A stretch of 64,000 nt of DNA. Source: Limisphaerales bacterium (GTDB taxonomy: Bacteria > Verrucomicrobiota > Verrucomicrobiia > Limisphaerales > SXQI01). Made by a program: the position numbers and the translations under genes. The notes under the pieces are model-generated. The model saw only the letters and a list, made by a program, of their open reading frames with translations. It did not search any database and was not told the DNA's origin. Within the stretch, counting starts at the first letter, position 1. Each line of letters begins with the position of its first letter. Below are positions 1 to 64,000 of the stretch, one piece after another. The stretch spans positions 73,706 through 137,705 of the forward strand of contig JBGAGW010000010.1 in assembly GCA_044226545.1 (NCBI GenBank), read 5' to 3'.

Positions 1-354
1 CAATTCCGCCAACGTTTCGTAGCGTCGAATATCGAGATCCATTTCGACTCCCTTGAGCAGTTCATCGAAAAGCTGGAATGGGAGTTTGCGCCGCTCGATC
101 ACGGATTGCAGCTCGCGATTTACAGCGAATTGCGGCTGGCCTCCTTCGCACGCTTTCTGCACATCTTCACGCCACGCCTGGAGCTTCGCGCGTCGTGTGT
201 CGACCGGCACCGACTCCTCGTCGGCTACATCATCAATTTCCCGGCAGAATGCGTAAAGCGCAGCCATCTCGAAGCGTTTCTCCCGCGGCAACAGAATGAA
301 CGCGAGCGCAAGGTTCGAGGCACTCTTTTTTGTGATGCTCTGGCTGACCTCCAT
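1..354 (-). CDS. hpnD: Squalene/phytoene synthase family protein (HpnD-like), 5' part only, runs off the window start
   Basis: Not in the ORF track; translated by hand from ATG at 354: MEVSQSITKKSASNLALAFILLPREKRFEMAALYAFCREIDDVADE...LKGVEMDLDIRRYETLAEL. YAFCRxxDDxxD and GVEMDL are isoprenoid synthase (HpnD/CrtB) motifs. Confidence 0.85.
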   Translation of the reverse strand, partial: MEVSQSITKKSASNLALAFILLPREKRFEMAALYAFCREIDDVADEESVPVDTRRAKLQAWREDVQKACEGGQPQFAVNRELQSVIERRKLPFQLFDELLKGVEMDLDIRRYETLAEL

Positions 355-360
355 GATCGC

Positions 361-711
361 CTAGATCGTGGGGGTTTCCTCCGGATCGCGCGGTGGAGGC
401 AGGCCGCCCGTCTGCGAGAGGGTGGGATTCCGTTGCCGATGCTCTCTGCGACGAGAGCGCTTCTTTTTGCGATGCCGCTCTCGCCCATCTTCCGTGATGG
501 TCACTGCAGGGGTTGAAGATTTTGGCAAAGAACGATTTTCGGATGGATGCTTTCTGGGCCCGCGGACGAACACGATCCAACTGATCAGTCCGCCGAAAAG
601 AAGCGCGCCGAGTCCCAGAACCAGGATCATGTCCACGGCGACGAGTCCTGGCACCTTTGTATTCGGCAGGTCGACCGAAAGCGCCGCGAGCATGGGAGCG
701 AAAGAACTCAC
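361..711 (-). CDS. Small single-pass membrane protein with basic Arg/Lys-rich tail
   Basis: One hydrophobic segment (MILVLGLGALLFGGLISWIVFV), then RHRKKKRSRRREHRQRNPTLSQTGGLPP; overlaps the upstream regulator by 4 nt. Confidence 0.7.
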   Translation of the reverse strand: MSSFAPMLAALSVDLPNTKVPGLVAVDMILVLGLGALLFGGLISWIVFVRGPRKHPSENRSLPKSSTPAVTITEDGRERHRKKKRSRRREHRQRNPTLSQTGGLPPPRDPEETPTI

Positions 712-2138
712 GCCCGCGCTCCTTCTTTCACCGCTGGGATGATCGTCGTATCCTCATCGACACCCACACTGATGCTCAATCGCTGCATGCGGTAACGCAA
801 AGCGTGACGGCTGATCTTCAACTGCTCGGCCGTTTTGGTCAGGCTATAATGATTCTGTTCCAACAAGTTTGTAATGAGTTCCTTCTCAAAATTAGCCACT
901 GATTCATCCAGTGACAAAGCTCCATTCAATACAGGGGCTTCCCCTTTTCGCAAGCGCGTTTCGGTGTGAAAATCAGGCAGGCTGGTGGTCTGGATTTCAT
1001 CGGTCGCCTCCAAAATGACCGCGCGTTCAATGACATTGCGCAGCTCACGAACATTTCCGGGCCAATGATGCGACAGTAATTGCTGTTGCGCGTGTTTGGA
1101 GATGCCCTTGATCGCCTTGTTCATCGAAACGGCGAAAAACCTCAGAAAATGCTCGGCCAACAGTAACACGTCATTCCCACGCTCCCGCAAGGCTGGGGGC
1201 CGAAACTGGACGACGTTCAGCCGATGATAAAGGTCCTCTCTAAACTGGTTCTGCCGAATCGCATCGATAATATCGCGATTGGTCGCGGCAATGAGACGAA
1301 CGTCCACTTTGAGTTCCTGGTTACCTCCGACACGAGTGAATGTCCCATCCTCCAGGAAGCGCAGAAGCTTCGCCTGAAGCGGGCGACTCATATCGCCGAT
1401 CTCATCCAGAAAAATAGTGCCTCCGTCCGCCTCTTCTACTCGACCGTGCTTCTGCCGAAGGGCACCCGTGAATGAACCCTTTTCGTGGCCGAAAAGCTCG
1501 CTTTCCAGAAGCAACTCCGGAATAGCCGCGCAGTTGATGCGCACATAATGTCCTTGCGACCGCCTGCTCAAGCTGTGAAGCGAGCCGGCGATCAGTTCCT
1601 TCCCTGTCCCGCTCTCTCCCAGGATCAAAACGGTTGCCTGGGTCGGTGCCACAGTCTGGATGAGTTGCTTCAACTCTTTCATCCGCGGTGACTCACCGAT
1701 GATTTGTTCCAGGCGGTACGCTTCGCCCGCTCGCGCCTTGAGTGCGGCGTTTTCAGTGAGAAGTTTGTGGCGTTCGGCGCAACGCGACACCGCGTGCAGC
1801 AACTCTTCCGGCGCAAACGGCTTCGCCAGATAATCGATCGCCCCCGCTTTAATCGCCTCGACCGCGAGCTTGGGCGTGGCGTAAGCCGTGATCATCAGGA
1901 CAGGCAGATTCGGATGCTTCGTTTTGACGTGACTGAGGAATTCATAACCGCTCATTCCACCCAGTCGGGCGTCCGTGATCACCATGAAGAATTCTTCCTG
2001 GCCAAGCACGCGCAGCGCTTCTTCCGCGGAGTCCACTGCGCGATACTGGTAGCCTTCTTCGCTCATGATCGTTTCGAGCGATAGACGCATGTTCTTCTCG
2101 TCGTCGATGACAAGTAATGGAGGCAGAGTGTTGGTCAT
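708..2138 (-). CDS. Sigma54-dependent NtrC-family response regulator (REC-AAA+-HTH)
   Basis: Receiver (VIDDE, ITDARL, YLAKPF), Walker [42 protein letters not shown]-terminal Fis-type HTH. Confidence 0.95.
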
Positions 2139-3586
2139 TTGCGTACGGTAAATACGGTCTTGGCAGGCAACCTTACAATAAAACAGGCTCCTTTGCCCGG
2201 CTCAGACTGCACCTCGACGGTGCCGTGGTAGAGTTCGGTGTTGTGTTTGACGATGGCCAGCCCCAAGCCGGTCCCCTTATCTTTCGTCGTAAAATAAGCT
2301 TCAAAAACCTTGCCGAGTTTTTCGCGCGGAATACCGGGACCATTGTCCTTAATCGTAACGACGACGGAATAATCATCGCCATACCGGGCGCCGACTTCAA
2401 TTTCCCCCTGGCCATTCATCGCTTCGCGCGCGTTCTGGAGAAGATTCACGAACGCTTCCGAAAGATGCCCACGTTGCGCGAGAATCGGAGGAAGGGCCGC
2501 GCCGTAATTCCGTTTGATCGCGACTTCGTATTTCGCGGCGGAAGGAAAGACCTGGTCAATCGCGCGATCCAGTTCCTCGGTTATGTCGAGCTTCTCGACC
2601 TGACCTTCGGAAAGGCGCGCGTATCCCATCAACTCGGTAATGATCCGGTCGGACCGCTCCACTTCCTCCCGAATAATGCGAATCTGCTGAGTAATCGTTT
2701 TCCCCTCTTTAACCGTTTTCTGTAGCGTGTACGCAGCATTGTTAATAATCCCGAGCGGGTTCTTCAGTTGATGCGCGATTTCAGCGGCCAGCCGTCCAGC
2801 GGCCTGAAGCTGTTCCTGGCGCAGATTATATTCCTGCGCTTCTTCATTGGCGCGCCGTTGTTTTTCCAGCAGCACCTGCACGCCGTAACAGCAAATCGTC
2901 ACCAACACCAGCAACAACAGCCGCAGTAAGAACGGTTCATTCCAGGGACTCGTCGCCCCCTCGAATTCAAAGCTCTTCCGCAACAACTCATCCTTCAGGT
3001 AAAACGAAATCTCCTTCTGCTGAACGACATAATCCGCCAGTCCGGCCAGCAAATACGAGGCGCTGACACCCAGATTCAGGGTTAATTGGCTCGCCGCACT
3101 TGGAATGCTGATCGTGTTACGTACGATCAGCACCAAAAACACCCAGTAAAGGTACGGGTTTTTGAATCCTTCCGTGACAAGGGTAAGGGCCGCCAGAAAA
3201 ATTGAATCCGAGAGACAGTTCGCAAACACGATCCGCTGGATCGCGCGAAACGAAAAATGACGCATACCGATCAGCAGCGTGGCGAACGCACCGTTCAGAA
3301 TGATGTAGCCGAGAAAGATCGGCGGAATGAACTGCAGCAATCGCTCCTGCGGCGCCACTCGCGGTCCGCCAGAAGTGATGACTTTGATCCAATTCGAAAG
3401 GAAAAAGTAATAGATAAGGACGCCCAGCACCGCCGCCTTCACCGGAAGGCCAACGTTGCGTTCGACCGTCCGAATCCGTGAGAGCTGGACATCCGGCGGC
3501 GGCGCGCGCAAATCCAGAAGCTTCGGGAGCTTCTTGATATTCTGCCACTGCAATAAACTGAGCCGCTTTTCGCTCACTGGGACCAC
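2135..3586 (-). CDS. Membrane sensor histidine kinase
   Basis: Multiple TM helices, H-box AHQLKNPL, NLLQNAREA, DNGPGI, FTTK, GTGLGL; 4-nt overlap with the regulator. Confidence 0.95.
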   Translation of the reverse strand: MVPVSEKRLSLLQWQNIKKLPKLLDLRAPPPDVQLSRIRTVERNVGLPVKAAVLGVLIYYFFLSNWIKVITSGGPRVAPQERLLQFIPPIFLGYIILNGAFATLLIGMRHFSFRAIQRIVFANCLSDSIFLAALTLVTEGFKNPYLYWVFLVLIVRNTISIPSAASQLTLNLGVSASYLLAGLADYVVQQKEISFYLKDELLRKSFEFEGATSPWNEPFLLRLLLLVLVTICCYGVQVLLEKQRRANEEAQEYNLRQEQLQAAGRLAAEIAHQLKNPLGIINNAAYTLQKTVKEGKTITQQIRIIREEVERSDRIITELMGYARLSEGQVEKLDITEELDRAIDQVFPSAAKYEVAIKRNYGAALPPILAQRGHLSEAFVNLLQNAREAMNGQGEIEVGARYGDDYSVVVTIKDNGPGIPREKLGKVFEAYFTTKDKGTGLGLAIVKHNTELYHGTVEVQSEPGKGACFIVRLPAKTVFTVRK

Positions 3587-3699
3587 CGTAACTGCCAGAT
3601 TAAAGCAATTCCAATGCCCGCTGGCACGATTTTTGTGTGCGAAAGCAAATCCAAAAGCTTGCCCTCCACCCGTCCACCCTCGATAAAGAGCTCTTTCGC

Positions 3700-4632
3700 A
3701 TGGAACAGCGCCTGTTGGGAAAGACTGGACTGAAACTGCCGATCCTCAGCTTTGGAGCCTCATCGCTTGGCCAGGAGTTTCGCTGTGTGACTGTCGATGA
3801 AGCACTTCGGTCGGTGCACGTGGCTCTGGATTGTGGTCTCAATTTCATCGACACCTCCCCGTTTTATGGCCGAGGCATGAGCGAAGTCCTGTTGGGAGTC
3901 GCGCTGCGTGGCCTTCCGCGAGATCGTTATCTGCTTTGCACTAAATTGGGTCGCTATGACTTGCAGCATTTCGACTTCAGCGCCAAACGCGTTGCGGAAA
4001 GCGTGGATGTTAGTCTGCATCGGCTCGGGACAGATCATCTGGATATCGTCCTCTGTCACGATATCGAATTTGTGAAAATGCAGCAGATCGTGGACGAAAC
4101 GATTCCTGCGCTGCGCAACGCGCAACAGGCCGGCAAGGTTCGATTCATCGGCTTCAGCGGTTATCCGCAGAAAATCTTTCGGTTCATCTGCGATCAAACG
4201 GATGTCGACTGCGTGTTGAGCTACAATCAATACACGTTGCAAAACACTCGTTTTGCCGATGAGACCGTTCCGTACTTGAAAAGCAAGGGTATCGGAGCAA
4301 TGAACGCCGGGCCGTTCAGCGCGCGTCTCTTGACGAACGCTTCCCTGCCCGCCTGGCTCAAAGAACCAGAAAAGGTCAAAGCCGCTGCCCGAGAGGCGGC
4401 CGCGCTTTGCGCGACGCGCGGATCGGACATCGCGAAATTGGCACTGCAATTCTCCTGCGCCAATCCCGACATCGCCACCACCATCGCGGGATCGGCGAAT
4501 CCCGACAATATTCGACGTTGGGCCCAATGGATCGCCGAACCGATCGACCAGGAGCTATTGAAGGATGTGCAAAAGATTTTTGCGCCCGTCAAAAATATCG
4601 GGCACGTCGAGGGATTGGCGGAGAATAACTGA
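3700..4632 (+). CDS. Aldo/keto reductase, L-galactose/D-threo-aldose dehydrogenase-like
   Basis: LSFGASSLG, GLNFIDTSPFYGRGMSE, LCTKLGRY, HDIEF, TTIAGSAN; start moved to ATG 3700. Confidence 0.9.
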   Translation: MEQRLLGKTGLKLPILSFGASSLGQEFRCVTVDEALRSVHVALDCGLNFIDTSPFYGRGMSEVLLGVALRGLPRDRYLLCTKLGRYDLQHFDFSAKRVAESVDVSLHRLGTDHLDIVLCHDIEFVKMQQIVDETIPALRNAQQAGKVRFIGFSGYPQKIFRFICDQTDVDCVLSYNQYTLQNTRFADETVPYLKSKGIGAMNAGPFSARLLTNASLPAWLKEPEKVKAAAREAAALCATRGSDIAKLALQFSCANPDIATTIAGSANPDNIRRWAQWIAEPIDQELLKDVQKIFAPVKNIGHVEGLAENN

Positions 4633-4677
4633 ACCCAAAGAGAGTAAGAGTAGGACTAGGATTACGAGTAGGATGAT

Positions 4678-5706
4678 ATGAAGGCCCTCCAGTTGGAAAA
4701 GCCCGAACATTGGCGTACTGTTGATATTCCGCATCCGGATTCGCCAGGGCCCGGAGAAGCTCTCGTGCGAGTTCATCGCATCGGCATTTGCGGCACCGAT
4801 ATTTCCGGTTATCTCGGAAAAATGCCCTTCTTCAGCTATCCACGAATTCCCGGGCACGAACTGGGTGTCGAGGTTCTTGAGATCGGCAACGAAGTGCGCA
4901 ATATCAAGGCTGGCGACCGCTGCTCGGTCGAACCTTACATGAACTGTCAGCGTTGCTATGCCTGTGAGCAAGGCCACACCAATTGCTGCGAAAACCTCAA
5001 GGTGCTCGGCGTGATGGTGGACGGTGGCATGACCGAAAAAATGGTTCTGCCGGCGCGCAAGCTCCATCCGGCCAACAAGCTAACACCGGATCAATGCGCC
5101 CTGGTCGAAACCCTCGCGATCGGCTGTCATGCCGTCAATCGCGGCAATCCGAAAGCCGGAGAAAGCGTGCTCGTGATTGGCGCGGGCCCGATTGGCCTTT
5201 CTGTCTTGGAGTTCGTGAAACTCTCCGGAGCACGAGCCATCGTCATGGACATGGTCGAAAAGCGCCTTGAATTCTGCCGCACTAAAATGGGCATCCAACA
5301 CACCGTGCTTTCCAAAGGCGACGGAACCGAAATCGACAAGCTCAGAGAGGTCACCGATGGGCATCTGCCGGACCTCGTGATCGATGCGACCGGCAGCAAC
5401 AAATCGATGAGCAACGCACTGGGTTATTGCGCATTCGCCGGCCGGCTGGTTTATGTCGGCATCACGCAACAGGAAATCTCCTTCCTGCATGCACCGGTGA
5501 TGCATCGCAGGGAGCTAACGCTCCTCGCCTCGCGCAACGCTCTGCCTGCCGACTTCACGCGCATCATTCAGCTCATCGAAGAAGGCAGGATCGATACGCG
5601 ACCCTGGATCACCCACCGCAGCGGTTTTTCGGATCTCGTAAAAAACTTCCCCGCCTATACCAAACCGGAAACGGGAGTAATCAAAGCGATTGTAACGGTT
5701 GAGTGA
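4678..5706 (+). CDS. Zinc-binding alcohol dehydrogenase, L-galactonate/L-gulonate dehydrogenase-like
   Basis: GICGTD, GHELG, CQRCYACEQGHTNCC structural zinc site, GAGPIG. Confidence 0.9.
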   Translation: MKALQLEKPEHWRTVDIPHPDSPGPGEALVRVHRIGICGTDISGYLGKMPFFSYPRIPGHELGVEVLEIGNEVRNIKAGDRCSVEPYMNCQRCYACEQGHTNCCENLKVLGVMVDGGMTEKMVLPARKLHPANKLTPDQCALVETLAIGCHAVNRGNPKAGESVLVIGAGPIGLSVLEFVKLSGARAIVMDMVEKRLEFCRTKMGIQHTVLSKGDGTEIDKLREVTDGHLPDLVIDATGSNKSMSNALGYCAFAGRLVYVGITQQEISFLHAPVMHRRELTLLASRNALPADFTRIIQLIEEGRIDTRPWITHRSGFSDLVKNFPAYTKPETGVIKAIVTVE

Positions 5707-5712
5707 GCGTGG

Positions 5713-5779
5713 GGAGCGCGCGACATTCTTGTCCGCAAGTCGTCCGGCCAATGCATGCGGACAAAAACATTCGTGCTGC
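5713..5779. repeat. REP-like palindromic element, GGAGCGCGGACATTCTTGTCCGC family, copy 1
   Basis: Left arm ggagcgcgcgacattcttgtccgca, imperfect right arm tgcggacaaaaacattcgtgctgc; second copy at 16961-17067. Confidence 0.65.
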
Positions 5780-5934
5780 ATTACCCGCGTTTCGAAGGAG
5801 TGACCTTGCCGCGCTTCCGCTTGCCCGCCAGTGCTTCGGTAACTTTCTTCGCGTAATGCGGGAGAGCCTTACCTCGTTCCCGAGCTTGCTGTTCCTTCTT
5901 TGCTTCGTCGCGAGGGTTTTTAGACATCGTAATC

Positions 5935-6897
5935 CTATTGCGTCTCGCCGCGCGTCACTCGCATGAAGACTTCTTCGAGCCCGAGCTCATCTTCCCACAA
6001 ACCTGTCACTTTCGCCCCGCCCCGCACCAGTGTATCCGCGAGAAAGCTTGGATCGGTGTCATGGCTGGTGAGAGTGACTTTCATTTGGCCATCCACGCGC
6101 GAAATCTCGGCGACCTCCGGCCGCGACTTCAGCATTTGCATCGCCTGATCGGTATCGGTCGCAACCTTCACCCAATAAATCTGGCCTCCTGCCATCTGAT
6201 CCCGCACGCCTTGAACCGGGCCGCTGTAGATCAGCTTGCCCTTCTCGATGATCGCGACCCGATTACACAACGTCTGCAACTCGCTCAAGATGTGAGAGGA
6301 AATGATGATCGTTTTGCCCATGCGCTGCAGTTCTTGCAGAATCGCCATCATTTCAATGCGGGCCCGGGGGTCGAGACCTGAGGCCGGTTCGTCCAGGAGC
6401 AGCAATTGCGGATCATGAATCAGAACGCGAGCAAGACCGAGACGCTGCTGCATGCCGCGGCTGAGTGCGCCAATCAGCGAGCCCTTCTTTTCACTCAGAC
6501 CGACCAATTCGAGCACGTCGTTTACCGTCTTTTCGCGCTGAACCGCAGGAATTTTGTAACAGGCTCCGAAGAAATCGAGGTACTCCGTCACCTCCATGTC
6601 CTTGTACACACCAAAGAAATCCGGCATGTAACCAATAATGTGCCGCACCCGATCAGCATCGTGTACCACGTCATGGCCGAGCACTTCAGCTTTCCCGCCG
6701 GACGGCGCAAGAAACGTCGCCAAAATTCGCAAGGTCGTCGTTTTGCCGGCACCGTTCGACCCAATAAAACCAAACAGGTCGCCGCGGTTCACGGTGAGCG
6801 TCAGTGAATTGAGCGCGATCATGCTGCCGTAAACGCGGGTGAGGGCAGTCGTCTGGACGGCAGGTACAGAGTTCTCGACGGGAGTTTCTATGGCCAT
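5935..6897 (-). CDS. ABC transporter ATP-binding protein
   Basis: Walker A GSNGAGKTT, signature LSRGMQQR, Walker B LLLDEP, SSHIL; start at MAIETP because the ORF-track extension lies in a repeat. Confidence 0.95.
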   Translation of the reverse strand: MAIETPVENSVPAVQTTALTRVYGSMIALNSLTLTVNRGDLFGFIGSNGAGKTTTLRILATFLAPSGGKAEVLGHDVVHDADRVRHIIGYMPDFFGVYKDMEVTEYLDFFGACYKIPAVQREKTVNDVLELVGLSEKKGSLIGALSRGMQQRLGLARVLIHDPQLLLLDEPASGLDPRARIEMMAILQELQRMGKTIIISSHILSELQTLCNRVAIIEKGKLIYSGPVQGVRDQMAGGQIYWVKVATDTDQAMQMLKSRPEVAEISRVDGQMKVTLTSHDTDPSFLADTLVRGGAKVTGLWEDELGLEEVFMRVTRGETQ

Positions 6898-6914
6898 GGG
6901 AATATTGGATTTAG

Positions 6915-6988
6915 ACCACGAATGGACACGAATAGACACCCATTCCAACAGCCATGTCTAGTCGTGTGCATTCGTGTTTATTCGTGGT
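6915..6988. repeat. CACGAAT-type inverted-repeat element (MITE/REP), short copy
   Basis: Arms accacgaatggacacgaat (6915-6933) and attcgtgtttattcgtggt (6970-6988), 17/19 complementary. Confidence 0.8.
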
Positions 6989-9153
6989 TAATGAATCGGC
7001 ACAGTCAGCCGCAACATCGTGTCCTGCTTGAAACGCGGTGGCGAAAAATTGTTCATCTTCTCCGTGAGACTGAAGCCCGGCAGCCACGCGAAGACCACCG
7101 CATCACCCCGTTCCACCTGCGATGCAATATCCAGCCCGGGCGGTGAAACGAATGACCGACCCGGTTGTTGCTCGTCCAGATACGAAATGAGTGACGCAGT
7201 CACCGCGGTAACCGGCCGGTTTTCGAGCCGGCCCCCGGCAGTATCACCCATCACGTTCCGGCGAATATCGACCGCACGTTGAAAATACGCACCGTTTTCC
7301 CGGACGAATTGACGAACGTCGACCCCCTTCGATGGCTCAAGCGGGATGATCTTGCGAACGTTTGGCTGAATCGTCTCGACCTCGTAAATATTCTTCCCTG
7401 CCACCACCCGAAGTTCAGAAAGCGGACGATTCAAAAGATTTTCGATTTCCAACTGGTAGCCATTCCCCGACGTCGTGACTGACGCGATAAAGGGCGTGTC
7501 GTTGGTTTTGTACCATTCGCTCGAATAAAGAAGGCTCGTCCAGACCGGCACGAAAACCTCCGCTTTATACGTGTTCCCTTGCTGGATAATTCTGAGCCGA
7601 TCGTTCTTGGGGCCGCCGCGAAAATCCGCGAGCTCCGGACGAAGGGCGGCATGTCCGGGTTGGCCGTTAATCGGATAGGTCGCGTTACCCGACGAATAGA
7701 TGGAGATGTAGGTCTGGCCTCGCAGATCAACTTTGTCACCGCGCGGAAGAACATCGACAAGATTAAGTTCGTTCCACTCGGTCTCACCGGCGCGGAGTTT
7801 GTAACCGATAAAATAAATGAGCAGTGAGAAAAGGACCACGTACGTCGGAAACGTTATCCACGTGAGCATTTGTTTGCCGATCTTCTTCAGCCACCATTGA
7901 TCAAAAGGACCGATTACAACAAGGTAGACCACCAGCAACAGTAGCAACCAGGTGACCGGCAATTTCTTGATCTGACGGCTGTCGATCAGCGCGCCGAAAA
8001 TTCCATCCACGCTCACCCCGCCCCATCCCACGTTTTCCGCCGTCGAGAAGTAATCAGCCGGAATACCGGCGAGCCGCGCCCAAAAGTAATGGCGGCCTTT
8101 CCAACTGCGGAATGGCTCGCGCTCCGGGCTGAAGGTGAGCAACGTCACCTTGCCCCGTCCCCGCGGCGCTTCCACCGCGAGAGGCTGGCCCTCTACCGAG
8201 ATGAGCGCTTTTCCGTCTTTCACTTTCCCGGTAGCGACTGCCATCTCAGCATTGTTGAAGCTGGAATCCACCGGCAGATCGCCGTAGCTACCACCGAGGA
8301 CCTGAGCGTTCCGGCGTCCGCGCCGCGTTTGCGGATTCTCAGAGGGGCGTCCTTGAACATAACCGATTATCTCCTGGTCCACCTTCATGGTCTTCGCATC
8401 GGAAAGGTCCATCGGAACGAATTGCTTGAGCCATGGCGTCCCCGCGAAATCGCCTGCTTGTTCGGTGGCAACAACGAGATGCCCGCCCGCACGAACCCAA
8501 GCGAGCAACGCCGTGACTTGATTCACCTTCAGGTCCGGAGCCTTTTCGGAACTGAGATAGAAAGCGTTCAAACCCTCCAACGTGATCGGATTGTCCGGAA
8601 ACTGATCGAGCGTCATCCGCGCGACCTCCGGCTTGAGGTCTCCCCGGTTATTCTTCATTTCGGGAAACACCGGACTGCCACCGAAAGTTCGAGGCAAAGC
8701 GCCCATGATCGTGCTTTCAAGCGCGATGACCTTTGTCGTGGCAATCCGGGGATCAAGCCCGCGAATCGGTTTACCGCCGCTGTCCAAGAGTTTGCCCGTC
8801 CACGTTTCCTGCCCCCCGAAACGGCTGGCGCTGGAAGCGAACATCGGAATAACGATTCGTTTCCGAGTGTTGGTGGGCAGTTCCACCGGAACCTGGCGGA
8901 CCTGCTCCCCGCCAAATTGACCGCCCGAGACCTCGATGATCGCGTTAAATGAAGGTCCGTCGTTATTGATTTCGCAGGTAATGGGGAACCAGGCCGCCTC
9001 GTGAATGGTCGATTCGTAGCCCGGGAGAACGTCAAACTGAATCGCCCCGCGCGCCGGGGAAAGCAGCGCCAGCAAGCCGACCAGCCAGATTGCCATTCTC
9101 ATTCGGTTCGTAAGCAGATGCACTTTTCTAGGTTCCAACCCGCTGACATGCAA
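6988..9153 (-). CDS. Membrane-anchored ABC-associated protein with extracytoplasmic and amidotransferase-like domains
   Basis: Signal-like N-terminus, central TM hairpin (LPVTWLLLLLVVYLVVIGP...FSLLIYFIG), co-directional with the ABC ATPase. Confidence 0.75.
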   Translation of the reverse strand: MHVSGLEPRKVHLLTNRMRMAIWLVGLLALLSPARGAIQFDVLPGYESTIHEAAWFPITCEINNDGPSFNAIIEVSGGQFGGEQVRQVPVELPTNTRKRIVIPMFASSASRFGGQETWTGKLLDSGGKPIRGLDPRIATTKVIALESTIMGALPRTFGGSPVFPEMKNNRGDLKPEVARMTLDQFPDNPITLEGLNAFYLSSEKAPDLKVNQVTALLAWVRAGGHLVVATEQAGDFAGTPWLKQFVPMDLSDAKTMKVDQEIIGYVQGRPSENPQTRRGRRNAQVLGGSYGDLPVDSSFNNAEMAVATGKVKDGKALISVEGQPLAVEAPRGRGKVTLLTFSPEREPFRSWKGRHYFWARLAGIPADYFSTAENVGWGGVSVDGIFGALIDSRQIKKLPVTWLLLLLVVYLVVIGPFDQWWLKKIGKQMLTWITFPTYVVLFSLLIYFIGYKLRAGETEWNELNLVDVLPRGDKVDLRGQTYISIYSSGNATYPINGQPGHAALRPELADFRGGPKNDRLRIIQQGNTYKAEVFVPVWTSLLYSSEWYKTNDTPFIASVTTSGNGYQLEIENLLNRPLSELRVVAGKNIYEVETIQPNVRKIIPLEPSKGVDVRQFVRENGAYFQRAVDIRRNVMGDTAGGRLENRPVTAVTASLISYLDEQQPGRSFVSPPGLDIASQVERGDAVVFAWLPGFSLTEKMNNFSPPRFKQDTMLRLTVPIH

Positions 9154-9212
9154 CGGAATTCTCTCCTCTTTGACCAGCGCGGGCTGGTTTTGCTCACGAA
9201 GAAACTCTCCCG

Positions 9213-9497
9213 CTACTTACTCGGGCCTTGGCGAACCTTTTCCTTCTTCTCTTCCAGTTCCGCCTGCAGGGATTTGCGTTCGCTCACGAGTTGCCTCTGC
9301 AATTGCTGCACCGCCTCGAAATCACCGCCCGCTTCCGCTTTGGCCAACTCCCCTTTCAGGAAAATCTCGCGTTGCGCGATCTTCGAGGCGTACAGCGAAT
9401 CCAGCTCAGCCAATTCCTTCTTTTGTTCGTCGTTCAACTTCACTGCCGGAGCGGACTTGCTCAATCGCTCCATCGCCAACTCGTACGCTGATTTCAT
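9213..9497 (-). CDS. Small coiled-coil hypothetical protein (MKSAYELAMERL type)
   Basis: Clean 94-aa helical ORF with a typical start; no function assigned. Confidence 0.75.
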   Translation of the reverse strand: MKSAYELAMERLSKSAPAVKLNDEQKKELAELDSLYASKIAQREIFLKGELAKAEAGGDFEAVQQLQRQLVSERKSLQAELEEKKEKVRQGPSK

Positions 9498-9761
9498 ACG
9501 CCAGATTGTGCACGGACCGGCCTCCCGGTCAAACCAGCACCGTTTGAACAGTTCGACTCAAACCGGGTCAGTTGCCTTGTCGCGAACAGAGCCGCGACCG
9601 TAAGGGAGCGCTTCGATGCGAGCGAAGAATAGGTAACGCCCATTTGTCCGGTCTCTCCCTCACACTCTGAGCTCTGCTTTCGCCCGCTTCGCGCCGCACT
9701 CCGTATGATCCTCAGTTTCGATCGCAACCACAGTTTAACCGATGGAACTCCCTGAAAGGAA

Positions 9762-9848
9762 CTCCCGGAGGGAGCTTTGAAAATAGCCCGGCGTTTAAAC
9801 GTCGGGTCCGCGATTCTTTTGAACGGAGTCCCGAAGGGACGACTGAAT
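9762..9848. repeat. REP element, GAAAATAGCCC / GTCCCGxAGGGAC class
   Basis: ctcccggagggag, gaaaatagcccggcgtttaaacgtcggg, agtcccgaagggac; related copies at 49724-49770 and 55501-55578. Confidence 0.65.
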
Positions 9849-9854
9849 GATCAC

Positions 9855-10400
9855 TTACACAAAACGCGCACACACGTAGCTTAACGGCAGTGCGAGAAGC
9901 GCCGCCAAAAAATCATCCACCGTCAGCCCCCAACCCTTAGGAAGATTCTGCGAACGTCCCACGATCCACGGTTTGGACACATCAAAAAATCGAAATGCCG
10001 CAAACGCCACGAACAGAACCAACCATCGCTTGCCGTGAAAAAAATAGCTGAAAGGAACAACCCCTGTCACCAGCAATGCCCCGCCAAACGCCACCGGTAA
10101 CGCAGTAATTTCGTCGATCACGATTGAACCAGGATCCTTTCTGTTGAGAATCTTTTCAGCTCGCCCCCCCAGCCAGACCGACGCGAAAAAACCTGCGATC
10201 GTTCCCACACAAAAAAACAACCCGCTGCCCGGCAGCAGCAAAAGATATATCCACACGAAGCCCACCAGAGTGCCAACCGTTCCCGGTGCCACCGAAACAC
10301 GTCCGCTGCCGAAACCTTCCGCAACAAACACAATCACTCTTTCAGCGGCAGTCAGTCGCCCCGGTTCCACGCTTGGCTCCAGCTTCACTTTAACCACCAA
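9855..10400 (-). CDS. pgpA: Phosphatidylglycerophosphatase A
   Basis: APGTVGT, DPGSIVIDE, FRFFDVSKPW, GLTVDDFLA; exact start uncertain. Confidence 0.92.
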   Translation of the reverse strand: MVVKVKLEPSVEPGRLTAAERVIVFVAEGFGSGRVSVAPGTVGTLVGFVWIYLLLLPGSGLFFCVGTIAGFFASVWLGGRAEKILNRKDPGSIVIDEITALPVAFGGALLVTGVVPFSYFFHGKRWLVLFVAFAAFRFFDVSKPWIVGRSQNLPKGWGLTVDDFLAALLALPLSYVCARFV

Positions 10401-10530
10401 TGCACACGAAGAAACACGAATGAAACCGGGAGTGCTTTCCGAGTGCGGCCGATTTGAAATCCAGACGCCGTTTTAGGAGCGAGAGCCGTTCGAAGCGAGC
10501 TGACCAGATGATTCGTGTCCATTCGTGGTT
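10393..10530. repeat. CACGAAT-type MITE-like element, long copy
   Basis: Left arm ...cacacgaagaaacacgaat, right arm attcgtgtccattcgtggt; interior blocks (cgatttgaaa, tcgaagcg, cagatgattcgtgt) shared with 43625-43776. Confidence 0.75.
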
Positions 10531-10542
10531 TCTGCTTACGAC

Positions 10543-11709
10543 TCACGCTGCCTTCGGAATCTCCCTTTCGCCACGTAACCGCCGAATTACATCCGGCACA
10601 TGCTGCAGGACATAATCGATCTCGTCGTCGGTATTGTACTTGCCAAGACTGAACCGCACCGAACTGCGGGCCAGGTCCGGTGGCAAACCCATCGCTGTCA
10701 AAACATGCGAAGGTTGAACGGATCCCGTGGTGCAAGCCGATCCACTCGAAGCGCAAATATCAAGCTGGTTCAGCAGGAGAAGAATGGCTTCGGCCTCGAC
10801 GTTGGTGAACCCGATGTTGCTCGTATTCGGCAAACGTTCGCGCTTCGACCCGTTGCGCATCGTTCCAGGCACCGTTCGCAAAATCGTATCTTCCAGCCGA
10901 TCCCGCATCTTGCGCACTCGCGTGTTTTCGTCGCGCACATTGCTGATCGCCAACTCCGCCGCGCGCCCAAAACCCACGATATACGGCACGTTCTCCGTCC
11001 CGCCGCGGCGTCCGCGCTCCTGTTGGCCCCCAATCACCATCGGTTGAAATTGGCGCCGCTTCTTCACGTACAGCGCGCCGATCCCTTTCGGCGCATGCAG
11101 TTTGTGCGCGGACAAAGAAAGGAAATCCACTCCCATCGCTGCCACATCGATCTTCACCTTGCCGGCTGCTTGCACCGCGTCTGTATGAAACGGGATATGA
11201 TGGCTCTGGCAAATCGCCGCGATTTCATCTACCGGAAAGAGCACTCCCGTTTCGTTGTTCGCCCACATGATCGAAACAATTGCGGTGTCCGGCCTCAACG
11301 ATTCAACTAGCAATTGAATATCGATCGAACCATCCGGTTCCACCGGCATGAAAGTGATATCGTAACCCTGCGCCTGAAGAAATTTGCAGTACTTGATATT
11401 CGCCGAATGCTCGACCGCAGTCGTGATGATGTGCTTTTTCCCAGGCTTCGTCCGAATCGCGCTATGAATCGCTGTGTTATTGCTCTCCGTACCGCAACTG
11501 GTGAAAACGATTTCGCGCGAGTCGGCGTTGATTAACGCCGCCACTTGTTCCCGCGCAGTATCCAATGCGCGAACCAAATCATGGCCGAACGAATAAGCGC
11601 TCGACGGGTTCCCCCATTCCTCCGTGAAATATGGAAGCATCGCTTCCAACACTTCCGGCGCGACCCGGGTGGTCGCATTGTTATCCAGATAAAAAAGTTT
11701 GCGTTTCAT
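10543..11709 (-). CDS. nifS: Cysteine desulfurase (NifS/IscS family)
   Basis: YLDNNATT, HTDAVQ, PLP lysine SAHK, catalytic SSGSACT. Confidence 0.95.
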   Translation of the reverse strand: MKRKLFYLDNNATTRVAPEVLEAMLPYFTEEWGNPSSAYSFGHDLVRALDTAREQVAALINADSREIVFTSCGTESNNTAIHSAIRTKPGKKHIITTAVEHSANIKYCKFLQAQGYDITFMPVEPDGSIDIQLLVESLRPDTAIVSIMWANNETGVLFPVDEIAAICQSHHIPFHTDAVQAAGKVKIDVAAMGVDFLSLSAHKLHAPKGIGALYVKKRRQFQPMVIGGQQERGRRGGTENVPYIVGFGRAAELAISNVRDENTRVRKMRDRLEDTILRTVPGTMRNGSKRERLPNTSNIGFTNVEAEAILLLLNQLDICASSGSACTTGSVQPSHVLTAMGLPPDLARSSVRFSLGKYNTDDEIDYVLQHVPDVIRRLRGEREIPKAA

Positions 11710-11838
11710 GCGCGCGACTCGGCTTCGAGCCGCACCCGCTCACCTTTGCACAAACCCGCGGGACCCGACAGTGCGAAACTTGCTCAAGATGCACCAAAAT
11801 TGGTTGAATCACACCGCACCAGTTGACAATCTTCGTCC

Positions 11839-12765
11839 ATGCCACCGAACTTCTCGCGCCGAAGCTTTTGCAAAACCGGCCTTTTCGCACTCGCTGCCGC
11901 AACCGCCTTGAAATCACGCGCCCTCGAACCGTTCAACCGTTCCGGCGCTTCGCGCCTTCGCTTGAGTCTGGCCGCCTACTCTTTTCGTCAGTACTTCAAA
12001 GACGGCGAACGCGGTCAGACCAAATTGATTCCGGCAGAAAAGCAGATGGACATGATGCGCTTCATCGACTACTGCGCGGAACAAGGTTGCGATGGCTCAG
12101 AGGTGACGAGCTACTATTTCCCGAAAGAGCTCAATACCGAGTACCTGCTGAAGTTGAAGCACCATGCGTTCTTGCGCGGTGTGGAAATCAGTGGAACAGC
12201 GGTGGGAAACACGTTTACACCGCCCGCCGGCGACAGACGCACGAAAGAGATCGAATCGGTGAAGCGTTGGATCGATTATGCCGCGATTCTTGGCGCGCCT
12301 CACATTCGCGTCTTTGCCGGAAGCCTCGATAACCAAACACCCGAAACCGCGAAAAAGAACTGCATCGAAGCGCTGAGCGAATGCGCAGATTACGCCGGCA
12401 AAAAGGGGATCTTCCTTGGTGTAGAGAATCATGGGGGAATTGTCGCTGAACCCGAACCGCTGCTCGACATCGTCAAGAGCGTGCAAAGCCCGTGGGTCGG
12501 CATCAATCTCGATACCGGGAACTTTCGGACAGACGATCCTTACAAGGATCTTGCGCTGATCGCGCCCTACGCAGTGAACGTCCAAATCAAAACTGAGATC
12601 GCCCCGCGCGGACAAAAATCACAGCCTGCGGACCTGAAACGCCTCGGCCAAATTCTCCGCGACGCACATTACTCCGGATATGTAGCTCTCGAGTACGAGG
12701 CGGAACAAGACCCCTTCACCGCCGTCCCGCGTGCACTTAGCGAACTGAAACAAATTTTGCATTGA
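11839..12765 (+). CDS. Tat-exported sugar-phosphate isomerase/epimerase TIM-barrel protein
   Basis: SRRSFCK twin-arginine signal, HIRVFAG, GVENHGG, NLDTGNF, VALEYE. Confidence 0.88.
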   Translation: MPPNFSRRSFCKTGLFALAAATALKSRALEPFNRSGASRLRLSLAAYSFRQYFKDGERGQTKLIPAEKQMDMMRFIDYCAEQGCDGSEVTSYYFPKELNTEYLLKLKHHAFLRGVEISGTAVGNTFTPPAGDRRTKEIESVKRWIDYAAILGAPHIRVFAGSLDNQTPETAKKNCIEALSECADYAGKKGIFLGVENHGGIVAEPEPLLDIVKSVQSPWVGINLDTGNFRTDDPYKDLALIAPYAVNVQIKTEIAPRGQKSQPADLKRLGQILRDAHYSGYVALEYEAEQDPFTAVPRALSELKQILH

Positions 12766-12767
12766 GG

Positions 12768-15700
12768 TTAATGGCTCTCACTATCAGCACGAGTTTGCGC
12801 GTCGGGGCTTGTCAACTCGCTGATGCGCGCGCCAATCGTGGCCAGATGATCGAGCCGATTCTCTGGCTGATGCGCCGCCCAACAAATTGCTCGCAAAAGA
12901 ATTCCGCGAAATAATGGGTCGTCAAAGGTCCACGTATAGTGCCCGGGGATCGAGACAAAAACCCGGCCTTCACCGCGCTGATGGGTCCAGAAGAGCGGGC
13001 GCGGTTTGCCCTCTTCCACGTTCGTCCCGAGAACCTGGATGCCCTTGGAATCGCCGACCAGATCCCAATAGCTTTCATCGTGCAAACTTAAATGTGACAA
13101 TCCCCGAGTGATCGGATGGTCAGCCGAGAGTTCCATATCGAGCTGGCCGTGACGGAACTTCGATTGGCCGCCCCGCCAGGCAAGACCGATGCGTTCGCTG
13201 AGTTGCGGAACTGCGTCGTGACCATCTACAGCAAAGTGAATGTAAACGAGCCCTCCGCCCCGCTTCTGAAATTCGTCGAGTTCCGACACCCTGCCCGCAG
13301 ACCAGCCAGGATTGTTTGAGTAGAAGACAATTACGTCCGTTCGCCGCATCGCTTCAAGCGATGGCCAGCCCGAGTTGGTTGAAACCGTGAGATTCTCGTC
13401 CATCGCGAGCAGTCGCGACCAACGCTCCAGCCAAAGCGGATAGTCATGCTCGTCCGTGCCGTGATCTTTCGGTCCTCCACTCAGCAATACTCGGAAGGGA
13501 GCGCTGTTCGTTTTCGACGGGGGATGCAAAAAAGCCTTCACTTCGGAACGCGTTCGCGCCGGGGGCGCATTTGGAATATGAATCGTCGCGGGCTGCAACG
13601 GAGGAATCAGCAGAAACGCGAGCAAGTCTTTGAGCTGCTCATCGGCCAACGCTTTGTCCAACCCCTCGGGCATCAGAGAGGTGCCGGTCGGCTTAATGGA
13701 TTTGATTTTTGCTCGCGAAAACGTTTTACGGCCCGCGGCATCCGCAATCGTTATTGCGTCCCGCGCGTTACTTTGCAGCACGCCGGTGATCTCTTCGCCG
13801 TCGGCCAGTTGCACAAGGTATGAAAGGTGATCCGGGTTGAGCGCTGCGTTCGGAAAACGAATGTCTTTGAGGACGCTCGCATAGTCGCGGTGAATAAGAT
13901 TGGACAGGTCAGGGCCGACACTGTTTCCCTCGCCACGAACCGAATGGCATTTGTAGCAGGTCGCAACTTCGCCAAAGAAGAGGCTCTTGCCACGCGACCA
14001 ATTACCGCCCGCGAGTTCCTGCGGCGCCACGGGCGCGGAATCGTCAGAACCTGGCGTCGATTCTGGTTTCGCCCAGGGCATGAAAAATCTTCGGAGCGGA
14101 AAGGCCCGCTGGCGCGAATCGTCCGCGGTCGACCACGCCGCTGTGAGTGTCGGAGCCGTGGTCGTTGTTTGCATCGTGATCGCGAACGGCAGCCACCCGG
14201 TCTGGCTTGAATGGTGAACTTTGACTTCATTACTGCCGCCAGCTTTCACAGAGCTTACGGTCTTATCCGCGAAACGAACCTGGAAAGGCGCTGATGCCGA
14301 AAAAAAGACGGTTACCTCTTCAACCGGCCGTTCGTAATCCAACGCAGCACCTGGCTGAATCGCCGGTTGGAGCATCTGCCATAGATCCAGTTGGCCATGA
14401 ATGGTCAAGGCACCTGCCGTTTGCAACTTCGGCCATAGGGCTTCGTGCCTCGCGCTAAGTTGCGTAAAACTTTCCGCAACGGCGAAATCAACGTGCGGCA
14501 GCCAGCCTTGCCACTCCTGCGACCGGTCAGCTGATTGCCAGCGCAGTTCCACACCGTTGGCATCAGTCGCCAGATCAACGTCACGATGCTGCGGAAGAGC
14601 GTCGACTGTGTTCTTCGCATGTTCGAATCCGCTCAGAGTGATTCCATAGTTCGCCGCTGCATCTGTCGCGCGCGTGCGCAACAGCAGCGTCCGGCCATCT
14701 GGAGTGATGCTGGCACTCTCGACCGGCAGATTATAGCGAGGCGAACTCATCTGGTGGTAAATCACAGCATAGCCCGGCCGCTTCAGCTCAAACCGATCTC
14801 CGGCGCTCACGTATTTCCCTTGCGTGATGTCCACGCGCTTCGCCACGTCCTTCAAACTCGTGGGATCGAGCGGACGGTCGAAAGCGATTTCAAACTCGCC
14901 CGCGGCGGGCATGCTCACGAGGACAGGCTGAGATAAATTGGTTTCCGCATAATGAACCTTGTAAAGCCGGCCAGATCCGGAAGGGCCACTCCCCCAATCC
15001 GGTTCACCACCGTGGGTAGCAATCAGGAGATCGCCCTCCGGGGAGACACACGCGTCAACCGTCAGCGACGCGAGTGACGCGATAAGCTCGGACTGAGCCA
15101 CATAACCTGTCGCGGTTTTTACCAGTTTGGTGCGCCAAAGTTTCCCGCGCGAATAGCCGGAGACGATGGCATCGCCCGCCCAATGCGCCGGACCAAAGAT
15201 CGGCCCCCCATTAACCGGCTCGTTAAAGTTCAATCCGCAGGTGGATTGATGTTGCGGCCCGTAATCAAAGACGCTCGGTTCATCGATGACCCGTGGGAGA
15301 TGTTTTGGGTGCCGCGGGGGAAAACCGTAGTGACGCCCCGGCTGGATGTAGAGCAGTTCATCAAGCGGATTGCCGTTAGGCAACCATGTCGCACCCTCTT
15401 GATCGGTGCAGAATAAATCACCATTGCGGTAGAACGCGAGACCGACCGGAAAACGAATGCCGGTGCAGACGATTTCGCGGTGTTGGAAATCGGCCGAAAC
15501 CTTGATGATAGTGCCCCGCTCGTTCCGCAGATCGTAGCGCGCCTGACCTGTGCTTTTGTCGATCAAATAAGCGTCAGTGAAATTCGCGGTTCCGATTCCA
15601 AAGAACACGCTGCCGTCTTTATCCACTGCAACTCCCAGCGCATCGACCCCGTGGGATAGTTCCTTCCACCCTTCGGCCACCGTTATTTCCTGATCTGCCT

Positions 15701-16901
15701 GGTCATCCCTATTCGTATCGACGATTAACGAAACCTTTCCTTTGGATGCAACGAACGCCCCCTGCCCTTTCTGGTAACCGACCGGCGTTAAAGCCATACC
15801 GATGGGGGCGCGCAATGTATTGTTTGTCCAGAAAAGCTGGACACGATCTTCAAGTCCGTCGCCGTTCGTATCGGAAAGCAAAAGGATCTGCCCATCGTAT
15901 CCCAACGAAACGAGTTTCCCGTCGGCCCGATATTTCACGTTGTTAATATTGCGGAGTGAAACGGGCAATTCGCGGGCGGTAAATCCAGGAAGGAAGATCT
16001 GGACCGGCGGCAGATTGCTGACCAGCACGAGAGGTTTCGAATCGACATCTAAAACGGGCGCGCGCGAGAGCAGCTTCGCATACTTCTCTTTTAGATATTT
16101 CTCCACGCCAATGCGTTCTTCATCACTCAGTGCCCGCCCGTACACGAGCACCTCGGCGATATCGCCCTGGAAAAAGCCCTGAGCAAAAGGCGGGTCACCC
16201 TGGTTGGAATAACAACGTGCGCCCAGAACAAATTCGTCCATTGAAATTTCTGAATCCTGCCGATCGCGCGAACCCTGGCTTTTGCCATCCAACGTCAATT
16301 GCACCGCTTTGGCGCCGACGCGATCCAACAGACTGAACAGATGCCACGCCCCAAACGGCGAAGGTGGCTCGGTCAGCATTTGGCTGATTCCACTGGCTCC
16401 GGCGCCCTCCACGTTGAGGAGAGACAATTGCATGGAAGGGGACGGCCCGAAGTCAACATTCAGGCCAGTGGTATAGTCGTTGAACCCCGCCCGGGTCATG
16501 CCACACAAAGCACTGAACATTCCCCGATTCGCGTGAGGCGATGCCACAAGGATCAGAGTCAATTCCTTGAATTTGGTGCGAAGGCCAGTGGCCACGAGCA
16601 CGTCGTTCGTGCCATCGAATCGCAAATACTGAACGCCGGCCTCTTCGCGAAAAACCGGACGAGCCCCACCTTGAAGTTGTGCGAGATGCCGTTGGTGACC
16701 GGAGCCGTCGACCAAATAGCTGGCCAGCATTCCCTGCATGATGGGCTGCAACCCTATTTCCTTCCGCCCGGCAGTTTGGCGCGAACTGTCGAACCATAGC
16801 TCCAGTCCCTCCCTTTGTGACAGGCGAGGGTCGGTCCAGTTTTCAACTGCTTGAACGCGCAGCAAGGCGACCGCGAAAAGAACGCAGAGCAGGAGTTTCA
16901 T
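12768..16901 (-). CDS. Large PVC-type multidomain protein: LamG-like, dehydrogenase-type beta-propeller, c-type heme, ThuA
   Basis: Signal MKLLLCVLFAVALL, YLRFDGTNDVL, GIRFPVGL and CTDQEGATW propeller motifs, CYKCH...GPDLS heme domain, C-terminal ThuA-like (LHDESYW, GRVFVSIPGH). Start moved to 16901 because the upstream extension is a REP. Confidence 0.8.
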   Translation of the reverse strand: MKLLLCVLFAVALLRVQAVENWTDPRLSQREGLELWFDSSRQTAGRKEIGLQPIMQGMLASYLVDGSGHQRHLAQLQGGARPVFREEAGVQYLRFDGTNDVLVATGLRTKFKELTLILVASPHANRGMFSALCGMTRAGFNDYTTGLNVDFGPSPSMQLSLLNVEGAGASGISQMLTEPPSPFGAWHLFSLLDRVGAKAVQLTLDGKSQGSRDRQDSEISMDEFVLGARCYSNQGDPPFAQGFFQGDIAEVLVYGRALSDEERIGVEKYLKEKYAKLLSRAPVLDVDSKPLVLVSNLPPVQIFLPGFTARELPVSLRNINNVKYRADGKLVSLGYDGQILLLSDTNGDGLEDRVQLFWTNNTLRAPIGMALTPVGYQKGQGAFVASKGKVSLIVDTNRDDQADQEITVAEGWKELSHGVDALGVAVDKDGSVFFGIGTANFTDAYLIDKSTGQARYDLRNERGTIIKVSADFQHREIVCTGIRFPVGLAFYRNGDLFCTDQEGATWLPNGNPLDELLYIQPGRHYGFPPRHPKHLPRVIDEPSVFDYGPQHQSTCGLNFNEPVNGGPIFGPAHWAGDAIVSGYSRGKLWRTKLVKTATGYVAQSELIASLASLTVDACVSPEGDLLIATHGGEPDWGSGPSGSGRLYKVHYAETNLSQPVLVSMPAAGEFEIAFDRPLDPTSLKDVAKRVDITQGKYVSAGDRFELKRPGYAVIYHQMSSPRYNLPVESASITPDGRTLLLRTRATDAAANYGITLSGFEHAKNTVDALPQHRDVDLATDANGVELRWQSADRSQEWQGWLPHVDFAVAESFTQLSARHEALWPKLQTAGALTIHGQLDLWQMLQPAIQPGAALDYERPVEEVTVFFSASAPFQVRFADKTVSSVKAGGSNEVKVHHSSQTGWLPFAITMQTTTTAPTLTAAWSTADDSRQRAFPLRRFFMPWAKPESTPGSDDSAPVAPQELAGGNWSRGKSLFFGEVATCYKCHSVRGEGNSVGPDLSNLIHRDYASVLKDIRFPNAALNPDHLSYLVQLADGEEITGVLQSNARDAITIADAAGRKTFSRAKIKSIKPTGTSLMPEGLDKALADEQLKDLLAFLLIPPLQPATIHIPNAPPARTRSEVKAFLHPPSKTNSAPFRVLLSGGPKDHGTDEHDYPLWLERWSRLLAMDENLTVSTNSGWPSLEAMRRTDVIVFYSNNPGWSAGRVSELDEFQKRGGGLVYIHFAVDGHDAVPQLSERIGLAWRGGQSKFRHGQLDMELSADHPITRGLSHLSLHDESYWDLVGDSKGIQVLGTNVEEGKPRPLFWTHQRGEGRVFVSIPGHYTWTFDDPLFRGILLRAICWAAHQPENRLDHLATIGARISELTSPDAQTRADSESH

Positions 16902-16960
16902 TTGAAGAACGAATGATAACGCGATCAAATCCGTAGAGATACAACTTTGTGGGCCTTGGA

Positions 16961-17067
16961 GGAGCGCGGACATTCTTGTTCGCCTGTTTTTTTGCCCTGA
17001 AAGTGATCTTAGCGGCTCTGCGCGAGCCCAATGACGTCCGGACTTGCGACAGAAATGTCCGCGCTCC
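16961..17067. repeat. REP-like palindromic element, GGAGCGCGGACATTCTTGTCCGC family, copy 2
   Basis: Left arm ggagcgcggacattcttgttcgc, right arm gcgacagaaatgtccgcgctcc. Confidence 0.75.
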
Positions 17068-17094
17068 GCCCGCGTCTGTTCTAACAATTTCCTC

Positions 17095-17142
17095 TTGCAC
17101 AGGTCGATTACTTATGTAATCTAATCACGGTTTACAACTGTA
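17095..17142 (+). promoter_or_regulatory. blaI promoter with two BlaI/CopY-type operators
   Basis: TTGCAC-16nt-TAATCT; perfect inverted repeat gattac-ttat-gtaatc (17106-17121); canonical TACA-AC-TGTA box (17133-17142) 4 nt before the ATG. Confidence 0.75.
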
Positions 17143-17146
17143 GTAC

Positions 17147-17530
17147 ATGAGCGAGCTTCCAAGAATTTCCGACTCTGAGTGGGATATAATGAAAATCGTT
17201 TGGGCTTCGTCCCATCCAATCTCCGCAGCGGAAATCATCCAGCACCTGAACAAGGACCAGCGACGTCATCCCCGCACGGTAAAGACCCTGCTGAATCGAT
17301 TGGTAAAAAAGGGAGCGCTCACGTTCGGCAAGGATCGTCGGGAATATTTATACCAGGCGAAGGTGAGCGAGAATGCTTGTGTGCGGGCCGAAAGCGAGAG
17401 TTTTTTCGAACGAGTCTTCGGCGGCGCACTGCACCCGATGCTGGTGCAGTTGGTGCAGGAGAAGAAGCTCTCGTCTGACGAGATCAAAGAACTCAAGCGC
17501 ATTTTAAAGGCTAAGGAACAAAAGGATTGA
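17147..17530 (+). CDS. blaI: BlaI/MecI/CopY family repressor
   Basis: ISDSEWDIMKIVW, TVKTLLNRLVKKG, FFERVFGG. Confidence 0.95.
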   Translation: MSELPRISDSEWDIMKIVWASSHPISAAEIIQHLNKDQRRHPRTVKTLLNRLVKKGALTFGKDRREYLYQAKVSENACVRAESESFFERVFGGALHPMLVQLVQEKKLSSDEIKELKRILKAKEQKD

Positions 17531-20500
17531 TTATGCAAGAGTGGTTCAGTTCATTGACTCAGGCAGGGGGTTGGGTGCTCAAAGCATCAGGGCAGGCTTC
17601 AGTGCTCATTCTGGTTGTCATGGCGGTGCAGGGAGCGTTGCGATCCAGGCTTTCCCCGCGCTGGCGTTTCGCGCTCTGGTACCTGGTGCTCGCACGCTTG
17701 CTGCTGCCCGCTTTCCCAGAGAGCGCGGTGAGTATTTTTAACCTCGCGCCGACGCGATCAATTCAGTCAATGCGCACGATTCAAAATCAACCTACCGCAC
17801 CCGATCCGACGCCCCTTACGAGGACGCATACGATGCCAGAGCCGTTGGCTTTTCCGGAGACTACTGTCGAACCACTAAACGAGTCCCGCTCACCTGCTCC
17901 TTTACTTCCAAGCGAACCGGCGTCAGTTACCCAGGCGCGTGTTTCAATTCTACAAATGCTCGCGGCAATTTGGCTGGCCGGAATGTGTGCTCTCGCTGCT
18001 TGCATCCTGTTAGGATTGCGGGGTATGTCCCACCGGCTCCGCTGCAGCCAACCTGTGGAAGATAAGGTAATTTTGCAGCTCTTAGAGCAATGCAAAGCCA
18101 GAGTGCAAGTGCGACAGAAGGTCCGCGTTTTCTCCTCCGATCAGTTTCAGAGTCCCTGCCTCGTCGGCTTTCTCACGCCCCGTTTACAATTGCCGGGCAA
18201 ACTGCTGCAAAGTTTCACGGAACAGGAGTTGCGCCTGATCTTCCTTCACGAACTCGCGCACGTGAAGCGTCGCGACATCCTCATCAACTGGCTCTGCACC
18301 GTTGCGCAACTGTTGCATTGGTTTAATCCGCTGGTGTGGTTCGCTTTCAGCCGGATGCACGCACATCGGGAGGTCGCCTGCGATGCCCTGGCTTTGACAG
18401 CTGCCGGCGAACAGGAACGTGAGGTGTACGGGGACACGATCATTCGCTTACTTGAAGGCTTTACTCCAGGATCAACGGTCGCCGGCAGCGTTGGAATTCT
18501 GGAGGACCGCCATCAAATCAAAGAACGCATTCGAATGATTGCCCGATTCAAAATTGCATCACGCTGGTCCCTGCTCGCCGCGCCATTACTGCTGGTCATC
18601 GGCGTACTCTGCCTGACGGATGCCCAAGTCTCGGTTCCGCTCGCCACTCCGCAGCAGACGGGCGCAAATCCCTTGAATCCTAAAATGGTGGTAAAAGTTC
18701 TGAACGAGAACGGAAAACCGCTCGCAAACGTCCCGGTTCAGGCGAATTTTTTCACCGAAGACGATTGGGAAGGGCATGACGTTGTGACGGACGCGCAGGG
18801 ATTTGCACGTATCCCGCAGCCGAATCACCCCGAACAGCCGATTCGCGGGATGAACCTCTGGGTCGTTTCGCCAAATCATCCGCCAAGGGTCGTTCGTTGG
18901 AACCAATACAATATTCCCGTCGAGTACACGTTTAAGCTCACCCCCGGAAAGGCATTGAGCGGTCTGGTAATTAACGAAAAGGGCCAACCGGTGGCCAACA
19001 CCCAGGTTCGAATTCAGGGCCCTGGCGTTCAGGGCGATCATGATGAGGAGATACAATTCCATGGGCGTCTCAACAAAATGATCACTGATGCCAACGGCCG
19101 CTGGAGCTGCAATTTCATCCCGCCCGACTTCAAGGAATTGCGGATGATCCTGACGCATACGAACTACGCCGTTACGGAAAAAACGCTCAGCTTGCCCGCT
19201 GCATTCAGCGAAGAAAACCGGATTACTCTCGCGCGTGCGAACACGATCATGGGCCGTGTCTTCACGGATACCGGTGAACCCGTGGCGGGGGCAAGGATTC
19301 GGGAAGTGCACAATTTCGGGTGGCGCAAAGCGGAAACGAAAACTGATTCAGAAGGGAACTTCATTCTTCAAGGGCTTCGGACCGGATCAACCTTGATCGT
19401 TGTCCAGGCGGACGGACGCGCTCCAGATGGAAACACGGTGGACATTTCCGGCGATGTAAACGGCATGGAATTCCGTCTGAAGAAAGGTAACCGTTTCTCG
19501 GGGCGAGTGATCGATCAGGCGGGGCAGCCTGTCCTGAATGTCGAAGTCGGAATTGGCTCCGATAACCAAGGACTGAAAAAAGTGGAATTCGAAACACATA
19601 CCGATGCGCAAGGCCGGTTCGAATGGAATTCCGGGCCAGATGAGGCACTTCTCTTTTACGTACGGGGGAAAGGAGTTCGTTTCGTGCACGATTTGAACCT
19701 TGGCCCAGGTGAGCACGAAATCAAAGTTGTGCGGGAGGAAAGCGACCATATTCTCATCACCGGGAAGGTCGTAGACGCCAAAACGGGCCAACCGATTTCA
19801 GAATTCCATATTACCATTGGCGAGGAATGGAACGGCGACATGGTGAACTGGACGAGTCTTGGAACCGACGGCCACGCGGGCGAGTTCAAACTTCCTATCG
19901 GCAAACCGGCACGCTATCCGCGATTCGTTTTGCAAGCGACCGCTCCGGGATATTTTCCGACGTTATCCAGCAATCTTACGATGGAAGGCGGTGATCAAAC
20001 CATAGAGTTGCGCATGCCCAAAGGGGCTCCTCTTGCGGGAACCGTAGTTTTCTCCGATGGAAAGCCGGTGAGTGGAACGCCAGTATTTCTTTGTGGTGCC
20101 CACAGTGCGCCATACATGGATAAGCCAGGGCAGGTCCAAAACGACATGGAGGGCTATTCCACCACCACGGGGACGAACGGAGCTTTCCGATTGAATCCAA
20201 TCGCGCAACAGCACAGTGTTGTCATCGTGCACCCTGACGGCTATCTGGAAATCCCGGTGGCTGCGTTTGAGGAAACGAACCGCTTTGTACTGCGGCCTTA
20301 TGGTCGGGTGGAAGGAATCCTTTTTGTGAACGGCAAGCCGTCGGCTGGAGAAACAATCACCGTCAGTTCGATGCATTACCGTTACGGCCTGCCCGGGACA
20401 CCCAAGCGCGACTTTCCTTTAATCAACATCTATCTTTCTGCAACAACTGACCCGTCCGGCAAGTTCGTGTTCGATAAAGTCCCTCCCGGAGATCGACAGA

Positions 20501-21102
20501 TTTGGCAAGCTTTGGCTCGCGAGACGAGCACGCGCGGCCCGATCGCAACACACCACCAAACTTTCGTCGCAGTTCGGGCAGGCGAAACCTCAAGAGTCGA
20601 TCTCGGCCTGGGTGGCAAGAAAGTTGTCGGCCGGGTGACGCTCAAAGGCAGCCCGGAAAACTTCGATTGGAAACGCGATCTGCAACGGCTCGAACCGAAG
20701 CCACCCATTCCGAATCGTCCATTACAAAAAGATTTTGCGGACATGAAAGCGTGGGGTGCCGCGGCCCAAAAATTCGGGCAGGCGGATCGTGCCTTCTGGC
20801 AATCGCCCGAGGGATATGAGTTCGCCCGCAGCCATCGAAGTTACTGCGCAGTTTTCGACGACAAAGGAAATTTCACAATCAACGATGTTTTACCCGGCCC
20901 GTACACCTTCACCGTCCGCCTGACCGAAGAGCAAACAAGCGGGCCGCTTGGACCGTCTAAACTCCCGTTTCACGGACGCCCTATCGCAGAAGGCTTGGTA
21001 GACGTGATTGTCCCAGGCGGAGAAGGCTCTGCTACGGTGGATGCCGGCGAAATGGTCCTTGAAGCGAAACAGCCCCCGAACGGACGTGCGTCCGCGCAGT
21101 AG
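17527..21102 (+). CDS. BlaR1-like peptidase M56 with repeated carboxypeptidase-regulatory-like (Ig/transthyretin) domains
   Basis: RWRFALWYLVLARLLLP, HELAHVKR, WFNPLVW, REVACD; repeated TDAxGRF/GRVxD units; no penicillin-binding sensor motifs seen. Confidence 0.9.
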   Translation: MIMQEWFSSLTQAGGWVLKASGQASVLILVVMAVQGALRSRLSPRWRFALWYLVLARLLLPAFPESAVSIFNLAPTRSIQSMRTIQNQPTAPDPTPLTRTHTMPEPLAFPETTVEPLNESRSPAPLLPSEPASVTQARVSILQMLAAIWLAGMCALAACILLGLRGMSHRLRCSQPVEDKVILQLLEQCKARVQVRQKVRVFSSDQFQSPCLVGFLTPRLQLPGKLLQSFTEQELRLIFLHELAHVKRRDILINWLCTVAQLLHWFNPLVWFAFSRMHAHREVACDALALTAAGEQEREVYGDTIIRLLEGFTPGSTVAGSVGILEDRHQIKERIRMIARFKIASRWSLLAAPLLLVIGVLCLTDAQVSVPLATPQQTGANPLNPKMVVKVLNENGKPLANVPVQANFFTEDDWEGHDVVTDAQGFARIPQPNHPEQPIRGMNLWVVSPNHPPRVVRWNQYNIPVEYTFKLTPGKALSGLVINEKGQPVANTQVRIQGPGVQGDHDEEIQFHGRLNKMITDANGRWSCNFIPPDFKELRMILTHTNYAVTEKTLSLPAAFSEENRITLARANTIMGRVFTDTGEPVAGARIREVHNFGWRKAETKTDSEGNFILQGLRTGSTLIVVQADGRAPDGNTVDISGDVNGMEFRLKKGNRFSGRVIDQAGQPVLNVEVGIGSDNQGLKKVEFETHTDAQGRFEWNSGPDEALLFYVRGKGVRFVHDLNLGPGEHEIKVVREESDHILITGKVVDAKTGQPISEFHITIGEEWNGDMVNWTSLGTDGHAGEFKLPIGKPARYPRFVLQATAPGYFPTLSSNLTMEGGDQTIELRMPKGAPLAGTVVFSDGKPVSGTPVFLCGAHSAPYMDKPGQVQNDMEGYSTTTGTNGAFRLNPIAQQHSVVIVHPDGYLEIPVAAFEETNRFVLRPYGRVEGILFVNGKPSAGETITVSSMHYRYGLPGTPKRDFPLINIYLSATTDPSGKFVFDKVPPGDRQIWQALARETSTRGPIATHHQTFVAVRAGETSRVDLGLGGKKVVGRVTLKGSPENFDWKRDLQRLEPKPPIPNRPLQKDFADMKAWGAAAQKFGQADRAFWQSPEGYEFARSHRSYCAVFDDKGNFTINDVLPGPYTFTVRLTEEQTSGPLGPSKLPFHGRPIAEGLVDVIVPGGEGSATVDAGEMVLEAKQPPNGRASAQ

Positions 21103-21145
21103 ATTTTCCGTTGCGAACAGGTGCGCGGGCAGACCATGCTCGCGT

Positions 21146-21784
21146 ATGCGTTTTGGTTTGCTTCTCATCCTCACTGTCGCCAGAGCTCTCGCGGGCGAAG
21201 TGGTTTTTCGCGAGCCGTTCCAGAATCAATTACAGCCCGGATGGAAGTGGATTCGCGAGGAGGCCTCGGCCTGGCGGTTGCGCGATGGCGCACTGGAAAT
21301 TCGCATTCAGCCGGGCAACATGTGGGGCCCGGAGAATAGCGGAAAAAATGTTTTAGTGCGTTCGCTGCCGAACCCGGAGAATCGCCAACTGGTCATTTCA
21401 ATGATCGTCGAGCACAAGCCGACACATCAATACGAGCAGGCGGATCTAGTCTGTTATTTTGATGACAGTCACATGGTCAAAATCGGGGAGGAACTCGTCG
21501 ACGGAAAGTTGAGTATCGTGATGGGGCGCGAAGAGGATGACAAAACGCGAACGATCAAAATCGTTCCGCTGGAGCAAACAAAAGTGGAGTTGCGGTTGCA
21601 ACTGCGCGGTAACGAGGTGACGGGACAATTTCGGCCGGGCGCGACTGGCGATTGGAAAACAGCCGGCACTTGCGATCTACCCAGAAAAGGCGAGATGAAG
21701 ATCGCAATACAGTGCTACCAGGGAGCACCAAATCTGGACCATTGGGCGCGCATTCAGAATTTCTCGATCGAACGGGCGGACTAA
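21146..21784 (+). CDS. Secreted ConA-like domain protein (DUF1349 / beta-xylosidase C-terminal-like)
   Basis: Signal MRFGLLLILTVARALAG, WKWIRE, YEQADL, GQFRPGATGDW. Confidence 0.7.
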   Translation: MRFGLLLILTVARALAGEVVFREPFQNQLQPGWKWIREEASAWRLRDGALEIRIQPGNMWGPENSGKNVLVRSLPNPENRQLVISMIVEHKPTHQYEQADLVCYFDDSHMVKIGEELVDGKLSIVMGREEDDKTRTIKIVPLEQTKVELRLQLRGNEVTGQFRPGATGDWKTAGTCDLPRKGEMKIAIQCYQGAPNLDHWARIQNFSIERAD

Positions 21785-21876
21785 AGGCCGAATAGGTGTA
21801 GCTCGATTGATCGACAGCCGTCGAGGTAATGAGCGAGACCTATTTCAGAGCGGAGGACATCCGAGTAATCAAGCCC

Positions 21877-23049
21877 TTAGTTTAATAGAATGCGCTGCCA
21901 GTGCTCGATGCGATTCTCGAGCCCGATCTGCCGAAGATAGTTCATGTCGAGACGAGAGGCTCGGGGATTGGAGGGTTCGAGCGCCTGCGCGACATGAACC
22001 GCAGTGACAGCGGAGAAACCGGGCGCGGAGATTGTGTCGAGCGAATGATGTTGTTCGATCGTTTCAACGACCGTTTCGGGCAATCCCCACAGGCCCAACA
22101 AGTACGCACCGACCTGGGCATGAGTCGCTCCAAACACTTCCTGCTCCACCTGGAAAATCGGCATCTGTTCACGGCGGCTGCGTTGAACAACCCGGGTGTA
22201 ATCCGAATCAGCGTTGGCAGCCATGATCAGCTTGCCGATGTCGTGGAGTAGTCCGCTGATGAAGGCGGCATCGCACTGCTCACGCGACAGGCTTTCGAAT
22301 TCGGCGAGTTTGCGTGCGCCGTGTGCCGTGAGCAGGGAGTGATTCCAAAGTTCCGTAGGCGATAGACTCTTGATCGAACGCTCCTGGTAAAATTTGAAAG
22401 CGTGCACACAAAGGACAATCCCGCGCAGAACCTCCACTCCGATCACCTGGACTGCTTCCAGCGGCGTGACGATTCTCTGCGACATTCCGAAGTAGGCGGA
22501 ATTGGCGATTTGCAGAAGCTTCACCGTGAGGCCGGCATCCTGCTGCACGATGTCCGCCATTTCCTGCAACGAGCTAAAAGGGGAATTCAGTGCCTCGGTG
22601 AGTTGTAAATAAAGACGAGGTGCGGTGGGTAATGCGCCAAGCCCAGAGATGACCTTCTTCAATTTGGCGGTGCCCACTTGATGTTTGAGACGGCCAATCC
22701 GTTTCAAAATAGTGGCAAGGTTTGAAAGATCGATCCTCTTGTTGAAGTAGCGGTGACCGAACATCAGGCACTGCGCAACCGTGAGCTGATCGTCATACGC
22801 GGAAATGACGATGCGCATCGATTCGGGATGTTCGCGGGCCACTCGAGTCATGAATTCGTGCCCGTCCATTTCCGGCATAACCAGATCGGACACAACGATA
22901 TCAACCGGAGTATGCGCCAGAAATTCCAGCCCTTCCTGCCCGCTGGCGGCAGTGAAGACCTCGTAATCATTTTCGAGAGTTGCCCCCAACATCGCGTAGT
23001 ACTCGCGCATCAGCGGCTCGTCATCGACAAATAGAATCCGGCTCCGCAT
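21877..23049 (-). CDS. Response regulator with HDOD output domain
   Basis: ILFVDDE, VSDLVMP, QDAGLTVKLLQIANSAYFG, GLLHDIGKL, THAQVGAYLLGLWGLP. Confidence 0.92.
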   Translation of the reverse strand: MRSRILFVDDEPLMREYYAMLGATLENDYEVFTAASGQEGLEFLAHTPVDIVVSDLVMPEMDGHEFMTRVAREHPESMRIVISAYDDQLTVAQCLMFGHRYFNKRIDLSNLATILKRIGRLKHQVGTAKLKKVISGLGALPTAPRLYLQLTEALNSPFSSLQEMADIVQQDAGLTVKLLQIANSAYFGMSQRIVTPLEAVQVIGVEVLRGIVLCVHAFKFYQERSIKSLSPTELWNHSLLTAHGARKLAEFESLSREQCDAAFISGLLHDIGKLIMAANADSDYTRVVQRSRREQMPIFQVEQEVFGATHAQVGAYLLGLWGLPETVVETIEQHHSLDTISAPGFSAVTAVHVAQALEPSNPRASRLDMNYLRQIGLENRIEHWQRILLN

Positions 23050-23238
23050 CCCAAACCCTTATCGGCGGATTTGCAGGTGCTTTGAAGAGCCTTCCATACC
23101 GGTCGAACTTTAGGCTTGGTCATTTGTCGCGGCAGAAAGAACCCTTTCCGTGCTCAGGACGGACGGCTCGGGATGGGAAACTGAACGGGCCTGGAAATGT
23201 CTCCAGGCCCGCGCAAATAGGCAATGCTCGACCTATTC

Positions 23239-24069
23239 CTACTTAAGCCGGTGACCATCGTAGGTCCATTGAATGTCTGGGCGACCCGGATCGCCAGCTT
23301 TGGTGCCGGTGTTGGTGCAGGCGTAGGAATATTTGAAATACGCAGCATGACCATCCCCAAAAACCAAGTCCGCGCCAGCGCTGTGCCGCGAAGAAAGTCG
23401 GGTCGTCGTGCAATGCGAAACCCCGAGTTCGTGTTCCGGACGCGTGCCGTAAAATGGCAGTTCAGACGAATGCGTGCGCACATCGGAATACATCACGAGC
23501 GCTGAGGGGTTCTGAATGATCGTGGCGGAAAGGGGCGTGTTCGTGTCAGTGCCATCTCCGATCTTGTGGTTCATCCCGAAGTTGAACACCACCCGGTCCA
23601 GTGGATCCAGTTCGGGATTTTTCACATTCGCCGCGGGACAATTCAGGACTGACTTCCCATTGACGAATTCTGCGGGATTGGCGGAGTAGGCCGCGAGAGG
23701 CTTTTTGGAAAGGGAGGGCGGAAGAGCGTTGAACCACGCGTCATTGCCGGCGCCCGCGGCCGCGATGGCCCCGAGATCGCGCCAGGTTGGATAATCCTGA
23801 TCGTAACCGGAAGGAACGCCGGGGGAGCCGTTGGCGATTCTAGCCACCGGAATGCGCTGGTTATTCTCATCGTGATAAATTAGCTCGGCGAGGCCGAGTT
23901 GCTTCAAGTTACTCAGGCAGACGATCTGATGTGCCTTTTGTTTTGCTTTGGCCAAAGCCGGCAGGAGCATGCCCGCGAGAATGGCGATGATGGCGATGAC
24001 GACGAGGAGTTCAATGAGCGTGAAACCGTTCGTCCGCAGTCCATCACGTTTCAGATTCGATTTGTGCAT
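23239..24069 (-). CDS. Prepilin-type N-terminal cleavage/methylation protein with H-X9-DG motif (DUF1559-like)
   Basis: [49 protein letters not shown]. Confidence 0.93.
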
Positions 24070-24180
24070 AATTTTCCCAATCAACGGAAGCGACTTTAAA
24101 GAGCCCGGGGAGAGCACGCTTTCGGCAGGTTGCTATTTTTTGTCTGTGGCTTGCGGCTGCAATTTGGTTGCTGGACCTGC

Positions 24181-24615
24181 ATGGATCGGGCATCCATTCC
24201 GCCGATGTTCGCTCCGGGACGGTATTTCGCGGGCTTAAACACAGGCCGAACGATCTTGTGGTGTTACGCGATCTGGTACTGTGTCAACGTATGGAACCAC
24301 TTCGATTTGCGGCCGCGACTCTGGCTCACTTCGCTCGGCTTGAGCGCGATCATCGGAATGGCGCTCGTGATCAGCACGCGCAGTTCCAGCAAGGGCCGAA
24401 CGGAACTGGACCGCTGGCAGATCTTTCGCTTGTTCCTGATGCCGTTCTGCGTCTCGAGCTTTTCCGCGCTGGTGAAGGATGCCGGTTACGTCCTCGTATT
24501 CCCACCGACGTTGCACGAGAACCTCCTGGGCGTGGCGCTGATCGGCGCGTTCATCGCTTTTGTCCAGATGTTGAAAAAGATTAAACGCGTTGAAAAGCCG
24601 CTGTTCAAAAGTTAG
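24181..24615 (+). CDS. Hypothetical membrane protein (about 4 TM)
   Basis: Hydrophobic ORF (ILWCYAIWYC, LFLMPFCVSSFSAL) co-directional with the rhomboid; start uncertain. Confidence 0.65.
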   Translation: MDRASIPPMFAPGRYFAGLNTGRTILWCYAIWYCVNVWNHFDLRPRLWLTSLGLSAIIGMALVISTRSSSKGRTELDRWQIFRLFLMPFCVSSFSALVKDAGYVLVFPPTLHENLLGVALIGAFIAFVQMLKKIKRVEKPLFKS

Positions 24616-24626
24616 TGTGAACGGCG

Positions 24627-25496
24627 ATGTTGGAAGACCGCCCTTACATGCGAGGCCCCAGCTTCGGATCGAACCGGTCCGTCACCACAATCATGGTTAC
24701 GGCCCTGGCGGTCTGCTTCGTTATCCAGTCCATTCTGCTGTCTTACAGTGAGGCGGGTTCCAATCTGATCGGGCAAATGGTCCTGACCCGCGCGGCGATC
24801 GCGAAGGGCCACCTCTGGCAATTGCTCACGTTTCAGTTTCTGCATGCCGGATTCCTGCACGTGTTCTTCAACTGCCTAACCCTTTACTTCTTCGGCAGGG
24901 CGCTGGAAGTCACTCTGTCGACGCGGCACTGGCTGGCCACTTACTTTGGCGGCGGGTTGGCGGGTGGATTGTTGCATGCGGTTGGGAATCTCGTTTTGCC
25001 GTACAATTTTCCTGGCGCCGTTGTGGGCGCATCTGCCGGCATCGCGAGTTTATTAGCCGCCTTCTCGTATTTTTATCCGCAACAGGAAATCAATCTCTGG
25101 TTCATCTTCCGCTTTCCGGCGAAATTCTTCTTCATTCTGGCGGTAATTCTGTCGCTCTTTTTTGTTTTAGTGCCTGCGGCGGGTGCTGGGGTCGCGCACG
25201 GTGCGCATTTAGGAGGATTACTCTTCGGCTATGCCTACGCCCGCTGGCTCATTCACTGGAACTGGAAACTGCCGAACCTGAACTTATTCCGTCGGCCGAA
25301 GGTTTTCGTCCATACGCGGCAGCCGTCCGCCTGGCCCACGCAGAAACGCGAGAAGTTCGATTTGCCTTCGGATGAGTTCATCAGCCGCGAAGTCGATCCG
25401 ATTCTCGACAAGATTTCCGCTCACGGAATTCAGAGTCTCACGGAACGCGAGCGGAAGATTCTGGAGGCAGCGCGCGCTAAAATGGCACGGCGTTAA
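24627..25496 (+). CDS. Rhomboid family intramembrane serine protease with C-terminal DUF6576-like tail
   Basis: HAGFLHVFFN, GASAG, AHGAHLGG, EVDPILDKIS. Confidence 0.92.
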   Translation: MLEDRPYMRGPSFGSNRSVTTIMVTALAVCFVIQSILLSYSEAGSNLIGQMVLTRAAIAKGHLWQLLTFQFLHAGFLHVFFNCLTLYFFGRALEVTLSTRHWLATYFGGGLAGGLLHAVGNLVLPYNFPGAVVGASAGIASLLAAFSYFYPQQEINLWFIFRFPAKFFFILAVILSLFFVLVPAAGAGVAHGAHLGGLLFGYAYARWLIHWNWKLPNLNLFRRPKVFVHTRQPSAWPTQKREKFDLPSDEFISREVDPILDKISAHGIQSLTERERKILEAARAKMARR

Positions 25497-25505
25497 GTTG
25501 CTAAT

Positions 25506-26753
25506 TCACCGCTTCGGGCGTGGTGAATTTTCCACCAGTGCCAGAGCCTGCGTGATATAATCCTCACCGGCCATTTCACCGAGGGACGTGCGCGAGACAT
25601 ATTCGTAACGTTTGAAGCTGTTGAAATCGACCTTGGTCAGCATGTAGCCAAACGCATCGTTGGTGAGACCAAAGAGGAAGTTGTGCTGGCCATGCATCTT
25701 CCGCTTAACATAGTAGCCAATATTCGGCAGCGCTTCGCCGGGAATCGACAGGATTTGGGCATTGCCAATATTGATCAGGTTCAACGTGGTCGAAACCATG
25801 TCCTCTCTTTCACTTTTGTATCCGAGAGGAGACATCTTCATGATTTGCCTCATAACCGGTGAGTCGACTTGAAATTTAATCGTGCGATTCGTGCAATAGA
25901 GTTCCGCATCGTTGGTTACCTCAGCGGACTGAACAATCCGTAACGCCTCGTCGGCGAGGAGATTTCCGATGCGCTGGCATTCCTCCCAGGTCTGAACGTC
26001 TTTGCCATCCGGGCCGCGGACGTCGGCGGTCACCATTCCACCCTGCGCACTGTTCATGAAAATGCCAACGCCGCCCCCGCGTTCGGCGATCCGATCGTAA
26101 AGAGGCCCGATCAAATCAGGGCTGACCACGCCCTGCCCCGGTCCGAGCACTTCAGGATGGACGGCGTAATTGACCAGGGTTGCGATCGGTTTACCGTCCA
26201 GCGAGAGAGTTTGCAGAACGTTGCAACGCGGATCGTAAAGTTGCGGCGCGTAGTAGTTGTAGGCGATTTTCCCCTTGGCTTCCCCGCTGTTAATCTTGAC
26301 GCGGGAAGGTTGCAAATTCGCGAGCGATTCCTTGATCGCCTCGGCCATTTTTTCGCACACCAAATCCAGGTATTTCAGGTCCGATGCGAAACGGCCCCGT
26401 TCATCCGGAAACCCGTAACAGTCGGGCGCACTGTGTGTGTGGGTCGCGCCGATCAGAATGTTCTTTCCCGGCACGCCAGATACTTTCGCGCGAACGCGGT
26501 CGCCCAGCACGGCCGGAAATCCTAAAAAATCCGAAGAAACAACCACGACGCGAGTATCGCCTCGCTCCAGCGCCAGCGCGCGAACAGTCAGGTCGCCCAG
26601 CTTGCGGCTGGCCGGATGCGAGGGGCCAATCCCGCCCGAAACGGGCAGCAGCGGATCGGGCGTGACAACCCGCACGGCAATGGCGGAGCGAAATTCCTGG
26701 GCGAGCGAGACGCACAGGGTCAGAGCGAGCGCGATCAGCAACTTGAGTCTCAT
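25506..26753 (-). CDS. Secreted neutral/alkaline ceramidase-like amidohydrolase
   Basis: LTVRALAL, ATHTHSAP, NYAVHPEV, PGEALP, GLTNDAFGY. Confidence 0.75.
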   Translation of the reverse strand: MRLKLLIALALTLCVSLAQEFRSAIAVRVVTPDPLLPVSGGIGPSHPASRKLGDLTVRALALERGDTRVVVVSSDFLGFPAVLGDRVRAKVSGVPGKNILIGATHTHSAPDCYGFPDERGRFASDLKYLDLVCEKMAEAIKESLANLQPSRVKINSGEAKGKIAYNYYAPQLYDPRCNVLQTLSLDGKPIATLVNYAVHPEVLGPGQGVVSPDLIGPLYDRIAERGGGVGIFMNSAQGGMVTADVRGPDGKDVQTWEECQRIGNLLADEALRIVQSAEVTNDAELYCTNRTIKFQVDSPVMRQIMKMSPLGYKSEREDMVSTTLNLINIGNAQILSIPGEALPNIGYYVKRKMHGQHNFLFGLTNDAFGYMLTKVDFNSFKRYEYVSRTSLGEMAGEDYITQALALVENSPRPKR

Positions 26754-26801
26754 GAGCCATTCATAGCGGCTCAACTCGCGGGAAAACAGGAGAAAAGCTC
26801 T

Positions 26802-27239
26802 CTACGTGTTGAGAATTTTCAGCGCCTTTTTCGGGTTGGAAGCGCGCAGGACCAGGACTCCCTTCTGGGCTTTCGGATGCGTGGCGCAGTAAGCGTAATC
26901 AATATTTACATCTCCCTTTGCCAACTTGTGCGCAATCGCTGCCAGCGAGCCCGGCTTGTTGTCGCCATCCACCATCAGGACTTCCGTGCTGACCACCAGC
27001 GTGCCCCGCTCCTCGAAGACGTGTTGCGCGCGAACCGGGTCGCTCAACACCATGCGGACGACGATATGATCCACGGTATCGCTGGTGCTGATTGCATAAA
27101 TATTGATCTTCTCTTCGCTGAGAGCATCGCAAAGCCGTGCGAGAGTTCCGGGCTTGTTATCGAGAAACAGGGCCAACTGGCGGGCGAGCTGAATTCCCGT
27201 CGGAGCGCTGCTGCGTTCACTTTTCGATTCCCTGGCCAT
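26802..27239 (-). CDS. Tandem ACT-domain protein
   Basis: LDNKPGTLARL and DNKPGSLAAI, NIDYAY. Confidence 0.88.
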   Translation of the reverse strand: MARESKSERSSAPTGIQLARQLALFLDNKPGTLARLCDALSEEKINIYAISTSDTVDHIVVRMVLSDPVRAQHVFEERGTLVVSTEVLMVDGDNKPGSLAAIAHKLAKGDVNIDYAYCATHPKAQKGVLVLRASNPKKALKILNT

Positions 27240-27289
27240 CGATTCCGCAGAGTCTAGTTCACTCGAAGGGCCGCCGCAATTCAGATCAC

Positions 27290-27889
27290 TCAACGCTTCG
27301 GCTTGCGCGCAATGGTGATCGTATCGAACGACTTTTCCACCGGAAAACCGCCCATTCCCAAAATTCGAAAGGTCCAGCGCACCAGCGGGTGTTGAAATTC
27401 AGGCGACTTTCCTGGCAGCGCTCGGCGATTACCGGGAAGCTCCAATGATTCGCAAACCGACTTCTCGACCACCAGCCCCGAGTCCTCCGAAAGCGCCTTC
27501 ATTCCGTCCGGAAAAATTCGCCAGCAATCAATCGGGTATTCGTGAAAAGGCCAACTCGCCGGGTTGATCGTGATCACGCAACCGCCAGGCTTGGTGACGC
27601 GCGCGAGTTCCTGCATCCAGCGCCAGATTTTGGCGACATGCTCGATCACCTGCCCAGAAAGAACGACATCGTAGCTGTCATTCGGAATGGGAAACTCATA
27701 GAGGGGCGTTTTTGGATAGGTGAGGGAAGGCGAATCGTAGATATCCAGGGTGTCCCACTGCACCTGTGCTTTGACTGTTTTCTGATAGTCGGAAGGGAAC
27801 GCACCCGGGCCGATTTCCAACACGCGCATACCGGGCGCAAAGCAATTCAACGCGTGTTTCTCAAAAAGAAGCTGGCTGTTCCTGTGCAT
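27290..27889 (-). CDS. Class I SAM-dependent methyltransferase (glycan-modifying type)
   Basis: VLEIGPG, YDVVLSGQVIEHV, RVTKPGG, HEYPIDCWR. Confidence 0.88.
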   Translation of the reverse strand: MHRNSQLLFEKHALNCFAPGMRVLEIGPGAFPSDYQKTVKAQVQWDTLDIYDSPSLTYPKTPLYEFPIPNDSYDVVLSGQVIEHVAKIWRWMQELARVTKPGGCVITINPASWPFHEYPIDCWRIFPDGMKALSEDSGLVVEKSVCESLELPGNRRALPGKSPEFQHPLVRWTFRILGMGGFPVEKSFDTITIARKPKR

Positions 27890-27950
27890 TCCGCGGAATC
27901 GATATAGAGTTTAGTCGCGTAGAGCAACACGATAACGGGAAATCCCACGG

Positions 27951-28120
27951 CTTAGTGGTCTCCGGCGCAAATACGGTGATGTTAGCGGCGAGGAATTTTG
28001 AGCTCAAGCGAGACGCGAGGAGGGCGCATATCCGCAGCGATCTGTAACCGACGAGCAACGAAGCCTGAGCTCAAAAGGACCGCCGAAAACGTTACCGTAT
28101 TTGCGCCGGAGACCACTAAG
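27951..28120. mobile_element. MITE-like element with 27-bp perfect terminal inverted repeats
   Basis: cttagtggtctccggcgcaaatacggt (27951-27977) is the exact reverse complement of 28094-28120; inner ttttgagctca/tgagctcaaaa also pair; no coding capacity. Confidence 0.8.
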
Positions 28121-29555
28121 TCGCGAGTGCGCCGCGCGCTGCGGGCGGTTGAGGCGGAACTTCAGGAACCGGAGGGCGAAACATGAATCTCCACCAGGTG
28201 GTCGCGATGCCGTGAGCGCCGACGCCTGGCCAATACCAGTAATTGAACGCGAGCCCGCAAAGAAGCGGCGAGAGGACAAACGCTCCCCAGCCAAGATTTG
28301 TATATTGAACGAGAATTGCGGCGAGGCCGAGGCTCGAAAGATTCGTAATCACCTGCGCCCACATCGAAGGAATCCGGTTCTCCGTCGAAATCAGCGTCGT
28401 CCAAAAACCGTAATGCATCTCCAGGATCGAATAAGTCGCCAACAACACCAGCCAGGGCCAGGCCAGCAGATGTTTGTCCGGGGCGATCCATTTCAACAGC
28501 GGCCTCCCGAAAATGATAAAGAATGCCGCGAGGCCGGCATAAGTTAGAAATTGCAGCCAGAGCCTTGGCCAGATGAGTCGTTGGGTAGCCGTGAAATGAT
28601 TCTCGGCGCGTTGCTGGCAAATAAGCGGCCATTTTACGAAGGTCCACACAGACGCCATGCTGATACACACCGTAAAAAGCACCTGGTAGGAAAAGTGATA
28701 GGGTGCAACTTCCTCGACGCCCCACTTTCGTGAAATGATCAGTCCGGATCCGACCATCATCACGTTGACGCTCATCAAAATCAAACCCAGGCGCCAAGCG
28801 CTCGGCCAGACCGTGCGCATCAATTTACCCACGTCGGTAAAATCCATCGCCACGCCCGCGGGCATGTTGCGGCGCAAAAAAGCGCGCGCCAGCAAACGCT
28901 GCAAAACTCCCGTGAACAACGTCGCAATCGGAATCGCCAGCAAATTGAACTTTGCCAATAGCAACGCTACCGCGAGCACCAGCTTGAAAGCGTAAATGCA
29001 GGCGCTAAGCCTTGATGTGAGCAGCACTTTGTTCAGACCGCGCATAAACGCCAGCCAATATCCGGTGTAAAGTTCGAGACAGGCCGACACCACCGTGATT
29101 CCCCACGCGGCCCACGCCACATGTGGCTGAGAAGATTTCTGAAAATCGGGGAACAACAGGAGTGTTCCGAAAACGCCGAGAAGAATCAGGATGGTCAGCG
29201 AAAGCAGATGGTAAATCCGCTTTGTGACCGCCAACAATCTTCCGAGGAGAACGACGTTCGGCTGGGTGTTTCCACCTTCTACCGTGGCAATACCAACTGC
29301 CTGCAACTCGGTCACACCGCGCATCGCGTAACCCACAAAACGGGAAACCGTCAGCGCGAACATTTGGTCGAAAGTCACCAGAAATCCTGTGAACTGGATG
29401 AACAACGAATAGATTCCAAGGTCCGGCTTCGACAGCATTTTCCAGAGAAGTGGAATCAATAAGAGCCCGGCCGCGAACCGGAATGCGTTGAAGATCCATG
29501 TCCAGAAGACCGCGGTGTTCCAGACGCGGATGATTAGCGGTGCGATACGGCTCAC
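28116..29555 (-). CDS. Polysaccharide flippase / Wzx-like exporter
   Basis: About 12 hydrophobic segments in the MATE/Wzx pattern (RFAAGLLLIPLL...DLGIYSLF). Confidence 0.8.
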   Translation of the reverse strand: MSRIAPLIIRVWNTAVFWTWIFNAFRFAAGLLLIPLLWKMLSKPDLGIYSLFIQFTGFLVTFDQMFALTVSRFVGYAMRGVTELQAVGIATVEGGNTQPNVVLLGRLLAVTKRIYHLLSLTILILLGVFGTLLLFPDFQKSSQPHVAWAAWGITVVSACLELYTGYWLAFMRGLNKVLLTSRLSACIYAFKLVLAVALLLAKFNLLAIPIATLFTGVLQRLLARAFLRRNMPAGVAMDFTDVGKLMRTVWPSAWRLGLILMSVNVMMVGSGLIISRKWGVEEVAPYHFSYQVLFTVCISMASVWTFVKWPLICQQRAENHFTATQRLIWPRLWLQFLTYAGLAAFFIIFGRPLLKWIAPDKHLLAWPWLVLLATYSILEMHYGFWTTLISTENRIPSMWAQVITNLSSLGLAAILVQYTNLGWGAFVLSPLLCGLAFNYWYWPGVGAHGIATTWWRFMFRPPVPEVPPQPPAARGALAT

Positions 29556-29654
29556 TGGCCGAAATCCTTCCCGAAAACCGACAAGGGCGCCAATGAAAAG
29601 CCTATTCCGCCTCGAAGCGAAAACCGCCGCATTCTCAAGCGAGCGGACGAAGGT

Positions 29655-29939
29655 TTAGCGTGTTGTGCCTGCTGAATTCGTTGAGAGCGTGCTGGCTTGC
29701 GGAAGCGTCGCAGCAGTCGCGTTGGTGTCGGTTGATTCGCCGAATCTGCTCATCGCATGCTCCGACTCTCTCGCGCTCTGTTTCGGGTTGCTGACCGCTG
29801 AATCCTTGGCCGCCTGCGCGGGCGCGCCCGTCGATTCCGTTTTGGGGGTGCCTGTTTCTCCTCCCATGGTGCCCGGTTCGTTTCGTCCGCACCCTTCTGT
29901 GATTGCGAGTAACACCGCCGAGAAAAAAACTTCCTTCAT
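29655..29939 (-). CDS. Small putative lipoprotein, low complexity
   Basis: Hydrophobic leader ending TEGC, Thr/Ala/Ser-rich body. Confidence 0.55.
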   Translation of the reverse strand: MKEVFFSAVLLAITEGCGRNEPGTMGGETGTPKTESTGAPAQAAKDSAVSNPKQSARESEHAMSRFGESTDTNATAATLPQASTLSTNSAGTTR

Positions 29940-30043
29940 GTGGAAAATTACCCGCTGCGCAAATCAAACCTAGAGCCGTCTTTCCGAAAAACTCTTCAGA
30001 GATTTGCCGGATTGGCGGTATCGAACGACGCGACACTGCGTCG

Positions 30044-30385
30044 CTAAGGTTCGCCCGCCGGCAGAGGATCGCCGCTTTTGTTATACGCCGGAGGCACATA
30101 CACGTTTACCGTGCGCATGAATGTAGTCCCCGTGTTTCGAAGTTCGTGGTTTTCGCCTTTTTCGATAAGAATCATTGTGCCTGGGGTGAGCGACACGCGT
30201 TTCCTGCCAATCTTTGCAGCTCCATTTCCAGAGACAACATACAGCCACTGGTCAGCCCCACGGTGGTGATTGTCTTTTCCGCCTTGGATTTCGCCGGGCT
30301 CGAGAACCATTTCGGCGCATTGCGCCCGCTTGTTCCCCACCCCAACTCGAAAGCCTTTCCCAAATCTGAATTTGACCCGTTTCAC
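30044..30385 (-). CDS. Cupin domain protein
   Basis: NHHRGADQWLYVVSG and IEKGENHELRN cupin motifs. Confidence 0.9.
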   Translation of the reverse strand: MKRVKFRFGKGFRVGVGNKRAQCAEMVLEPGEIQGGKDNHHRGADQWLYVVSGNGAAKIGRKRVSLTPGTMILIEKGENHELRNTGTTFMRTVNVYVPPAYNKSGDPLPAGEP

Positions 30386-30484
30386 ATCCTTAACTTACAT
30401 CAAGATGAGAAGCGGCGGAACGAGTTGCGCCACTGATTTTCGTTTTTGCTTGCTCGCACACCTGGGAAAGTTTGTCGTTAAGCA

Positions 30485-32128
30485 ATGACGCCACGCGCAG
30501 TTCTTCCATTTGTACTTTGCTTCTTCGCGGTTCTGAGCGGAAGCGCCGCTCCGATTCGAGTTGTCGTTTGGGACGAACAACAGCCGGCGCAGCAGAAAGT
30601 TTACACGAATTTTCTCGGGAATCAGATCGCTGGACACCTAAAAAAGAACCACGAACTGAGCGTCCGCTCCGCCAACCTGAATGAGCCAAACCAGGGGATA
30701 ACCGAAGAGTTACTAAACCAGACAGACGTTCTCCTCTGGTGGGGCCACATCCGTCAGGACGATTTCCCGCAAGCGATGGCCGACAAAATCGTAGATCGCG
30801 TGAAGGCGGGAAAGCTCGCGCTCATCGCCCTGCACTCGGCGCATTGGGCCGCACCATTTCGCACCGCGATGGAATCCCGTTTGATCCAGGAGACGTTGAA
30901 GACGCTACCGGTAGCCGAAAGAAGCAAAGCGGAGCCGGAATTCATCCAATGGCGCAGTCGTGTCGTGGTTGGTGCGAATGAAAATCCCCGTTTCGACACA
31001 CGAATCGAGAAAAGGGAAAACGGAAAATGGCACGTTTTAATGGAACGGCCCTCCTGTGTCTTTCCTCGTTGTTGTACGCCGGTGCAGCCCAGCACCATGA
31101 CCACTCTGCTGCCGGAACATCCGATTGCACGCGGAATCTCTAAACAATTCACCCTCCCCGAAACAGAGATGTATGACGAACCTTTCCACGTGCCAGAGCC
31201 GGACGAGGTGATCTTCCGCGAATCGTGGGCAGGCGGTGAGACGTTTCGCAGCGGGATGCTCTGGCGAGTCGGCCAGGGAAACGTTTTCTACTTCCGTCCC
31301 GGCCATGAAACTTACCACGTATACACCGAAGAAATGCCGCTGAGGATCCTCGAGAACGCGTGCCTTTATCTCGGCAAGGAGGTCCAAAAGGTGGCAGCAC
31401 GGCCTTCCTACAAACATATTAAGATGCTCGTCTTTTCCAAAACGTCATGGTACCGCCACCCGGCCATTCCGATGGTCGATGATTTTCTCGTTCAAATGGG
31501 GCAGGATTACGGTTTCTCCGTCAATGTGACGGAAGATGCGGCGCAGTTCACCAAAGAGAATCTCGCGCGATACAACGTCGCGCTGTTCATCAGCACCACC
31601 GACATCGGCAAATCTCTCGATGACTCCCAGAAAAAGGCATTCATTGACTGGTTCCGCGACGGCCACTCCCTGATCGCCATGCACGCCGCGGGTGTCCATC
31701 ACGATACGTGGGACTGGTACTCGCAACTTTTTGGCACCGATTTCGACAGCGATTCCGAATACGTCAGCGCGCTCGTCCGTGTTGATCCGTCAACAACGGA
31801 AAATCCGATTTTGGAGGATGTTGATCCCGCGTTTCACCTCGAAGGGGATTGGTTGAACTTCAAGCGCAGCGTGCGGCCGTTGTCCGGCGTTCAAATTTTA
31901 CTCGCGCTCGATGAGAGGAGTTACGATCCCGTGCGGCCTTATTTCAAAACTCTCAATGGAAAGCCGATGGGGACAGATCATCCTTTTGCCTGGACGCGCG
32001 AATTCGAGGGTGGTCACTTCATCTACACCATGATAGGGCACGACACGCGTCCGCTCGAAACACGCTTTGGCCGCGAGCACCTGGCGCGTGTGATTGAATG
32101 GGCAGGGAAAGGTGCTCGGGGACAGTGA
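30485..32128 (+). CDS. Secreted protein with two ThuA-like domains
   Basis: VVVWDE, WWGH, ALHSAH, EMYDEPF, YFRPGHE; second unit VFSKTSWYRH, AWTREF, YTMIGH. Confidence 0.88.
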   Translation: MTPRAVLPFVLCFFAVLSGSAAPIRVVVWDEQQPAQQKVYTNFLGNQIAGHLKKNHELSVRSANLNEPNQGITEELLNQTDVLLWWGHIRQDDFPQAMADKIVDRVKAGKLALIALHSAHWAAPFRTAMESRLIQETLKTLPVAERSKAEPEFIQWRSRVVVGANENPRFDTRIEKRENGKWHVLMERPSCVFPRCCTPVQPSTMTTLLPEHPIARGISKQFTLPETEMYDEPFHVPEPDEVIFRESWAGGETFRSGMLWRVGQGNVFYFRPGHETYHVYTEEMPLRILENACLYLGKEVQKVAARPSYKHIKMLVFSKTSWYRHPAIPMVDDFLVQMGQDYGFSVNVTEDAAQFTKENLARYNVALFISTTDIGKSLDDSQKKAFIDWFRDGHSLIAMHAAGVHHDTWDWYSQLFGTDFDSDSEYVSALVRVDPSTTENPILEDVDPAFHLEGDWLNFKRSVRPLSGVQILLALDERSYDPVRPYFKTLNGKPMGTDHPFAWTREFEGGHFIYTMIGHDTRPLETRFGREHLARVIEWAGKGARGQ

Positions 32129-32180
32129 TCCAAAAAGCTGTTGGAGGAGCCGGTATCACGAAGAACTTTGGCGTGAAAAT

Positions 32181-32933
32181 ATGAATAACACGAAACAGGA
32201 GCTCAAGGGAAAGGTCGCGTTCGTAACGGGTGGCTCACGCGGCATTGGTGCGGCTATTGCCCGGCGACTGGCGGAAGAGGGCGCCAAGGTCGCCCTCACC
32301 TACACCAGCGCGCCACAAAAGGCGGCGGAGGTCGTATCCACCATTCAAGCGACGGGGGCTCAGGCGTTGGCCATCCAGGCAGACAGCGCAGACCCGGCAG
32401 CACTGAAGAGCGCTGTAGCACAAGCCGTTCAAAAACTGGGCGGGCTCGATATACTGGTCAACAACGCGGGCGTTGCCGTTATCAAGCCGCTTGATCAATT
32501 CGCACTGACCGATTTTGACAAATCCGTTGCGATCAATGTTCGCGCAGTGTTTGTCGCTTCCCAGGAATCGGCCCGTCACATGAAAGAAGGCGGACGGATC
32601 ATCACGATCGGAAGCGTTAACGCGGACAGGATGCCTTTCGCCGGCGGGAGCGTATACGCAATGACGAAAGCGGCCGTCGCGGGTCTGACGCGCGGCATGG
32701 CGCGGGATCTCGGGCCGCGTGGGATTACCGTCAACGTGGTTCAGCCAGGGCCGGTCGATACGGATATGAACCCAGCGACCGGTCCCTTCGCCGAGAACCT
32801 GAAGTCCCTCATGGCTTTGCCGCGCTACGGAAAAGGCGAAGAAATTGCGGCGATGGTCGCATATCTCGCAAGCCCTTCGGCTGGTTTTGTGACCGGCGCG
32901 TGCCTGACGATTGACGGCGGATTTGCCGCCTGA
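32181..32933 (+). CDS. SDR family oxidoreductase (BdcA/YjgI-like)
   Basis: TGGSRGIG, NNAG, YAMTK, PGPVDTDMNP, IDGG. Confidence 0.93.
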   Translation: MNNTKQELKGKVAFVTGGSRGIGAAIARRLAEEGAKVALTYTSAPQKAAEVVSTIQATGAQALAIQADSADPAALKSAVAQAVQKLGGLDILVNNAGVAVIKPLDQFALTDFDKSVAINVRAVFVASQESARHMKEGGRIITIGSVNADRMPFAGGSVYAMTKAAVAGLTRGMARDLGPRGITVNVVQPGPVDTDMNPATGPFAENLKSLMALPRYGKGEEIAAMVAYLASPSAGFVTGACLTIDGGFAA

Positions 32934-33266
32934 TTTCTGGGCCGCCCGCCCCAGTCACTTTCCTCAAAATTCGAGAAGGAATATGCAATAGGCGGAAAGC
33001 CTAAATCGCCGCGCAGGCGCCATACTTGGTCATGAACGGTTTGGTGACAGGATGTTGCCTGAAGCCGCATCAATCACGGGGTGGGCGCTCGTCTGCCTTT
33101 CGGGTTCATTTGGCGGAGTTCTCCACTGAGGCGATATTATCTCCGGTGAAACGATTTCGCACAATGTGCGTCAACGGCTCGCCCCTGATCTCCCCCTCGA
33201 GTCAAGGGTGTGACCAACTCACGAACACGTGCTTGCGGATCGATGAGAACCAGAATTGGAGCATGC

Positions 33267-34598
33267 ATGAATGCTTTAGTGCAGGTGGTGCGTGAGGCAG
33301 CGGTTCCGCTCTTCGGAACGCCTTCCGATTATGATGCACTGATTGATGGCATCGACGGCAGCACGCTGGTGCTGCTGGGCGAAGCGTCGCACGGGACGCA
33401 CGAATTTTACAGGGAGCGGGCCCAAATCACCAAGCGCTTGATCTACGAGAAGGGGTTTAACGCCGTCGCAATCGAGGGCGATTGGCCCGACGCCCATCGG
33501 GTGAACCGTTATGTTCGGGGGGCCGGTGAAGACGCCGATGCCGTCGAGGCGCTCAGCGGTTTCAAACGATTTCCTTCTTGGATGTGGCGCAACGCGGATG
33601 TGCTCGATTTCGTCGGTTGGTTGCGGAGCTACAACGAGGGGCTACCGCGGAAAGCGGAAAAGGTCGGTTTTTACGGCTTGGACCTTTACAGCCTGCACGC
33701 TTCGATGGAAGCGGTGCTGGGTTACCTTTCGAAAATAGATCCAGCCTCGGCGAAGCGCGCACGAAATCGCTACGCCTGCTTCGACCACTTCGGCAAAGAC
33801 ACACAGAGTTACGGCCTGGGCGTCAAGATGGGCCTGGGCCAGAGCTGTGAGCAGGAGGTGATCAATGAACTTACCGAGTTGCGCTTGCGTGAAGCCCAAT
33901 ACATGCAGCGCGACGGTCGAGTCGCCGCGGATGACTTCTTCTCTGCGGAGCAAAATGCTCTCGTGATAAAAAATGCGGAAGAATACTACCGGACGATGTT
34001 CGAGGGCGAAGTTTCGTCCTGGAACCTGCGCGACCAGCACATGTTCGAAACACTGCGGGCTTTGCGCGGTCATTTGGAAACGCTGGGCGTCCCTCCGAGA
34101 ATCGTGATTTGGGCTCATAACTCACATCTCGGAGACGCCCGCGCTACTTACATGGGTGAACGCGGCGAACTGAATCTCGGCCAACTCTGCCGTGAAGCCT
34201 GGGCCGCCACCGTGGCGAACGTCGGATTCACGACCTACACCGGGACAGTCACTGCCGCTTCCGACTGGGATCAGCCCGCCGAAAGAAAAAAGGTTCGCCC
34301 CGCGCTCAGGAACAGCTACGAAGAACTCTTTCACCAGGTCGGCCACGAGCGCTTTTTCCTGGACCTCAAACAGCAGAAGGAAGCCGCCTTCAACCTGGCC
34401 GCGCGCCGCCTCGAACGTGCCATCGGAGTTGTCTATCGGCCCGAGACGGAGCGTCAGAGCCACTATTTTGAATGCTCCCTGTCGAAGCAGTTCGATTACA
34501 TTTTGCACTTCGACCATACCCGTGCCGTGGAACCGCTCGAGCGGAACTCCTTGTGGGACGCGGGTGAAATTCCAGAAACCTACCCCAGCGGAGTTTAG
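33267..34598 (+). CDS. Erythromycin esterase family protein (stand-alone)
   Basis: LGEASHGTHEFY, EGDWPD, WAHNSHLGDARAT, RAIGVVY; family membership does not imply macrolide resistance. Confidence 0.92.
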   Translation: MNALVQVVREAAVPLFGTPSDYDALIDGIDGSTLVLLGEASHGTHEFYRERAQITKRLIYEKGFNAVAIEGDWPDAHRVNRYVRGAGEDADAVEALSGFKRFPSWMWRNADVLDFVGWLRSYNEGLPRKAEKVGFYGLDLYSLHASMEAVLGYLSKIDPASAKRARNRYACFDHFGKDTQSYGLGVKMGLGQSCEQEVINELTELRLREAQYMQRDGRVAADDFFSAEQNALVIKNAEEYYRTMFEGEVSSWNLRDQHMFETLRALRGHLETLGVPPRIVIWAHNSHLGDARATYMGERGELNLGQLCREAWAATVANVGFTTYTGTVTAASDWDQPAERKKVRPALRNSYEELFHQVGHERFFLDLKQQKEAAFNLAARRLERAIGVVYRPETERQSHYFECSLSKQFDYILHFDHTRAVEPLERNSLWDAGEIPETYPSGV

Positions 34599-34602
34599 AC
34601 CT

Positions 34603-34995
34603 ATGAACATCGCGGAGCGAACACTCCTGGACACCGTACGGATCGTCGAAACGCGCGAAGTCGGCCACGAGTCCTACGAAATTTGCGCGACCGCTCGGGC
34701 GACTTACGACGAAGCCGCCGGCAAAATGCGGATCGTCCTCGACGCTTTCGTCCGCCATTTCGAAATGCGCGGCCGTGACGAGATCCTCCACCCTCCCTGG
34801 CTTCCCCGCAGCGATGCAGTCGAGACGCATGTTTCGCTGGAAGAAGCTCCAGAGGCAGCGAAAGAGATTTTCGATTCCTGGGCGCACAAACTGTGTAAGA
34901 CCATCCCAGGTGGGAGCGAATGGCGTCCGGAAGTTTCCTGGCTGCGTGATGAGAGTGAACCAGTTAAACAGGGCTCAGCTTTGGGTTGCGCTTAG
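34603..34995 (+). CDS. Hypothetical protein, 130 aa
   Basis: ATG 5 nt after the esterase stop; the upstream part of the ORF-track call is an overlap artefact. Confidence 0.6.
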   Translation: MNIAERTLLDTVRIVETREVGHESYEICATARATYDEAAGKMRIVLDAFVRHFEMRGRDEILHPPWLPRSDAVETHVSLEEAPEAAKEIFDSWAHKLCKTIPGGSEWRPEVSWLRDESEPVKQGSALGCA

Positions 34996-35248
34996 CTGCA
35001 GCTTCTCCAGCAATAGAATTAACATGCGTCTGCCCTGCTGTCCCTCCACTGTCCCCTTATCCCTTCCAAGCGGGATGCATTTGATTTATGCTCTGTAGCG
35101 GAGTGGAAGATTCCGCGCTCTCCAATCCTTGCAAATATCGTTGAACCAAAAGCGATTCGGGAGCGTATAACTGCTGGGTGGGAAACGGCCGGAGTAGGTC
35201 GGGGCGCCCGCGACTGCCGTTGAGCAAATCCGCCACTCGAGTGGTCAG

Positions 35249-36913
35249 ATGAGAACAGTGATGACCGGCTTCTACCGTGTCGGGGAAGGACGTTTCGCGC
35301 GCTTCGCTTCCAGGTTTGCACTTTTGTTCGGTCTTGCTTGGACCTTCACCCTCAATGCCGCGGAACCGGGCAAAAAGCCGGCGCCCGGGGCCGATATTTT
35401 CGAGGGAACAAATATCGTCCGGATCAAGATTACGATCCCGGAAAGCGGGTTGAGAACGCTCCGCAGTTATCACTGGGGCAACGGCGGCGAGAAGGCCGAA
35501 GTCAAGGCCAGCGTCGCGGAAGGGACGAATGTTTACAAGAACGTTGCGCTCCATTTGAAAGGTTCCGCTGGAAGTTTCCAGTCCATCGACGACCGACCGG
35601 CGCTGACGCTGAATTTCGACAAGTTCACGGCCGGGCAGAGTTTTCATGGTCTTTCGAAAATTTCGCTGAACAACTCCGTCCAGGACCCAACTTTCATTTG
35701 TGAAAAGATTTGCCGCGAAATGTATGAAGCGGCCGGCGTCCCGGTGCCGCGTGCGGACTATGCGCTCGTGACCTTGAACGGAAACGACCTTGGTCTCTAC
35801 GTTCTGCTCGAGGGCTACAACAAGCAGTTCCTCAAGCGGTATTTCAAGAACGTCAGCGGCAACCTGTATGATGGGGGGTTTTGTCGCGAAATCACGGATG
35901 ATCTCAGTGTGAATTCCGGTGACAAGCCCAACGACAAATCCGATCTGCAACGGCTCGCGTCGGAAGCGGCGCGGGCGCGGCAGACCCGATCTCTAACCGG
36001 CCTATCGCAGGTCCTCGATATTGACCGCCTGCTGACGATGATCGCTTTGGAAGTCATCCAATGTCATTGGGACGGCTATACGATGAACCGCAACAATTAC
36101 CGGCTCTATCACGACATGGATCAGAACAAGATGATCTTCATGCCGCACGGCATGGACCAGATGTTCGGGGGCGGCGGGCGCAGTTCGCCGGACAGTTCAA
36201 TTTATCCCCCCATTCAGGGATTTGTTTCGGGTGCGGTGATGGGCACTGCCGAAGGACGGAAACGATACCTGGAGAAGCTCGCTGAGATGCGAACGAATGT
36301 TTTCAAGGAGGCGGAGATTACCAATCGCGTCTATCAGATCGCTGAGCGAATTCGTCCCTATACCTCCGGCGGCGGGTTTCAGTTTTCGCGCCGCGGACGC
36401 TATTACGGGGGCGGTGGAGGAGGAGTTGGCTGGCTTTGCCGAAGCATTATGTTGCGTGCCGAGAGCCTCGATCAACAGCTCGAAAAACCGCGCACCGCGC
36501 CGAAGTTCGTCGATAACATTCTACGCTTGCCGGATTGGACCCCGTTCAACGGCAACCCCAACCTTGATTTCGCGACCAGCAAAGACGGCAAGAAACTTCT
36601 GCACATTGTCGGTGACGGCGGCGGATCGAGTGCGTCATGGCGGCTGCCCGTCCAGCTTGAGCCGGGACGTTATCGTTTCGAAGGGTATGTCCGAACGCGA
36701 GGAGTGGGTATGGGCGGCGCAGGCGCGCATCTTCGAGTTTCCGGAGCCACTCCGATGCCCGTTCTCCACGGTGATGCGGAATGGACCATGGTCGGCTACA
36801 CCTTCGAAGTGGATGATCCCGGTCGCGAGGTCACTCTCGTTTGCGAACTAAAAGGAAATAAGGGTGAAGCTTGGTTCGACACAAGTTCACTTAAGCTTCG
36901 TAAGATAGAGTGA
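35249..36913 (+). CDS. CotH-family atypical kinase with C-terminal carbohydrate-binding-like domain
   Basis: HLKGSAGSF, KISLNNSVQDPT, GLYVLLE, HWDGY, NNYRLY, FMPHGMDQMF. Confidence 0.88.
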   Translation: MRTVMTGFYRVGEGRFARFASRFALLFGLAWTFTLNAAEPGKKPAPGADIFEGTNIVRIKITIPESGLRTLRSYHWGNGGEKAEVKASVAEGTNVYKNVALHLKGSAGSFQSIDDRPALTLNFDKFTAGQSFHGLSKISLNNSVQDPTFICEKICREMYEAAGVPVPRADYALVTLNGNDLGLYVLLEGYNKQFLKRYFKNVSGNLYDGGFCREITDDLSVNSGDKPNDKSDLQRLASEAARARQTRSLTGLSQVLDIDRLLTMIALEVIQCHWDGYTMNRNNYRLYHDMDQNKMIFMPHGMDQMFGGGGRSSPDSSIYPPIQGFVSGAVMGTAEGRKRYLEKLAEMRTNVFKEAEITNRVYQIAERIRPYTSGGGFQFSRRGRYYGGGGGGVGWLCRSIMLRAESLDQQLEKPRTAPKFVDNILRLPDWTPFNGNPNLDFATSKDGKKLLHIVGDGGGSSASWRLPVQLEPGRYRFEGYVRTRGVGMGGAGAHLRVSGATPMPVLHGDAEWTMVGYTFEVDDPGREVTLVCELKGNKGEAWFDTSSLKLRKIE

Positions 36914-36964
36914 GGATTTCGTGAAACATTTCTGGCCCCGCCGGAGTTATCAGTGGAAGGAACT

Positions 36965-37969
36965 ATGGACAAAGCAAATAATGTGGAAGCAATCGAACGC
37001 CTGGCACAACAGCGCACCGCGCTCGTCGATCAACTATCGCGAGTGATTGTCGGTCAGCGCGAGGTGATCGATAATGTGCTCCTCACAATTTTTTGCGGCG
37101 GCCATGGTTTGATTGTCGGCGTGCCCGGCCTCGCCAAAACGCTCCTCGTTCGTTCGCTCGGCCGCGCGCTCGAACTGAGCTTTAACCGTGTGCAATTCAC
37201 GCCTGACCTCATGCCTTCCGACATCACTGGCACCGAAATCCTGCAGGTCGATCCCAACACGGGACAACGCCGTCTCGATTTCATGCCCGGACCGATTTTC
37301 GCCAATCTGCTCCTGGCGGACGAAATCAATCGCACTCCGCCGAAGACGCAGGCCGCGATGCTCCAGACGATGCAGGAGTACGAAGTGACCGTCGGCACGA
37401 AGACTCATCCCCTGCCCCGCCCGTTTCACGTTTTCGCGACGCAAAACCCGATCGAAATGGAAGGCACCTACGTCCTTCCCGAAGCGCAGGCGGACCGGTT
37501 CATGTTCAGCATTTATTGCGGTTACCCAACGAATGCCGAAGAGGAGATGATCGTTCGCAACACCACAGGCACCGATGCCGCCGAACTCAAACCGGTGCTG
37601 AACGCCAAAGAGATCCTTGAAATCCAAAAATTGGTGCGCGCGATGCCTGTTTCGGACGAAGTGATCCGCTATGCGGTACGACTCGTTTCGCGCACACGTC
37701 CGGAAGATCCCACAGCGCCCAGTTACGTGAAGGAATACATTCGGTGGGGAGCGAGTCCGCGTGCCTCGCAATATCTGATCCTTGGTGCTAAAGCGCGCGC
37801 CGCGGTCACCGGAAAATTATGCGCCGATTACGACGGAGTAAAATCCGTCGCCCGGCAGGTTTTGCGTCATCGCGTCCTTACGAACTTCAACGCACGCGCG
37901 CAGAAGATCACGATTAACGATATCATCGAGAAACTCCTGGCCGAACCCGTTAACGCCACCGTGCGCTAA
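36965..37969 (+). CDS. moxR: MoxR family AAA+ ATPase
   Basis: GVPGLAKT, RVQFTPDLMPSDITG, DEINRTPPKTQ, ATQNPIEMEGTY. Confidence 0.96.
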   Translation: MDKANNVEAIERLAQQRTALVDQLSRVIVGQREVIDNVLLTIFCGGHGLIVGVPGLAKTLLVRSLGRALELSFNRVQFTPDLMPSDITGTEILQVDPNTGQRRLDFMPGPIFANLLLADEINRTPPKTQAAMLQTMQEYEVTVGTKTHPLPRPFHVFATQNPIEMEGTYVLPEAQADRFMFSIYCGYPTNAEEEMIVRNTTGTDAAELKPVLNAKEILEIQKLVRAMPVSDEVIRYAVRLVSRTRPEDPTAPSYVKEYIRWGASPRASQYLILGAKARAAVTGKLCADYDGVKSVARQVLRHRVLTNFNARAQKITINDIIEKLLAEPVNATVR

Positions 37970-38856
37970 TGCCTGCCACCTTCGCCATAAAAGCCTCCGC
38001 GCTCGCCGTCGTCGATGACCTGTCGCTTGTCGCGAAAACGGTTGTCGAAGGCTTTTTCGATGGCCTGCATCGCAGTCCGTTTCTCGGCTACAGCACGGAA
38101 TTCTCCGCTTACCGGCCCTATGTCCCGGGCGATAACCCTCGCTATGTGGATTGGAAAGTTTGGGGACGCACGGAGGAATATTACGTCAAACAGTTCGAGG
38201 ACGACACGAACGTTCGCTGCCATATCTTTCTCGATACCAGCGCTTCGATGGACTTCGGCGCGGACGACGCCCACAAGTTCAATTATGCCCGGACCCTCGC
38301 CGCCGTCCTGTCATACTTGATGGTCCGCCAGCATGACGCACCGGGCTTGATCGTCTTCGGCGCGCAATCGCGCCAGGCTGCGCCCTCGTCGAGTACCCGT
38401 CATCACGCGGATGAAATTCTTTCGCTACTCACCCACGCACAGGCAGGCGGTCAAAACAATTTCGATCAGCACTTGTATCAGATCGCCGAAACGATCACTC
38501 GGCGCGGTCTGGCGGTTGTCATCTCCGATTTTCTGGGCGCATCGGACGGAGTGTTCGAACTTCTAAAACGGCTGCATGGACAGGGACAGGAAATCCTCGT
38601 CTTTCATTTGCTCGCGCCTGAGGAATTCGATCTGCCTTACGAGGGCGAGTTCATCATGGAGGACGCCGAGAGTGGCCTTGAGATCCCGGTGCATCCGGAG
38701 AGTTTTCGTTCCGAATACAAGAAGCGCGTGGCCGAGTTTTGTGAACGCGTGCGTAAACATTGCATCAGCTTGGAAGTGGAATATCAGCAGTTGCGCACCG
38801 ATGCCCCGCTCGATTTCGCGCTCATGGCCTATCTCGAAAAACGGGCGGCGTTGTAA
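37969..38856 (+). CDS. DUF58 domain protein
   Basis: GLHRSPFLGYSTEFSAYRPY, VDWKV, DTSASM, VISDF. Confidence 0.93.
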   Translation: MPATFAIKASALAVVDDLSLVAKTVVEGFFDGLHRSPFLGYSTEFSAYRPYVPGDNPRYVDWKVWGRTEEYYVKQFEDDTNVRCHIFLDTSASMDFGADDAHKFNYARTLAAVLSYLMVRQHDAPGLIVFGAQSRQAAPSSSTRHHADEILSLLTHAQAGGQNNFDQHLYQIAETITRRGLAVVISDFLGASDGVFELLKRLHGQGQEILVFHLLAPEEFDLPYEGEFIMEDAESGLEIPVHPESFRSEYKKRVAEFCERVRKHCISLEVEYQQLRTDAPLDFALMAYLEKRAAL

Positions 38857-38858
38857 CT

Positions 38859-40934
38859 ATGTTTCCGGCATTCACCAATGTGCTTTTGCTCGGCGGACTC
38901 GTGGGAGTTACCGCCCCTATTCTCATCCATCTTCTTTTGCGCCGCCGTTCGCAAAAGATGCGCTTCAGCACAGTGCAATTCTTCATCAAGAAGGATGAGC
39001 AATCGATGCGGAAGCGAAAGCTCAGAAATCTTCTGCTGCTCTCGCTGCGCGTGCTTCTTTTCGCCTTGCTCGTCTTGGCTTTTGCCAAGCCCTATTTGCC
39101 GAACGGCGCTGCAGCCGCGACGACGAAGAGGCAGCAGACCGTTATCCTTCTCGATACCTCAGCCTCCATGCAGAGCGGCGAACAATGGAAACGCGCCAAA
39201 GATTTAGCGAAGAAGACCCTCGCCGCTCTCCAAAACGATGATCGCGCCGCCCTCGTTCTTTGCGCCACACATAGCAGCACACTATCGGGCTTTGTCCCGC
39301 CTTCCGTGCTCGCTAAGAAGCTTGATGATGTCCAGCCGGGCTACGGACTCGGAGACATCAATGACGGTTTGCAACAGGCATTGAAGGTCCTCACCACGGC
39401 CAATCCGGCGCAGGCCACTTCCCTGAACATCATCAGCGACCTGCAGCGCCCAGCCACACAGAACGTGGCCAGCGTTCCTTTACCCAAGGAACTGGTCGTA
39501 AAGATTGATGATCCTGTTGATCGTTTTTCACCAAACGTCAGCGTGACCGATCTGCGCCTGGAACGTGAAGGTGACGTTTCCGCGCATGCGAGCATAACCA
39601 GCTTCTCGGATGAGAATTATTCGGCGTTGCCTTATCGCCTCACGATCGACGGGAAGGAAATCCTCGCCGGGACCGTGACCGTGCCCAGCGGCACGAGCAC
39701 AAATCTTCCTTTGGCCATTCCCGCGTTGAAGCCGGGGTGGCATTCCGCGGAATTTGCGATTCACCCGCGCGACAGTCTCGGGCTGGACGATACTCGGTTC
39801 GCGACTGTGCTCGTGCCGGACCCGATCCGTTGCGTGGTCATCGAGTCGCAACCAACCGCGAAGAGTTATCAACAGCAGTCCTTTTTTGTCGCCGCTGCTT
39901 TGAACCCGAGTACCCAGGCTGAAGTGAGTGCCTCGCGCTTCACTTACGAGAAAGCGACCCTGGACACTTTCCCATCACTATTGAAAGCCGAGCCTGGCAA
40001 AGCGCCGGTGCAGTTGGTGGTTCTTCCCGCGATAAAACAAGTATCCGCTGCCGCAGCGAGCGCGCTTCGAACCTTCGTCCGCAAAGGTGGAGGACTTCTC
40101 CTCTTTTTAGGCGAGAACGTCAGTGCGAACAGTTACAACACCGAACTGGGAGATCTCTTGCCCGCAGAGCTTGGCCGAACTCAAATTGCGCCAGAAACAA
40201 GCTGGCATTTTGGCCAATTCAAGAATAACTCACCCGCCTTTGCGCTTTTTGCCGGCGCAGGCAACGGAAACCTGACGCTGCATGAATTTACTCAACGATT
40301 CTCTCTGAAACCGAAAACGAATTCCGAAGTCATCGCTCAGTTTCAGGACTCGGTTCCATTGGTCGTCGAGCAAAAGCTGGGTGAAGGACGTATCATTCTG
40401 GTGAACAGTTCGGCGGACACGCGTTGGACCGATTGGCAGAAGCACAAAAGCTTTGTGCCCTGGTTGCACTCGACCGCGTTTTACCTGAGCGGCCGAAATC
40501 CCTCCGAGCAACGGGATAACGCGCCGAGTTTCAACAGCGGATCGGAAGTGGATCTCGCGATCAGTCTCAAGCAACAAGCGATCAAAATTCAGCGCACTGG
40601 CTCGCCCGAAGTGGCACTGCAATCGGACGACGACGGCACTTTGCGAGATGTTCCCCTGCCCGTCCCTGGAATTTATAGCGTGAAAGACGCAGTAGGAGCA
40701 GAATTGCGCCGTATCGCGGTCAATGTTCCCACCGCGGAGTCCGATTTGACCTTCGGCGCGCCCGCCGAAACGGAACAACAGCTTGTGCGACGCGAGGAAT
40801 CGGAACCGACAACTCTCGCTGCAGGGCTGTTTGGGGAATCGCAGCGCGGCAAGGAACTATGGCGCATGCTTCTGATGGCAGCGCTGGTTTTTCTGGTAGT
40901 CGAACCAATTGTCGCGAATAGGACCGCGGCTTAA
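38859..40934 (+). CDS. BatA/vWA domain membrane protein
   Basis: PILIHLL BatA motif, LLDTSASM and ISD MIDAS residues, C-terminal TM. Confidence 0.88.
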   Translation: MFPAFTNVLLLGGLVGVTAPILIHLLLRRRSQKMRFSTVQFFIKKDEQSMRKRKLRNLLLLSLRVLLFALLVLAFAKPYLPNGAAAATTKRQQTVILLDTSASMQSGEQWKRAKDLAKKTLAALQNDDRAALVLCATHSSTLSGFVPPSVLAKKLDDVQPGYGLGDINDGLQQALKVLTTANPAQATSLNIISDLQRPATQNVASVPLPKELVVKIDDPVDRFSPNVSVTDLRLEREGDVSAHASITSFSDENYSALPYRLTIDGKEILAGTVTVPSGTSTNLPLAIPALKPGWHSAEFAIHPRDSLGLDDTRFATVLVPDPIRCVVIESQPTAKSYQQQSFFVAAALNPSTQAEVSASRFTYEKATLDTFPSLLKAEPGKAPVQLVVLPAIKQVSAAAASALRTFVRKGGGLLLFLGENVSANSYNTELGDLLPAELGRTQIAPETSWHFGQFKNNSPAFALFAGAGNGNLTLHEFTQRFSLKPKTNSEVIAQFQDSVPLVVEQKLGEGRIILVNSSADTRWTDWQKHKSFVPWLHSTAFYLSGRNPSEQRDNAPSFNSGSEVDLAISLKQQAIKIQRTGSPEVALQSDDDGTLRDVPLPVPGIYSVKDAVGAELRRIAVNVPTAESDLTFGAPAETEQQLVRREESEPTTLAAGLFGESQRGKELWRMLLMAALVFLVVEPIVANRTAA

Positions 40935-40948
40935 GAAAAGGGAAACGT

Positions 40949-43594
40949 ATGGACGAGAGTTCATTCTTAAAACAGCGCCTGACCGAAGCGTCGCGCACGA
41001 AGGACACCACCCGACGGCTCTCGCTTTTTTTCGCGACAGCCGCGATTGCTATTTTCGTGCTCCTCCTGGTCGCTCTGGTTGATTACTGGATTATTTTGCC
41101 AGCCAGCACTCGTTTCGGCGGCATCGCCTTGCTCGCTGTGGTCTTTGCGGTGGCTGCCTTCAAGTTTGCGGCCACGATTAAGCGTCCTACACCATTGAAA
41201 GAAGCCGCGCTGGATGCCGAAGCGCGCAAGCCTGAGGCCGGCTTGGAACTTTCGACCGCCGCAGAGTATTTGAGCGGCGAACGCAAAGCGGAACAGGAAT
41301 ATGAATCTGCGCTTGCCGCAGCGCTCGAAGCAAAGGCCGCTAACCATCTCAAAACGGCGCACGTCCCTTATTGGAATCGTTCGATTCCAGCGGCGCTGCT
41401 ACTGGGCGGGTGCGCCGTTGGCGTTTTGATGTTTGTTCTCGCGGTTTCGGGAGGACTTACTGCGTTCAAGCGCGCCGCCGCCCCCTGGAGCAACACCCCT
41501 TACACAACGGTGGAAGTGAAACCGGGCAACGTTGAAATTCCCATTGGCAAAGATGTCGATATCAAGAGCATCTTTGCCGGCCGCATCCCGAAAACTGCAC
41601 GTTTCTCCTGGCAGGATGAAGGGAGTCCGAAGTGGCAGTTTGCAGCCCTGACCCGGAATGAAAGCGGCGAATATGTTTACCCTTTGAAAAACGTCCGCAC
41701 GCCGGTGAGCTATCGCGTCAGCGGAAGTGACGCGATTTCACCCGCCTTTAAAGTCGAACCGTACATTCCCCCGGAAGTTAAAGAGTGGCGCGTGGAACTG
41801 CAGTCGCCAGCCTACACGAAGCGAACGAAGACCGTTCAAACCGCACCAGACATTTCAGTTGTCCGCGGCAGTACGGCGTCACTCTGGATCACCCCCTCGA
41901 CCAAACTTTCGCAGGCTCGCGTTCGATTCGAGGAAGGGCAGGCCGTCGAGTTGAAGCCGACTGAAAATGGCTTCTGGACCACTGACCTTGCCATCTCCAA
42001 AGATGCGAAATTCTGGATCGAACTGGCCGACGCGAAAGGTCATACCAGCACCAACGAGGCACCTTACCAAATCGCTGCCCTGCCCGATGAAGCGCCGAAA
42101 GTCGAAATTCCGGAGCCGGGCCAGGACATGCGCGCGGACGCCACCAACACCGTTCCGGTAAAGATCTCCGTGACCGACGATGTTGGGCTCCAGGAGATCA
42201 AATTGGTCTATCACAAACTGGGCGGGCCGGAGCAATCGATAGTCGCCAAACGCAACGGTGAGACGAACACAGACTTCACCGCGGAAATTCCTCTTTCCTC
42301 TCTCGGCCTGCAGGATTTCGAACTCGTCGCCTACCACGCGGAAGCGACCGACAACAACACGTTGGATGGTCCGGGCGTGGGCAAATCGGATGTCTATTTC
42401 ATCGAGATCACCAATCAGGAAGGGGGCAAGTGCAAGTCGCAGGGTAAATCACAGCGCGTGAATTTGCTCGTGATCCAAAAGCAGATTATCGCGGACACCA
42501 CTGCGCTCGCGGCCAATGCCACTCCGGACAAATTCGATGAATTGGCCAGGCGCCAAAAGGATGCGGTCGATTTTGGAAACATTTACACCAAGGCGCTTTC
42601 CGCAGGGCCTGCTGGACCAGCCCTGGCCGAAATGCAAAGTGCCGTTGCGGATATGGAGAAGGCGCTGGGCGCGTTGGACAAGCACTTGCGCGCCGAAGCT
42701 CTCCCGCCCGCCGAAAGCGCACTCGCTCATCTTTATGCCGTTCTGAAATCGATGCCGGAATTGAAGGATCTTCCGACGAAGCCGCAGCAGACGAAGAACA
42801 AAACCAATCAGCCCCCGATGCTCAACGTGGTGCTGAATGCGATGAAGAAGGACAACAAGGACGAGGCCGACAATGCGGAACTGGAGCAAACTCTGAAAGA
42901 AGCTCAGGAACTGCAGGACGAACAATCTTCTTTGAATATCGGTGTGCAAAGCTCCGGCCAAGGCAAGGGCAGCGGCGAATCGCAACTCGTCCGCGCGGGA
43001 AATGAATCAAAGGCCGCCCCAGCGAAAGCCAAAGGCAAGGGCAAGGGAAAAGGAAAAGCCAAAGGCAAGGGCGCCGCGAAGAATGGGCAGGCCAAAGGAA
43101 ACGGCGAGGGCAAGGGAAGTGGCGAAGGTGAGGGTAAAGGCGAGGGCAATGGCAAAGGCAAGCCGGGCGAAGCGAAACCGGAACAACCGAAGCAGGATCA
43201 GCCTAAGGATGAGGAACCCAAGGATGGCGATCAACCTGACGAGGACCAACTTGCCGAAAAGCAAACTGAATTGAGCAAGGACGCCGCTGAACTCGCCGAA
43301 AAACTTGAGCGGCTAGCCAATCACAACCAGCGTCTCGGCCATAACGCCGCAGCGAAGATGAAGCAGGCGTCCAACAACATGAATGCCGCCGCCGAGGCGA
43401 TGCGATCGGGCAACAAGCAAACAGCGGGCACCAAAGGCGCCGAGAGCGGCATGGCCGTCGCCGACGCAATCGCCGCCATTCAACGCGCGCTCAACGCGAA
43501 GCCGGAACGAGTCGACGTTTCGCAGGAAGAATCTCCGAAGGAATACGAAATGATCATCGCGGAGTATCTGAAGAAACTTTCCTACGAGGAATAA
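40949..43594 (+). CDS. DUF4175-like membrane-anchored protein with coiled coils and a Gly/Lys-rich linker
   Basis: N-terminal TMs, Ig-like middle (DEAPKV, TDDVGL, EATDNN), helical tail ending [15 protein letters not shown]. Confidence 0.75.
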
Positions 43595-43624
43595 ACGTGC
43601 CCTAAGCCGTCACTAATCAATTTA

Positions 43625-43776
43625 AGCACGAATGGACACGAATAAACGCGAATGAAATCGGCATTCTTTCTAAAAGCGGGCGATTTGAAAACCGGTCACT
43701 ACTTGATGCAGGAAATCGGCTCGAAGCGCGCCCACTTTGATCAGATGATTCGTGTTCATTCGTGTCCATTCGTGGT
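43625..43776. repeat. CACGAAT-type MITE-like element, long copy
   Basis: Three left units (gcacgaatggacacgaataaacgcgaat) mirrored by three right units (attcgtgttcattcgtgtccattcgtggt). Confidence 0.8.
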
Positions 43777-43812
43777 TTCCCAACTGCATCGTTACGGCTG
43801 GCCAGGCAGACC

Positions 43813-46128
43813 ATGATTCAATTCAACCATCATCCGCCTCTATGGACTTTGCTCATCGCCGGCGGCGTGCTGCTGACATCTCTTTGGCTGAGTTATCGCG
43901 GCGCGAAGGGCAGACCAAAAACCGGTCTACGCCTCGTGCTGATCACGCTCCGCACTTTGGCGGTAGTGGCGGTCGTCCTCTGCCTGATCGACCCGCAATG
44001 GGTTGAAATTCTCAAGCACCAGCAAAAAACGCGCGTCGCCGTGCTGTTGGACACTTCCCGCAGCATGAGCATTCGCGACCTGCCCAACACACGCCTCGAC
44101 TCAGCGAAGGAATGGATCAAAACGAAGATGCTTCCGATCGTGCCGACGGGTGTCGAACTTTCCACCTACAATTTTGATCAGACGTTGACTCCCCTGCCCT
44201 CCCTCGATTCGGCGAGTCCGACCGGTTCTGTCACCGCGCTTTCAGAGACGCTTGAAAAGGTTTTGAACCTTCCGGGTGATGAACCGTTGCTCGGCGTCTT
44301 CCTGGTTTCCGACGGAATTGATGACGTGGATCGCGCCCCCGAACGTGTGAGCCGCCTTTATCGGCGCAAAGGAATTCCGATTCATACAGTGTCCGTGGGC
44401 ACGACCAACGACATGAAGGACGTGATTCTCGAAAATGTGCAGGTGAAGCGCGCGGTTCCGAACGAATCACCGACACGTGTCGCGCTGACGATTCGGTCGC
44501 CGGGTTACACCGACCAGACTGTTTCAGTCGAAGTCCGCTCTCAGAACGAGATCGTCGCCACGCGGGAGGTCACTCTGACCGGTGGAACGCAGAAAGTCGA
44601 AGTCGATCTAACCCCTCGCAAAAAAGGTTTTCAAATCTATGAAGCGGTGGTTCAGCCTATCGACGGAGAATGGCTGACTAGCAATAACCGCCGGAAGTTT
44701 GGCGTCGAGGTGACAGATCCGACTATTCGCGTGCTTTACATGGAAGGAACCCCTCAACAGCCCGCCAGCCCGATCCCCGAATGGAAATATCTCAAAGACG
44801 CTTTGCAATCCGATCCGAACATCAAAGTCAAAACGCTCTACCGGCAGTTCGGCTCGAACGGCCAATACCTGAACACGGTGGATGTCGACCCGCAGGACGG
44901 CGAAAAAATTTACCCGGTCGAGCATCCGACGATGGGTTTCCCCCGAACACTCGAGGGGCTACTCGAATATGACGTCGTCATCCACAGCGATATCAAGAAG
45001 GAATCTTTCAGCGCGCATCAACTGGAGAACATCGCGCGCCTGGTCGAGCAAAATGGCGGCGGTTTCGTCATGATCGGCGGCAACTCCGCGTTCGGCAAAG
45101 GCGGCTACCATCGCACTGTTCTCGATCGCATCATTCCGGTAGCGATGGCTCAGGCCGACGATTCGGAAAACACGCCCCTCCGCATCTCCATCCCGCGCGC
45201 CGCCTGGTCGCATCCGATTCTCAACATCGGTTCCACTCTGGCCGAAACGCAGATGATCTGGACCCAAAAATTCCCCACGCTTTACGGCTTCAACAAAGTA
45301 GACCGCGCGAAGCCGGGCGCGATCGTGCTCGCCGAAAATCCGGCGTATCGCTCGGCCAACGGTCCCGGCGTTTTACTCGCGGTGCAGGAAATCGGCAAAG
45401 GCCGCAGCATGGCCTTTACTTCCGACACCACCCGCACCTGGGGTCGCGATTTCCAGACGATCTGGGGCGAACCGCTCCACGCGGGCCGTCTCACCGAGGC
45501 CAACTGCGACAGCCGCTATTATCAGCAGTTTTGGGTGAACGCCATTCGCTGGCTCGCGAGCGGCAAGATGGGCCGGACCAACACACCGGTCACGCTTGAA
45601 TTGGCCCAGACTCAATCTTTGCCGAACGAAACGATCCCGGCGAAAGTCAAAGTCCGTGATACCGCGATGAATGAAGTGTCCAATGCCCAGGTATCACTCG
45701 TTTTGAACGCTGGCGGAAAAACCAATCTGACTGTTCGCGCCCAATACGACGCGACGTCGCACTCGTATCTCGCCGATGTGCACGCGCCCTCCGTCGGAAC
45801 CTTCACCGTGACAGCGGTTGCCGAACGGGCTGGCGTCCGCCTCGGCGATGACCGCCAGTTACTCGTGGCTGAATCCGCCGACATCGAAATGACCGACGTC
45901 CGCGCCCGCCCTGAGTTCATGGCCAAACTGGCGAAGGACACTAGCGGCGAATCATTTGCCTCCACCGGCGGCGGAAACGTGTCTCCAGCCTATGCGTTCG
46001 CGAAAGCACCCGCCCCAACCATCGAATATCGCCGCACCGCGGTCTGGGACAAAGCAGTGTGGCTCACGGCAATTCTCGGCTTGCTAGCCGCTGAATGGAC
46101 GTTGCGCCGTGCGAAAGGACTCGCGTAA
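43813..46128 (+). CDS. vWA plus glutamine-amidotransferase-like domain membrane protein
   Basis: LLDTSRSM, LVSDG, GGGFVMIGG, GRSMAF, C-terminal AEWTLRR TM. Confidence 0.85.
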   Translation: MIQFNHHPPLWTLLIAGGVLLTSLWLSYRGAKGRPKTGLRLVLITLRTLAVVAVVLCLIDPQWVEILKHQQKTRVAVLLDTSRSMSIRDLPNTRLDSAKEWIKTKMLPIVPTGVELSTYNFDQTLTPLPSLDSASPTGSVTALSETLEKVLNLPGDEPLLGVFLVSDGIDDVDRAPERVSRLYRRKGIPIHTVSVGTTNDMKDVILENVQVKRAVPNESPTRVALTIRSPGYTDQTVSVEVRSQNEIVATREVTLTGGTQKVEVDLTPRKKGFQIYEAVVQPIDGEWLTSNNRRKFGVEVTDPTIRVLYMEGTPQQPASPIPEWKYLKDALQSDPNIKVKTLYRQFGSNGQYLNTVDVDPQDGEKIYPVEHPTMGFPRTLEGLLEYDVVIHSDIKKESFSAHQLENIARLVEQNGGGFVMIGGNSAFGKGGYHRTVLDRIIPVAMAQADDSENTPLRISIPRAAWSHPILNIGSTLAETQMIWTQKFPTLYGFNKVDRAKPGAIVLAENPAYRSANGPGVLLAVQEIGKGRSMAFTSDTTRTWGRDFQTIWGEPLHAGRLTEANCDSRYYQQFWVNAIRWLASGKMGRTNTPVTLELAQTQSLPNETIPAKVKVRDTAMNEVSNAQVSLVLNAGGKTNLTVRAQYDATSHSYLADVHAPSVGTFTVTAVAERAGVRLGDDRQLLVAESADIEMTDVRARPEFMAKLAKDTSGESFASTGGGNVSPAYAFAKAPAPTIEYRRTAVWDKAVWLTAILGLLAAEWTLRRAKGLA

Positions 46129-47280
46129 ATGCCGTCAAGCCGTCGAACATTCTGGTTACGCGTTCTGCTGCCCTGCCTGGCCTTCGTTTTTTTACTGCCA
46201 CCACAGTATGCCAGCGGACGCCGTCCGCCCACCGAAGTAGAAGGTGTCACGTACGAACATTATGTCGTCGATGAAGTGCCTTGGTCCATTCACGTCATCA
46301 AAATAGACAGATCGCGCAAGGACTTCGAAATCGTGACGACCCTCGGCGGCGGTTCGAAGATCGGTCTCAACTATCTCACGCGCCAACTCCGTGCACTCCC
46401 TCGAGAAATCGGCACGCCGATCGCCGCGATCAACGGCGATTTCTACGCTCTCGAACACGATAATTATGCGGGCGATCCGCGCGGCCTTCACATTTTGCGT
46501 GGCGAACTCGTCAGCGATCCGATTCAGCGCACCTGCATGTGGATCGACGAAAAAGGCGCACCGCATATCGGCGATGTCACATCCAAATTCAGCGTCACCT
46601 GGCCCAATGGCGAAAACACCCCGTTCGGTTTGAACGAAGGGCGCCGCGCTAATTCGATGGTATTGTACACCCCTGCTGTGGGCGACTCGACGCAAACATC
46701 CGGCGGCACCGAACTGGTTCTGGAGCGAATGAGCACGAATCGCTGGCTTCCTCTCAAGCCGGGCGTGACTTTTCCGGCCCGCATCCGCGAAATTCGCCGC
46801 AGCGGAGACTCCCCCCTGACAGAAGATACTCTCGTTCTCTCTATCGCCTCCCGACGGCCCCCCGCAGTCGAAGTCGGCGATGTTCTCATGCTTTCCACCG
46901 CGACCGAACCTTCGCTCAAAGGCGCGAAAACAGGTGTCGGCGGCGGTCCGATCCTTGTGCATGACGGAAAGGCCGTTCCCGGCCGCGCCGCCAAATCGAA
47001 TGAACGTCACCCGCGTTCGGCCATTGGCTGGGACAGCAAGTACTTTTACTTCGTCGAAGTGGATGGCCGCCAACCGGGGCTTTCCATGGGCATGGACGTT
47101 CGCGAACTCGCCGCGTTCATGGTGAAAATCGGATGCGAAGAAGCGATGAATCTCGATGGCGGAGGGTCAGCCGAAGTCTGGCTGAACGGGCAAATCATGA
47201 ACAGTCCCTGCTTCCGTCGCGAACGCGCAACCGCTACCGCCATTGTGTTAGTGCAAAAGAAAGGGCAAGCTCAACCATGA
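46129..47280 (+). CDS. Phosphodiester glycosidase (NAGPA/DUF2233) family protein, paralog 1
   Basis: AINGDFY, GGGPILV, HPRSAIG, VDGRQ, AMNLDGGGS. Confidence 0.9.
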   Translation: MPSSRRTFWLRVLLPCLAFVFLLPPQYASGRRPPTEVEGVTYEHYVVDEVPWSIHVIKIDRSRKDFEIVTTLGGGSKIGLNYLTRQLRALPREIGTPIAAINGDFYALEHDNYAGDPRGLHILRGELVSDPIQRTCMWIDEKGAPHIGDVTSKFSVTWPNGENTPFGLNEGRRANSMVLYTPAVGDSTQTSGGTELVLERMSTNRWLPLKPGVTFPARIREIRRSGDSPLTEDTLVLSIASRRPPAVEVGDVLMLSTATEPSLKGAKTGVGGGPILVHDGKAVPGRAAKSNERHPRSAIGWDSKYFYFVEVDGRQPGLSMGMDVRELAAFMVKIGCEEAMNLDGGGSAEVWLNGQIMNSPCFRRERATATAIVLVQKKGQAQP

Positions 47281-48395
47281 AATTGGGAGTCTTAACAACC
47301 GGCGCTCTGCTCCTCGCGGCGCTCCAGGGCAACTACGCCGCCGATGCTCCCGGACGTTCCGGCACCGGCTACAGTTATCGCCACGAAACCGTCGCCGAAG
47401 TTCCTTGGTCGATTCACATTTTGAAGGTCGACCGCGCGAACCATGACCTCCAGCTCCAGACCGTGATGGGCGGTGGCAATTCGATCGGCGTTAATTCGCT
47501 GCACGATCAGGTTCGCCTGTTGCCACCGGAGGCCGGAAAACCAATCGCGGCGATCAACGGCGATTTCTACAACAACACCCCCCCTTACGCCGGAGACCCA
47601 AAAGGTCTTCAGATCATGCGCGGCGAACTCGTCAGCGCACCCAATGAGTGGACCTGCATGTGGGCGAACGAAAACGGCGACCTCTCTATCGGAAAACTGC
47701 AATCGATGTTTTCCGTCACGTGGCCAAACGGTTCGAGCACCAAACTCGGTTTGAACGAAAAGTGTCTCCCCAGTGCTGCGGTCCTCTACACGCCAGCCAT
47801 CGGCACCTCGACCCGGAACCGTGGCGGGCGCGAATTCGTGCTCGAAGAACTCGCCAGCACCCCGCTTCCGCTCAAGGTCGGCCAGGACTACACCTTTCGT
47901 GTGAAGCAGGTCACCAGCGGAAATTCTCCACTCAGCACAAACACACTCGTCCTTGCCGCCGGAACTTCGCTCAGCCGATCACTCCCTAAAATCGAAGCCG
48001 GCGCCATCATCAAAGTATCCACCGCCACCCAACCCTCCATCGCCGGCACCACGACCGCACTCAGCGGCGGCCCTGCTCTCGTCCATGACAAGAAGCTCGT
48101 TTACAACCATTCCGAATTGCGTCATCCACGCACCGCCGTCGGCTGGAATGAATCCAGCCTTTTCTTCGTCATCGTCGATGGTCGCCAACCCGATCTCTCC
48201 GTCGGTATGACCTACAACGAACTCGGCAACTACATGATCAAACTTGGTTGCGACGAAGCCATGAATCTCGACGGTGGCGCTTCGGCGACGCTCTGGATTC
48301 TCGGTCAGGTCATCAACAGCCCGTCCAAAGGTTTCGAGCGCTCCGTCGCCAACGCCCTCGTCCTCGTCCAATCCCCTAAAAATAAGGCCGATTGA
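47277..48395 (+). CDS. Phosphodiester glycosidase (NAGPA/DUF2233) family protein, paralog 2
   Basis: AINGDFY, GGPALV, HPRTAVG, VDGRQ, AMNLDGGAS; ATGA overlap with paralog 1. Confidence 0.9.
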   Translation: MKLGVLTTGALLLAALQGNYAADAPGRSGTGYSYRHETVAEVPWSIHILKVDRANHDLQLQTVMGGGNSIGVNSLHDQVRLLPPEAGKPIAAINGDFYNNTPPYAGDPKGLQIMRGELVSAPNEWTCMWANENGDLSIGKLQSMFSVTWPNGSSTKLGLNEKCLPSAAVLYTPAIGTSTRNRGGREFVLEELASTPLPLKVGQDYTFRVKQVTSGNSPLSTNTLVLAAGTSLSRSLPKIEAGAIIKVSTATQPSIAGTTTALSGGPALVHDKKLVYNHSELRHPRTAVGWNESSLFFVIVDGRQPDLSVGMTYNELGNYMIKLGCDEAMNLDGGASATLWILGQVINSPSKGFERSVANALVLVQSPKNKAD

Positions 48396-48499
48396 CCCTA
48401 AGCCCTATGGTTTGGCGGTCACAGACACGCCTTCGGTCGTAAATCGATACGCGATTTCCCTTAACTCTGGCCTCGCCTTCTGTGGTTAATGAAAAGGCC

Positions 48500-48811
48500 A
48501 TGAACATGCTTGCCTTAGGATCGCAAGGCCTGACTTCCAGCCGGCCAAAACTCCACCTTCGCCTCTACACCGGCGAACGCACCTTCGACACCAAAGCCGC
48601 CATCAGCCAGGTGCACTCGCTCCTCGGCTCCTTTTTCGGCAGCTACGAACTCGAAGTGCTCGACACCGAAGAACACCGCGACCTCGCCATCGAAGACGAA
48701 GCGCTGCTGACTCCCATGCTCGTCCGCGTCAGCCCCGGCCCCATCGTCCGCCTCCTCATGCCGCAGAACAGTTCCGACATCCTCCGCCAAAAACTCCTCC
48801 CCAAAAACTAG
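48500..48811 (+). CDS. kaiB: Divergent KaiB-like thioredoxin-fold protein (orphan)
   Basis: LHLRLY, GSYELEVLD, LAIEDEALLTPMLVRVSPGP align by eye to KaiB LKLY, GVYALKVID, LAEEDKILATPTLAKVLP. Confidence 0.7.
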   Translation: MNMLALGSQGLTSSRPKLHLRLYTGERTFDTKAAISQVHSLLGSFFGSYELEVLDTEEHRDLAIEDEALLTPMLVRVSPGPIVRLLMPQNSSDILRQKLLPKN

Positions 48812-48821
48812 CCCGGCTGCC

Positions 48822-48866
48822 TGGGTAGGACAGGCGCCCCGCCTGTCCCCGGCCGGCGCCTCGCCC
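48822..48866. repeat. REP doublet, GGACAGGCG-CCC-CGCCTGTCC family
   Basis: 41/45 identical to the reverse complement of 61097-61141; degenerate third copy begins at 49671. Confidence 0.85.
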
Positions 48867-48991
48867 GGCCGCGCGCGCGTTCAGCGCGCGTTCCATTCCT
48901 TGGTCATTAGTCCTTGGACATTGGACATTCCTCACGCGATTCGCTTCCTACCTGCCCACATCCTCCTTGAACATTGGTCATCGACCCCGCG

Positions 48992-49612
48992 TCACCGCCC
49001 CTCCCCCTCCTTCACCTTCGCCAACCCCGGCACCAGCGCCGGATCGTACTTCGCCCCCGCCGACACCTGCACCACCGTGATCCGCATCTTTGTCGGGAAA
49101 AACTTCTCATGATCCGCCCGCTTGTGCGCGTGACCGCTTCCGCCGCTCCCATCCTTGATCACCAGATCCATCTGTTTGATTCCCTCCGACCAGACAATCG
49201 CGTCGTTTTGCCAGAACGATTTCATCGACACATCCTTCTCATATACGCCCTTGTCGCGATAAAGATCCGTTCCCGTGCAACCATACCCATTCCCCTGCCC
49301 TTTGTTCGGGATATAACAAATCGTCCAGGTCGTCGGTTCCCCGCCGGGCGGTTTATCCAGCACCTCCGCCCGGATATGCACCGTCCCATTCCGATAATCG
49401 ACCGGCGCGGTCCAATCCCGCGGCCGGTTCGGATTCAGCATGTCCCCCTTCACATAAAAGTGCGACTTGTTCGGCACCGAATTGTCGGCGTTCTCCTTCG
49501 TGTAACTAAACGTCACATCGAACAAAACAAATTGATCCGCCCGCCCCGTCCGCATCGAAAAAATTGAAAGCCCCGCGCAAACCAGCGCCAAAAAAGATTG
49601 AATGGAATTCAC
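48992..49612 (-). CDS. Secreted hypothetical protein, about 206 aa
   Basis: GTG start then signal-like VNSIQSFLALVCAGLSIFS; protein-like body (WTAPVDYRNGTVH, YGCTGT). Confidence 0.75.
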   Translation of the reverse strand: MNSIQSFLALVCAGLSIFSMRTGRADQFVLFDVTFSYTKENADNSVPNKSHFYVKGDMLNPNRPRDWTAPVDYRNGTVHIRAEVLDKPPGGEPTTWTICYIPNKGQGNGYGCTGTDLYRDKGVYEKDVSMKSFWQNDAIVWSEGIKQMDLVIKDGSGGSGHAHKRADHEKFFPTKMRITVVQVSAGAKYDPALVPGLAKVKEGEGR

Positions 49613-49723
49613 ACCCCCGAGGTTGAAACCTTCCAAACCCCGCGCAAGCCCTATTTGTCGCCGGATCCCCGGGTAGGACAGGCTTCCCCCGCCCAACCCT
49701 TCTAAACTGCCCAGCAAACTGAA

Positions 49724-49770
49724 ACTCCGGAGGAGTGATACGAAAATAGCCCCGCGGCTTCAGCCCGGGG
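49724..49770. repeat. REP element, GAAAATAGCCC class
   Basis: actccggaggagt hairpin plus gaaaatagccccgcggcttcagcccgggg. Confidence 0.6.
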
Positions 49771-49791
49771 TACGGCGCCCCCACAAAAAAG

Positions 49792-49830
49792 ATCCCCTTC
49801 CCATGCGCTGAAGGTGCATGGGAAGGGGAT
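49792..49830. repeat. Perfect 15-bp hairpin of the CCCTTCCC...GGGAAGGG REP class
   Basis: atccccttcccatgc-9nt-gcatgggaaggggat, followed by ttaggggatggg. Confidence 0.75.
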
Positions 49831-50164
49831 TTAGGGGATGGGTTGTTCATCATCTGATGTTCGCATAATTTCATCGCCACTGCGCCAGCATATCGCAGCC
49901 GTCTGCTGCCCCAAACGGGCTACGAATCATAGCCCAACGGTTGGCACCGGCTTGTCGCGCCGCAACTCAACGACGGCGGAAAACAGCGTTAAAGCCCAAG
50001 CGGCACCAGATTTCGCGCCAGTGAATATCTGGCTCCGGAAAGCAAACTCATGGCGCGTTCGGGAGCGCAACCTTGGAATCGTTCAAGACCACATCCATCC
50101 AAACACAAATTAGCTTTTCAATTGTCTCACAATTGCTACACCTCAAAAGATCAGCAGCGCGGCA

Positions 50165-51639
50165 ATGACACCGACCGATTCTGACAATCATCAGACCGTC
50201 ATCAAAAATTTCATCCAACGCTGGACCGCTGCCGACGCCTCCGAACGTAGCAACAGCCAGCTCTTCCTTACCGAAATCTGCGATCTACTCGGCGTTCCTC
50301 GCCCCGAACCCACTTTCAAGAACGGTTACGCCTTCGAATTCACCGTCCAGGACCACGGCGATTCCGGTGACACCTCCGAGCGTCGCATCGATCTCTACAA
50401 GCGAAACTGCTTCGTCCTCGAATCCAAACAATTCCAGGCCAAACAAGAGGCCCTCAACCCCGTCGCCCAGGCCGTCGAAGACAGCGGCGTCACCCTCCGA
50501 AAAAAGCGCTCCGGCCCCATCCGCGGCACCGATCGCTACGACGACGCCATGATCCGCGCCCGCGGCCAGGCCGAACGTTACATTCGCGCTCTCCCCGACA
50601 CTGAGAAAAATCCTCCATTCCTCATCGTGGTCGATGTCGGCGACACCCTCGAACTCTACGCCGACTTTTCTCAGGCCGGTAAAGCCTATCTCCCATTTCC
50701 CGACCCGCGCCATTCCCGCATCCGCCTCGCTGATCTCGCGCACGAAAAAGTCCGCGACCAACTCCGACTCATCTGGACCGATCCCCTCAGCCTCGATCCC
50801 GCTCGCAAATCCGCCGAAGTCACCACCGAAATCGCCCGCCACCTCGCCGAACTCGCCAAATCCCTCGAAGCCGCCGGACACGCCCCGCAAAAAGTCGCCG
50901 AATTCCTCAGCCGCTGCCTCTTCTGCATGTTCGCCGAAGATGTCGGCCTCCTCCCCAAAAGCAGTTTCACCGACCTCCTCAAATCCATCGAACCCGAAGG
51001 CTTCCAGCCCATGCTCCAGCAGCTCTTCCGGGAAATGAACACCGGCACCGGCTACTCCACCATCCTCCGCAAAAAACTCCTCCAATTTAACGGCGGCCTT
51101 TTCGCCGATGACACCGTCCTCCCCGTCAATCGCGAGCAACTCATCCTTCTCCAACTCGCCTCCCTCCAGGACTGGCGCAACGTCGAGCCCGCCATCTTCG
51201 GCACTCTCCTCGAACCCGCCCTCAACCCCCACGAACGCCACAAACTCGGCGCCCACTACACCCCGCGCGCCTACGTCGAACGCCTCGTCCTCCCCACCGT
51301 TATCGAGCCACTCCGCGCCGAGTGGGAATCGTCCGCACCGCCGCCCTCACCCACGCTCGCACCGGCGCGCTCGACAAAGCCACCAAAGAAATCCGCGACT
51401 GGCACCACAAACTCTGCCAGGTCAAAGTCCTCGACCCCGCCTGCGGCTCCGGCAATTTCCTCTACGTCACCCTCGAACACATGAAACGCCTCGAAGGCGA
51501 AGTCTTCCTCGAACTCGAAAAATACGGCGATCGCGAGCTCACCTTCGAAATGCAGCACTTCAGCGTCGATCCCCACCAATTCCTCGGCATCGAACTCAAC
51601 CCGCGCGCCGCGCCCGCGAATATGGAACTCGTGTTCTGA
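50165..51639 (+). pseudogene. MmeI-like type IIL/IIG restriction-modification enzyme, N-terminal fragment, frameshifted and truncated
   Basis: [27 protein letters not shown] nuclease, FNGGLF, GAHYTPR; frameshift near 51330 (gaa tc gtc cgc acc), second frame carries motif [13 protein letters not shown] and GIELNPRAA, then stops; no NPPF motif IV. Confidence 0.88.
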
Positions 51640-51648
51640 TCGAACGCG

Positions 51649-53130
51649 TTAAACCGTCTGTTTGCGAACGAAGACCAACATATCGGAAATTTCCTCGCAG
51701 CGCGTCCAATTAGTGTCTGGCGAGGTCAACTGTAAAGGGCGTAGTTGAGCCGCAAGACCAGAATCGGTCACGAATTCTTGGATGGCACCCGGACTCATTT
51801 GACCGAGGGTCGCAAGCGCCCAATCACGGGCGACCGAAGAACCCTGCGCATAGAGAGCAATTAACCGCGGTGCTGAAATCGCAGGCGGAATAGTTCGGGC
51901 AAGAACGAATGAAGCGGACGCGCGTTTTCTCTGAGAGGCTTCTGCGTCTGCAAGAACTGCGACCAGTTCCTGAGCTTCGGATGATCCGGCGTCTGAGCCG
52001 AATGCGCAAACCGCATGAACGAGCTCGTCTTCGTCTTGCACATCGAGAAAGGCCAAAAGACTGTCGTAGGCACGAAGGCCATCCTTGCCGAGGCCCCAGA
52101 CAGCCGCCTGGCGCGCCTCGTCGTGGAGCAGAGCATCGGACTGAGCGTATTGCGTGAGCAAATCGGCACAGCGGCCGGCGAGCGGCGTTCCGCGTAGTTC
52201 TGACAGCGCGAGTATTGCCTCCATGCGTAAGTAAGGAATTCGCGGCCGATCGACCGCGGCTGTAAGTAACGTGACGCCCTGTTCGTTGCCGAGCCGCACG
52301 AGAGAGGCAGCCGCTTCAAGTGCAACGCGATCCTCCGGGTCATTTTCAGCAATGTTCCTGATAACAGGAAAGTCAGCAGGGGTACCAACTACTCCGAGAG
52401 CTTTCACCGCAACATAGCGATCCACGGGCGACGGCGAACTGATAAGGTTGCGCGGGTTCCACTGGCCGTCCTGAGAATTGGGAAAAGCGGCCTTTCGGAG
52501 CGGAATTCCGGCAAGAAACTGCGTGCCTCCGAAAAAGCGTTGTCCTCCTGCAAAGTAGGCAGTCTTACCGCGAAGCGTGTAGGTCTGATTTCGTCCGTTT
52601 TCCAGGCGAGTTGCGATTCGAGCATCATCAACGGCTTGTACGACGCCACTTGCACTTGCAACGATGGACGGCCACTCCCGGTCCCGCTCCGCTCCCTCGC
52701 TGGCAGATTTTGCAGGACCAAGGCGGCTGTTAGCTTCTGTGATTTGCAGGTCCTCGACCCAAAAGAGCTCAGCGTTGTCGGCTGCCTGCAACGTTGCGTC
52801 ATCTGCTTCGCGGACCAACACGAAGGCAATCATGTCGCGAGGTGCAAGCCCCGTGTTCCACCGTCGATCAGGATTCGAAGGAGCGTCGCTCATTTTAATG
52901 GTCAGAACGCTCTTCGCTCTGACTTCAACGCGGAGACCTGTGCGGACGCAAAGCAGATCGGGCAACCTCAGACGTTTCACTTTAGTTGACCAGATCTTGT
53001 TGCTTCGGGAGTAGCGCTCCAATTCAATGGGCTGCAAACCGGCATCGGACATAAGCGTGCAGACTCGGCGCACGCCGAGGGCACCCATGGTGAGAAACCT
53101 CAGAAAACTGGAATCAATCTTTAATCCCAC
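51649..53130 (-). CDS. Putative endonuclease: N-terminal PD-(D/E)xK-like domain plus C-terminal HEAT/PBS-lyase repeats
   Basis: P57-D58...E69-V-R-A-K73; repeats such as DRYVAVKALG, ALEAAASL, RMEAILAL, RQAAVWGLG, RDWALATLG; occupies the R position of a C-R / M divergon. Confidence 0.6.
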   Translation of the reverse strand: MGLKIDSSFLRFLTMGALGVRRVCTLMSDAGLQPIELERYSRSNKIWSTKVKRLRLPDLLCVRTGLRVEVRAKSVLTIKMSDAPSNPDRRWNTGLAPRDMIAFVLVREADDATLQAADNAELFWVEDLQITEANSRLGPAKSASEGAERDREWPSIVASASGVVQAVDDARIATRLENGRNQTYTLRGKTAYFAGGQRFFGGTQFLAGIPLRKAAFPNSQDGQWNPRNLISSPSPVDRYVAVKALGVVGTPADFPVIRNIAENDPEDRVALEAAASLVRLGNEQGVTLLTAAVDRPRIPYLRMEAILALSELRGTPLAGRCADLLTQYAQSDALLHDEARQAAVWGLGKDGLRAYDSLLAFLDVQDEDELVHAVCAFGSDAGSSEAQELVAVLADAEASQRKRASASFVLARTIPPAISAPRLIALYAQGSSVARDWALATLGQMSPGAIQEFVTDSGLAAQLRPLQLTSPDTNWTRCEEISDMLVFVRKQTV

Positions 53131-53377
53131 GGTGGATTTCTTTCAACGTTTTGGCGCGCGAAGGGACGCCCGGGACAAGTTTTGCGATAGTGGTTCCGAG
53201 CGCTCTCGCGAGCTTTTCCATGTTGTCGATCGAAATGTTTCGCTCCCCGCGCTCGACGCCGCCGACGTAATTCCGATGAAGGCCAGAAAGCTCCGCGAGA
53301 CCTTCCTGTGAAAGGCCTTTTGCGACTCGGACTGTTCGGACGTTTCGAGAGAAGAGTTGTCTTGCGCTCGAAGACAC
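53114..53377 (-). CDS. XRE-family HTH controller (C protein-like)
   Basis: FSRNVRTVRVAKGLSQEGLAELSGLHRNYVGGVERGERNISIDNMEKLARAL; GTG start inferred; 17-nt overlap with the downstream gene. Confidence 0.9.
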   Translation of the reverse strand: MSSSARQLFSRNVRTVRVAKGLSQEGLAELSGLHRNYVGGVERGERNISIDNMEKLARALGTTIAKLVPGVPSRAKTLKEIHRGIKD

Positions 53378-53420
53378 GCGAGAATCTTGTAGAAGATTGT
53401 GGAGAATTACTCTACACACT
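53378..53420. promoter_or_regulatory. Divergent C/M control region with two adjacent palindromes (candidate C-boxes)
   Basis: aatctt-gtag-aagatt (53383-53398, perfect) and gtggagaa-tta-ctctacac (53399-53417, 6/8). Confidence 0.55.
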
Positions 53421-54437
53421 ATGAGTGTGATTCCTGAACGACCTGTTTACACGAGTGAGCTTGGTGCAGCCTATTGCGGAGACTCCGTGAAGCTGCTGGC
53501 ACAGCTTCCGGACGAGAGCGTAAACCTGGTGATGACCTCGCCGCCTTTTGCGCTCCAGCGTGAGAAGGAGTACTTGGACCGGTCCGCAAACAAAACGCAA
53601 GATGACTACGTGGAGTGGCTGGCTCGCTTTGGGGAAGTGGTCTTAAGGAAGCTGCGCCCAGACGGATCTTTTGTGATCGATATTGGCGGGGCGTACGTGA
53701 AAGGAGCGCCAGAAAGAGCACTTTATCCGTTTCGGGTGCTGCTGAAATTCTGCGACGAGCTTGGGTTTAAACTGGCGCAGGATTTCTACTGGCACAATCC
53801 CGCGAAGCTGCCCTCTCCTATCGAGTGGGTGAATAAGCGGAAGCTGCGGACGAAGGACTCCGTTAACACCGTTTGGTGGTTTTCGAAAAATGCGTGGCCG
53901 AAGGCGGATGTGAGAAAAGTTTTGGCGCCATACAGTGATAGAATGAAAAAACTCCTACAAGATCCAGCCGCCTTCTATACGCCAGCGAAGCGGCCAAGCG
54001 GCCATGATATCGCCGATACTTTTGGCAAAGACAATGGCGGGGCAATTCCGCCAAACCTGCTGCAAATCCCTAACACCGAAAGTAACGGTCCTTATTTAAG
54101 GGCGTGTAAAGTAGTCGGGGCACACCAACACCCGGCGCGTTTCCCGGCAAAATTGCCAGAGTTCTTTATCCGTTTCCTGACGGAGCCCGACGATCTAGTT
54201 ATCGATATTTTCGCTGGCTCGAACACTACGGGAGCCGTAGCGGAGGCGGAAAGGAGAAGATGGCTCGCATTTGACGTGAGCTTGGATTACTTGGCGGCTT
54301 CCGCCTTTCGCTTTACTGATCCCGATCTTCCAGAGTCCGAAATGACCGAGATGTATGGTGCGATGCTCAGGGGCGAGACTGTCGATACGAGAGCTTTTGT
54401 GCGACAAGGTGTGTTTCTAGAAATGCATGAGGAATAA
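53421..54437 (+). CDS. Beta-class N4-cytosine DNA methyltransferase, M.PvuII-like
   Basis: VMTSPPFAL (motif IV), LPSPIEWVNKRK, VLAPYSDRMKKL, RPSGHDI, HPARFPAKLPEFFIR, DIFAGSNTTG (motif I); these blocks match M.PvuII as I remember it. Confidence 0.92.
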   Translation: MSVIPERPVYTSELGAAYCGDSVKLLAQLPDESVNLVMTSPPFALQREKEYLDRSANKTQDDYVEWLARFGEVVLRKLRPDGSFVIDIGGAYVKGAPERALYPFRVLLKFCDELGFKLAQDFYWHNPAKLPSPIEWVNKRKLRTKDSVNTVWWFSKNAWPKADVRKVLAPYSDRMKKLLQDPAAFYTPAKRPSGHDIADTFGKDNGGAIPPNLLQIPNTESNGPYLRACKVVGAHQHPARFPAKLPEFFIRFLTEPDDLVIDIFAGSNTTGAVAEAERRRWLAFDVSLDYLAASAFRFTDPDLPESEMTEMYGAMLRGETVDTRAFVRQGVFLEMHEE

Positions 54438-54444
54438 TGCACCG

Positions 54445-55173
54445 CGACCCTGCCCGGCTTGCACCGGCGCCCAACGCGAACGAATCCGCAAAATCGCCGA
54501 AGAACTCGACGCCCACTCCAAATGCATCCAGGCGCAACATGACGGCCTCACCCTCACCGGCATGTACAATGTCCTCGCGCAACTCCGCGCGAACCAACCC
54601 CTCACCCCAAAAGAAAAAGACATCCACGACAAAGGCCTCGTCTACGTCCTCAAACAACTCCACGACGATCTCGACGCCGCTGTCTTCGACGCCTACGGCT
54701 GGCCGCCCACGCTAACCGACGCCGAAATCCTTGAACGCCTCGTCGCGCTCAACGCCGAACGCGCCCGCGAAGAAGCCGCCGGTCACATCCGCTGGCTCCG
54801 CCCCGACTACCAGATTCCGCTCTTCCAAGAAACCCCGGTTGGGACGCGTTCCACCGCGTCCCAAACTTCCGAACCAACGTCCGAACTCGACCTGAAAGCG
54901 GAGTCCACCGAGAAGTCCAATAAGAAAACCAAACCAGCAAACCGCAGTCCGAAAGCCTCAATTGCTAAGCACCCCTGGCCTACCACCCTCCCCGACCGCA
55001 CCAAAGCCCTTCTCGCCCTCATCCAGGACCACGGCTCCAAACCGTTCACCGCCCAGGAAATCGCCCGCTCTTTCACCCGCGCCCAAACCGCACAGGTCAC
55101 CGAAATCCTCGAAACCCTCTGCGCCATCGGCAAAGCCCGTAAAGGAAGCAAACCGGGAACTTATCTATCATAG
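54445..55173 (+). pseudogene. MmeI-like enzyme, orphaned C-terminal fragment
   Basis: QRERIRKIAEELDAH...GLTLTGMYNVL...LHDDLDAAVFDAYGWP...EILERLVALNAERAREEAAGHIRWLRPDYQ; no credible own start. Confidence 0.85.
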
Positions 55174-55193
55174 TCGGTGGCGATCGAGCGCGT

Positions 55194-55520
55194 ATGAGCG
55201 GGGTTTTGAAGACTTCGACTTCCTTCCGGACGACAAATTTCCGTGGGAAGATATTGAGGCAGCGTTGCGTGATCTCTCGCTTCAAGCTGAACACCCCCCT
55301 CGAACAGCGCCTAAAAGATTTCCTGTCCGACGCCCGACCCTACCCAAAATGTGGACGCAGGCCAGAATCTCTGACTTGGTTCTATTTCAGCAGCCCTCCA
55401 GGCACTTGGGAACTCCTCTGCGGCCGCGCCGGCTGGATGACGATCTGCGAACCTTGCCGCGAGCAAGTCGATTTCTTTCTGGATGATGAGCTGAGCGCCA
55501 GTCCGGAGGACGAAAGATAA
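55194..55520 (+). pseudogene. Small Cys-containing protein, probably decayed or double-frameshifted
   Basis: C-terminal half protein-like (WFYFSSPPGTWELLCGRAGWMTICEPCREQVDFFL); an alternative frame gives FPWEDIEAALRD before a C6 run at 55294-55299; stop supplied by a REP. Confidence 0.45.
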
Positions 55521-55578
55521 TAGCCACCGATTTGTCGGTGGGGCATACCAGGGGAGAAAATTGAGTCCCTTCAGGGAC
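55501..55578. repeat. REP element, ATAGCC / GTCCCTTCAGGGAC class
   Basis: gtccggaggac, ataatagcc, ccaccgatttgtcggtgg, agtcccttcagggac. Confidence 0.65.
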
Positions 55579-55644
55579 AACAGCGAATTGGTTCTCGCTT
55601 CCCACGCGCTGGACCTCATTGCTGTCATCCTTTGACATCGAACT

Positions 55645-55672
55645 TTGCATTGTTCCCTCGGGCGCGTATAAT
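55645..55672 (+). promoter_or_regulatory. Sigma70-type promoter
   Basis: TTGCAT-16nt-TATAAT. Confidence 0.55.
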
Positions 55673-56203
55673 ATTAGGTATATGACACTGAACTCTATTC
55701 AGTGTCGCCAGAGCCTCCGGAATGCCCGAAGAAACCACCCGTTTCTTCAGACCTTCCACGGCGCGCGGACCGTGTGGTCCATCCGCCGCCGAGGCGACTT
55801 CGGCGACACACTCTTTGCTGGCGTGGGTAGCACAGGCGCCCGCCCGCCCAGTTTCGCGCCTTTGCCGGACAGCTTTTACCCGTTCCGCCCCCTCTTTGCT
55901 GATCTCTCAACCCTCAACTTTGAACCCTCAACCAATTCCCCACTAAGCCAGTCGAGATTGTTGTACCTCCATACCGAAAATTTTCTTGGGCCAAAATGTT
56001 GTCTTTTCCGACGTAAGTCCTTGATTTCGCATTTTCCACCTGAAACTCCGCGATCTCCGCGCCTCCGCGTGAGACCTCTCCGGTGTGGTCAACCCGCCGC
56101 CAGTCAGTCGGCTTCCGCATCACAAAAGCGGGTTCAGAGTTCTCGGCCCCTGCGTTTCGCACTTTTGTTTGCTTTGAAGAGGGGTTCTCCACAAAATAGA
56201 AAC

Positions 56204-57280
56204 ATGCTTCAACTTGCGATTTGTATTGTTTTGTCGTTGTGCATTCTCCAGGCGCTGGCGGTTGCGCCAGCGGAACGAGTCACGGAAAAGCCTTGGGGAA
56301 CCACCCCCGACGGGAAACCGGTCAAGCTTTTCACTCTGCGGAACGCCAAAGGAATGACGGTGAGCGTCATGGAATACGGCGGGGTGATCACCGAAATCCA
56401 GGCGCCGGACAAAAACGGAAAGACCGTCAATGTCGTCCTCGGCGCGAACAGTTTCGACGAATATATGAAGGGGTTTGCGGGGTCCGCTGCGTTGATCGGG
56501 CGATTTGGGAACCGGATCGCTGACGCGCGATTCACGCTCGACGGGAAGGAATACAAACTGGCGGCGAACAACGGGAAAAATCATTTGCATGGCGGTCCGA
56601 AAGGTTTTGCCAGCCAGGTCTGGACGGGAAAAGCGTTGCCACCCAAAAACAATGAGTCTGCGGTCGAGCTCACCTATTTCAGCAAGGACGGGGAGGAAGG
56701 TTATCCGGGGAATTTGAATGTGAAGGTGACTTACACGCTGAACGATAACAACGAGTTCAGCATCACCTATGAGGCGAGCACCGACAAAGCGACGCCGGTG
56801 AACCTGACGAACCACGCCTATTTCAATCTCGCAGGTGATGGAGATTGCCTGGATCACGTTTTGTGGCTGGCCGCGGACAATTACACGCCCGTCGACGATG
56901 GGTTGATTCCGACAGGAGAAGTAGCCTCAGTAAAGGGAACGCCCCTGGATTTCACGAAGCCGACGCGGGTGGGCGAACGGTTCAATCAGCTTCCGCCCAA
57001 GCTGAACGGATACGATCATAATTTCGCCATCAATGGCGGTGGCGGATCGATGGTGCTCTGCGCCCGCGTGACCGAACCGAAGACCGGACGAGTGATGGCG
57101 GTCACAACGGATCAGCCAGGGGTCCAGCTCTATACGGGAAATCATTTGAAAAACCGCGCCCTTTGCCTCGAGACGCAACATTTTCCGGATTCGGTGAACA
57201 AGCCGCAATTTGCTAGCCCCATCGTTCGACCCGGTAAACCGTTCAAGAGCGTGACGGTGTTTGCGTTTTCGGCCAAATAA
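56204..57280 (+). CDS. galM: Aldose 1-epimerase (galactose mutarotase), exported
   Basis: IGRFGNRI, NHLHGG, GYPGNL, NLTNHAYFNL, GYDHNF, QLYTGN, CLETQHFPD; signal peptide from 56204. Confidence 0.95.
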   Translation: MLQLAICIVLSLCILQALAVAPAERVTEKPWGTTPDGKPVKLFTLRNAKGMTVSVMEYGGVITEIQAPDKNGKTVNVVLGANSFDEYMKGFAGSAALIGRFGNRIADARFTLDGKEYKLAANNGKNHLHGGPKGFASQVWTGKALPPKNNESAVELTYFSKDGEEGYPGNLNVKVTYTLNDNNEFSITYEASTDKATPVNLTNHAYFNLAGDGDCLDHVLWLAADNYTPVDDGLIPTGEVASVKGTPLDFTKPTRVGERFNQLPPKLNGYDHNFAINGGGGSMVLCARVTEPKTGRVMAVTTDQPGVQLYTGNHLKNRALCLETQHFPDSVNKPQFASPIVRPGKPFKSVTVFAFSAK

Positions 57281-57352
57281 TCGAACACGTCTTCATGGAA
57301 TTGCCGGTTGACGAATAGTTGACGCTTCGAACGAATTTGGCAGTATTACCAT

Positions 57353-57898
57353 GTGACTGTAGCCAGCGACAGAGGTGAGTTAGAGGAACTGCTCGGTCTC
57401 CGCGACCTCGTCATCGACGAAAGACGGCGTGTTGATCGACTCCTGGACCGGATCGAGCGGGTCTTGCAGCGAAAGCGAGCCAATACTGGCAGGCGCGGAA
57501 AGGCGCAGACTTTGGCAGCTCGTCGGAGCCCACTGGACGATCTGAAAAACGTGATCGGAGTTACGAAGGACCTTCGATTGCCGAACGGCAAGCTTTCTGT
57601 CGAACGAATGGCCAAACTCTACGGAGTTAGTCTGAGTCAATTCGGAATCTGGCTTGGACGGTCCAAGCAAGCGTTGAGCAAAACGCCGGACGCAGACTCG
57701 TTGCAGAATGAATTGGGTTATTTTGAACGGGTCGCCCGCCTCCGCGCAGTTACGGCGAATGACGCAGAGTTCCGCAAATGGTTGCGCATGCCGAATGACA
57801 CGCTGGGCAGCCGAACTGCCCTGGAGCTTATCGCGCGAGGTCAGTGGCAGGAGGTGGCCGACAAGGTGGACGATATTCTGACGGGAATGCCGAGCTAA
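57353..57898 (+). CDS. Xre/MbcA/ParS-like antitoxin (DUF2384-type C-terminus)
   Basis: HTH-like LSVERMAKLYGVSLSQFGIWLG, C-terminal FRKWLRMPNDTLGSRTALELI; TAATG coupling to the RES gene. Confidence 0.85.
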   Translation: MTVASDRGELEELLGLRDLVIDERRRVDRLLDRIERVLQRKRANTGRRGKAQTLAARRSPLDDLKNVIGVTKDLRLPNGKLSVERMAKLYGVSLSQFGIWLGRSKQALSKTPDADSLQNELGYFERVARLRAVTANDAEFRKWLRMPNDTLGSRTALELIARGQWQEVADKVDDILTGMPS

Positions 57899-58470
57899 TG
57901 CCCGACTTCTCGCAGAAACTGGCGGAAGCACCCACAGTCGTTTTCAAACGCACGCTGGTCCGAGCCGTCGCTGCGGCCGCTTTGTTTCCAAACAGCAAAT
58001 GCGCATCGGCGGATTTTCTTTTCACGTCCGGAAAGGAAAACCGATTCAATATGGCCGGCACCTCATGTCTGTATTTCTCAGAATCCGAAGCCACCGCTCT
58101 GGCTGAATATCGGCGGCAATTTCAAGGCCTGGAATACGGAACCAAACAGCCAGTAACATTGTTCTTTGCGGACGTTTGCTTGCAACGTGTGCTTGATCTG
58201 GAAGATGCACAGACCCGTGACTTGCTGGAGATAACCGAGAGAGATCTCGAGAGCAATTGGGGCTATGGATCGCCACCCGCGATCACGCAACGGCTCGGTG
58301 AGGCAGTCGCGGCACAGCGGAAAATTTCCGCGATCCGTTATCCGTCCGTAGCCGCCCACAAAAACCGAATCGCCGGATTCAACGTTGTGATTTACAAAGC
58401 AGGCGTGCGTGCGCCGGATTTTGTCCACATTCTCGGCCCCACGAAGAAACCGATTCAAAAACTACCGTGA
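57898..58470 (+). CDS. RES-domain toxin (MbcT/ParT-like)
   Basis: GKENRFN, CLYFSESEATALAE, VLDL, TQRLGEA, AIRYPSVA, NVVIY; start at ATG 57898. Confidence 0.88.
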   Translation: MPDFSQKLAEAPTVVFKRTLVRAVAAAALFPNSKCASADFLFTSGKENRFNMAGTSCLYFSESEATALAEYRRQFQGLEYGTKQPVTLFFADVCLQRVLDLEDAQTRDLLEITERDLESNWGYGSPPAITQRLGEAVAAQRKISAIRYPSVAAHKNRIAGFNVVIYKAGVRAPDFVHILGPTKKPIQKLP

Positions 58471-58513
58471 CAGAACAGCGCGACATACGGAGTACGGCTT
58501 GAACCGACAAACC

Positions 58514-59848
58514 ATGTTCGTTTCATTTCTGCGCCCCATCGCCCTCCTTCCTGTTCTTGCGCTAACTGTTCAGGGAGCGGAAGTGGCCTTCACACGCGAC
58601 ATCGCGCCGATCCTGGAAGCGAAATGCGCTTCGTGTCATAGCGCAGAAAAGGCCAAAGGCGGATATCGAGTCCATACCTTTGAAGCGCTTATGCAGCCGG
58701 GGAAGAGCAAGAAGCAGACGGTGGTCGCGGGTAAACCAGAAAAGAGTGAACTGTTCCGGCGCATCACGACCGCGGATGAAGATGATCGGATGCCACAGAA
58801 GGACGAGGCGCTGCCATCGGCGCAGATCGAGTTGTTTCGATCGTGGATTGCAGATGGTGCGAAGCTGGACCGCGGCGAGCCAGGTGCGTTGATCGCCTCG
58901 TTGATCCCGGCTCGCCCGCATGAAGCGCCTCCGACGAAGTACCGTCGGCCATTGCCGATTCTGGCGGTCGCATTTACGCCGGATGGAAATGTAGCAGCGA
59001 GTGGCTACCATGAAGTGACCATTTGGAATTCCAACGGCGAACTACAGCGGCGAATCACAAATGTGACGCAACGCGTTCGGGCGATGGCGTTCGATTCCAG
59101 TGGGAAAATCCTGGCGATTGCGGGAGGTCAACCGGGACGTAGTGGAGAGTTAAGTTTGTACGATTACGAATCGGGCGTCTTGAAAACGAACCTGTTGCGG
59201 ACCAGCGATGAAATCATTTCGCTGGCCTTCAGCCTGGACGGCAAACTTTTGACGTGCGCGGGAACGGATAATGCGATTCATGTCTTTAACGCGGAGACCT
59301 TCGCGCCGACCATTACGATTCAGCAGCACGCGGACTGGGTGACGGCGATCGCTTTCAATACGAATGGAACGCAAATTGCGTCGGCGAGTCGGGATCGGAC
59401 GGCACGCGTCTACGACGCAACGTCTGGAAATTTGGAGGCGACCTACGTGGGACAGAATTCGCCATTGTACGCCGTGGCGTTTTTGTCAGATGGATTGGTC
59501 GCAAGTGGCGGACGGGATCGAACGTTGCACGTTTGGGACAGCAAGGAAGGGAAGAAGAAGTCTGACATCTCTGGGTTTGGCGGCGAGATCAACGCGCTTT
59601 TGGCGACGAGCGAATTTCTTTTTAGTGCGTCGGCGGATGGAGTGGTAAAGCAACACACTATTTCGGATCGAAAACTCATGCACACGTTGACCGGACATGG
59701 AGATGCGGTGTTCTCGCTCGCTTACAACACACTGTCGAAGAAGTTGGTGAGCGGGAGCTATGATGGAGTGGTGAATATTTGGAACGCAGAGTCGGGAACG
59801 CTGGAAAAGACGTTCGTGGCGGCACCGGGATGGAGTTCGGAAAGGTAA
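58514..59848 (+). CDS. Planctomycete-type cytochrome c domain plus WD40 repeats
   Basis: FTRDIAPILEAKCASCH, SELFRRI, RMPQ, WIADGA; repeated GH...AFS...ASxDxT WD40 units. Confidence 0.9.
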   Translation: MFVSFLRPIALLPVLALTVQGAEVAFTRDIAPILEAKCASCHSAEKAKGGYRVHTFEALMQPGKSKKQTVVAGKPEKSELFRRITTADEDDRMPQKDEALPSAQIELFRSWIADGAKLDRGEPGALIASLIPARPHEAPPTKYRRPLPILAVAFTPDGNVAASGYHEVTIWNSNGELQRRITNVTQRVRAMAFDSSGKILAIAGGQPGRSGELSLYDYESGVLKTNLLRTSDEIISLAFSLDGKLLTCAGTDNAIHVFNAETFAPTITIQQHADWVTAIAFNTNGTQIASASRDRTARVYDATSGNLEATYVGQNSPLYAVAFLSDGLVASGGRDRTLHVWDSKEGKKKSDISGFGGEINALLATSEFLFSASADGVVKQHTISDRKLMHTLTGHGDAVFSLAYNTLSKKLVSGSYDGVVNIWNAESGTLEKTFVAAPGWSSER

Positions 59849-59895
59849 GATTGGCAACTCGACAAAGTTTCCGACAAAGACGGCCGGAAAAGGCA

Positions 59896-60975
59896 ATGAT
59901 ACCAAAAACAATGCGGGCGGCGGTTTATCGCGGGGTGGATGATGTGAGGTTCGAGGATGTGCCGGTGCCGGAGATCGGCGCGCGGGAATTGCTCGTGAAG
60001 GTGGCGGCGTGCGGGGTTTGTCCGACCGACATCAAGAAGATTCATTATGGGCTCGTTCCCCCACCCCGGATTTTCGGTCATGAGACGGCTGGAACCGTGG
60101 TGAAAGTGGGTGCGCGAGTGCGCGGAATCAAAGTCGGAGATCGCGTCGCATTGCATCATCATGTGCCCTGCATGAAATGCCATGCGTGCCGGCATCGTGC
60201 CTTTGCCCAGTGCGCGGGCTACAAACGAACAGGCATTACCGCTGGTTTTGAACCGGCCGGTGGTGGTTACGCGGAATATGTGCGCGTGATGGATTTTGTT
60301 CTTCCCGGCGTAGTGAAAATTCCACCGAAGAACACATTGCTGGAGGGGGCGATGCTCGAACCGGTGAATACCGTTCTCAAGGCGGTAAAGATGCTCTCGA
60401 TTCTGCGCGGAGATTGGGTACTGGTCGCGGGCCAGGGACCGATCGGACTGATGTTTACGAAGCTGTTGCAGTTGCATGGTGCACGAGTAATCGCCACCGA
60501 CTTAATTCCCGCGCGATTGAAATTGGCCAGGGAGTTTGGGGCGAGCGGAGCACTGAATCCCAGCGCGAAGGATTTTGAGAGCAACGTAATCAAACTGACG
60601 GAAGACCGCGGTTTAGACGCAGCGGTGATCGCGGTTCCTTCGAACGATGTGGTGCGGCAATGCCAGAAGTTGCTGCGCGGCGGCGGACAGCTTTTGCTCT
60701 TTGCGCACACGAAGCGCGGAGATGAGACACCCATCGATCTTTCAGCCATTTGCGTGGATGAAAAGCAGATGCTTGGAAGTTACTCAGCCGATTTTCTGCT
60801 GCAGAATGAGGTTGCCGATCTGGTCTTCAGCCGCAAAGTGGACGTGCGAAAGTTGATCACGCATACATTTCCGCTCGAACGAACCGCGGAAGCGATTGCG
60901 CTGGCGGCAAAACCCAGTCCGAGCGCGTTGAAGATCGTGATCACTCCTGAAGAAGCAAAGCATGGACGCGTATAA
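59896..60975 (+). CDS. Zinc-binding dehydrogenase (L-iditol/sorbitol dehydrogenase-like)
   Basis: CGVCPTD, GHETAG, CMKCHACRHRAFAQC, GQGPIG. Confidence 0.92.
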   Translation: MIPKTMRAAVYRGVDDVRFEDVPVPEIGARELLVKVAACGVCPTDIKKIHYGLVPPPRIFGHETAGTVVKVGARVRGIKVGDRVALHHHVPCMKCHACRHRAFAQCAGYKRTGITAGFEPAGGGYAEYVRVMDFVLPGVVKIPPKNTLLEGAMLEPVNTVLKAVKMLSILRGDWVLVAGQGPIGLMFTKLLQLHGARVIATDLIPARLKLAREFGASGALNPSAKDFESNVIKLTEDRGLDAAVIAVPSNDVVRQCQKLLRGGGQLLLFAHTKRGDETPIDLSAICVDEKQMLGSYSADFLLQNEVADLVFSRKVDVRKLITHTFPLERTAEAIALAAKPSPSALKIVITPEEAKHGRV

Positions 60976-61858
60976 CGAATTGTTGGAGGCGACGATTGGT
61001 CATCTCGAGGCGCTCAAGCGGTCGGGAGCGAAGTATGTGGCGGTGTCGGCGGAGACGTTGAAGGGGCTTGGGGAGGGTGGACGCGCTACGGATCGTCTGG
61101 CGGGGCGCCAGTCGGGACAGGCGGGGCGCCTGTCCTACCCAACACCAGCCGCTGACGCGGCGAAGGCGAAGCCAACAGCTCCCAAGGCGCCCGAACCGAC
61201 GCCAATCATCCTTTCGAACAATCAAGACAAAGCAGCGGCCATGGCAGATTTGCGCCAGCGAGCGCTGGTTTGTCAGAAATGTCCTTCGCTGGTCAGTTCA
61301 CGGAAGAATGTGGTGTTCGGAGTCGGAACGAATGACGCGCAGTTGATGTTCGTCGGAGAAGCGCCGGGCGCAGATGAAGACGTTCAAGGAGAGCCGTTCG
61401 TCGGGCGCGCCGGGCAATTGCTCACGAAAATTATTCAGACGATGGGGCTACAGCGCGAGGGTGTTTATATCGCGAACATTCTGAAGTGCCGCCCCGATAC
61501 GCCGGGACAATCATATGGGAATCGTCCCCCGACGCCGGAAGAGATGGAACGGTGTCTGCCGTATCTGCATGCGCAAATTGACTTGATTAAACCAAAGGCG
61601 ATTGTCGCGCTCGGAGCCACCGCAGTGGATGGACTATTTGGAAAAGTTCCGGGGATTGGGATTACAAAGTTACGCGGAAAATGGCGAGAGTATCGCGGCA
61701 TTCCGGTGATGCCGACATATCATCCATCGTATCTGCTGCGCCCGAATCCGCAAAATGTGAAGCGCGAATGCTGGGAAGATATGCTGCAGGTCATGGAGCG
61801 ATTGGGGATGGCGATCAGCGAAAAGCAACGCGGCTACTTTTTGGCCAAGGCGGGGTAA
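60962..61858 (+). CDS. udg: Uracil-DNA glycosylase family 4 with N-terminal extension
   Basis: CQKCPSL, GEAPGADED, FVGRAGQLL, KCRP, TYHPSYLLR. Confidence 0.95.
   Translation: MDAYNELLEATIGHLEALKRSGAKYVAVSAETLKGLGEGGRATDRLAGRQSGQAGRLSYPTPAADAAKAKPTAPKAPEPTPIILSNNQDKAAAMADLRQRALVCQKCPSLVSSRKNVVFGVGTNDAQLMFVGEAPGADEDVQGEPFVGRAGQLLTKIIQTMGLQREGVYIANILKCRPDTPGQSYGNRPPTPEEMERCLPYLHAQIDLIKPKAIVALGATAVDGLFGKVPGIGITKLRGKWREYRGIPVMPTYHPSYLLRPNPQNVKRECWEDMLQVMERLGMAISEKQRGYFLAKAG
61097..61141. repeat. REP doublet located in-frame inside the UDG coding sequence
   Basis: Two hairpins ctggcg-ggg-cgccag and ggacaggcg-ggg-cgcctgtcc; encodes LAGRQSGQAGRLSYP. Confidence 0.85.
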
Positions 61859-61997
61859 GGGCTCACTGAGAGGCGGAGAAAGGTGCGTGTAAACGTCTCC
61901 TGATCTTGTGCGACGGGTTCACACCCGTCGCTACGAAATTAGACGAGTCGGCTCCGGCAAGGTGCGGCACTCCCGAACAGCGCTTTATGTCCACACA

Positions 61998-64000
61998 CTA
62001 CGCCGGAGCCGGCAAAGCATCAGGCACGCTCGGTTCCTCGGAACGTTCGGCGATAAAAAGATAGATCACCGGCAGAACGTAAAGAGTCAGAAGCGTTGCG
62101 GAGACGAGCCCGCCGATAATGACGATGGCAAGAGGCTTTTGCGTTTCGGAACCGATGCCGTGAGATAGCGCCATCGGCAACAAACCCAGCATCGCCAGGA
62201 GTGCGGTCATGAGCACCGTGCGGAGACGGAGCGTCGCGCCGCGGATGACCGCATCGACGGGACTTGCGCCTTCCTCGCGCAGTTGATTGAAGCAACTGAC
62301 CATGACCACCCCGTTGAGAACCGCCTGACCGAATAGTGCGATGAAACCGATCGCGGCGGAGACGCTCAAGGGAATGCCGGTGACCAACAGTGCGAGAATT
62401 CCCCCGATCAGTGCGAAAGGAACGTTAATAAGGATCAACAACGCACTGCGGACCGACTTGAAGGCGTCGAAAAGCAAGACGAAGATCAGCAGGACGCTCA
62501 CCGGCACAACAAGCGAAAGGCGTTTCATGGCCCGTTCCTGATTCTCGAATTCACCGCTCCAGGTCACGACATAGCCGGGCGGCATCTGGATTTTCGAGAC
62601 GCGCGATTGCATGTCTTTCACCACACTGCCCATATCGCGACCCTTAATGAAGACGCCGATGGCCACAACGCGCGTGCCGTTCTCGCGACTGATGTTCATC
62701 GCACCGCTCGTGAGTTGGAAATCAGCCACTTCACCCAGCGGGATATGCATGCCTTCTGGGGTATCCACGAGAATGTTCTTGAGATGGCCAAGCGCACGCT
62801 CGGGTTGTTTGAGGCGCACCACGACACTGAAGTGCTTTTCGCCTTCCCAAAGTTCTGTCGCTTCCTTTCCCGCCAGGCCGGTTTCGATCATATCCTGAAT
62901 GTCCGAAACGTTGAGGCCGTAGCGAGCGGCGCGCTGACGATCAATATTGATGAGGGATTGGGGGACTTCGCCCGCACGATCAATAAACGCGCGCGAAACG
63001 CCTGGAACATCAGCGATCGAGTGAAGGACCGCCTCAACATTTGTCCGCAGCACGCCGGCATCTTCGCCAAACACCTTGATCACAACCTGGCCGTCAATCT
63101 GCGAGATGCTTTCGAGAACGTTATCGCGGATCGGCTGCGAAAACGTGGTTTCGACACCGGGAATTGCGTCGAGCGCCTTGTCCATTTCATTGAGCAGATC
63201 CTCCTTGGTCTTGCCAGGACGCCATTGTTTGTTCGGCTTAAAACCAACGAAGCATTCGACCATGTTCACCGGTTTCGGGTCAGTCCCATCTTCGGGACGA
63301 CCTGCTTTGGAGATCACAGTCTCGACTTCGGGAACAGTATGAAGGGCATTGCGAATCGCAGCACATTGAACGGCCGCCTCGGAAACCGAAATGCCGGGCG
63401 GCAGATTGGCGTTTACCCAAACGGTTCCTTCGTTCAATTCAGGGAGAAACTCAGCGCCGAGACGCGTCGCGCCAACGAGGCTGAGCGCGAGCGAGACAAC
63501 AGCCATAACGACGACCAAGGCTCGATGGCGGAGCACCCAGGCGAAGCTCGGTTCGTAGGCGCGCCGGCACGCAGCGGCGAGGAAATTCTCTTTGTGCGGG
63601 AGATTTTTGCGCAGCAGGAAATAGCAGAGCAGCGGCACGACTGAGAGGGAGAAAAGGAGCGAACCAATCAGCGCGGACGTAACGGTCCATGCCATGGGAG
63701 AGAAGATACGCCCTTCATGTCGTTGCAGCGTGAAGATCGGGATGTGCGCGGCAATGATGATCAACATGGAAAAGAACGTGGGCCGCCCCACCTCGGACGT
63801 GGCGGAAATAATCAGATCGCGGATTGCACTGCGGTCAGCGGAATGCTCGCGCTCGCTGAGCTTGCGAAAGATATTTTCGACGACGATGACCGCACCATCG
63901 ACAATAATTCCAAAATCCATTGCGCCGAGGGAAAGCAGATTCGCCGGAATTCCGCGCCAGGTGAGACCCAGAAATGTAGCCAGAAGAGAAAGAGGGATCA
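61998..64000 (-). CDS. cusA: CusA/CzcA family RND efflux permease, 3' part, start lies beyond the window
   Basis: GAMDFGIIVDGAVIVVENI, PELNEG, GRPEDGTD, RLRTVLMTAL, GSETQKPLA. Confidence 0.95.
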   Translation of the reverse strand, partial: IPLSLLATFLGLTWRGIPANLLSLGAMDFGIIVDGAVIVVENIFRKLSEREHSADRSAIRDLIISATSEVGRPTFFSMLIIIAAHIPIFTLQRHEGRIFSPMAWTVTSALIGSLLFSLSVVPLLCYFLLRKNLPHKENFLAAACRRAYEPSFAWVLRHRALVVVMAVVSLALSLVGATRLGAEFLPELNEGTVWVNANLPPGISVSEAAVQCAAIRNALHTVPEVETVISKAGRPEDGTDPKPVNMVECFVGFKPNKQWRPGKTKEDLLNEMDKALDAIPGVETTFSQPIRDNVLESISQIDGQVVIKVFGEDAGVLRTNVEAVLHSIADVPGVSRAFIDRAGEVPQSLINIDRQRAARYGLNVSDIQDMIETGLAGKEATELWEGEKHFSVVVRLKQPERALGHLKNILVDTPEGMHIPLGEVADFQLTSGAMNISRENGTRVVAIGVFIKGRDMGSVVKDMQSRVSKIQMPPGYVVTWSGEFENQERAMKRLSLVVPVSVLLIFVLLFDAFKSVRSALLILINVPFALIGGILALLVTGIPLSVSAAIGFIALFGQAVLNGVVMVSCFNQLREEGASPVDAVIRGATLRLRTVLMTALLAMLGLLPMALSHGIGSETQKPLAIVIIGGLVSATLLTLYVLPVIYLFIAERSEEPSVPDALPAPA

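Follow-up and report, generated by a model that had tools for sequence, protein, structure and literature searches.

A PvuII-type restriction-modification unit in place of the interior of an MmeI-family gene in an uncultured bacterium

Results

Fragments of an MmeI-family gene

The locus lies in a 64-kb stretch of DNA (the window, here the whole stretch that was analyzed) from a 97.6%-complete metagenome bin of an uncultured bioreactor bacterium. Two plus-strand fragments of an MmeI-family gene flank an unrelated cassette. Codons 1-388, encoding the nuclease domain and the helicase-like spacer, occupy 50165..51328 and end at a frameshift, as placed by Pfam and homologue alignment. After a 1-base deletion at 51329..51330, within the Ser codon of AEWES immediately before VR, the gene continues in another frame at 51331..51642, from methylase motif I to ELV(F)-(W)-I. 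The downstream fragment, at 54448..55173, holds the final ~241 codons; it begins in the FPFP-motif region (here P-C-P) and includes the stop codon.

Membership in the MmeI family is indicated by the N-terminal nuclease domain and helicase-like spacer (MmeI_N, 83.5 bits, and MmeI_hel, 68.2 bits, in 50165-51484) and by the C-terminal domain, to which Pfam MmeI_C gives a weak match in 54427-55173 (E 0.0064). The N fragment is 60% identical to the intact homologue G040 and 88% identical to P0122, the closest database relative, in which the methylase and target-recognition part directly follows the segment matching the N fragment. The 241 codons of the C fragment share at least 54-55% identity with the C termini of G040, G031, and P0121, and residues 940-1216 of P0121 match this fragment in tblastn.

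According to alignment with these intact homologues (1155-1245 aa), the N-terminal 492 codons (50165-51642) and the C-terminal 241 codons (54448-55173) survive. Measured against 80 homologues, the missing middle amounts to 438-509 residues, with a median of 447, and includes the NPPF motif, residues 591-594 of G040. The gamma-class N6-adenine methylase domain, which when complete includes motifs I and IV (NPPF/Y), is only partly preserved: the match to MmeI_Mtase in 51322-51639 is confined to the first 73 of 259 profile positions (6-73). The target-recognition domain is absent from the window and from the genome, and residues 483-939 of P0121 have no tblastn match in the whole assembly of the bin. 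These alignments bear out the first-pass annotation, made from the sequence alone, which had described ~490 N-terminal and ~240 C-terminal codons with the NPPF motif and target-recognition region gone.

The same annotation had also noticed a frameshift near 51330 and some deviating residues, and had read them as decay. The frameshift is a 1-base deletion after 51329 (GAA TC- GTC), where a ~96% identical relative in run X5 has an extra C; the deletion is confirmed by a source-sample contig that covers 51171-51471 and shows 0 differences. The residues DAHSKCIQ and GLVYVL are likewise present, where homologues have DAHRK(H/Q/R)VQ and GLVS(V/T)L. Altogether, 10 window-specific changes affect positions of at least 95% conservation, and 4 of them lie beside the junctions. 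The decay is modest. P0121 and P0122, which are intact and closely related, have also diverged. The remnant looks young; over 2.2 kb it has acquired one frameshift and not one stop codon.

The inserted cassette

The insert of 2806 bp fills the gap between the MmeI fragments exactly and carries three genes. An N4-cytosine DNA methyltransferase of 338 aa (M, 53421..54437, plus strand) resembles M.PvuII, with about 66% identity over residues 6-325 of 1BOO (phmmer against PDB, E 4e-147) and a match to PADLOC MTase_II (E 1.5e-162); it belongs with the M.PvuII-like beta-class m4C methylases and has an SPPF motif. It is 87-88% identical to the methylases of related cassettes. On the minus strand, a control (C) protein of 87 aa is encoded at 53114..53377 (Pfam HTH_3, 59 bits; PADLOC Control_protein, E 3.6e-22), and its GTG start at 53377 was fixed by alignment with three homologues. 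C lies upstream of and co-oriented with the third gene (R) and divergent from M. The C/R overlap is 17 nt and the M-C spacer 43 nt, and the arrangement is identical in the relatives.

The third gene (51649..53130, minus strand) encodes a protein of 493 aa with an N-domain motif, ExE...PD...E-V-(R/K), followed by HEAT repeats (Pfam HEAT_2). No R.PvuII-like endonuclease, an enzyme that in the case of R.PvuII has 157 aa, was found in the cassette, this protein standing in the R slot instead. It matched no restriction endonuclease model or solved nuclease, and Foldseek returned no nuclease fold for its AlphaFold model (pLDDT 91.6). More than 900 homologues exist, none of them named, the best being 77% identical. 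The N-domain motif is invariant across 24 sequences, and the family always adjoins C and M genes. The motif and the strand order of the model are the grounds for calling the protein a putative PD-(D/E)XK-like nuclease.

At its right end the insert carries a remnant, ATG CAC CGC GAC (54437..54448, plus strand), of a small DUF2513-type gene. Alignment with three related cassettes (L015, L016, and L020) identifies this remnant, as all three have ATGAA(A/G)CGCGAC at the start of the ORF downstream of M. A DUF2513 gene follows M in L016-L019, L031, and L032. The cassette is a conserved portable module that occurs in six other unrelated contexts, of which two are mobile elements and none lies inside a restriction gene. 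It is single-copy in this genome and was not found in genomes of the same genus.

Junctions

Both ends of the insert are situated within 12 bases of a stop codon. On the left, host homology ends at 51642, a position also seen in the pattern of codon third positions against G040 and G031, while cassette homology starts at the Val codon 51652-51654, next to the R stop codon at 51649-51651. Between the ends of the two homologies remain the 6 nt AACGCG (51643..51648), which match neither host nor cassette relatives. At this end of the host the X5 relative reads GAACTCGTCCTCTGGATCGG and the window GAACTCGTGTTCTG-ATCG. On the right, cassette homology extends to 54448 and the host restarts at 54448/9; the cut falls 11 nt past the M stop codon, within the fourth codon of the DUF2513 gene. 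The first-pass statement that a 2.8 kb M-C-R cassette sits exactly in the gap is thereby upheld.

The left junction region is disturbed. At 51613..51624 (plus strand), 12 nt, CCCGCGAATATG, stand for 9 nt, GCCATCACC, of the uninterrupted relative, as read from a consensus of the loose ends of its contigs. This 12-for-9-nt scramble and a 1-nt deletion lie within 30 nt of the junction, besides the 6 unassigned nt, and the 12-nt patch has no template elsewhere in the window.

The hexamer CCGCGA, proposed earlier as microhomology, does occur at 51614-51619 and 54442-54447. The left copy, however, lies inside the scar, 24 nt before the true junction; the right copy belongs to the insert, inside the DUF2513-type remnant, and is kept in cassette relatives. 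With 60 copies on the plus strand of the window the hexamer is common by chance, and it was rejected as microhomology. No microhomology of more than 1-2 nt could be demonstrated at either junction, although fixing the breakpoints to the base, or ruling out 2-4 nt, would take parental sequences of at least 99% identity. A repeat search found no direct or inverted repeats bracketing the cassette at its ends. Also, no integrase, transposase, or tRNA was present in the ORFs scanned around the locus, in line with the first reading as regards mobility genes.

Uninterrupted relative and assembly support

A relative that is 96-97% identical over 51532-51611 was found in a run of another metagenome (X5). 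Its contigs continue past the junction as CGCCATCACCGAACTCGTCCTCTGGATCGG (AAITELVLWIG), that is, uninterrupted, and they also carry the base missing at 51329. This relative and the database homologues show flanks homologous to an allele without the inserted unit and an unrelated interior, the pattern expected of substitution.

Read support at the frameshift and at both junctions had been proposed as a check, with misassembly at the junctions as the concern. Logan contigs of the source sample cover 51447-55400 and 51171-51471 with 0 differences and at flank-level depth, thus spanning all three places; contigs across the left junction come from a single run. The contig over 51447-55400, which is 4591 nt long and comes from an independent assembler, has a depth of 12.8; that of the left flank is 12.2. 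The right junction is also crossed by a 158-nt contig from a second run of the source sample.

Discussion

Origin of the arrangement

At this locus, a single-chain restriction-modification gene has lost its central 1.3-1.5 kb, and a three-gene PvuII-type restriction-modification unit is in its place. The earlier view that one such system was replaced inside the gene of another, with no mobility gene, is confirmed. Replacement by recombination, as proposed, is also the favoured reading here; the microhomology suggested for it is not supported.

The arrangement is probably the product of one event, a homology-independent swap of the interior of the MmeI gene for a linear PvuII-type fragment. The resident gene would have encoded a single-chain type IIL enzyme of about 1150-1240 residues. 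Recombination without homology would have deleted 1.3-1.5 kb from its middle, everything from methylase motif IV (NPPF) up to and including the target-recognition domain, and a linear foreign piece of 2806 bp, holding a whole C-controlled type II system with M rightwards and C and the nuclease leftwards, would have been inserted. The most likely process is Ku/LigD end joining, capturing the fragment at a resected double-strand break and leaving the 12-for-9-nt scramble and the 1-nt deletion near the left junction. Capture of a linear fragment by end joining is favoured because of this scramble, the 1-base deletion, and the two Ku genes of the genome. That bacteria can capture heterologous fragments at genomic breaks through Ku/LigD has been demonstrated (PMC6379672).

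Recognition, methylation, and guided cleavage would have been lost in a single step, which should be harmless in a fused enzyme. The first-pass annotation had supposed such a joint loss of nuclease and methyltransferase, and the anatomy agrees: with recognition and methylation gone from the MmeI gene, guided cleavage is therefore lost too. In the cassette, presumably active, M and C-R diverge from the central 43-nt control region, so that both ends of the piece are 3' ends of genes. Because of this the piece could work in any context and could be trimmed to ~10 nt of its stop codons. Ends within 12 nt of stop codons are nevertheless more precise than random breakage predicts, and such precision calls either for selection favouring a compact unit or for an unknown process that defines the ends.

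A single event is indistinguishable from insertion followed by later deletion. Several events are a less probable history, in which the cassette, maybe with longer flanks and the DUF2513 gene, was inserted and later trimmed by deletions, or in which a deletion came first and insertion occurred at its scar. The deletion bias of bacterial genomes fits this course, and if the insert was trimmed repeatedly while selection kept the unit working, its ends would come to lie tight against stop codons. The frameshift at 51329 is at least one more independent mutation, and the left-junction scramble could be a later lesion as well. Yet the fragments look young, multiple precise deletions would have had to occur quickly while sparing the flanking pseudogene pieces, and no intermediate form was seen in any run or database examined.

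Considerably more doubtful is insertion promoted by the cassette itself, through cleavage of CAGCTG in the MmeI gene by the cassette nuclease and capture of the fragment, or through a preference of the module for competing restriction genes. If this were true, the nuclease would cut the unmethylated chromosome on entry, Ku would patch the break with the fragment that encodes the nuclease, and the rival system would be knocked out; a defined linear intermediate, and not luck, would in that case account for the near-exact trimming of both ends at stop codons. Restriction-modification units do behave as selfish mobile elements (PMC2853133), a competitor was removed by the event, the insert ends are unusually exact, and Ku is present. 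However, the six other contexts of the module are all outside restriction genes, and 0 of the best 120 MmeI homologues are truncated at this point. CAGCTG is absent from the equivalent segment in both homologues with DNA (the one site of L013 is outside it and L014 has none), and the insertion destroyed the MmeI gene instead of making use of a linker.

An assembly chimera, joining reads of an MmeI-gene organism and a cassette organism, is scarcely credible. The genome is a metagenome bin, and other MmeI homologues in the sample break unitigs at conserved motif I near 51447-51471, but the independent contig across this region and the second run argue against it, and two false joins that order and orient the halves of one gene around a complete operon are very unlikely. 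Least credible of all is a split enzyme with active N and C pieces, for example as subunits, and the cassette as a guest in a live operon. The C fragment does form a 248-aa ORF, which starts at an ATG in the terminal part of M (54427) and might be reached by readthrough from M, but the genome lacks catalytic motif IV and the entire target-recognition domain, the N piece is frameshifted, and 4 of the 10 window-specific changes at conserved positions adjoin the junctions.

Comparison with known systems

Cases in which one restriction system has taken the place of another are already documented (Furuta, Abe and Kobayashi 2010, PMC2853133), and this locus is a clean further example. Homologous flanks with an unrelated unit between them, the lack of transposase or integrase, and restriction-modification genes as portable units are shared with those cases, where type IIG genes are among the affected loci. 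In the published cases whole genes were replaced at a locus and were found by comparison of strains, whereas here the breakpoints lie within a single restriction-modification ORF, so both stumps of the victim gene remain. The present locus further differs in having no long target duplication or flanking repeat, and its comparison allele is metagenomic, not from a sister strain.

MmeI is an enzyme of about 920 aa. The homologues of the present gene are longer (1150-1245 aa). The domain order of type IIL enzymes of the MmeI family is MmeI_N, helicase-like spacer, methylase, target-recognition domain, and C-terminal domain (PMC2731913; structure PMC4833311). The remnant retains MmeI_N, the spacer, motif I of the methylase, and the C-terminal domain. 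Unlike those enzymes, the gene is dead, lacking the NPPF motif and target-recognition domain and being frameshifted.

The cassette resembles the PvuII system (M.PvuII structure 1BOO; C.PvuII control PMC2647307) in its methylase, 66% identical over the full length, in the presence of a C protein, in the divergence of M from the C-R operon, and in the overlap of C with the R start. It differs in the product of the R slot, a putative nuclease of 493 aa with HEAT repeats in place of R.PvuII. The end joining proposed here resembles the capture described by Dupuy et al. (2018, PMC6379672) in that a linear fragment is inserted without homology, the joins bear small scars, and the recipient has Ku genes. 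In that Sinorhizobium work the break was an engineered I-SceI cut and the captured DNA a marker cassette, while here the process is deduced from its product.

CAGCTG avoidance, composition, and surroundings

Throughout the genome, CAGCTG is the most depleted of the 64 palindromic hexamers, with 239 sites observed versus 1242 expected (ratio 0.19). Relatives with an M.PvuII-like gene have 6-14 sites/Mb compared to 237-250/Mb in two genomes without one (G005 and G006). These counts bear on restriction at CAGCTG indirectly. The specificity of the cassette methylase is probably CAGCTG. The depletion must predate the young-looking MmeI pseudogene, which implies that the lineage had already encountered CAGCTG restriction when this insertion took place. 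The source of the cassette may lie elsewhere within the population, and not in a distant donor.

The N and C fragments have GC skews of -0.35 and -0.34, compared to -0.01 for R and +0.11 for M. The contrast between C-rich host fragments and a cassette that is not C-rich thus persists, but the polarity it had implied, a foreign cassette, turns out the other way round: it is the MmeI fragments that stand out from the genome in composition, and the cassette is within the normal range. A defence hotspot had also been suggested. A RES-Xre toxin-antitoxin pair 2 kb downstream hints at one, but the nearest genome shows no synteny in the flanks, and an empty or alternative site could therefore not be found.

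The repeat search also revealed a perfect 19-nt inverted repeat between 50473..50491 and 54673-54691 in the C fragment, a length reached in 0 of 2000 codon shuffles (the largest shuffled repeat was 15). Additionally, a REP-like hairpin, GGGACGCG-TTCCAC-CGCGTCCC (54841..54862, plus strand), is translated within the linker of the C fragment, and blastn located further copies on contigs C1, C4, C20, C24, C30, and C32 of the genome.

The broken MmeI-family gene and the junctions of the insert

The host gene, a single-chain restriction-modification (R-M) gene of the MmeI family (type IIL), is present as an N-terminal fragment at 50165-51642 and a C-terminal fragment at 54448-55173. A + strand ORF at 50165-51484 contains the Pfam domains MmeI_N and MmeI_hel, and the match of an ORF in another frame (51322-51639, +) to the MmeI_Mtase profile is limited to positions 6-73 of 259. 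On the other side, the C-fragment ORF (54427-55173, +, 248 aa) shows a weak Pfam match to MmeI_C. Intact homologues of the N fragment with 60-61% identity were found among the relatives' genomes searched, in G040 (1155 aa) and G031 (1245 aa), and the closest proteins in a large protein database, P0121 (1218 aa) and P0122, are 77% and 88% identical to the host gene. According to the alignment with homologues, the window keeps about 492 codons from the N-terminal end of the gene and 241 from its C-terminal end. A median of 447 residues is missing (range 438-509 across 80 homologues; 477 compared to P0121), and the lost stretch includes the NPPF motif and the target-recognition domain, as the first-pass annotation had reported. 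Residues 483-939 of P0121 have no tblastn match anywhere in the 97.6%-complete genome, where a Pfam search for MmeI_Mtase returned the window remnant, one unrelated weak match and nothing else. P0122 (JGI sample 3300071358) also has a frameshift, which divides it into ORFs of 556 and 701 aa; because the 701-aa ORF, carrying the Mtase and target-recognition regions, follows directly, P0122 is uninterrupted apart from this frameshift. Inactivation of this MmeI-type enzyme family seems to be frequent.

An uninterrupted allele was found in X5, a metagenome run with a closely related organism. Contigs of X5 are 96-97% identical over 51532-51611 and read through the left junction as CGCCATCACCGAACTCGTCCTCTGGATCGG (AAITELVLWIG), the intact gene. 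In the window, a scar of 12 nt at 51613-51624, CCCGCGAATATG, replaces 9 nt of X5 sequence, and no template for it beyond chance was found within the window. Next to the scar are 18 nt that are clearly of host origin (51625-51642) and lack one G of TGG, then 6 unassigned nt, AACGCG, and the stop codon of the 493-aa cassette gene (51649-51651). Differences at the left junction are restricted to third positions against G040 and G031, as they are against X5. DNA homology to 3 related cassettes stops at the Val codon directly preceding this stop codon, and related cassettes have 0-7 extra variable residues at the end of the corresponding protein. On the right side, related cassettes read ...ATGAA(A/G)CGCGAC..., which is where a small DUF2513-type gene begins, in overlap with the methylase gene that precedes it. 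The insert in the window ends with ATGCACCGCGAC at 54437-54448, and from there the host sequence restarts with CCC TGC CCG GCT TGC ACC in place of the conserved P-F-P-D-C-T. The comparisons on both sides therefore define an insert of 2806 bp at 51643-54448, one end of which is no more than about 9 nt, and the other no more than about 11 nt, from a stop codon. It can also be seen that an ATG within the final methylase codons opens the C fragment in frame as the 248-aa ORF (54427-55173, +), and read-through from the methylase gene could produce an orphan C-terminal domain protein. A weak EutK_C-like winged-helix match is present in the same ORF.

The assembly was checked with Logan contigs of the probable source run. 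A contig of 4591 nt covers 51447-55400, including both junctions, with no difference and at a depth of 12.8, similar to that of the left flank (12.2), and a 158-nt contig from a second run of the same sample crosses the right junction; an assembly chimera is thus very unlikely. Unitigs break at motif I because MmeI homologues of other organisms are present in the sample. The hexamer CCGCGA, suggested by the first-pass annotation as a possible microhomology, is indeed found at 51614-51619 and 54442-54447, but 60 copies occur on the + strand of the 64-kb window, the left copy is inside the scrambled patch at a distance of 24 nt from the junction, and the right copy is part of the cassette and conserved there. 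A role as junction microhomology is ruled out.

The PvuII-type cassette

The methylase (M) ORF, which ends at 54437 (+), contains the Pfam domain N6_N4_Mtase and shares about 66% identity along its entire length with M.PvuII (PDB 1BOO; E 4e-147). On the - strand, an HTH_3 (Pfam) ORF ending at 53114 matches R-M control (C) proteins; its start is probably the GTG at 53377, which leaves a spacer of 43 nt to the M start at 53421. The position of the restriction gene (R-slot) is occupied by the 493-aa ORF (51649-53130, -) with the Pfam domain HEAT_2. More than 900 unnamed proteins belong to the same family, the best match being 77% identical. In 6 other contigs, the gene for this protein is always located next to an M.PvuII-like M. 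A C gene is called between the two in 3 of these contigs, the remaining 3 have an uncalled gap of C size, and M is often followed by DUF2513. Other members of the genus and family lack the module, and the cassette is single-copy in the source genome, with no second copy elsewhere.

The R-slot protein is a putative nuclease. Its structural model is confident (pLDDT 91.6) and places the invariant residues E36xE38, P57-D58 and E69-V-(R/K)71 on a helix-strand-strand-strand order, like that of PD-(D/E)XK nucleases. Foldseek searches for a nuclease fold returned HEAT/alphaRep proteins only with the full model and just a piece of RNA polymerase beta of about 70 residues with the N-domain model (pLDDT 85), and Pfam at E<=10 gave nothing useful; the nuclease assignment is therefore provisional. 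The surprising elements of the cassette are the pairing of this unnamed, putative nuclease-HEAT family with an M.PvuII-like methylase and a five-fold depletion of CAGCTG.

Probable mechanism of replacement

The sequence at the locus corresponds to a replacement made without homology and with a scar at the junction. Two Ku homologues are encoded in the genome, at C12:116057-116590 (E 6e-49) and C10:41208-41750 (E 3e-45), so end joining probably operates in this PVC-group bacterium. Ku/LigD end joining has been observed experimentally to capture heterologous linear DNA into bacterial chromosomal breaks (PMC6379672). Taken together, the scarred product, the two Ku homologues and the published capture favour the following scheme: a resected break would arise within the MmeI gene, and a linear M-C-R fragment would be captured there by end joining. 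Even when trimmed to its stop codons, such a fragment would still be autonomous because the M / C-R layout is divergent, and a unit of this kind may be inserted anywhere. MmeI-family enzymes carry out cleavage, methylation and recognition with a single polypeptide (PMC2731913, PMC4833311), so self-restriction would not be expected after loss of the gene, and a single-chain R-M enzyme could be lost in one step.

The main alternative is a multi-step history, in which insertion and deletion would together have produced the present arrangement. Self-promoted or targeted insertion of the cassette would be the more interesting reading if true and has a low probability. No direct or inverted repeats bracketing the insert and no target duplication were found in the repeat search, and, consistent with the first reading of the locus, no integrase or transposase, and also no tRNA, is present among the neighbouring ORFs. 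In the 6 other contigs, the module has unrelated surroundings: in one it adjoins a MobA relaxase and an integrase, in another a phage portal gene, and in none is it located inside an R-M gene. A RES-domain toxin and Xre/MbcA/ParS-type antitoxin pair is located 2.2 kb downstream of the broken gene (57353-58470, +). When an empty or alternative site was sought in the same genus, the flanking genes proved to be separated between contigs in G005, the nearest genome (76-77% identity at the protein level), and the other genomes of the genus lack the left flank gene.

Replacement of one R-M system by another with no mobility genes involved has been catalogued (Furuta et al. 2010, PMC2853133), and the locus contains no new kind of system. 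Compared to those substitutions, the present case is intragenic and unusually well resolved. Both stumps, both homology-free junctions, the scar and a near-identical uninterrupted relative can be observed, representing a legible snapshot of defence-gene turnover. The locus therefore offers tangible evidence, open to testing, that a whole R-M operon can enter a genome in the absence of an integrase, a transposase or homologous flanks, with end joining as the probable route.

Possible decay of the fragments and depletion of CAGCTG

The frameshift noticed earlier near 51330 is a deletion of 1 base after 51329, where the window has GAG TGG GAA TC- GTC CGC against AEWES-VR in the homologues. The X5 relative (aquaculture metagenome, about 96% identical) has an extra C exactly at this site, and the deleted form is confirmed by a source-sample contig spanning 51171-51471. 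Among 312 columns at least 95% conserved in 80 homologues, the fragments differ at 22; the median homologue deviates at 0.7% of these columns, the maximum is 9.3%, and the intact close relatives P0121 and P0122 reach 4.4-5.5%. Only 10 changes are window-specific, 4 of them adjoining the junctions. The residues proposed as signs of decay, DAHSK and GLVY, are included in these 10. The changes make relaxed constraint plausible without demonstrating it strongly. With one frameshift and no stop codons, the stumps look young.

The PvuII site, CAGCTG, shows the strongest depletion among all 64 palindromic hexamers of the source genome (239 observed vs 1242 expected, ratio 0.19), the next having a ratio of 0.61. 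The window contains 2 sites (14528 and 18398) vs about 14 expected. Among relatives, depletion is patchy and tracks possession of an M.PvuII-like gene, with densities of 6-14 sites/Mb in G001, G016 and G017 and 237-250/Mb in G005 and G006. Such strong avoidance is associated with long-lived systems (PMC4687349). Since the stumps look young, this depletion must be older than the present insertion, and the lineage must already have encountered CAGCTG restriction by then. The source of the cassette may be the population itself, or the cassette may have taken the place of an earlier isoschizomer. No CAGCTG is present in the equivalent of the lost segment in the two homologues with DNA (L014 is siteless, and the single L013 site is outside), which says little about self-inflicted cleavage.

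Composition and minor features

The host fragments are strongly C-rich, as originally described, with C at 57-66% of third codon positions and a coding-strand GC skew of -0.35, within the lowest 0.2% of 2252 long ORFs of the genome. Unexpectedly, it is these fragments that are the compositional outliers and not the cassette, whose genes are within the range of the genome. No such skew was found in the 60%-identical homologues. An extreme + strand bias of C over G and A over T, with GC skew of -0.3 to -0.44, is observed at 50165-51642, 54448-55173 and also 47800-50100, and a |skew| of 0.28 is attained in only 0.86% of genome windows. The bias looks strand-based rather than codon-based because the adjacent gene on the - strand, at 48992-49717, has a G-rich coding strand. 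Genome-wide, skew blocks contain a mixture of genes, some of them phage-like, and follow no simple rule.

The N and C fragments each contain one arm of a perfect inverted repeat of 19 nt (50473-50491 and 54673-54691, coding for VEDSGV and DAAVFD). In 2000 codon shuffles, no repeat was longer than 15 nt, and template switching or gene conversion are possible origins. Additionally, a REP-like hairpin at 54841-54862, GGGACGCG-TTCCAC-CGCGTCCC, is translated (VGTRSTAS) within the linker of the C fragment. Copies occur on at least 6 other contigs, and the two inspected (contigs C4 and C30) are outside nearby reading frames; P0121 has a similar stretch, GGTRSPS, at the same place.

Follow-up and report, generated by a model that had tools for sequence, protein, structure and literature searches.

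A candidate CAGCTG restriction endonuclease combining an Hjc-like nuclease fold, a β-barrel and a HEAT solenoid in a PvuII-type cassette

A three-gene cassette at positions 51649-54437 of the window (the whole 64,000-nt stretch of DNA that was analysed) encodes an orthologue of the DNA methyltransferase (MTase) M.PvuII, a controller (C) protein with a C-box and, in the position of the restriction gene (the R slot), a 493-aa protein. This last protein is likely to be a new type II restriction endonuclease (REase) for CAGCTG that is not PvuII-like. A real CAGCTG restriction enzyme is indicated because the site is depleted and because MTases have been swapped beside the nuclease gene. Together, the three genes would constitute a C-controlled type II restriction-modification (R-M) cassette for CAGCTG.

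Organization of the cassette

The genes and the operator of the cassette are as follows.

51649..53130, minus strand: R-slot gene, candidate CAGCTG restriction endonuclease (open reading frame of 493 aa; AF2 model; >900 homologues; MTase-linked)
53114..53377, minus strand: C (controller) gene, 87 aa from GTG 53377 (matches to HTH_3, PADLOC Control_protein and C.AhdI/C.BclI)
53402..53429, minus strand: predicted C-box operator, CACACTCATAGTGTG-T-AGAGTAATTCTC on the minus strand
53421..54437, plus strand: β-class N4-cytosine DNA methyltransferase, M.PvuII orthologue (SPPF motif; PDB 1boo; PADLOC; N6_N4_Mtase)

The initial annotation described a PvuII-type layout with M divergent from C-R, and all of its features are present in the sequence, including the 43-bp gap between M and C (taking C from GTG 53377 and M from ATG 53421) and the 17-nt overlap between C and R (53114-53130). 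In C-controlled systems the C/R overlap falls within a ±20-nt rule (PMC2997769), which the 17-nt overlap fits. The longest form of the C open reading frame (53114-53419, minus strand) would begin within the C-box and would overlap the longest M reading frame, which starts at TTG 53397; the GTG start of C is kept in the homologous locus L001. For R, the gene-caller model is 479 aa long (P0001) and drops 14 N-terminal residues. Since these residues are conserved across phyla, with K4 and F9 invariant, the 493-aa start is the right one. A scan of the C/M intergenic region for promoters and terminators gave zero matches. Available sequencing runs consist of metagenome DNA, with no RNA among them.

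The MTase aligns nearly end to end with M.PvuII (PDB 1boo; residues 14-333 against 6-321, E 4.5e-147), in line with the initial annotation, and carries the motifs SPPF and FAGSNTTG. It also matches PADLOC MTase_II PDLC03323 (E 1.6e-162) and Pfam N6_N4_Mtase. Given its near-identity to M.PvuII, it would produce N4-methylcytosine in CAGCTG.

The C protein matches C.AhdI (E 3e-15), C.BclI (E 7e-14), PADLOC Control_protein (E 4e-22) and HTH_3 (E 4e-16). The predicted C-box overlaps the M start codon. Its one clear palindrome, CACT-N3-AGTG (53417-53427), is separated by a TGT spacer from a second, degenerate box, and the operator aligns in register with the GACT-N3-AGTC-TGT-AGAC-N3/4-AGT(C) sequence that precedes C in ~60 homologous loci. 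By the PvuII paradigm and with this conserved operator, the C protein would bind the C-box across the M start codon and turn on the C-R operon after a delay.

The cassette stands in place of the middle of an MmeI-like type IIG R-M gene, the remnants of which lie on either side.

50165..51639, plus strand: 5' remnant (model positions 1-471), with MmeI_N, MmeI_hel and MmeI_Mtase (Pfam) and PADLOC PDLC03627
54427..55173, plus strand: 3' remnant of the same type IIG gene (model positions 920-1134), PADLOC PDLC03627, E 8e-65

The 5' remnant aligns to PDLC03627 over positions 4-377 and 378-471, is frameshifted near 51330, and its end lies 9 nt away from the stop codon of R. The 3' remnant starts at most ~10 nt from where M stops, and the nucleotide homology of the cassette to L001 ends at 54440. 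A toxin-antitoxin pair of the RES-Xre type is found at a distance of 3 kb.

Domains of the R-slot protein

The AF2 model of the R-slot protein (pLDDT 92, pTM 0.87) has three domains, in the order Hjc-like PD-(D/E)xK, barrel-sandwich-hybrid β-barrel and acidic HEAT solenoid.

52696..53130, minus strand: residues 1-145, N-terminal helix and PD-(D/E)xK-like core (Foldseek, Hjc 2wcw)
52456..52695, minus strand: residues 146-225, invariant SEGAE (E148) followed by the barrel-sandwich-hybrid β-barrel (Foldseek)
51649..52455, minus strand: residues 226-493 and the stop codon, HEAT/PBS-lyase-type α-solenoid (HEAT_2; net charge −10)

The protein was described as unfamiliar in the initial annotation, and it does lie outside every named family: no Pfam, NCBIfam or PADLOC model covers the whole protein or the N-domain, the HEAT part alone matching HEAT_2. 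Sequence searches with the N-domain returned nothing meaningful from Pfam (each of 28 members, E up to 10) and zero matches from the PDB. In databases, members of the family are labelled only “HEAT repeat protein”.

Because the HEAT repeats dominated the results of full-length Foldseek searches, the N-terminal 225 residues were given a model and a search of their own. The N-domain (residues ~1-140) then matched Hjc 2wcw (prob 0.99, TMt 0.46-0.52, E about 6e-3). An αβββαβ core is present in the AF2 model (pLDDT 89-92), with moderate support from a predicted structure and modest TM-scores. Within it, D58 opens one strand and E69-x-R/K71-x-K73 lies on the following one; P57-D58 and E69-V-R71-A-K73 read exactly as had been claimed. 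The key residues of the domain are E36/E38, D58, E69, R71 (K in some homologues) and K73. D58, E69 and K73 are invariant in sets of 25 and 28 sequences from many phyla, and E36/E38 vary little or not at all across phyla. Position 71 admits only R or K, and most members have Arg there, at the canonical Lys position. These residues (E36/E38, D58, E69, R/K71 and K73) form a candidate active site, and DNA may be contacted by the basic loop N44-R55, which is highly conserved. The N-domain is the best-conserved portion of the protein (69% mean identity). Taken together, the Hjc match and the invariant acidic and basic residues bear out the nuclease fold suggested earlier for this domain.

R.PvuII is indeed small, as the initial annotation states (157 aa in the PDB chains). 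Homology between it and the N-domain was considered and rejected, hhalign against true R.PvuII homologues giving a probability of 0.3%. The residue numbering of R.PvuII (D58/E68/K70) resembles that of the R-slot protein (D58/E69/R71), yet hhalign rejects homology.

The β-barrel (residues ~150-215) is a third domain, absent from the initial annotation. Foldseek aligns it to the RNA polymerase β subunit over 76 columns with ~30% identity (prob 1.00), and to phage RNAP β and peptidase M23 barrels with an rmsd of 1.1-1.6 Å. Restriction enzymes are not known to carry a barrel-sandwich hybrid placed between nuclease and HEAT repeats.

The HEAT/PBS-lyase repeats ascribed to the C-terminal ~270 aa were recovered by Pfam HEAT_2 (E 4.5e-13, residues 229-310 and beyond) and by matches to alphaRep designs and CpcE/F; in the AF2 model residues 235-490 form a tandem-repeat solenoid of ~16 helices. 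The domain is acidic, with a median net charge of −11 in the family and −10 in this protein, which argues against the HEAT repeats as a DNA-specificity module. The β-barrel and the HEAT solenoid recur throughout as fixed components of the enzyme and are unlikely to read DNA; tentatively, they most likely serve as a dimerisation or positioning scaffold, or else as an autoinhibitory or regulatory module.

Linkage to methyltransferases

The nuclease-HEAT family comprises 421 representative clusters (>400 at 50% identity) from many bacterial phyla, and its architecture is fixed, all full-length members being ~485-500 aa. Among 79 loci surveyed, a DNA MTase is adjacent in all 75 with enough flank, the other four being contig edges or an IS-flanked remnant, and a C gene lies directly upstream in 73 of the 79. 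The MTase linkage occurs in three gene orders, and the survey revealed no further conserved neighbour. Co-occurrence with an MTase, and nearly always with C, which the initial annotation proposed to check, is thus borne out. The MTase is either a PvuII-like (SPPF) enzyme or, in most members, a ~590-aa DPPF enzyme, a partner that the initial annotation does not mention. On the R tree the class of MTase has changed at least 5-6 times. Roughly a dozen R genes carry a frameshift or are split by multi-kb insertions, and R genes are often disrupted where M remains intact. Searches of plasmid and phage collections by tblastn found no nuclease-HEAT homologue, and a literature search on HEAT-repeat restriction enzymes and CAGCTG methylomes found nothing relevant.

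These data bear on two alternatives to a restriction endonuclease. The R-slot protein could have a nuclease-like fold that has degenerated and serve the MTase as a HEAT-repeat partner, regulatory or structural, for example by targeting or modulating methylation. The Arg at the canonical Lys position in most members, the modest fold match and the absence of a sequence family assignment would be consistent with such a role. However, the (near-)invariance of D58, E69, K73 and E36/E38 across phyla, the restriction of position 71 to R or K and the strong conservation of the N-domain all argue for a functional nuclease, pairing with two unrelated MTase architectures is hard to square with a specific MTase partner, and the frequent disruption of R beside an intact M also speaks against this role, leaving a non-nuclease function barely credible.

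The second alternative is a toxin or abortive-infection effector that acts independently of DNA-site methylation; C would then serve as its antitoxin or repressor, and the HEAT repeats would sense phage proteins. XRE-HTH proteins also act as antitoxins, the C protein has weak matches to HipB/HigA-type antitoxin models of NCBIfam, and the neighbouring RES-Xre pair can be counted on the same side. Repeat solenoids are sensors in other defence proteins. The C protein fits R-M controller models far better than antitoxin ones, however, and has a canonical C-box; the linkage to a DNA MTase extends to every locus with enough flank and to all three gene orders; and the CAGCTG depletion described below would be left unexplained. 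Pfam, NCBIfam and PADLOC scans and the AF2 model show no NTPase or signalling domain. An abortive-infection role had been raised in the initial annotation; with an NTPase/sensor module absent and MTase linkage total, nothing emerged in its support, and the toxin reading is very improbable.

Depletion of CAGCTG

If the R-slot protein is a CAGCTG restriction endonuclease, it is a candidate cause of CAGCTG avoidance. The host genome contains 239 CAGCTG sites where 1242 are expected (O/E 0.19), the lowest ratio among the 64 palindromic hexamers (the next is 0.61), and lacks an R.PvuII homologue. Among 31 genomes of the order, the median density of CAGCTG is 12 per Mb in the five that encode a PvuII-like MTase and 77 per Mb in the remainder (Mann-Whitney p 1e-4). 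The lowest of the order, G016, has 55 CAGCTG sites in 8.6 Mb, and encodes a nuclease-HEAT homologue as its sole R candidate. Within the order, sites were compared per Mb because GTCGAC, an imperfect yardstick, is erratic there (7 to 2489 sites).

Against that same yardstick, three genomes with the DPPF-MTase variant and without R.PvuII are also depleted: Chondromyces apiculatus (CAGCTG 166 in 11.6 Mb versus GTCGAC 9233), Bradyrhizobium STM 3562 (579 versus 4731) and Pseudogemmobacter (177 versus 1541). In the pooled flanks of 51 DPPF-MTase loci without R.PvuII, CAGCTG has an O/E of 0.32 and ranks first of 64, although per-locus hexamer statistics are biased downward in short sequences (pooled control, CAGCTG O/E 0.50); the whole-genome counts are therefore the main evidence for depletion. 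Sphingomonas gilva, which has both systems, is hardly depleted (CAGCTG 1797 versus GTCGAC 2469), and some non-carriers in the host's order are also depleted, at 15-26 CAGCTG per Mb. The depletion is correlative, and other or past CAGCTG systems may underlie it.

A further possibility is that CAGCTG systems use the nuclease-HEAT protein as an accessory or second nuclease and that it is not their sequence-specific endonuclease. It might, for example, process or degrade DNA after the primary cut, or act only with another factor; at loci without R.PvuII, the enzyme making the primary cut would be encoded elsewhere or have been lost. Three actinobacterial operons (L075, L076 and L078) speak for this possibility: an intact R.PvuII homologue lies between C and the nuclease-HEAT gene, and catalytic residues are kept in both nucleases. 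R.PvuII homologues also occur within a few kb in L018 and L038. Against it, about 70 nuclease-HEAT loci have no second nuclease candidate and no further conserved neighbour, and R.PvuII homologues are absent throughout six genomes (host, G016, Chondromyces, Bradyrhizobium, Occultella and Pseudogemmobacter) that are all nonetheless CAGCTG-depleted. C-control and a C/R overlap are, moreover, the signature of a toxic primary REase gene. An accessory role is accordingly unlikely.

Proposed mode of action

As a restriction endonuclease, the 493-aa protein would cut unmethylated CAGCTG with its Hjc-like N-terminal domain, as suggested by the fold, the invariant residues, the gene context and the genome-wide avoidance of the site. 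Since one nuclease family is protected by either an m4C-type (SPPF) or an m6A-type (DPPF) MTase, methylation of the site at either position probably suffices to prevent cleavage.

The enzyme might also be regulated, with the acidic HEAT solenoid and the β-barrel acting as an intramolecular DNA mimic or gate that keeps the basic nuclease off DNA until unmethylated CAGCTG or a phage-derived trigger displaces it. This elaboration is speculative and rather unlikely. If true, it would add a kind of REase control that has not been described among type II enzymes, and it would explain both the tolerance of two chemically different methylations and the coexistence with R.PvuII in one operon.

If the protein is a CAGCTG-specific endonuclease, a widespread family (>400 clusters at 50% identity) joins the type II restriction enzymes, with an architecture (Hjc-like nuclease, barrel-sandwich hybrid and HEAT solenoid) not described for them. 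The cassette would exemplify non-homologous replacement, with an unrelated R gene inside an otherwise conserved PvuII-type M/C cassette, and one nuclease family would be served by two MTases, m4C-type and m6A-type. The family is a candidate cause of extreme CAGCTG avoidance in large genomes such as those of Chondromyces apiculatus and Dactylosporangium roseum, and may provide an isoschizomer of PvuII that differs in its sensitivity to methylation.

Comparison with known systems

The cassette shares with the PvuII system the divergent M and C-R operon, an MTase orthologous to M.PvuII, a C protein of the R-M controller family, a GACT-N3-AGTC-type C-box, a C/R overlap within ±20 nt (PMC2997769) and, putatively, the CAGCTG target. 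It differs in its R gene, which is unrelated to R.PvuII (hhalign prob 0.3%) and encodes a protein three times longer with three domains, and most members of the nuclease-HEAT family differ further in having a ~590-aa DPPF MTase.

Archaeal Holliday junction resolvases of the Hjc type are the top structural match of the nuclease domain and have E...D...E-x-K on equivalent strands. Sequence similarity to Hjc is undetectable, however, and the R-slot family has Arg at the Lys position in most members, an additional invariant K73, a fusion to a β-barrel and a HEAT solenoid, and a context of R-M, not recombination. The barrel (residues ~150-215) superposes on the barrel-sandwich hybrids of the RNA polymerase β subunit and peptidase M23 (68-76 columns, 1-5 Å, ~30% identity), but here it is an isolated module between the nuclease and the HEAT array. 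The C-terminal 270 residues match HEAT/PBS-lyase proteins (alphaRep designs, CpcE/F lyase and YibA) in sequence and structure; those proteins have no nuclease domain or R-M link, whereas the solenoid of the R-slot protein is acidic and nuclease-fused. Unlike STAND/Avs-type and other sensor-effector proteins of abortive infection, the R-slot protein has no NTPase or signalling module between its repeats and its putative effector domain, as judged from Pfam, NCBIfam and PADLOC scans and the AF2 model.

Organization and setting of the cassette

The gene layout proposed in the initial annotation, a DNA methyltransferase (MTase) divergent from a controller (C) and a gene in the restriction (R) slot, is borne out by the ORF coordinates, with a 17-nt C/R overlap and a 43-bp gap between the C and M start codons.

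Features of the cassette and its surroundings
50165–51639: 5' part of an MmeI-like gene (model positions 1–471), with a frameshift near 51330, ending 9 nt from the R stop
51649–53130, − strand: R-slot gene, ORF of 493 aa
53377 (GTG start) to 53114 (end), − strand: XRE/C gene
53402–53429, + strand: C-box predicted from sequence, overlapping the M ATG
53421 (ATG start) to 54437 (end), + strand: MTase gene
54427–55173: 3' part of the MmeI-like gene (model positions 920–1134), starting no more than ~10 nt from the M stop
57353–58470: overlapping antitoxin and toxin genes

The proposed match of the MTase to M.PvuII holds nearly end to end (PDB 1boo, E = 4.5e-147), and the protein also matches PADLOC MTase_II PDLC03323 (E = 1.6e-162). 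The small XRE protein matches restriction-modification controllers (PADLOC Control_protein, E = 4e-22; C.AhdI, 3e-15; C.BclI, 7e-14).

The cassette lies within a gene for an MmeI-like type IIG restriction-methylase. The first part of that gene stops at model position ~471 and the second resumes at ~920, so the 2.8-kb M-C-R unit has taken the place of ~450 codons for the remainder of the MTase domain along with the target-recognition part. The nearest relative, a locus in UBA693, is 77% similar at the nucleotide level, and this similarity is limited to 51694–54440, which covers the three cassette genes and hardly any flank, and the cassette is absent from same-genus genomes. An Xre/MbcA/ParS-type antitoxin and RES-domain toxin pair 3 kb downstream (Pfam E = 4.5e-8 and 8.4e-17) suggests that the region is a small defence and addiction islet.

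A nuclease-HEAT family with apparently interchangeable methyltransferases

More than 900 homologues of the R-slot protein were retrieved by a word-indexed search (E ≤ 1e-3), all annotated as "hypothetical" or "HEAT repeat protein". A profile of the N-terminal domain alone recovered 421 representative clusters, and because all full-length matches are ~485–500 aa, the nuclease-HEAT architecture appears fixed. The neighbourhood survey covered 79 genome loci in Verrucomicrobiota, Pseudomonadota, Actinomycetota, Acidobacteriota, Planctomycetota, Chloroflexota, Myxococcota, Spirochaetota, Cyanobacteriota and other phyla. The initial annotation had posed, as a check, whether homologues are constantly linked to a PvuII-like MTase and a C gene. 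A C gene lies directly upstream in 73/79 loci and a DNA MTase is present in all 75 with enough flank (the other four being cut off at a contig edge or reduced to an IS-flanked remnant), but the MTase is PvuII-like (~340 aa, SPPF motif) in only 17–20 loci; in 60 it is a ~590-aa permuted N6_N4 enzyme with a DPPF motif and a zinc ribbon. In a maximum-likelihood phylogeny of the R proteins, the MTase class switches at least 5–6 times, suggesting that either MTase can stand in for the other as partner of a single nuclease family. When all neighbouring ORFs were clustered, no further recurrent partner emerged.

M is usually divergent from C-R, with a co-linear C-R-M order in one genome of the host's order (G016) and an M-R order lacking C at another locus (L055). 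About 12 of the nuclease-HEAT genes are frameshifted or broken by multi-kb insertions; such disruption is common for toxic restriction endonuclease genes. Four loci (L052, L053, L061 and L071) have either a multi-kb insertion in this gene or an N-terminal remnant between transposase-like ORFs, and the adjoining MTase ORF in L052 and L053 is still full-length.

The 17-nt C/R overlap falls within the ±20-nt rule described for C-controlled systems (PMC2997769). About 60 loci share GACT-N3-AGTC-TGT-AGAC-N3/4-AGT(C) upstream of C, conforming to the classical C-box pattern; the clade of the window has a variant, CACT-CAT-AGTG followed by TGT and a degenerate second box. MTases of both classes share a recurrent N-terminal peptide, L-Q/H-T-M-S (53397–53429 in the window, and many loci). 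Because conserved C-box DNA (…CAGACTATGAGT…) extends over the start of the MTase gene, a constraint on the DNA shows through here as conservation of the protein.

Genomic evidence for a probable CAGCTG specificity

CAGCTG, the PvuII site, is the scarcest palindromic hexamer relative to expectation in the 6.9-Mb host genome (239 observed against 1242 expected from a maximal-order Markov model; O/E 0.19, with the second lowest at 0.61). Two sites fall in the window, both outside the cassette. The host encodes a single PvuII-like MTase, and no homologue of R.PvuII was found in its genome. Among 31 genomes of the order, the five with a PvuII-like MTase have 6.4, 8.1, 12.2, 13.5 and 34.5 sites per Mb (median 12), against a median of 77 in the other 26 (Mann-Whitney p = 1e-4). 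The lowest density is in G016 (55 sites in 8.6 Mb), where a nuclease-HEAT homologue adjoins the MTase and R.PvuII was not found.

Isolates with DPPF MTases are also depleted, as judged against GTCGAC, an imperfect control, while Sphingomonas gilva is barely so (CAGCTG 1797, GTCGAC 2469). In the pooled flanks of 51 DPPF-type loci, CAGCTG has an O/E of 0.32 (rank 1 of 64), with the caveat that pooled non-carriers of the host's order give 0.50 (rank 3); some non-carriers are also depleted.

Site counts (CAGCTG; GTCGAC) and R.PvuII homologues
Chondromyces apiculatus (11.6 Mb): 166; 9233; none
Bradyrhizobium sp. STM 3562: 579; 4731; none
Pseudogemmobacter sonorensis: 177; 1541; none
Occultella glacieicola: 1515; 5981; none
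Dactylosporangium roseum (8.2 Mb): 200; 12624; present

In the D. roseum chromosome, the first CAGCTG sites listed crowd into ~339–360 kb, a pattern suggestive of an island acquired not long ago. Locus L018 of S. gilva (1924–7479) contains two systems placed back to back: a complete canonical PvuII set (R, C, M) and a DPPF-MTase/C/nuclease-HEAT set.

Three Actinomycetota loci, in two Dactylosporangium genomes and Cryobacterium breve, have the order C, R.PvuII-like gene, nuclease-HEAT gene, with a DPPF MTase opposite (L075, 5318–7452; L076, 5351–7452; L078, 5372–7482). The R.PvuII-like gene scores E = 3e-58 against PvuII chains in the PDB and keeps D/E/K intact, and its end abuts the nuclease-HEAT start. 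A single C-controlled operon would here carry two nucleases that are unrelated to each other. This arrangement links the nuclease-HEAT protein, along with the DPPF MTase, to PvuII specificity, and it also shows that the nuclease-HEAT member need not be the sole nuclease, and so keeps alive the reading, considered unlikely, that it is an accessory nuclease.

Taken together, site depletion and MTase swapping make action of the whole family on CAGCTG the simplest reading, in which case m4C-type or m6A-type methylation would each protect the site. The 493-aa protein itself is probably a CAGCTG restriction endonuclease. Context, fold, conservation and site avoidance lend good support to the suggestion of a restriction effector; the abortive-infection alternative offered with it is without support.

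A further M.PvuII-like MTase (53% identical) in a genome of the window's genus (G001; locus L118, 4441–6642) adjoins a 331-aa uncharacterised ORF with no Pfam or PADLOC match. That genome has just 77 CAGCTG sites in 6.3 Mb, and neither R.PvuII nor a nuclease-HEAT gene was found in it; the ORF may be a candidate third kind of CAGCTG nuclease.

Structure of the R-slot protein and comparison with known systems

According to the initial annotation, this architecture is not known from any characterized type II restriction endonuclease. Searches of Pfam, NCBIfam, PADLOC, the PDB and the literature turned up neither a named family nor a solved structure nor a publication for the R-slot protein. Its only Pfam match is HEAT_2, from residue ~229 onward, in agreement with the repeats recognized earlier; the first 225 residues have no Pfam match, and NCBIfam and PADLOC gave no meaningful match to the full protein.

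AlphaFold2 models of the full protein (25 homologues; pLDDT 92, pTM 0.87) and of residues 1–225 alone (pLDDT 89) were built, and three predicted parts emerge: 1–145, ~150–215 and 226–493. The two-part architecture described previously therefore stands for the N-terminal domain and the HEAT solenoid (226–493) but missed a barrel-sandwich-hybrid β-barrel at ~150–215. Residues 1–145 form a long helix and then a β-sheet. The proposed P57-D58...E69-V-R71-A-K73 motif is present, with D58 at the head of one strand and E69, R71 and K73 on the following strand. In 25 to 28 sequences drawn from many phyla, D58, E69 and K73 never vary, E36 and E38 do so rarely if at all, and position 71 is R or K without exception. 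The nuclease part is the best conserved (mean identity 69%, against 47% for HEAT), peaking at residues 41–80, which include a basic loop, N44-K45-x-W47-x-T49-K50-x-K52-R53-x-R55. Median net charge is +7 in the N-terminal half and −11 (range −26 to 0) in the HEAT half, whose acidity argues against HEAT as a DNA-reading surface.

No kinship of the N-terminal domain with R.PvuII was detected (hhalign probability 0.3%), in spite of similar residue numbers. The closest solved structure to residues 1–145 is the Holliday-junction resolvase Hjc (2wcw; probability 0.99, TMt 0.46–0.52), and this predicted resemblance to a PD-(D/E)xK fold upholds the proposed nuclease-like domain. Residues ~150–215 can be superposed on the corresponding module of RNA polymerase β (76 columns, ~30% identity) and on phage RNA polymerase β and M23 peptidase barrels (rmsd 1.1–1.6 Å). 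The cassette is rated as a type II restriction-modification system with a non-homologous, three-domain candidate restriction endonuclease.
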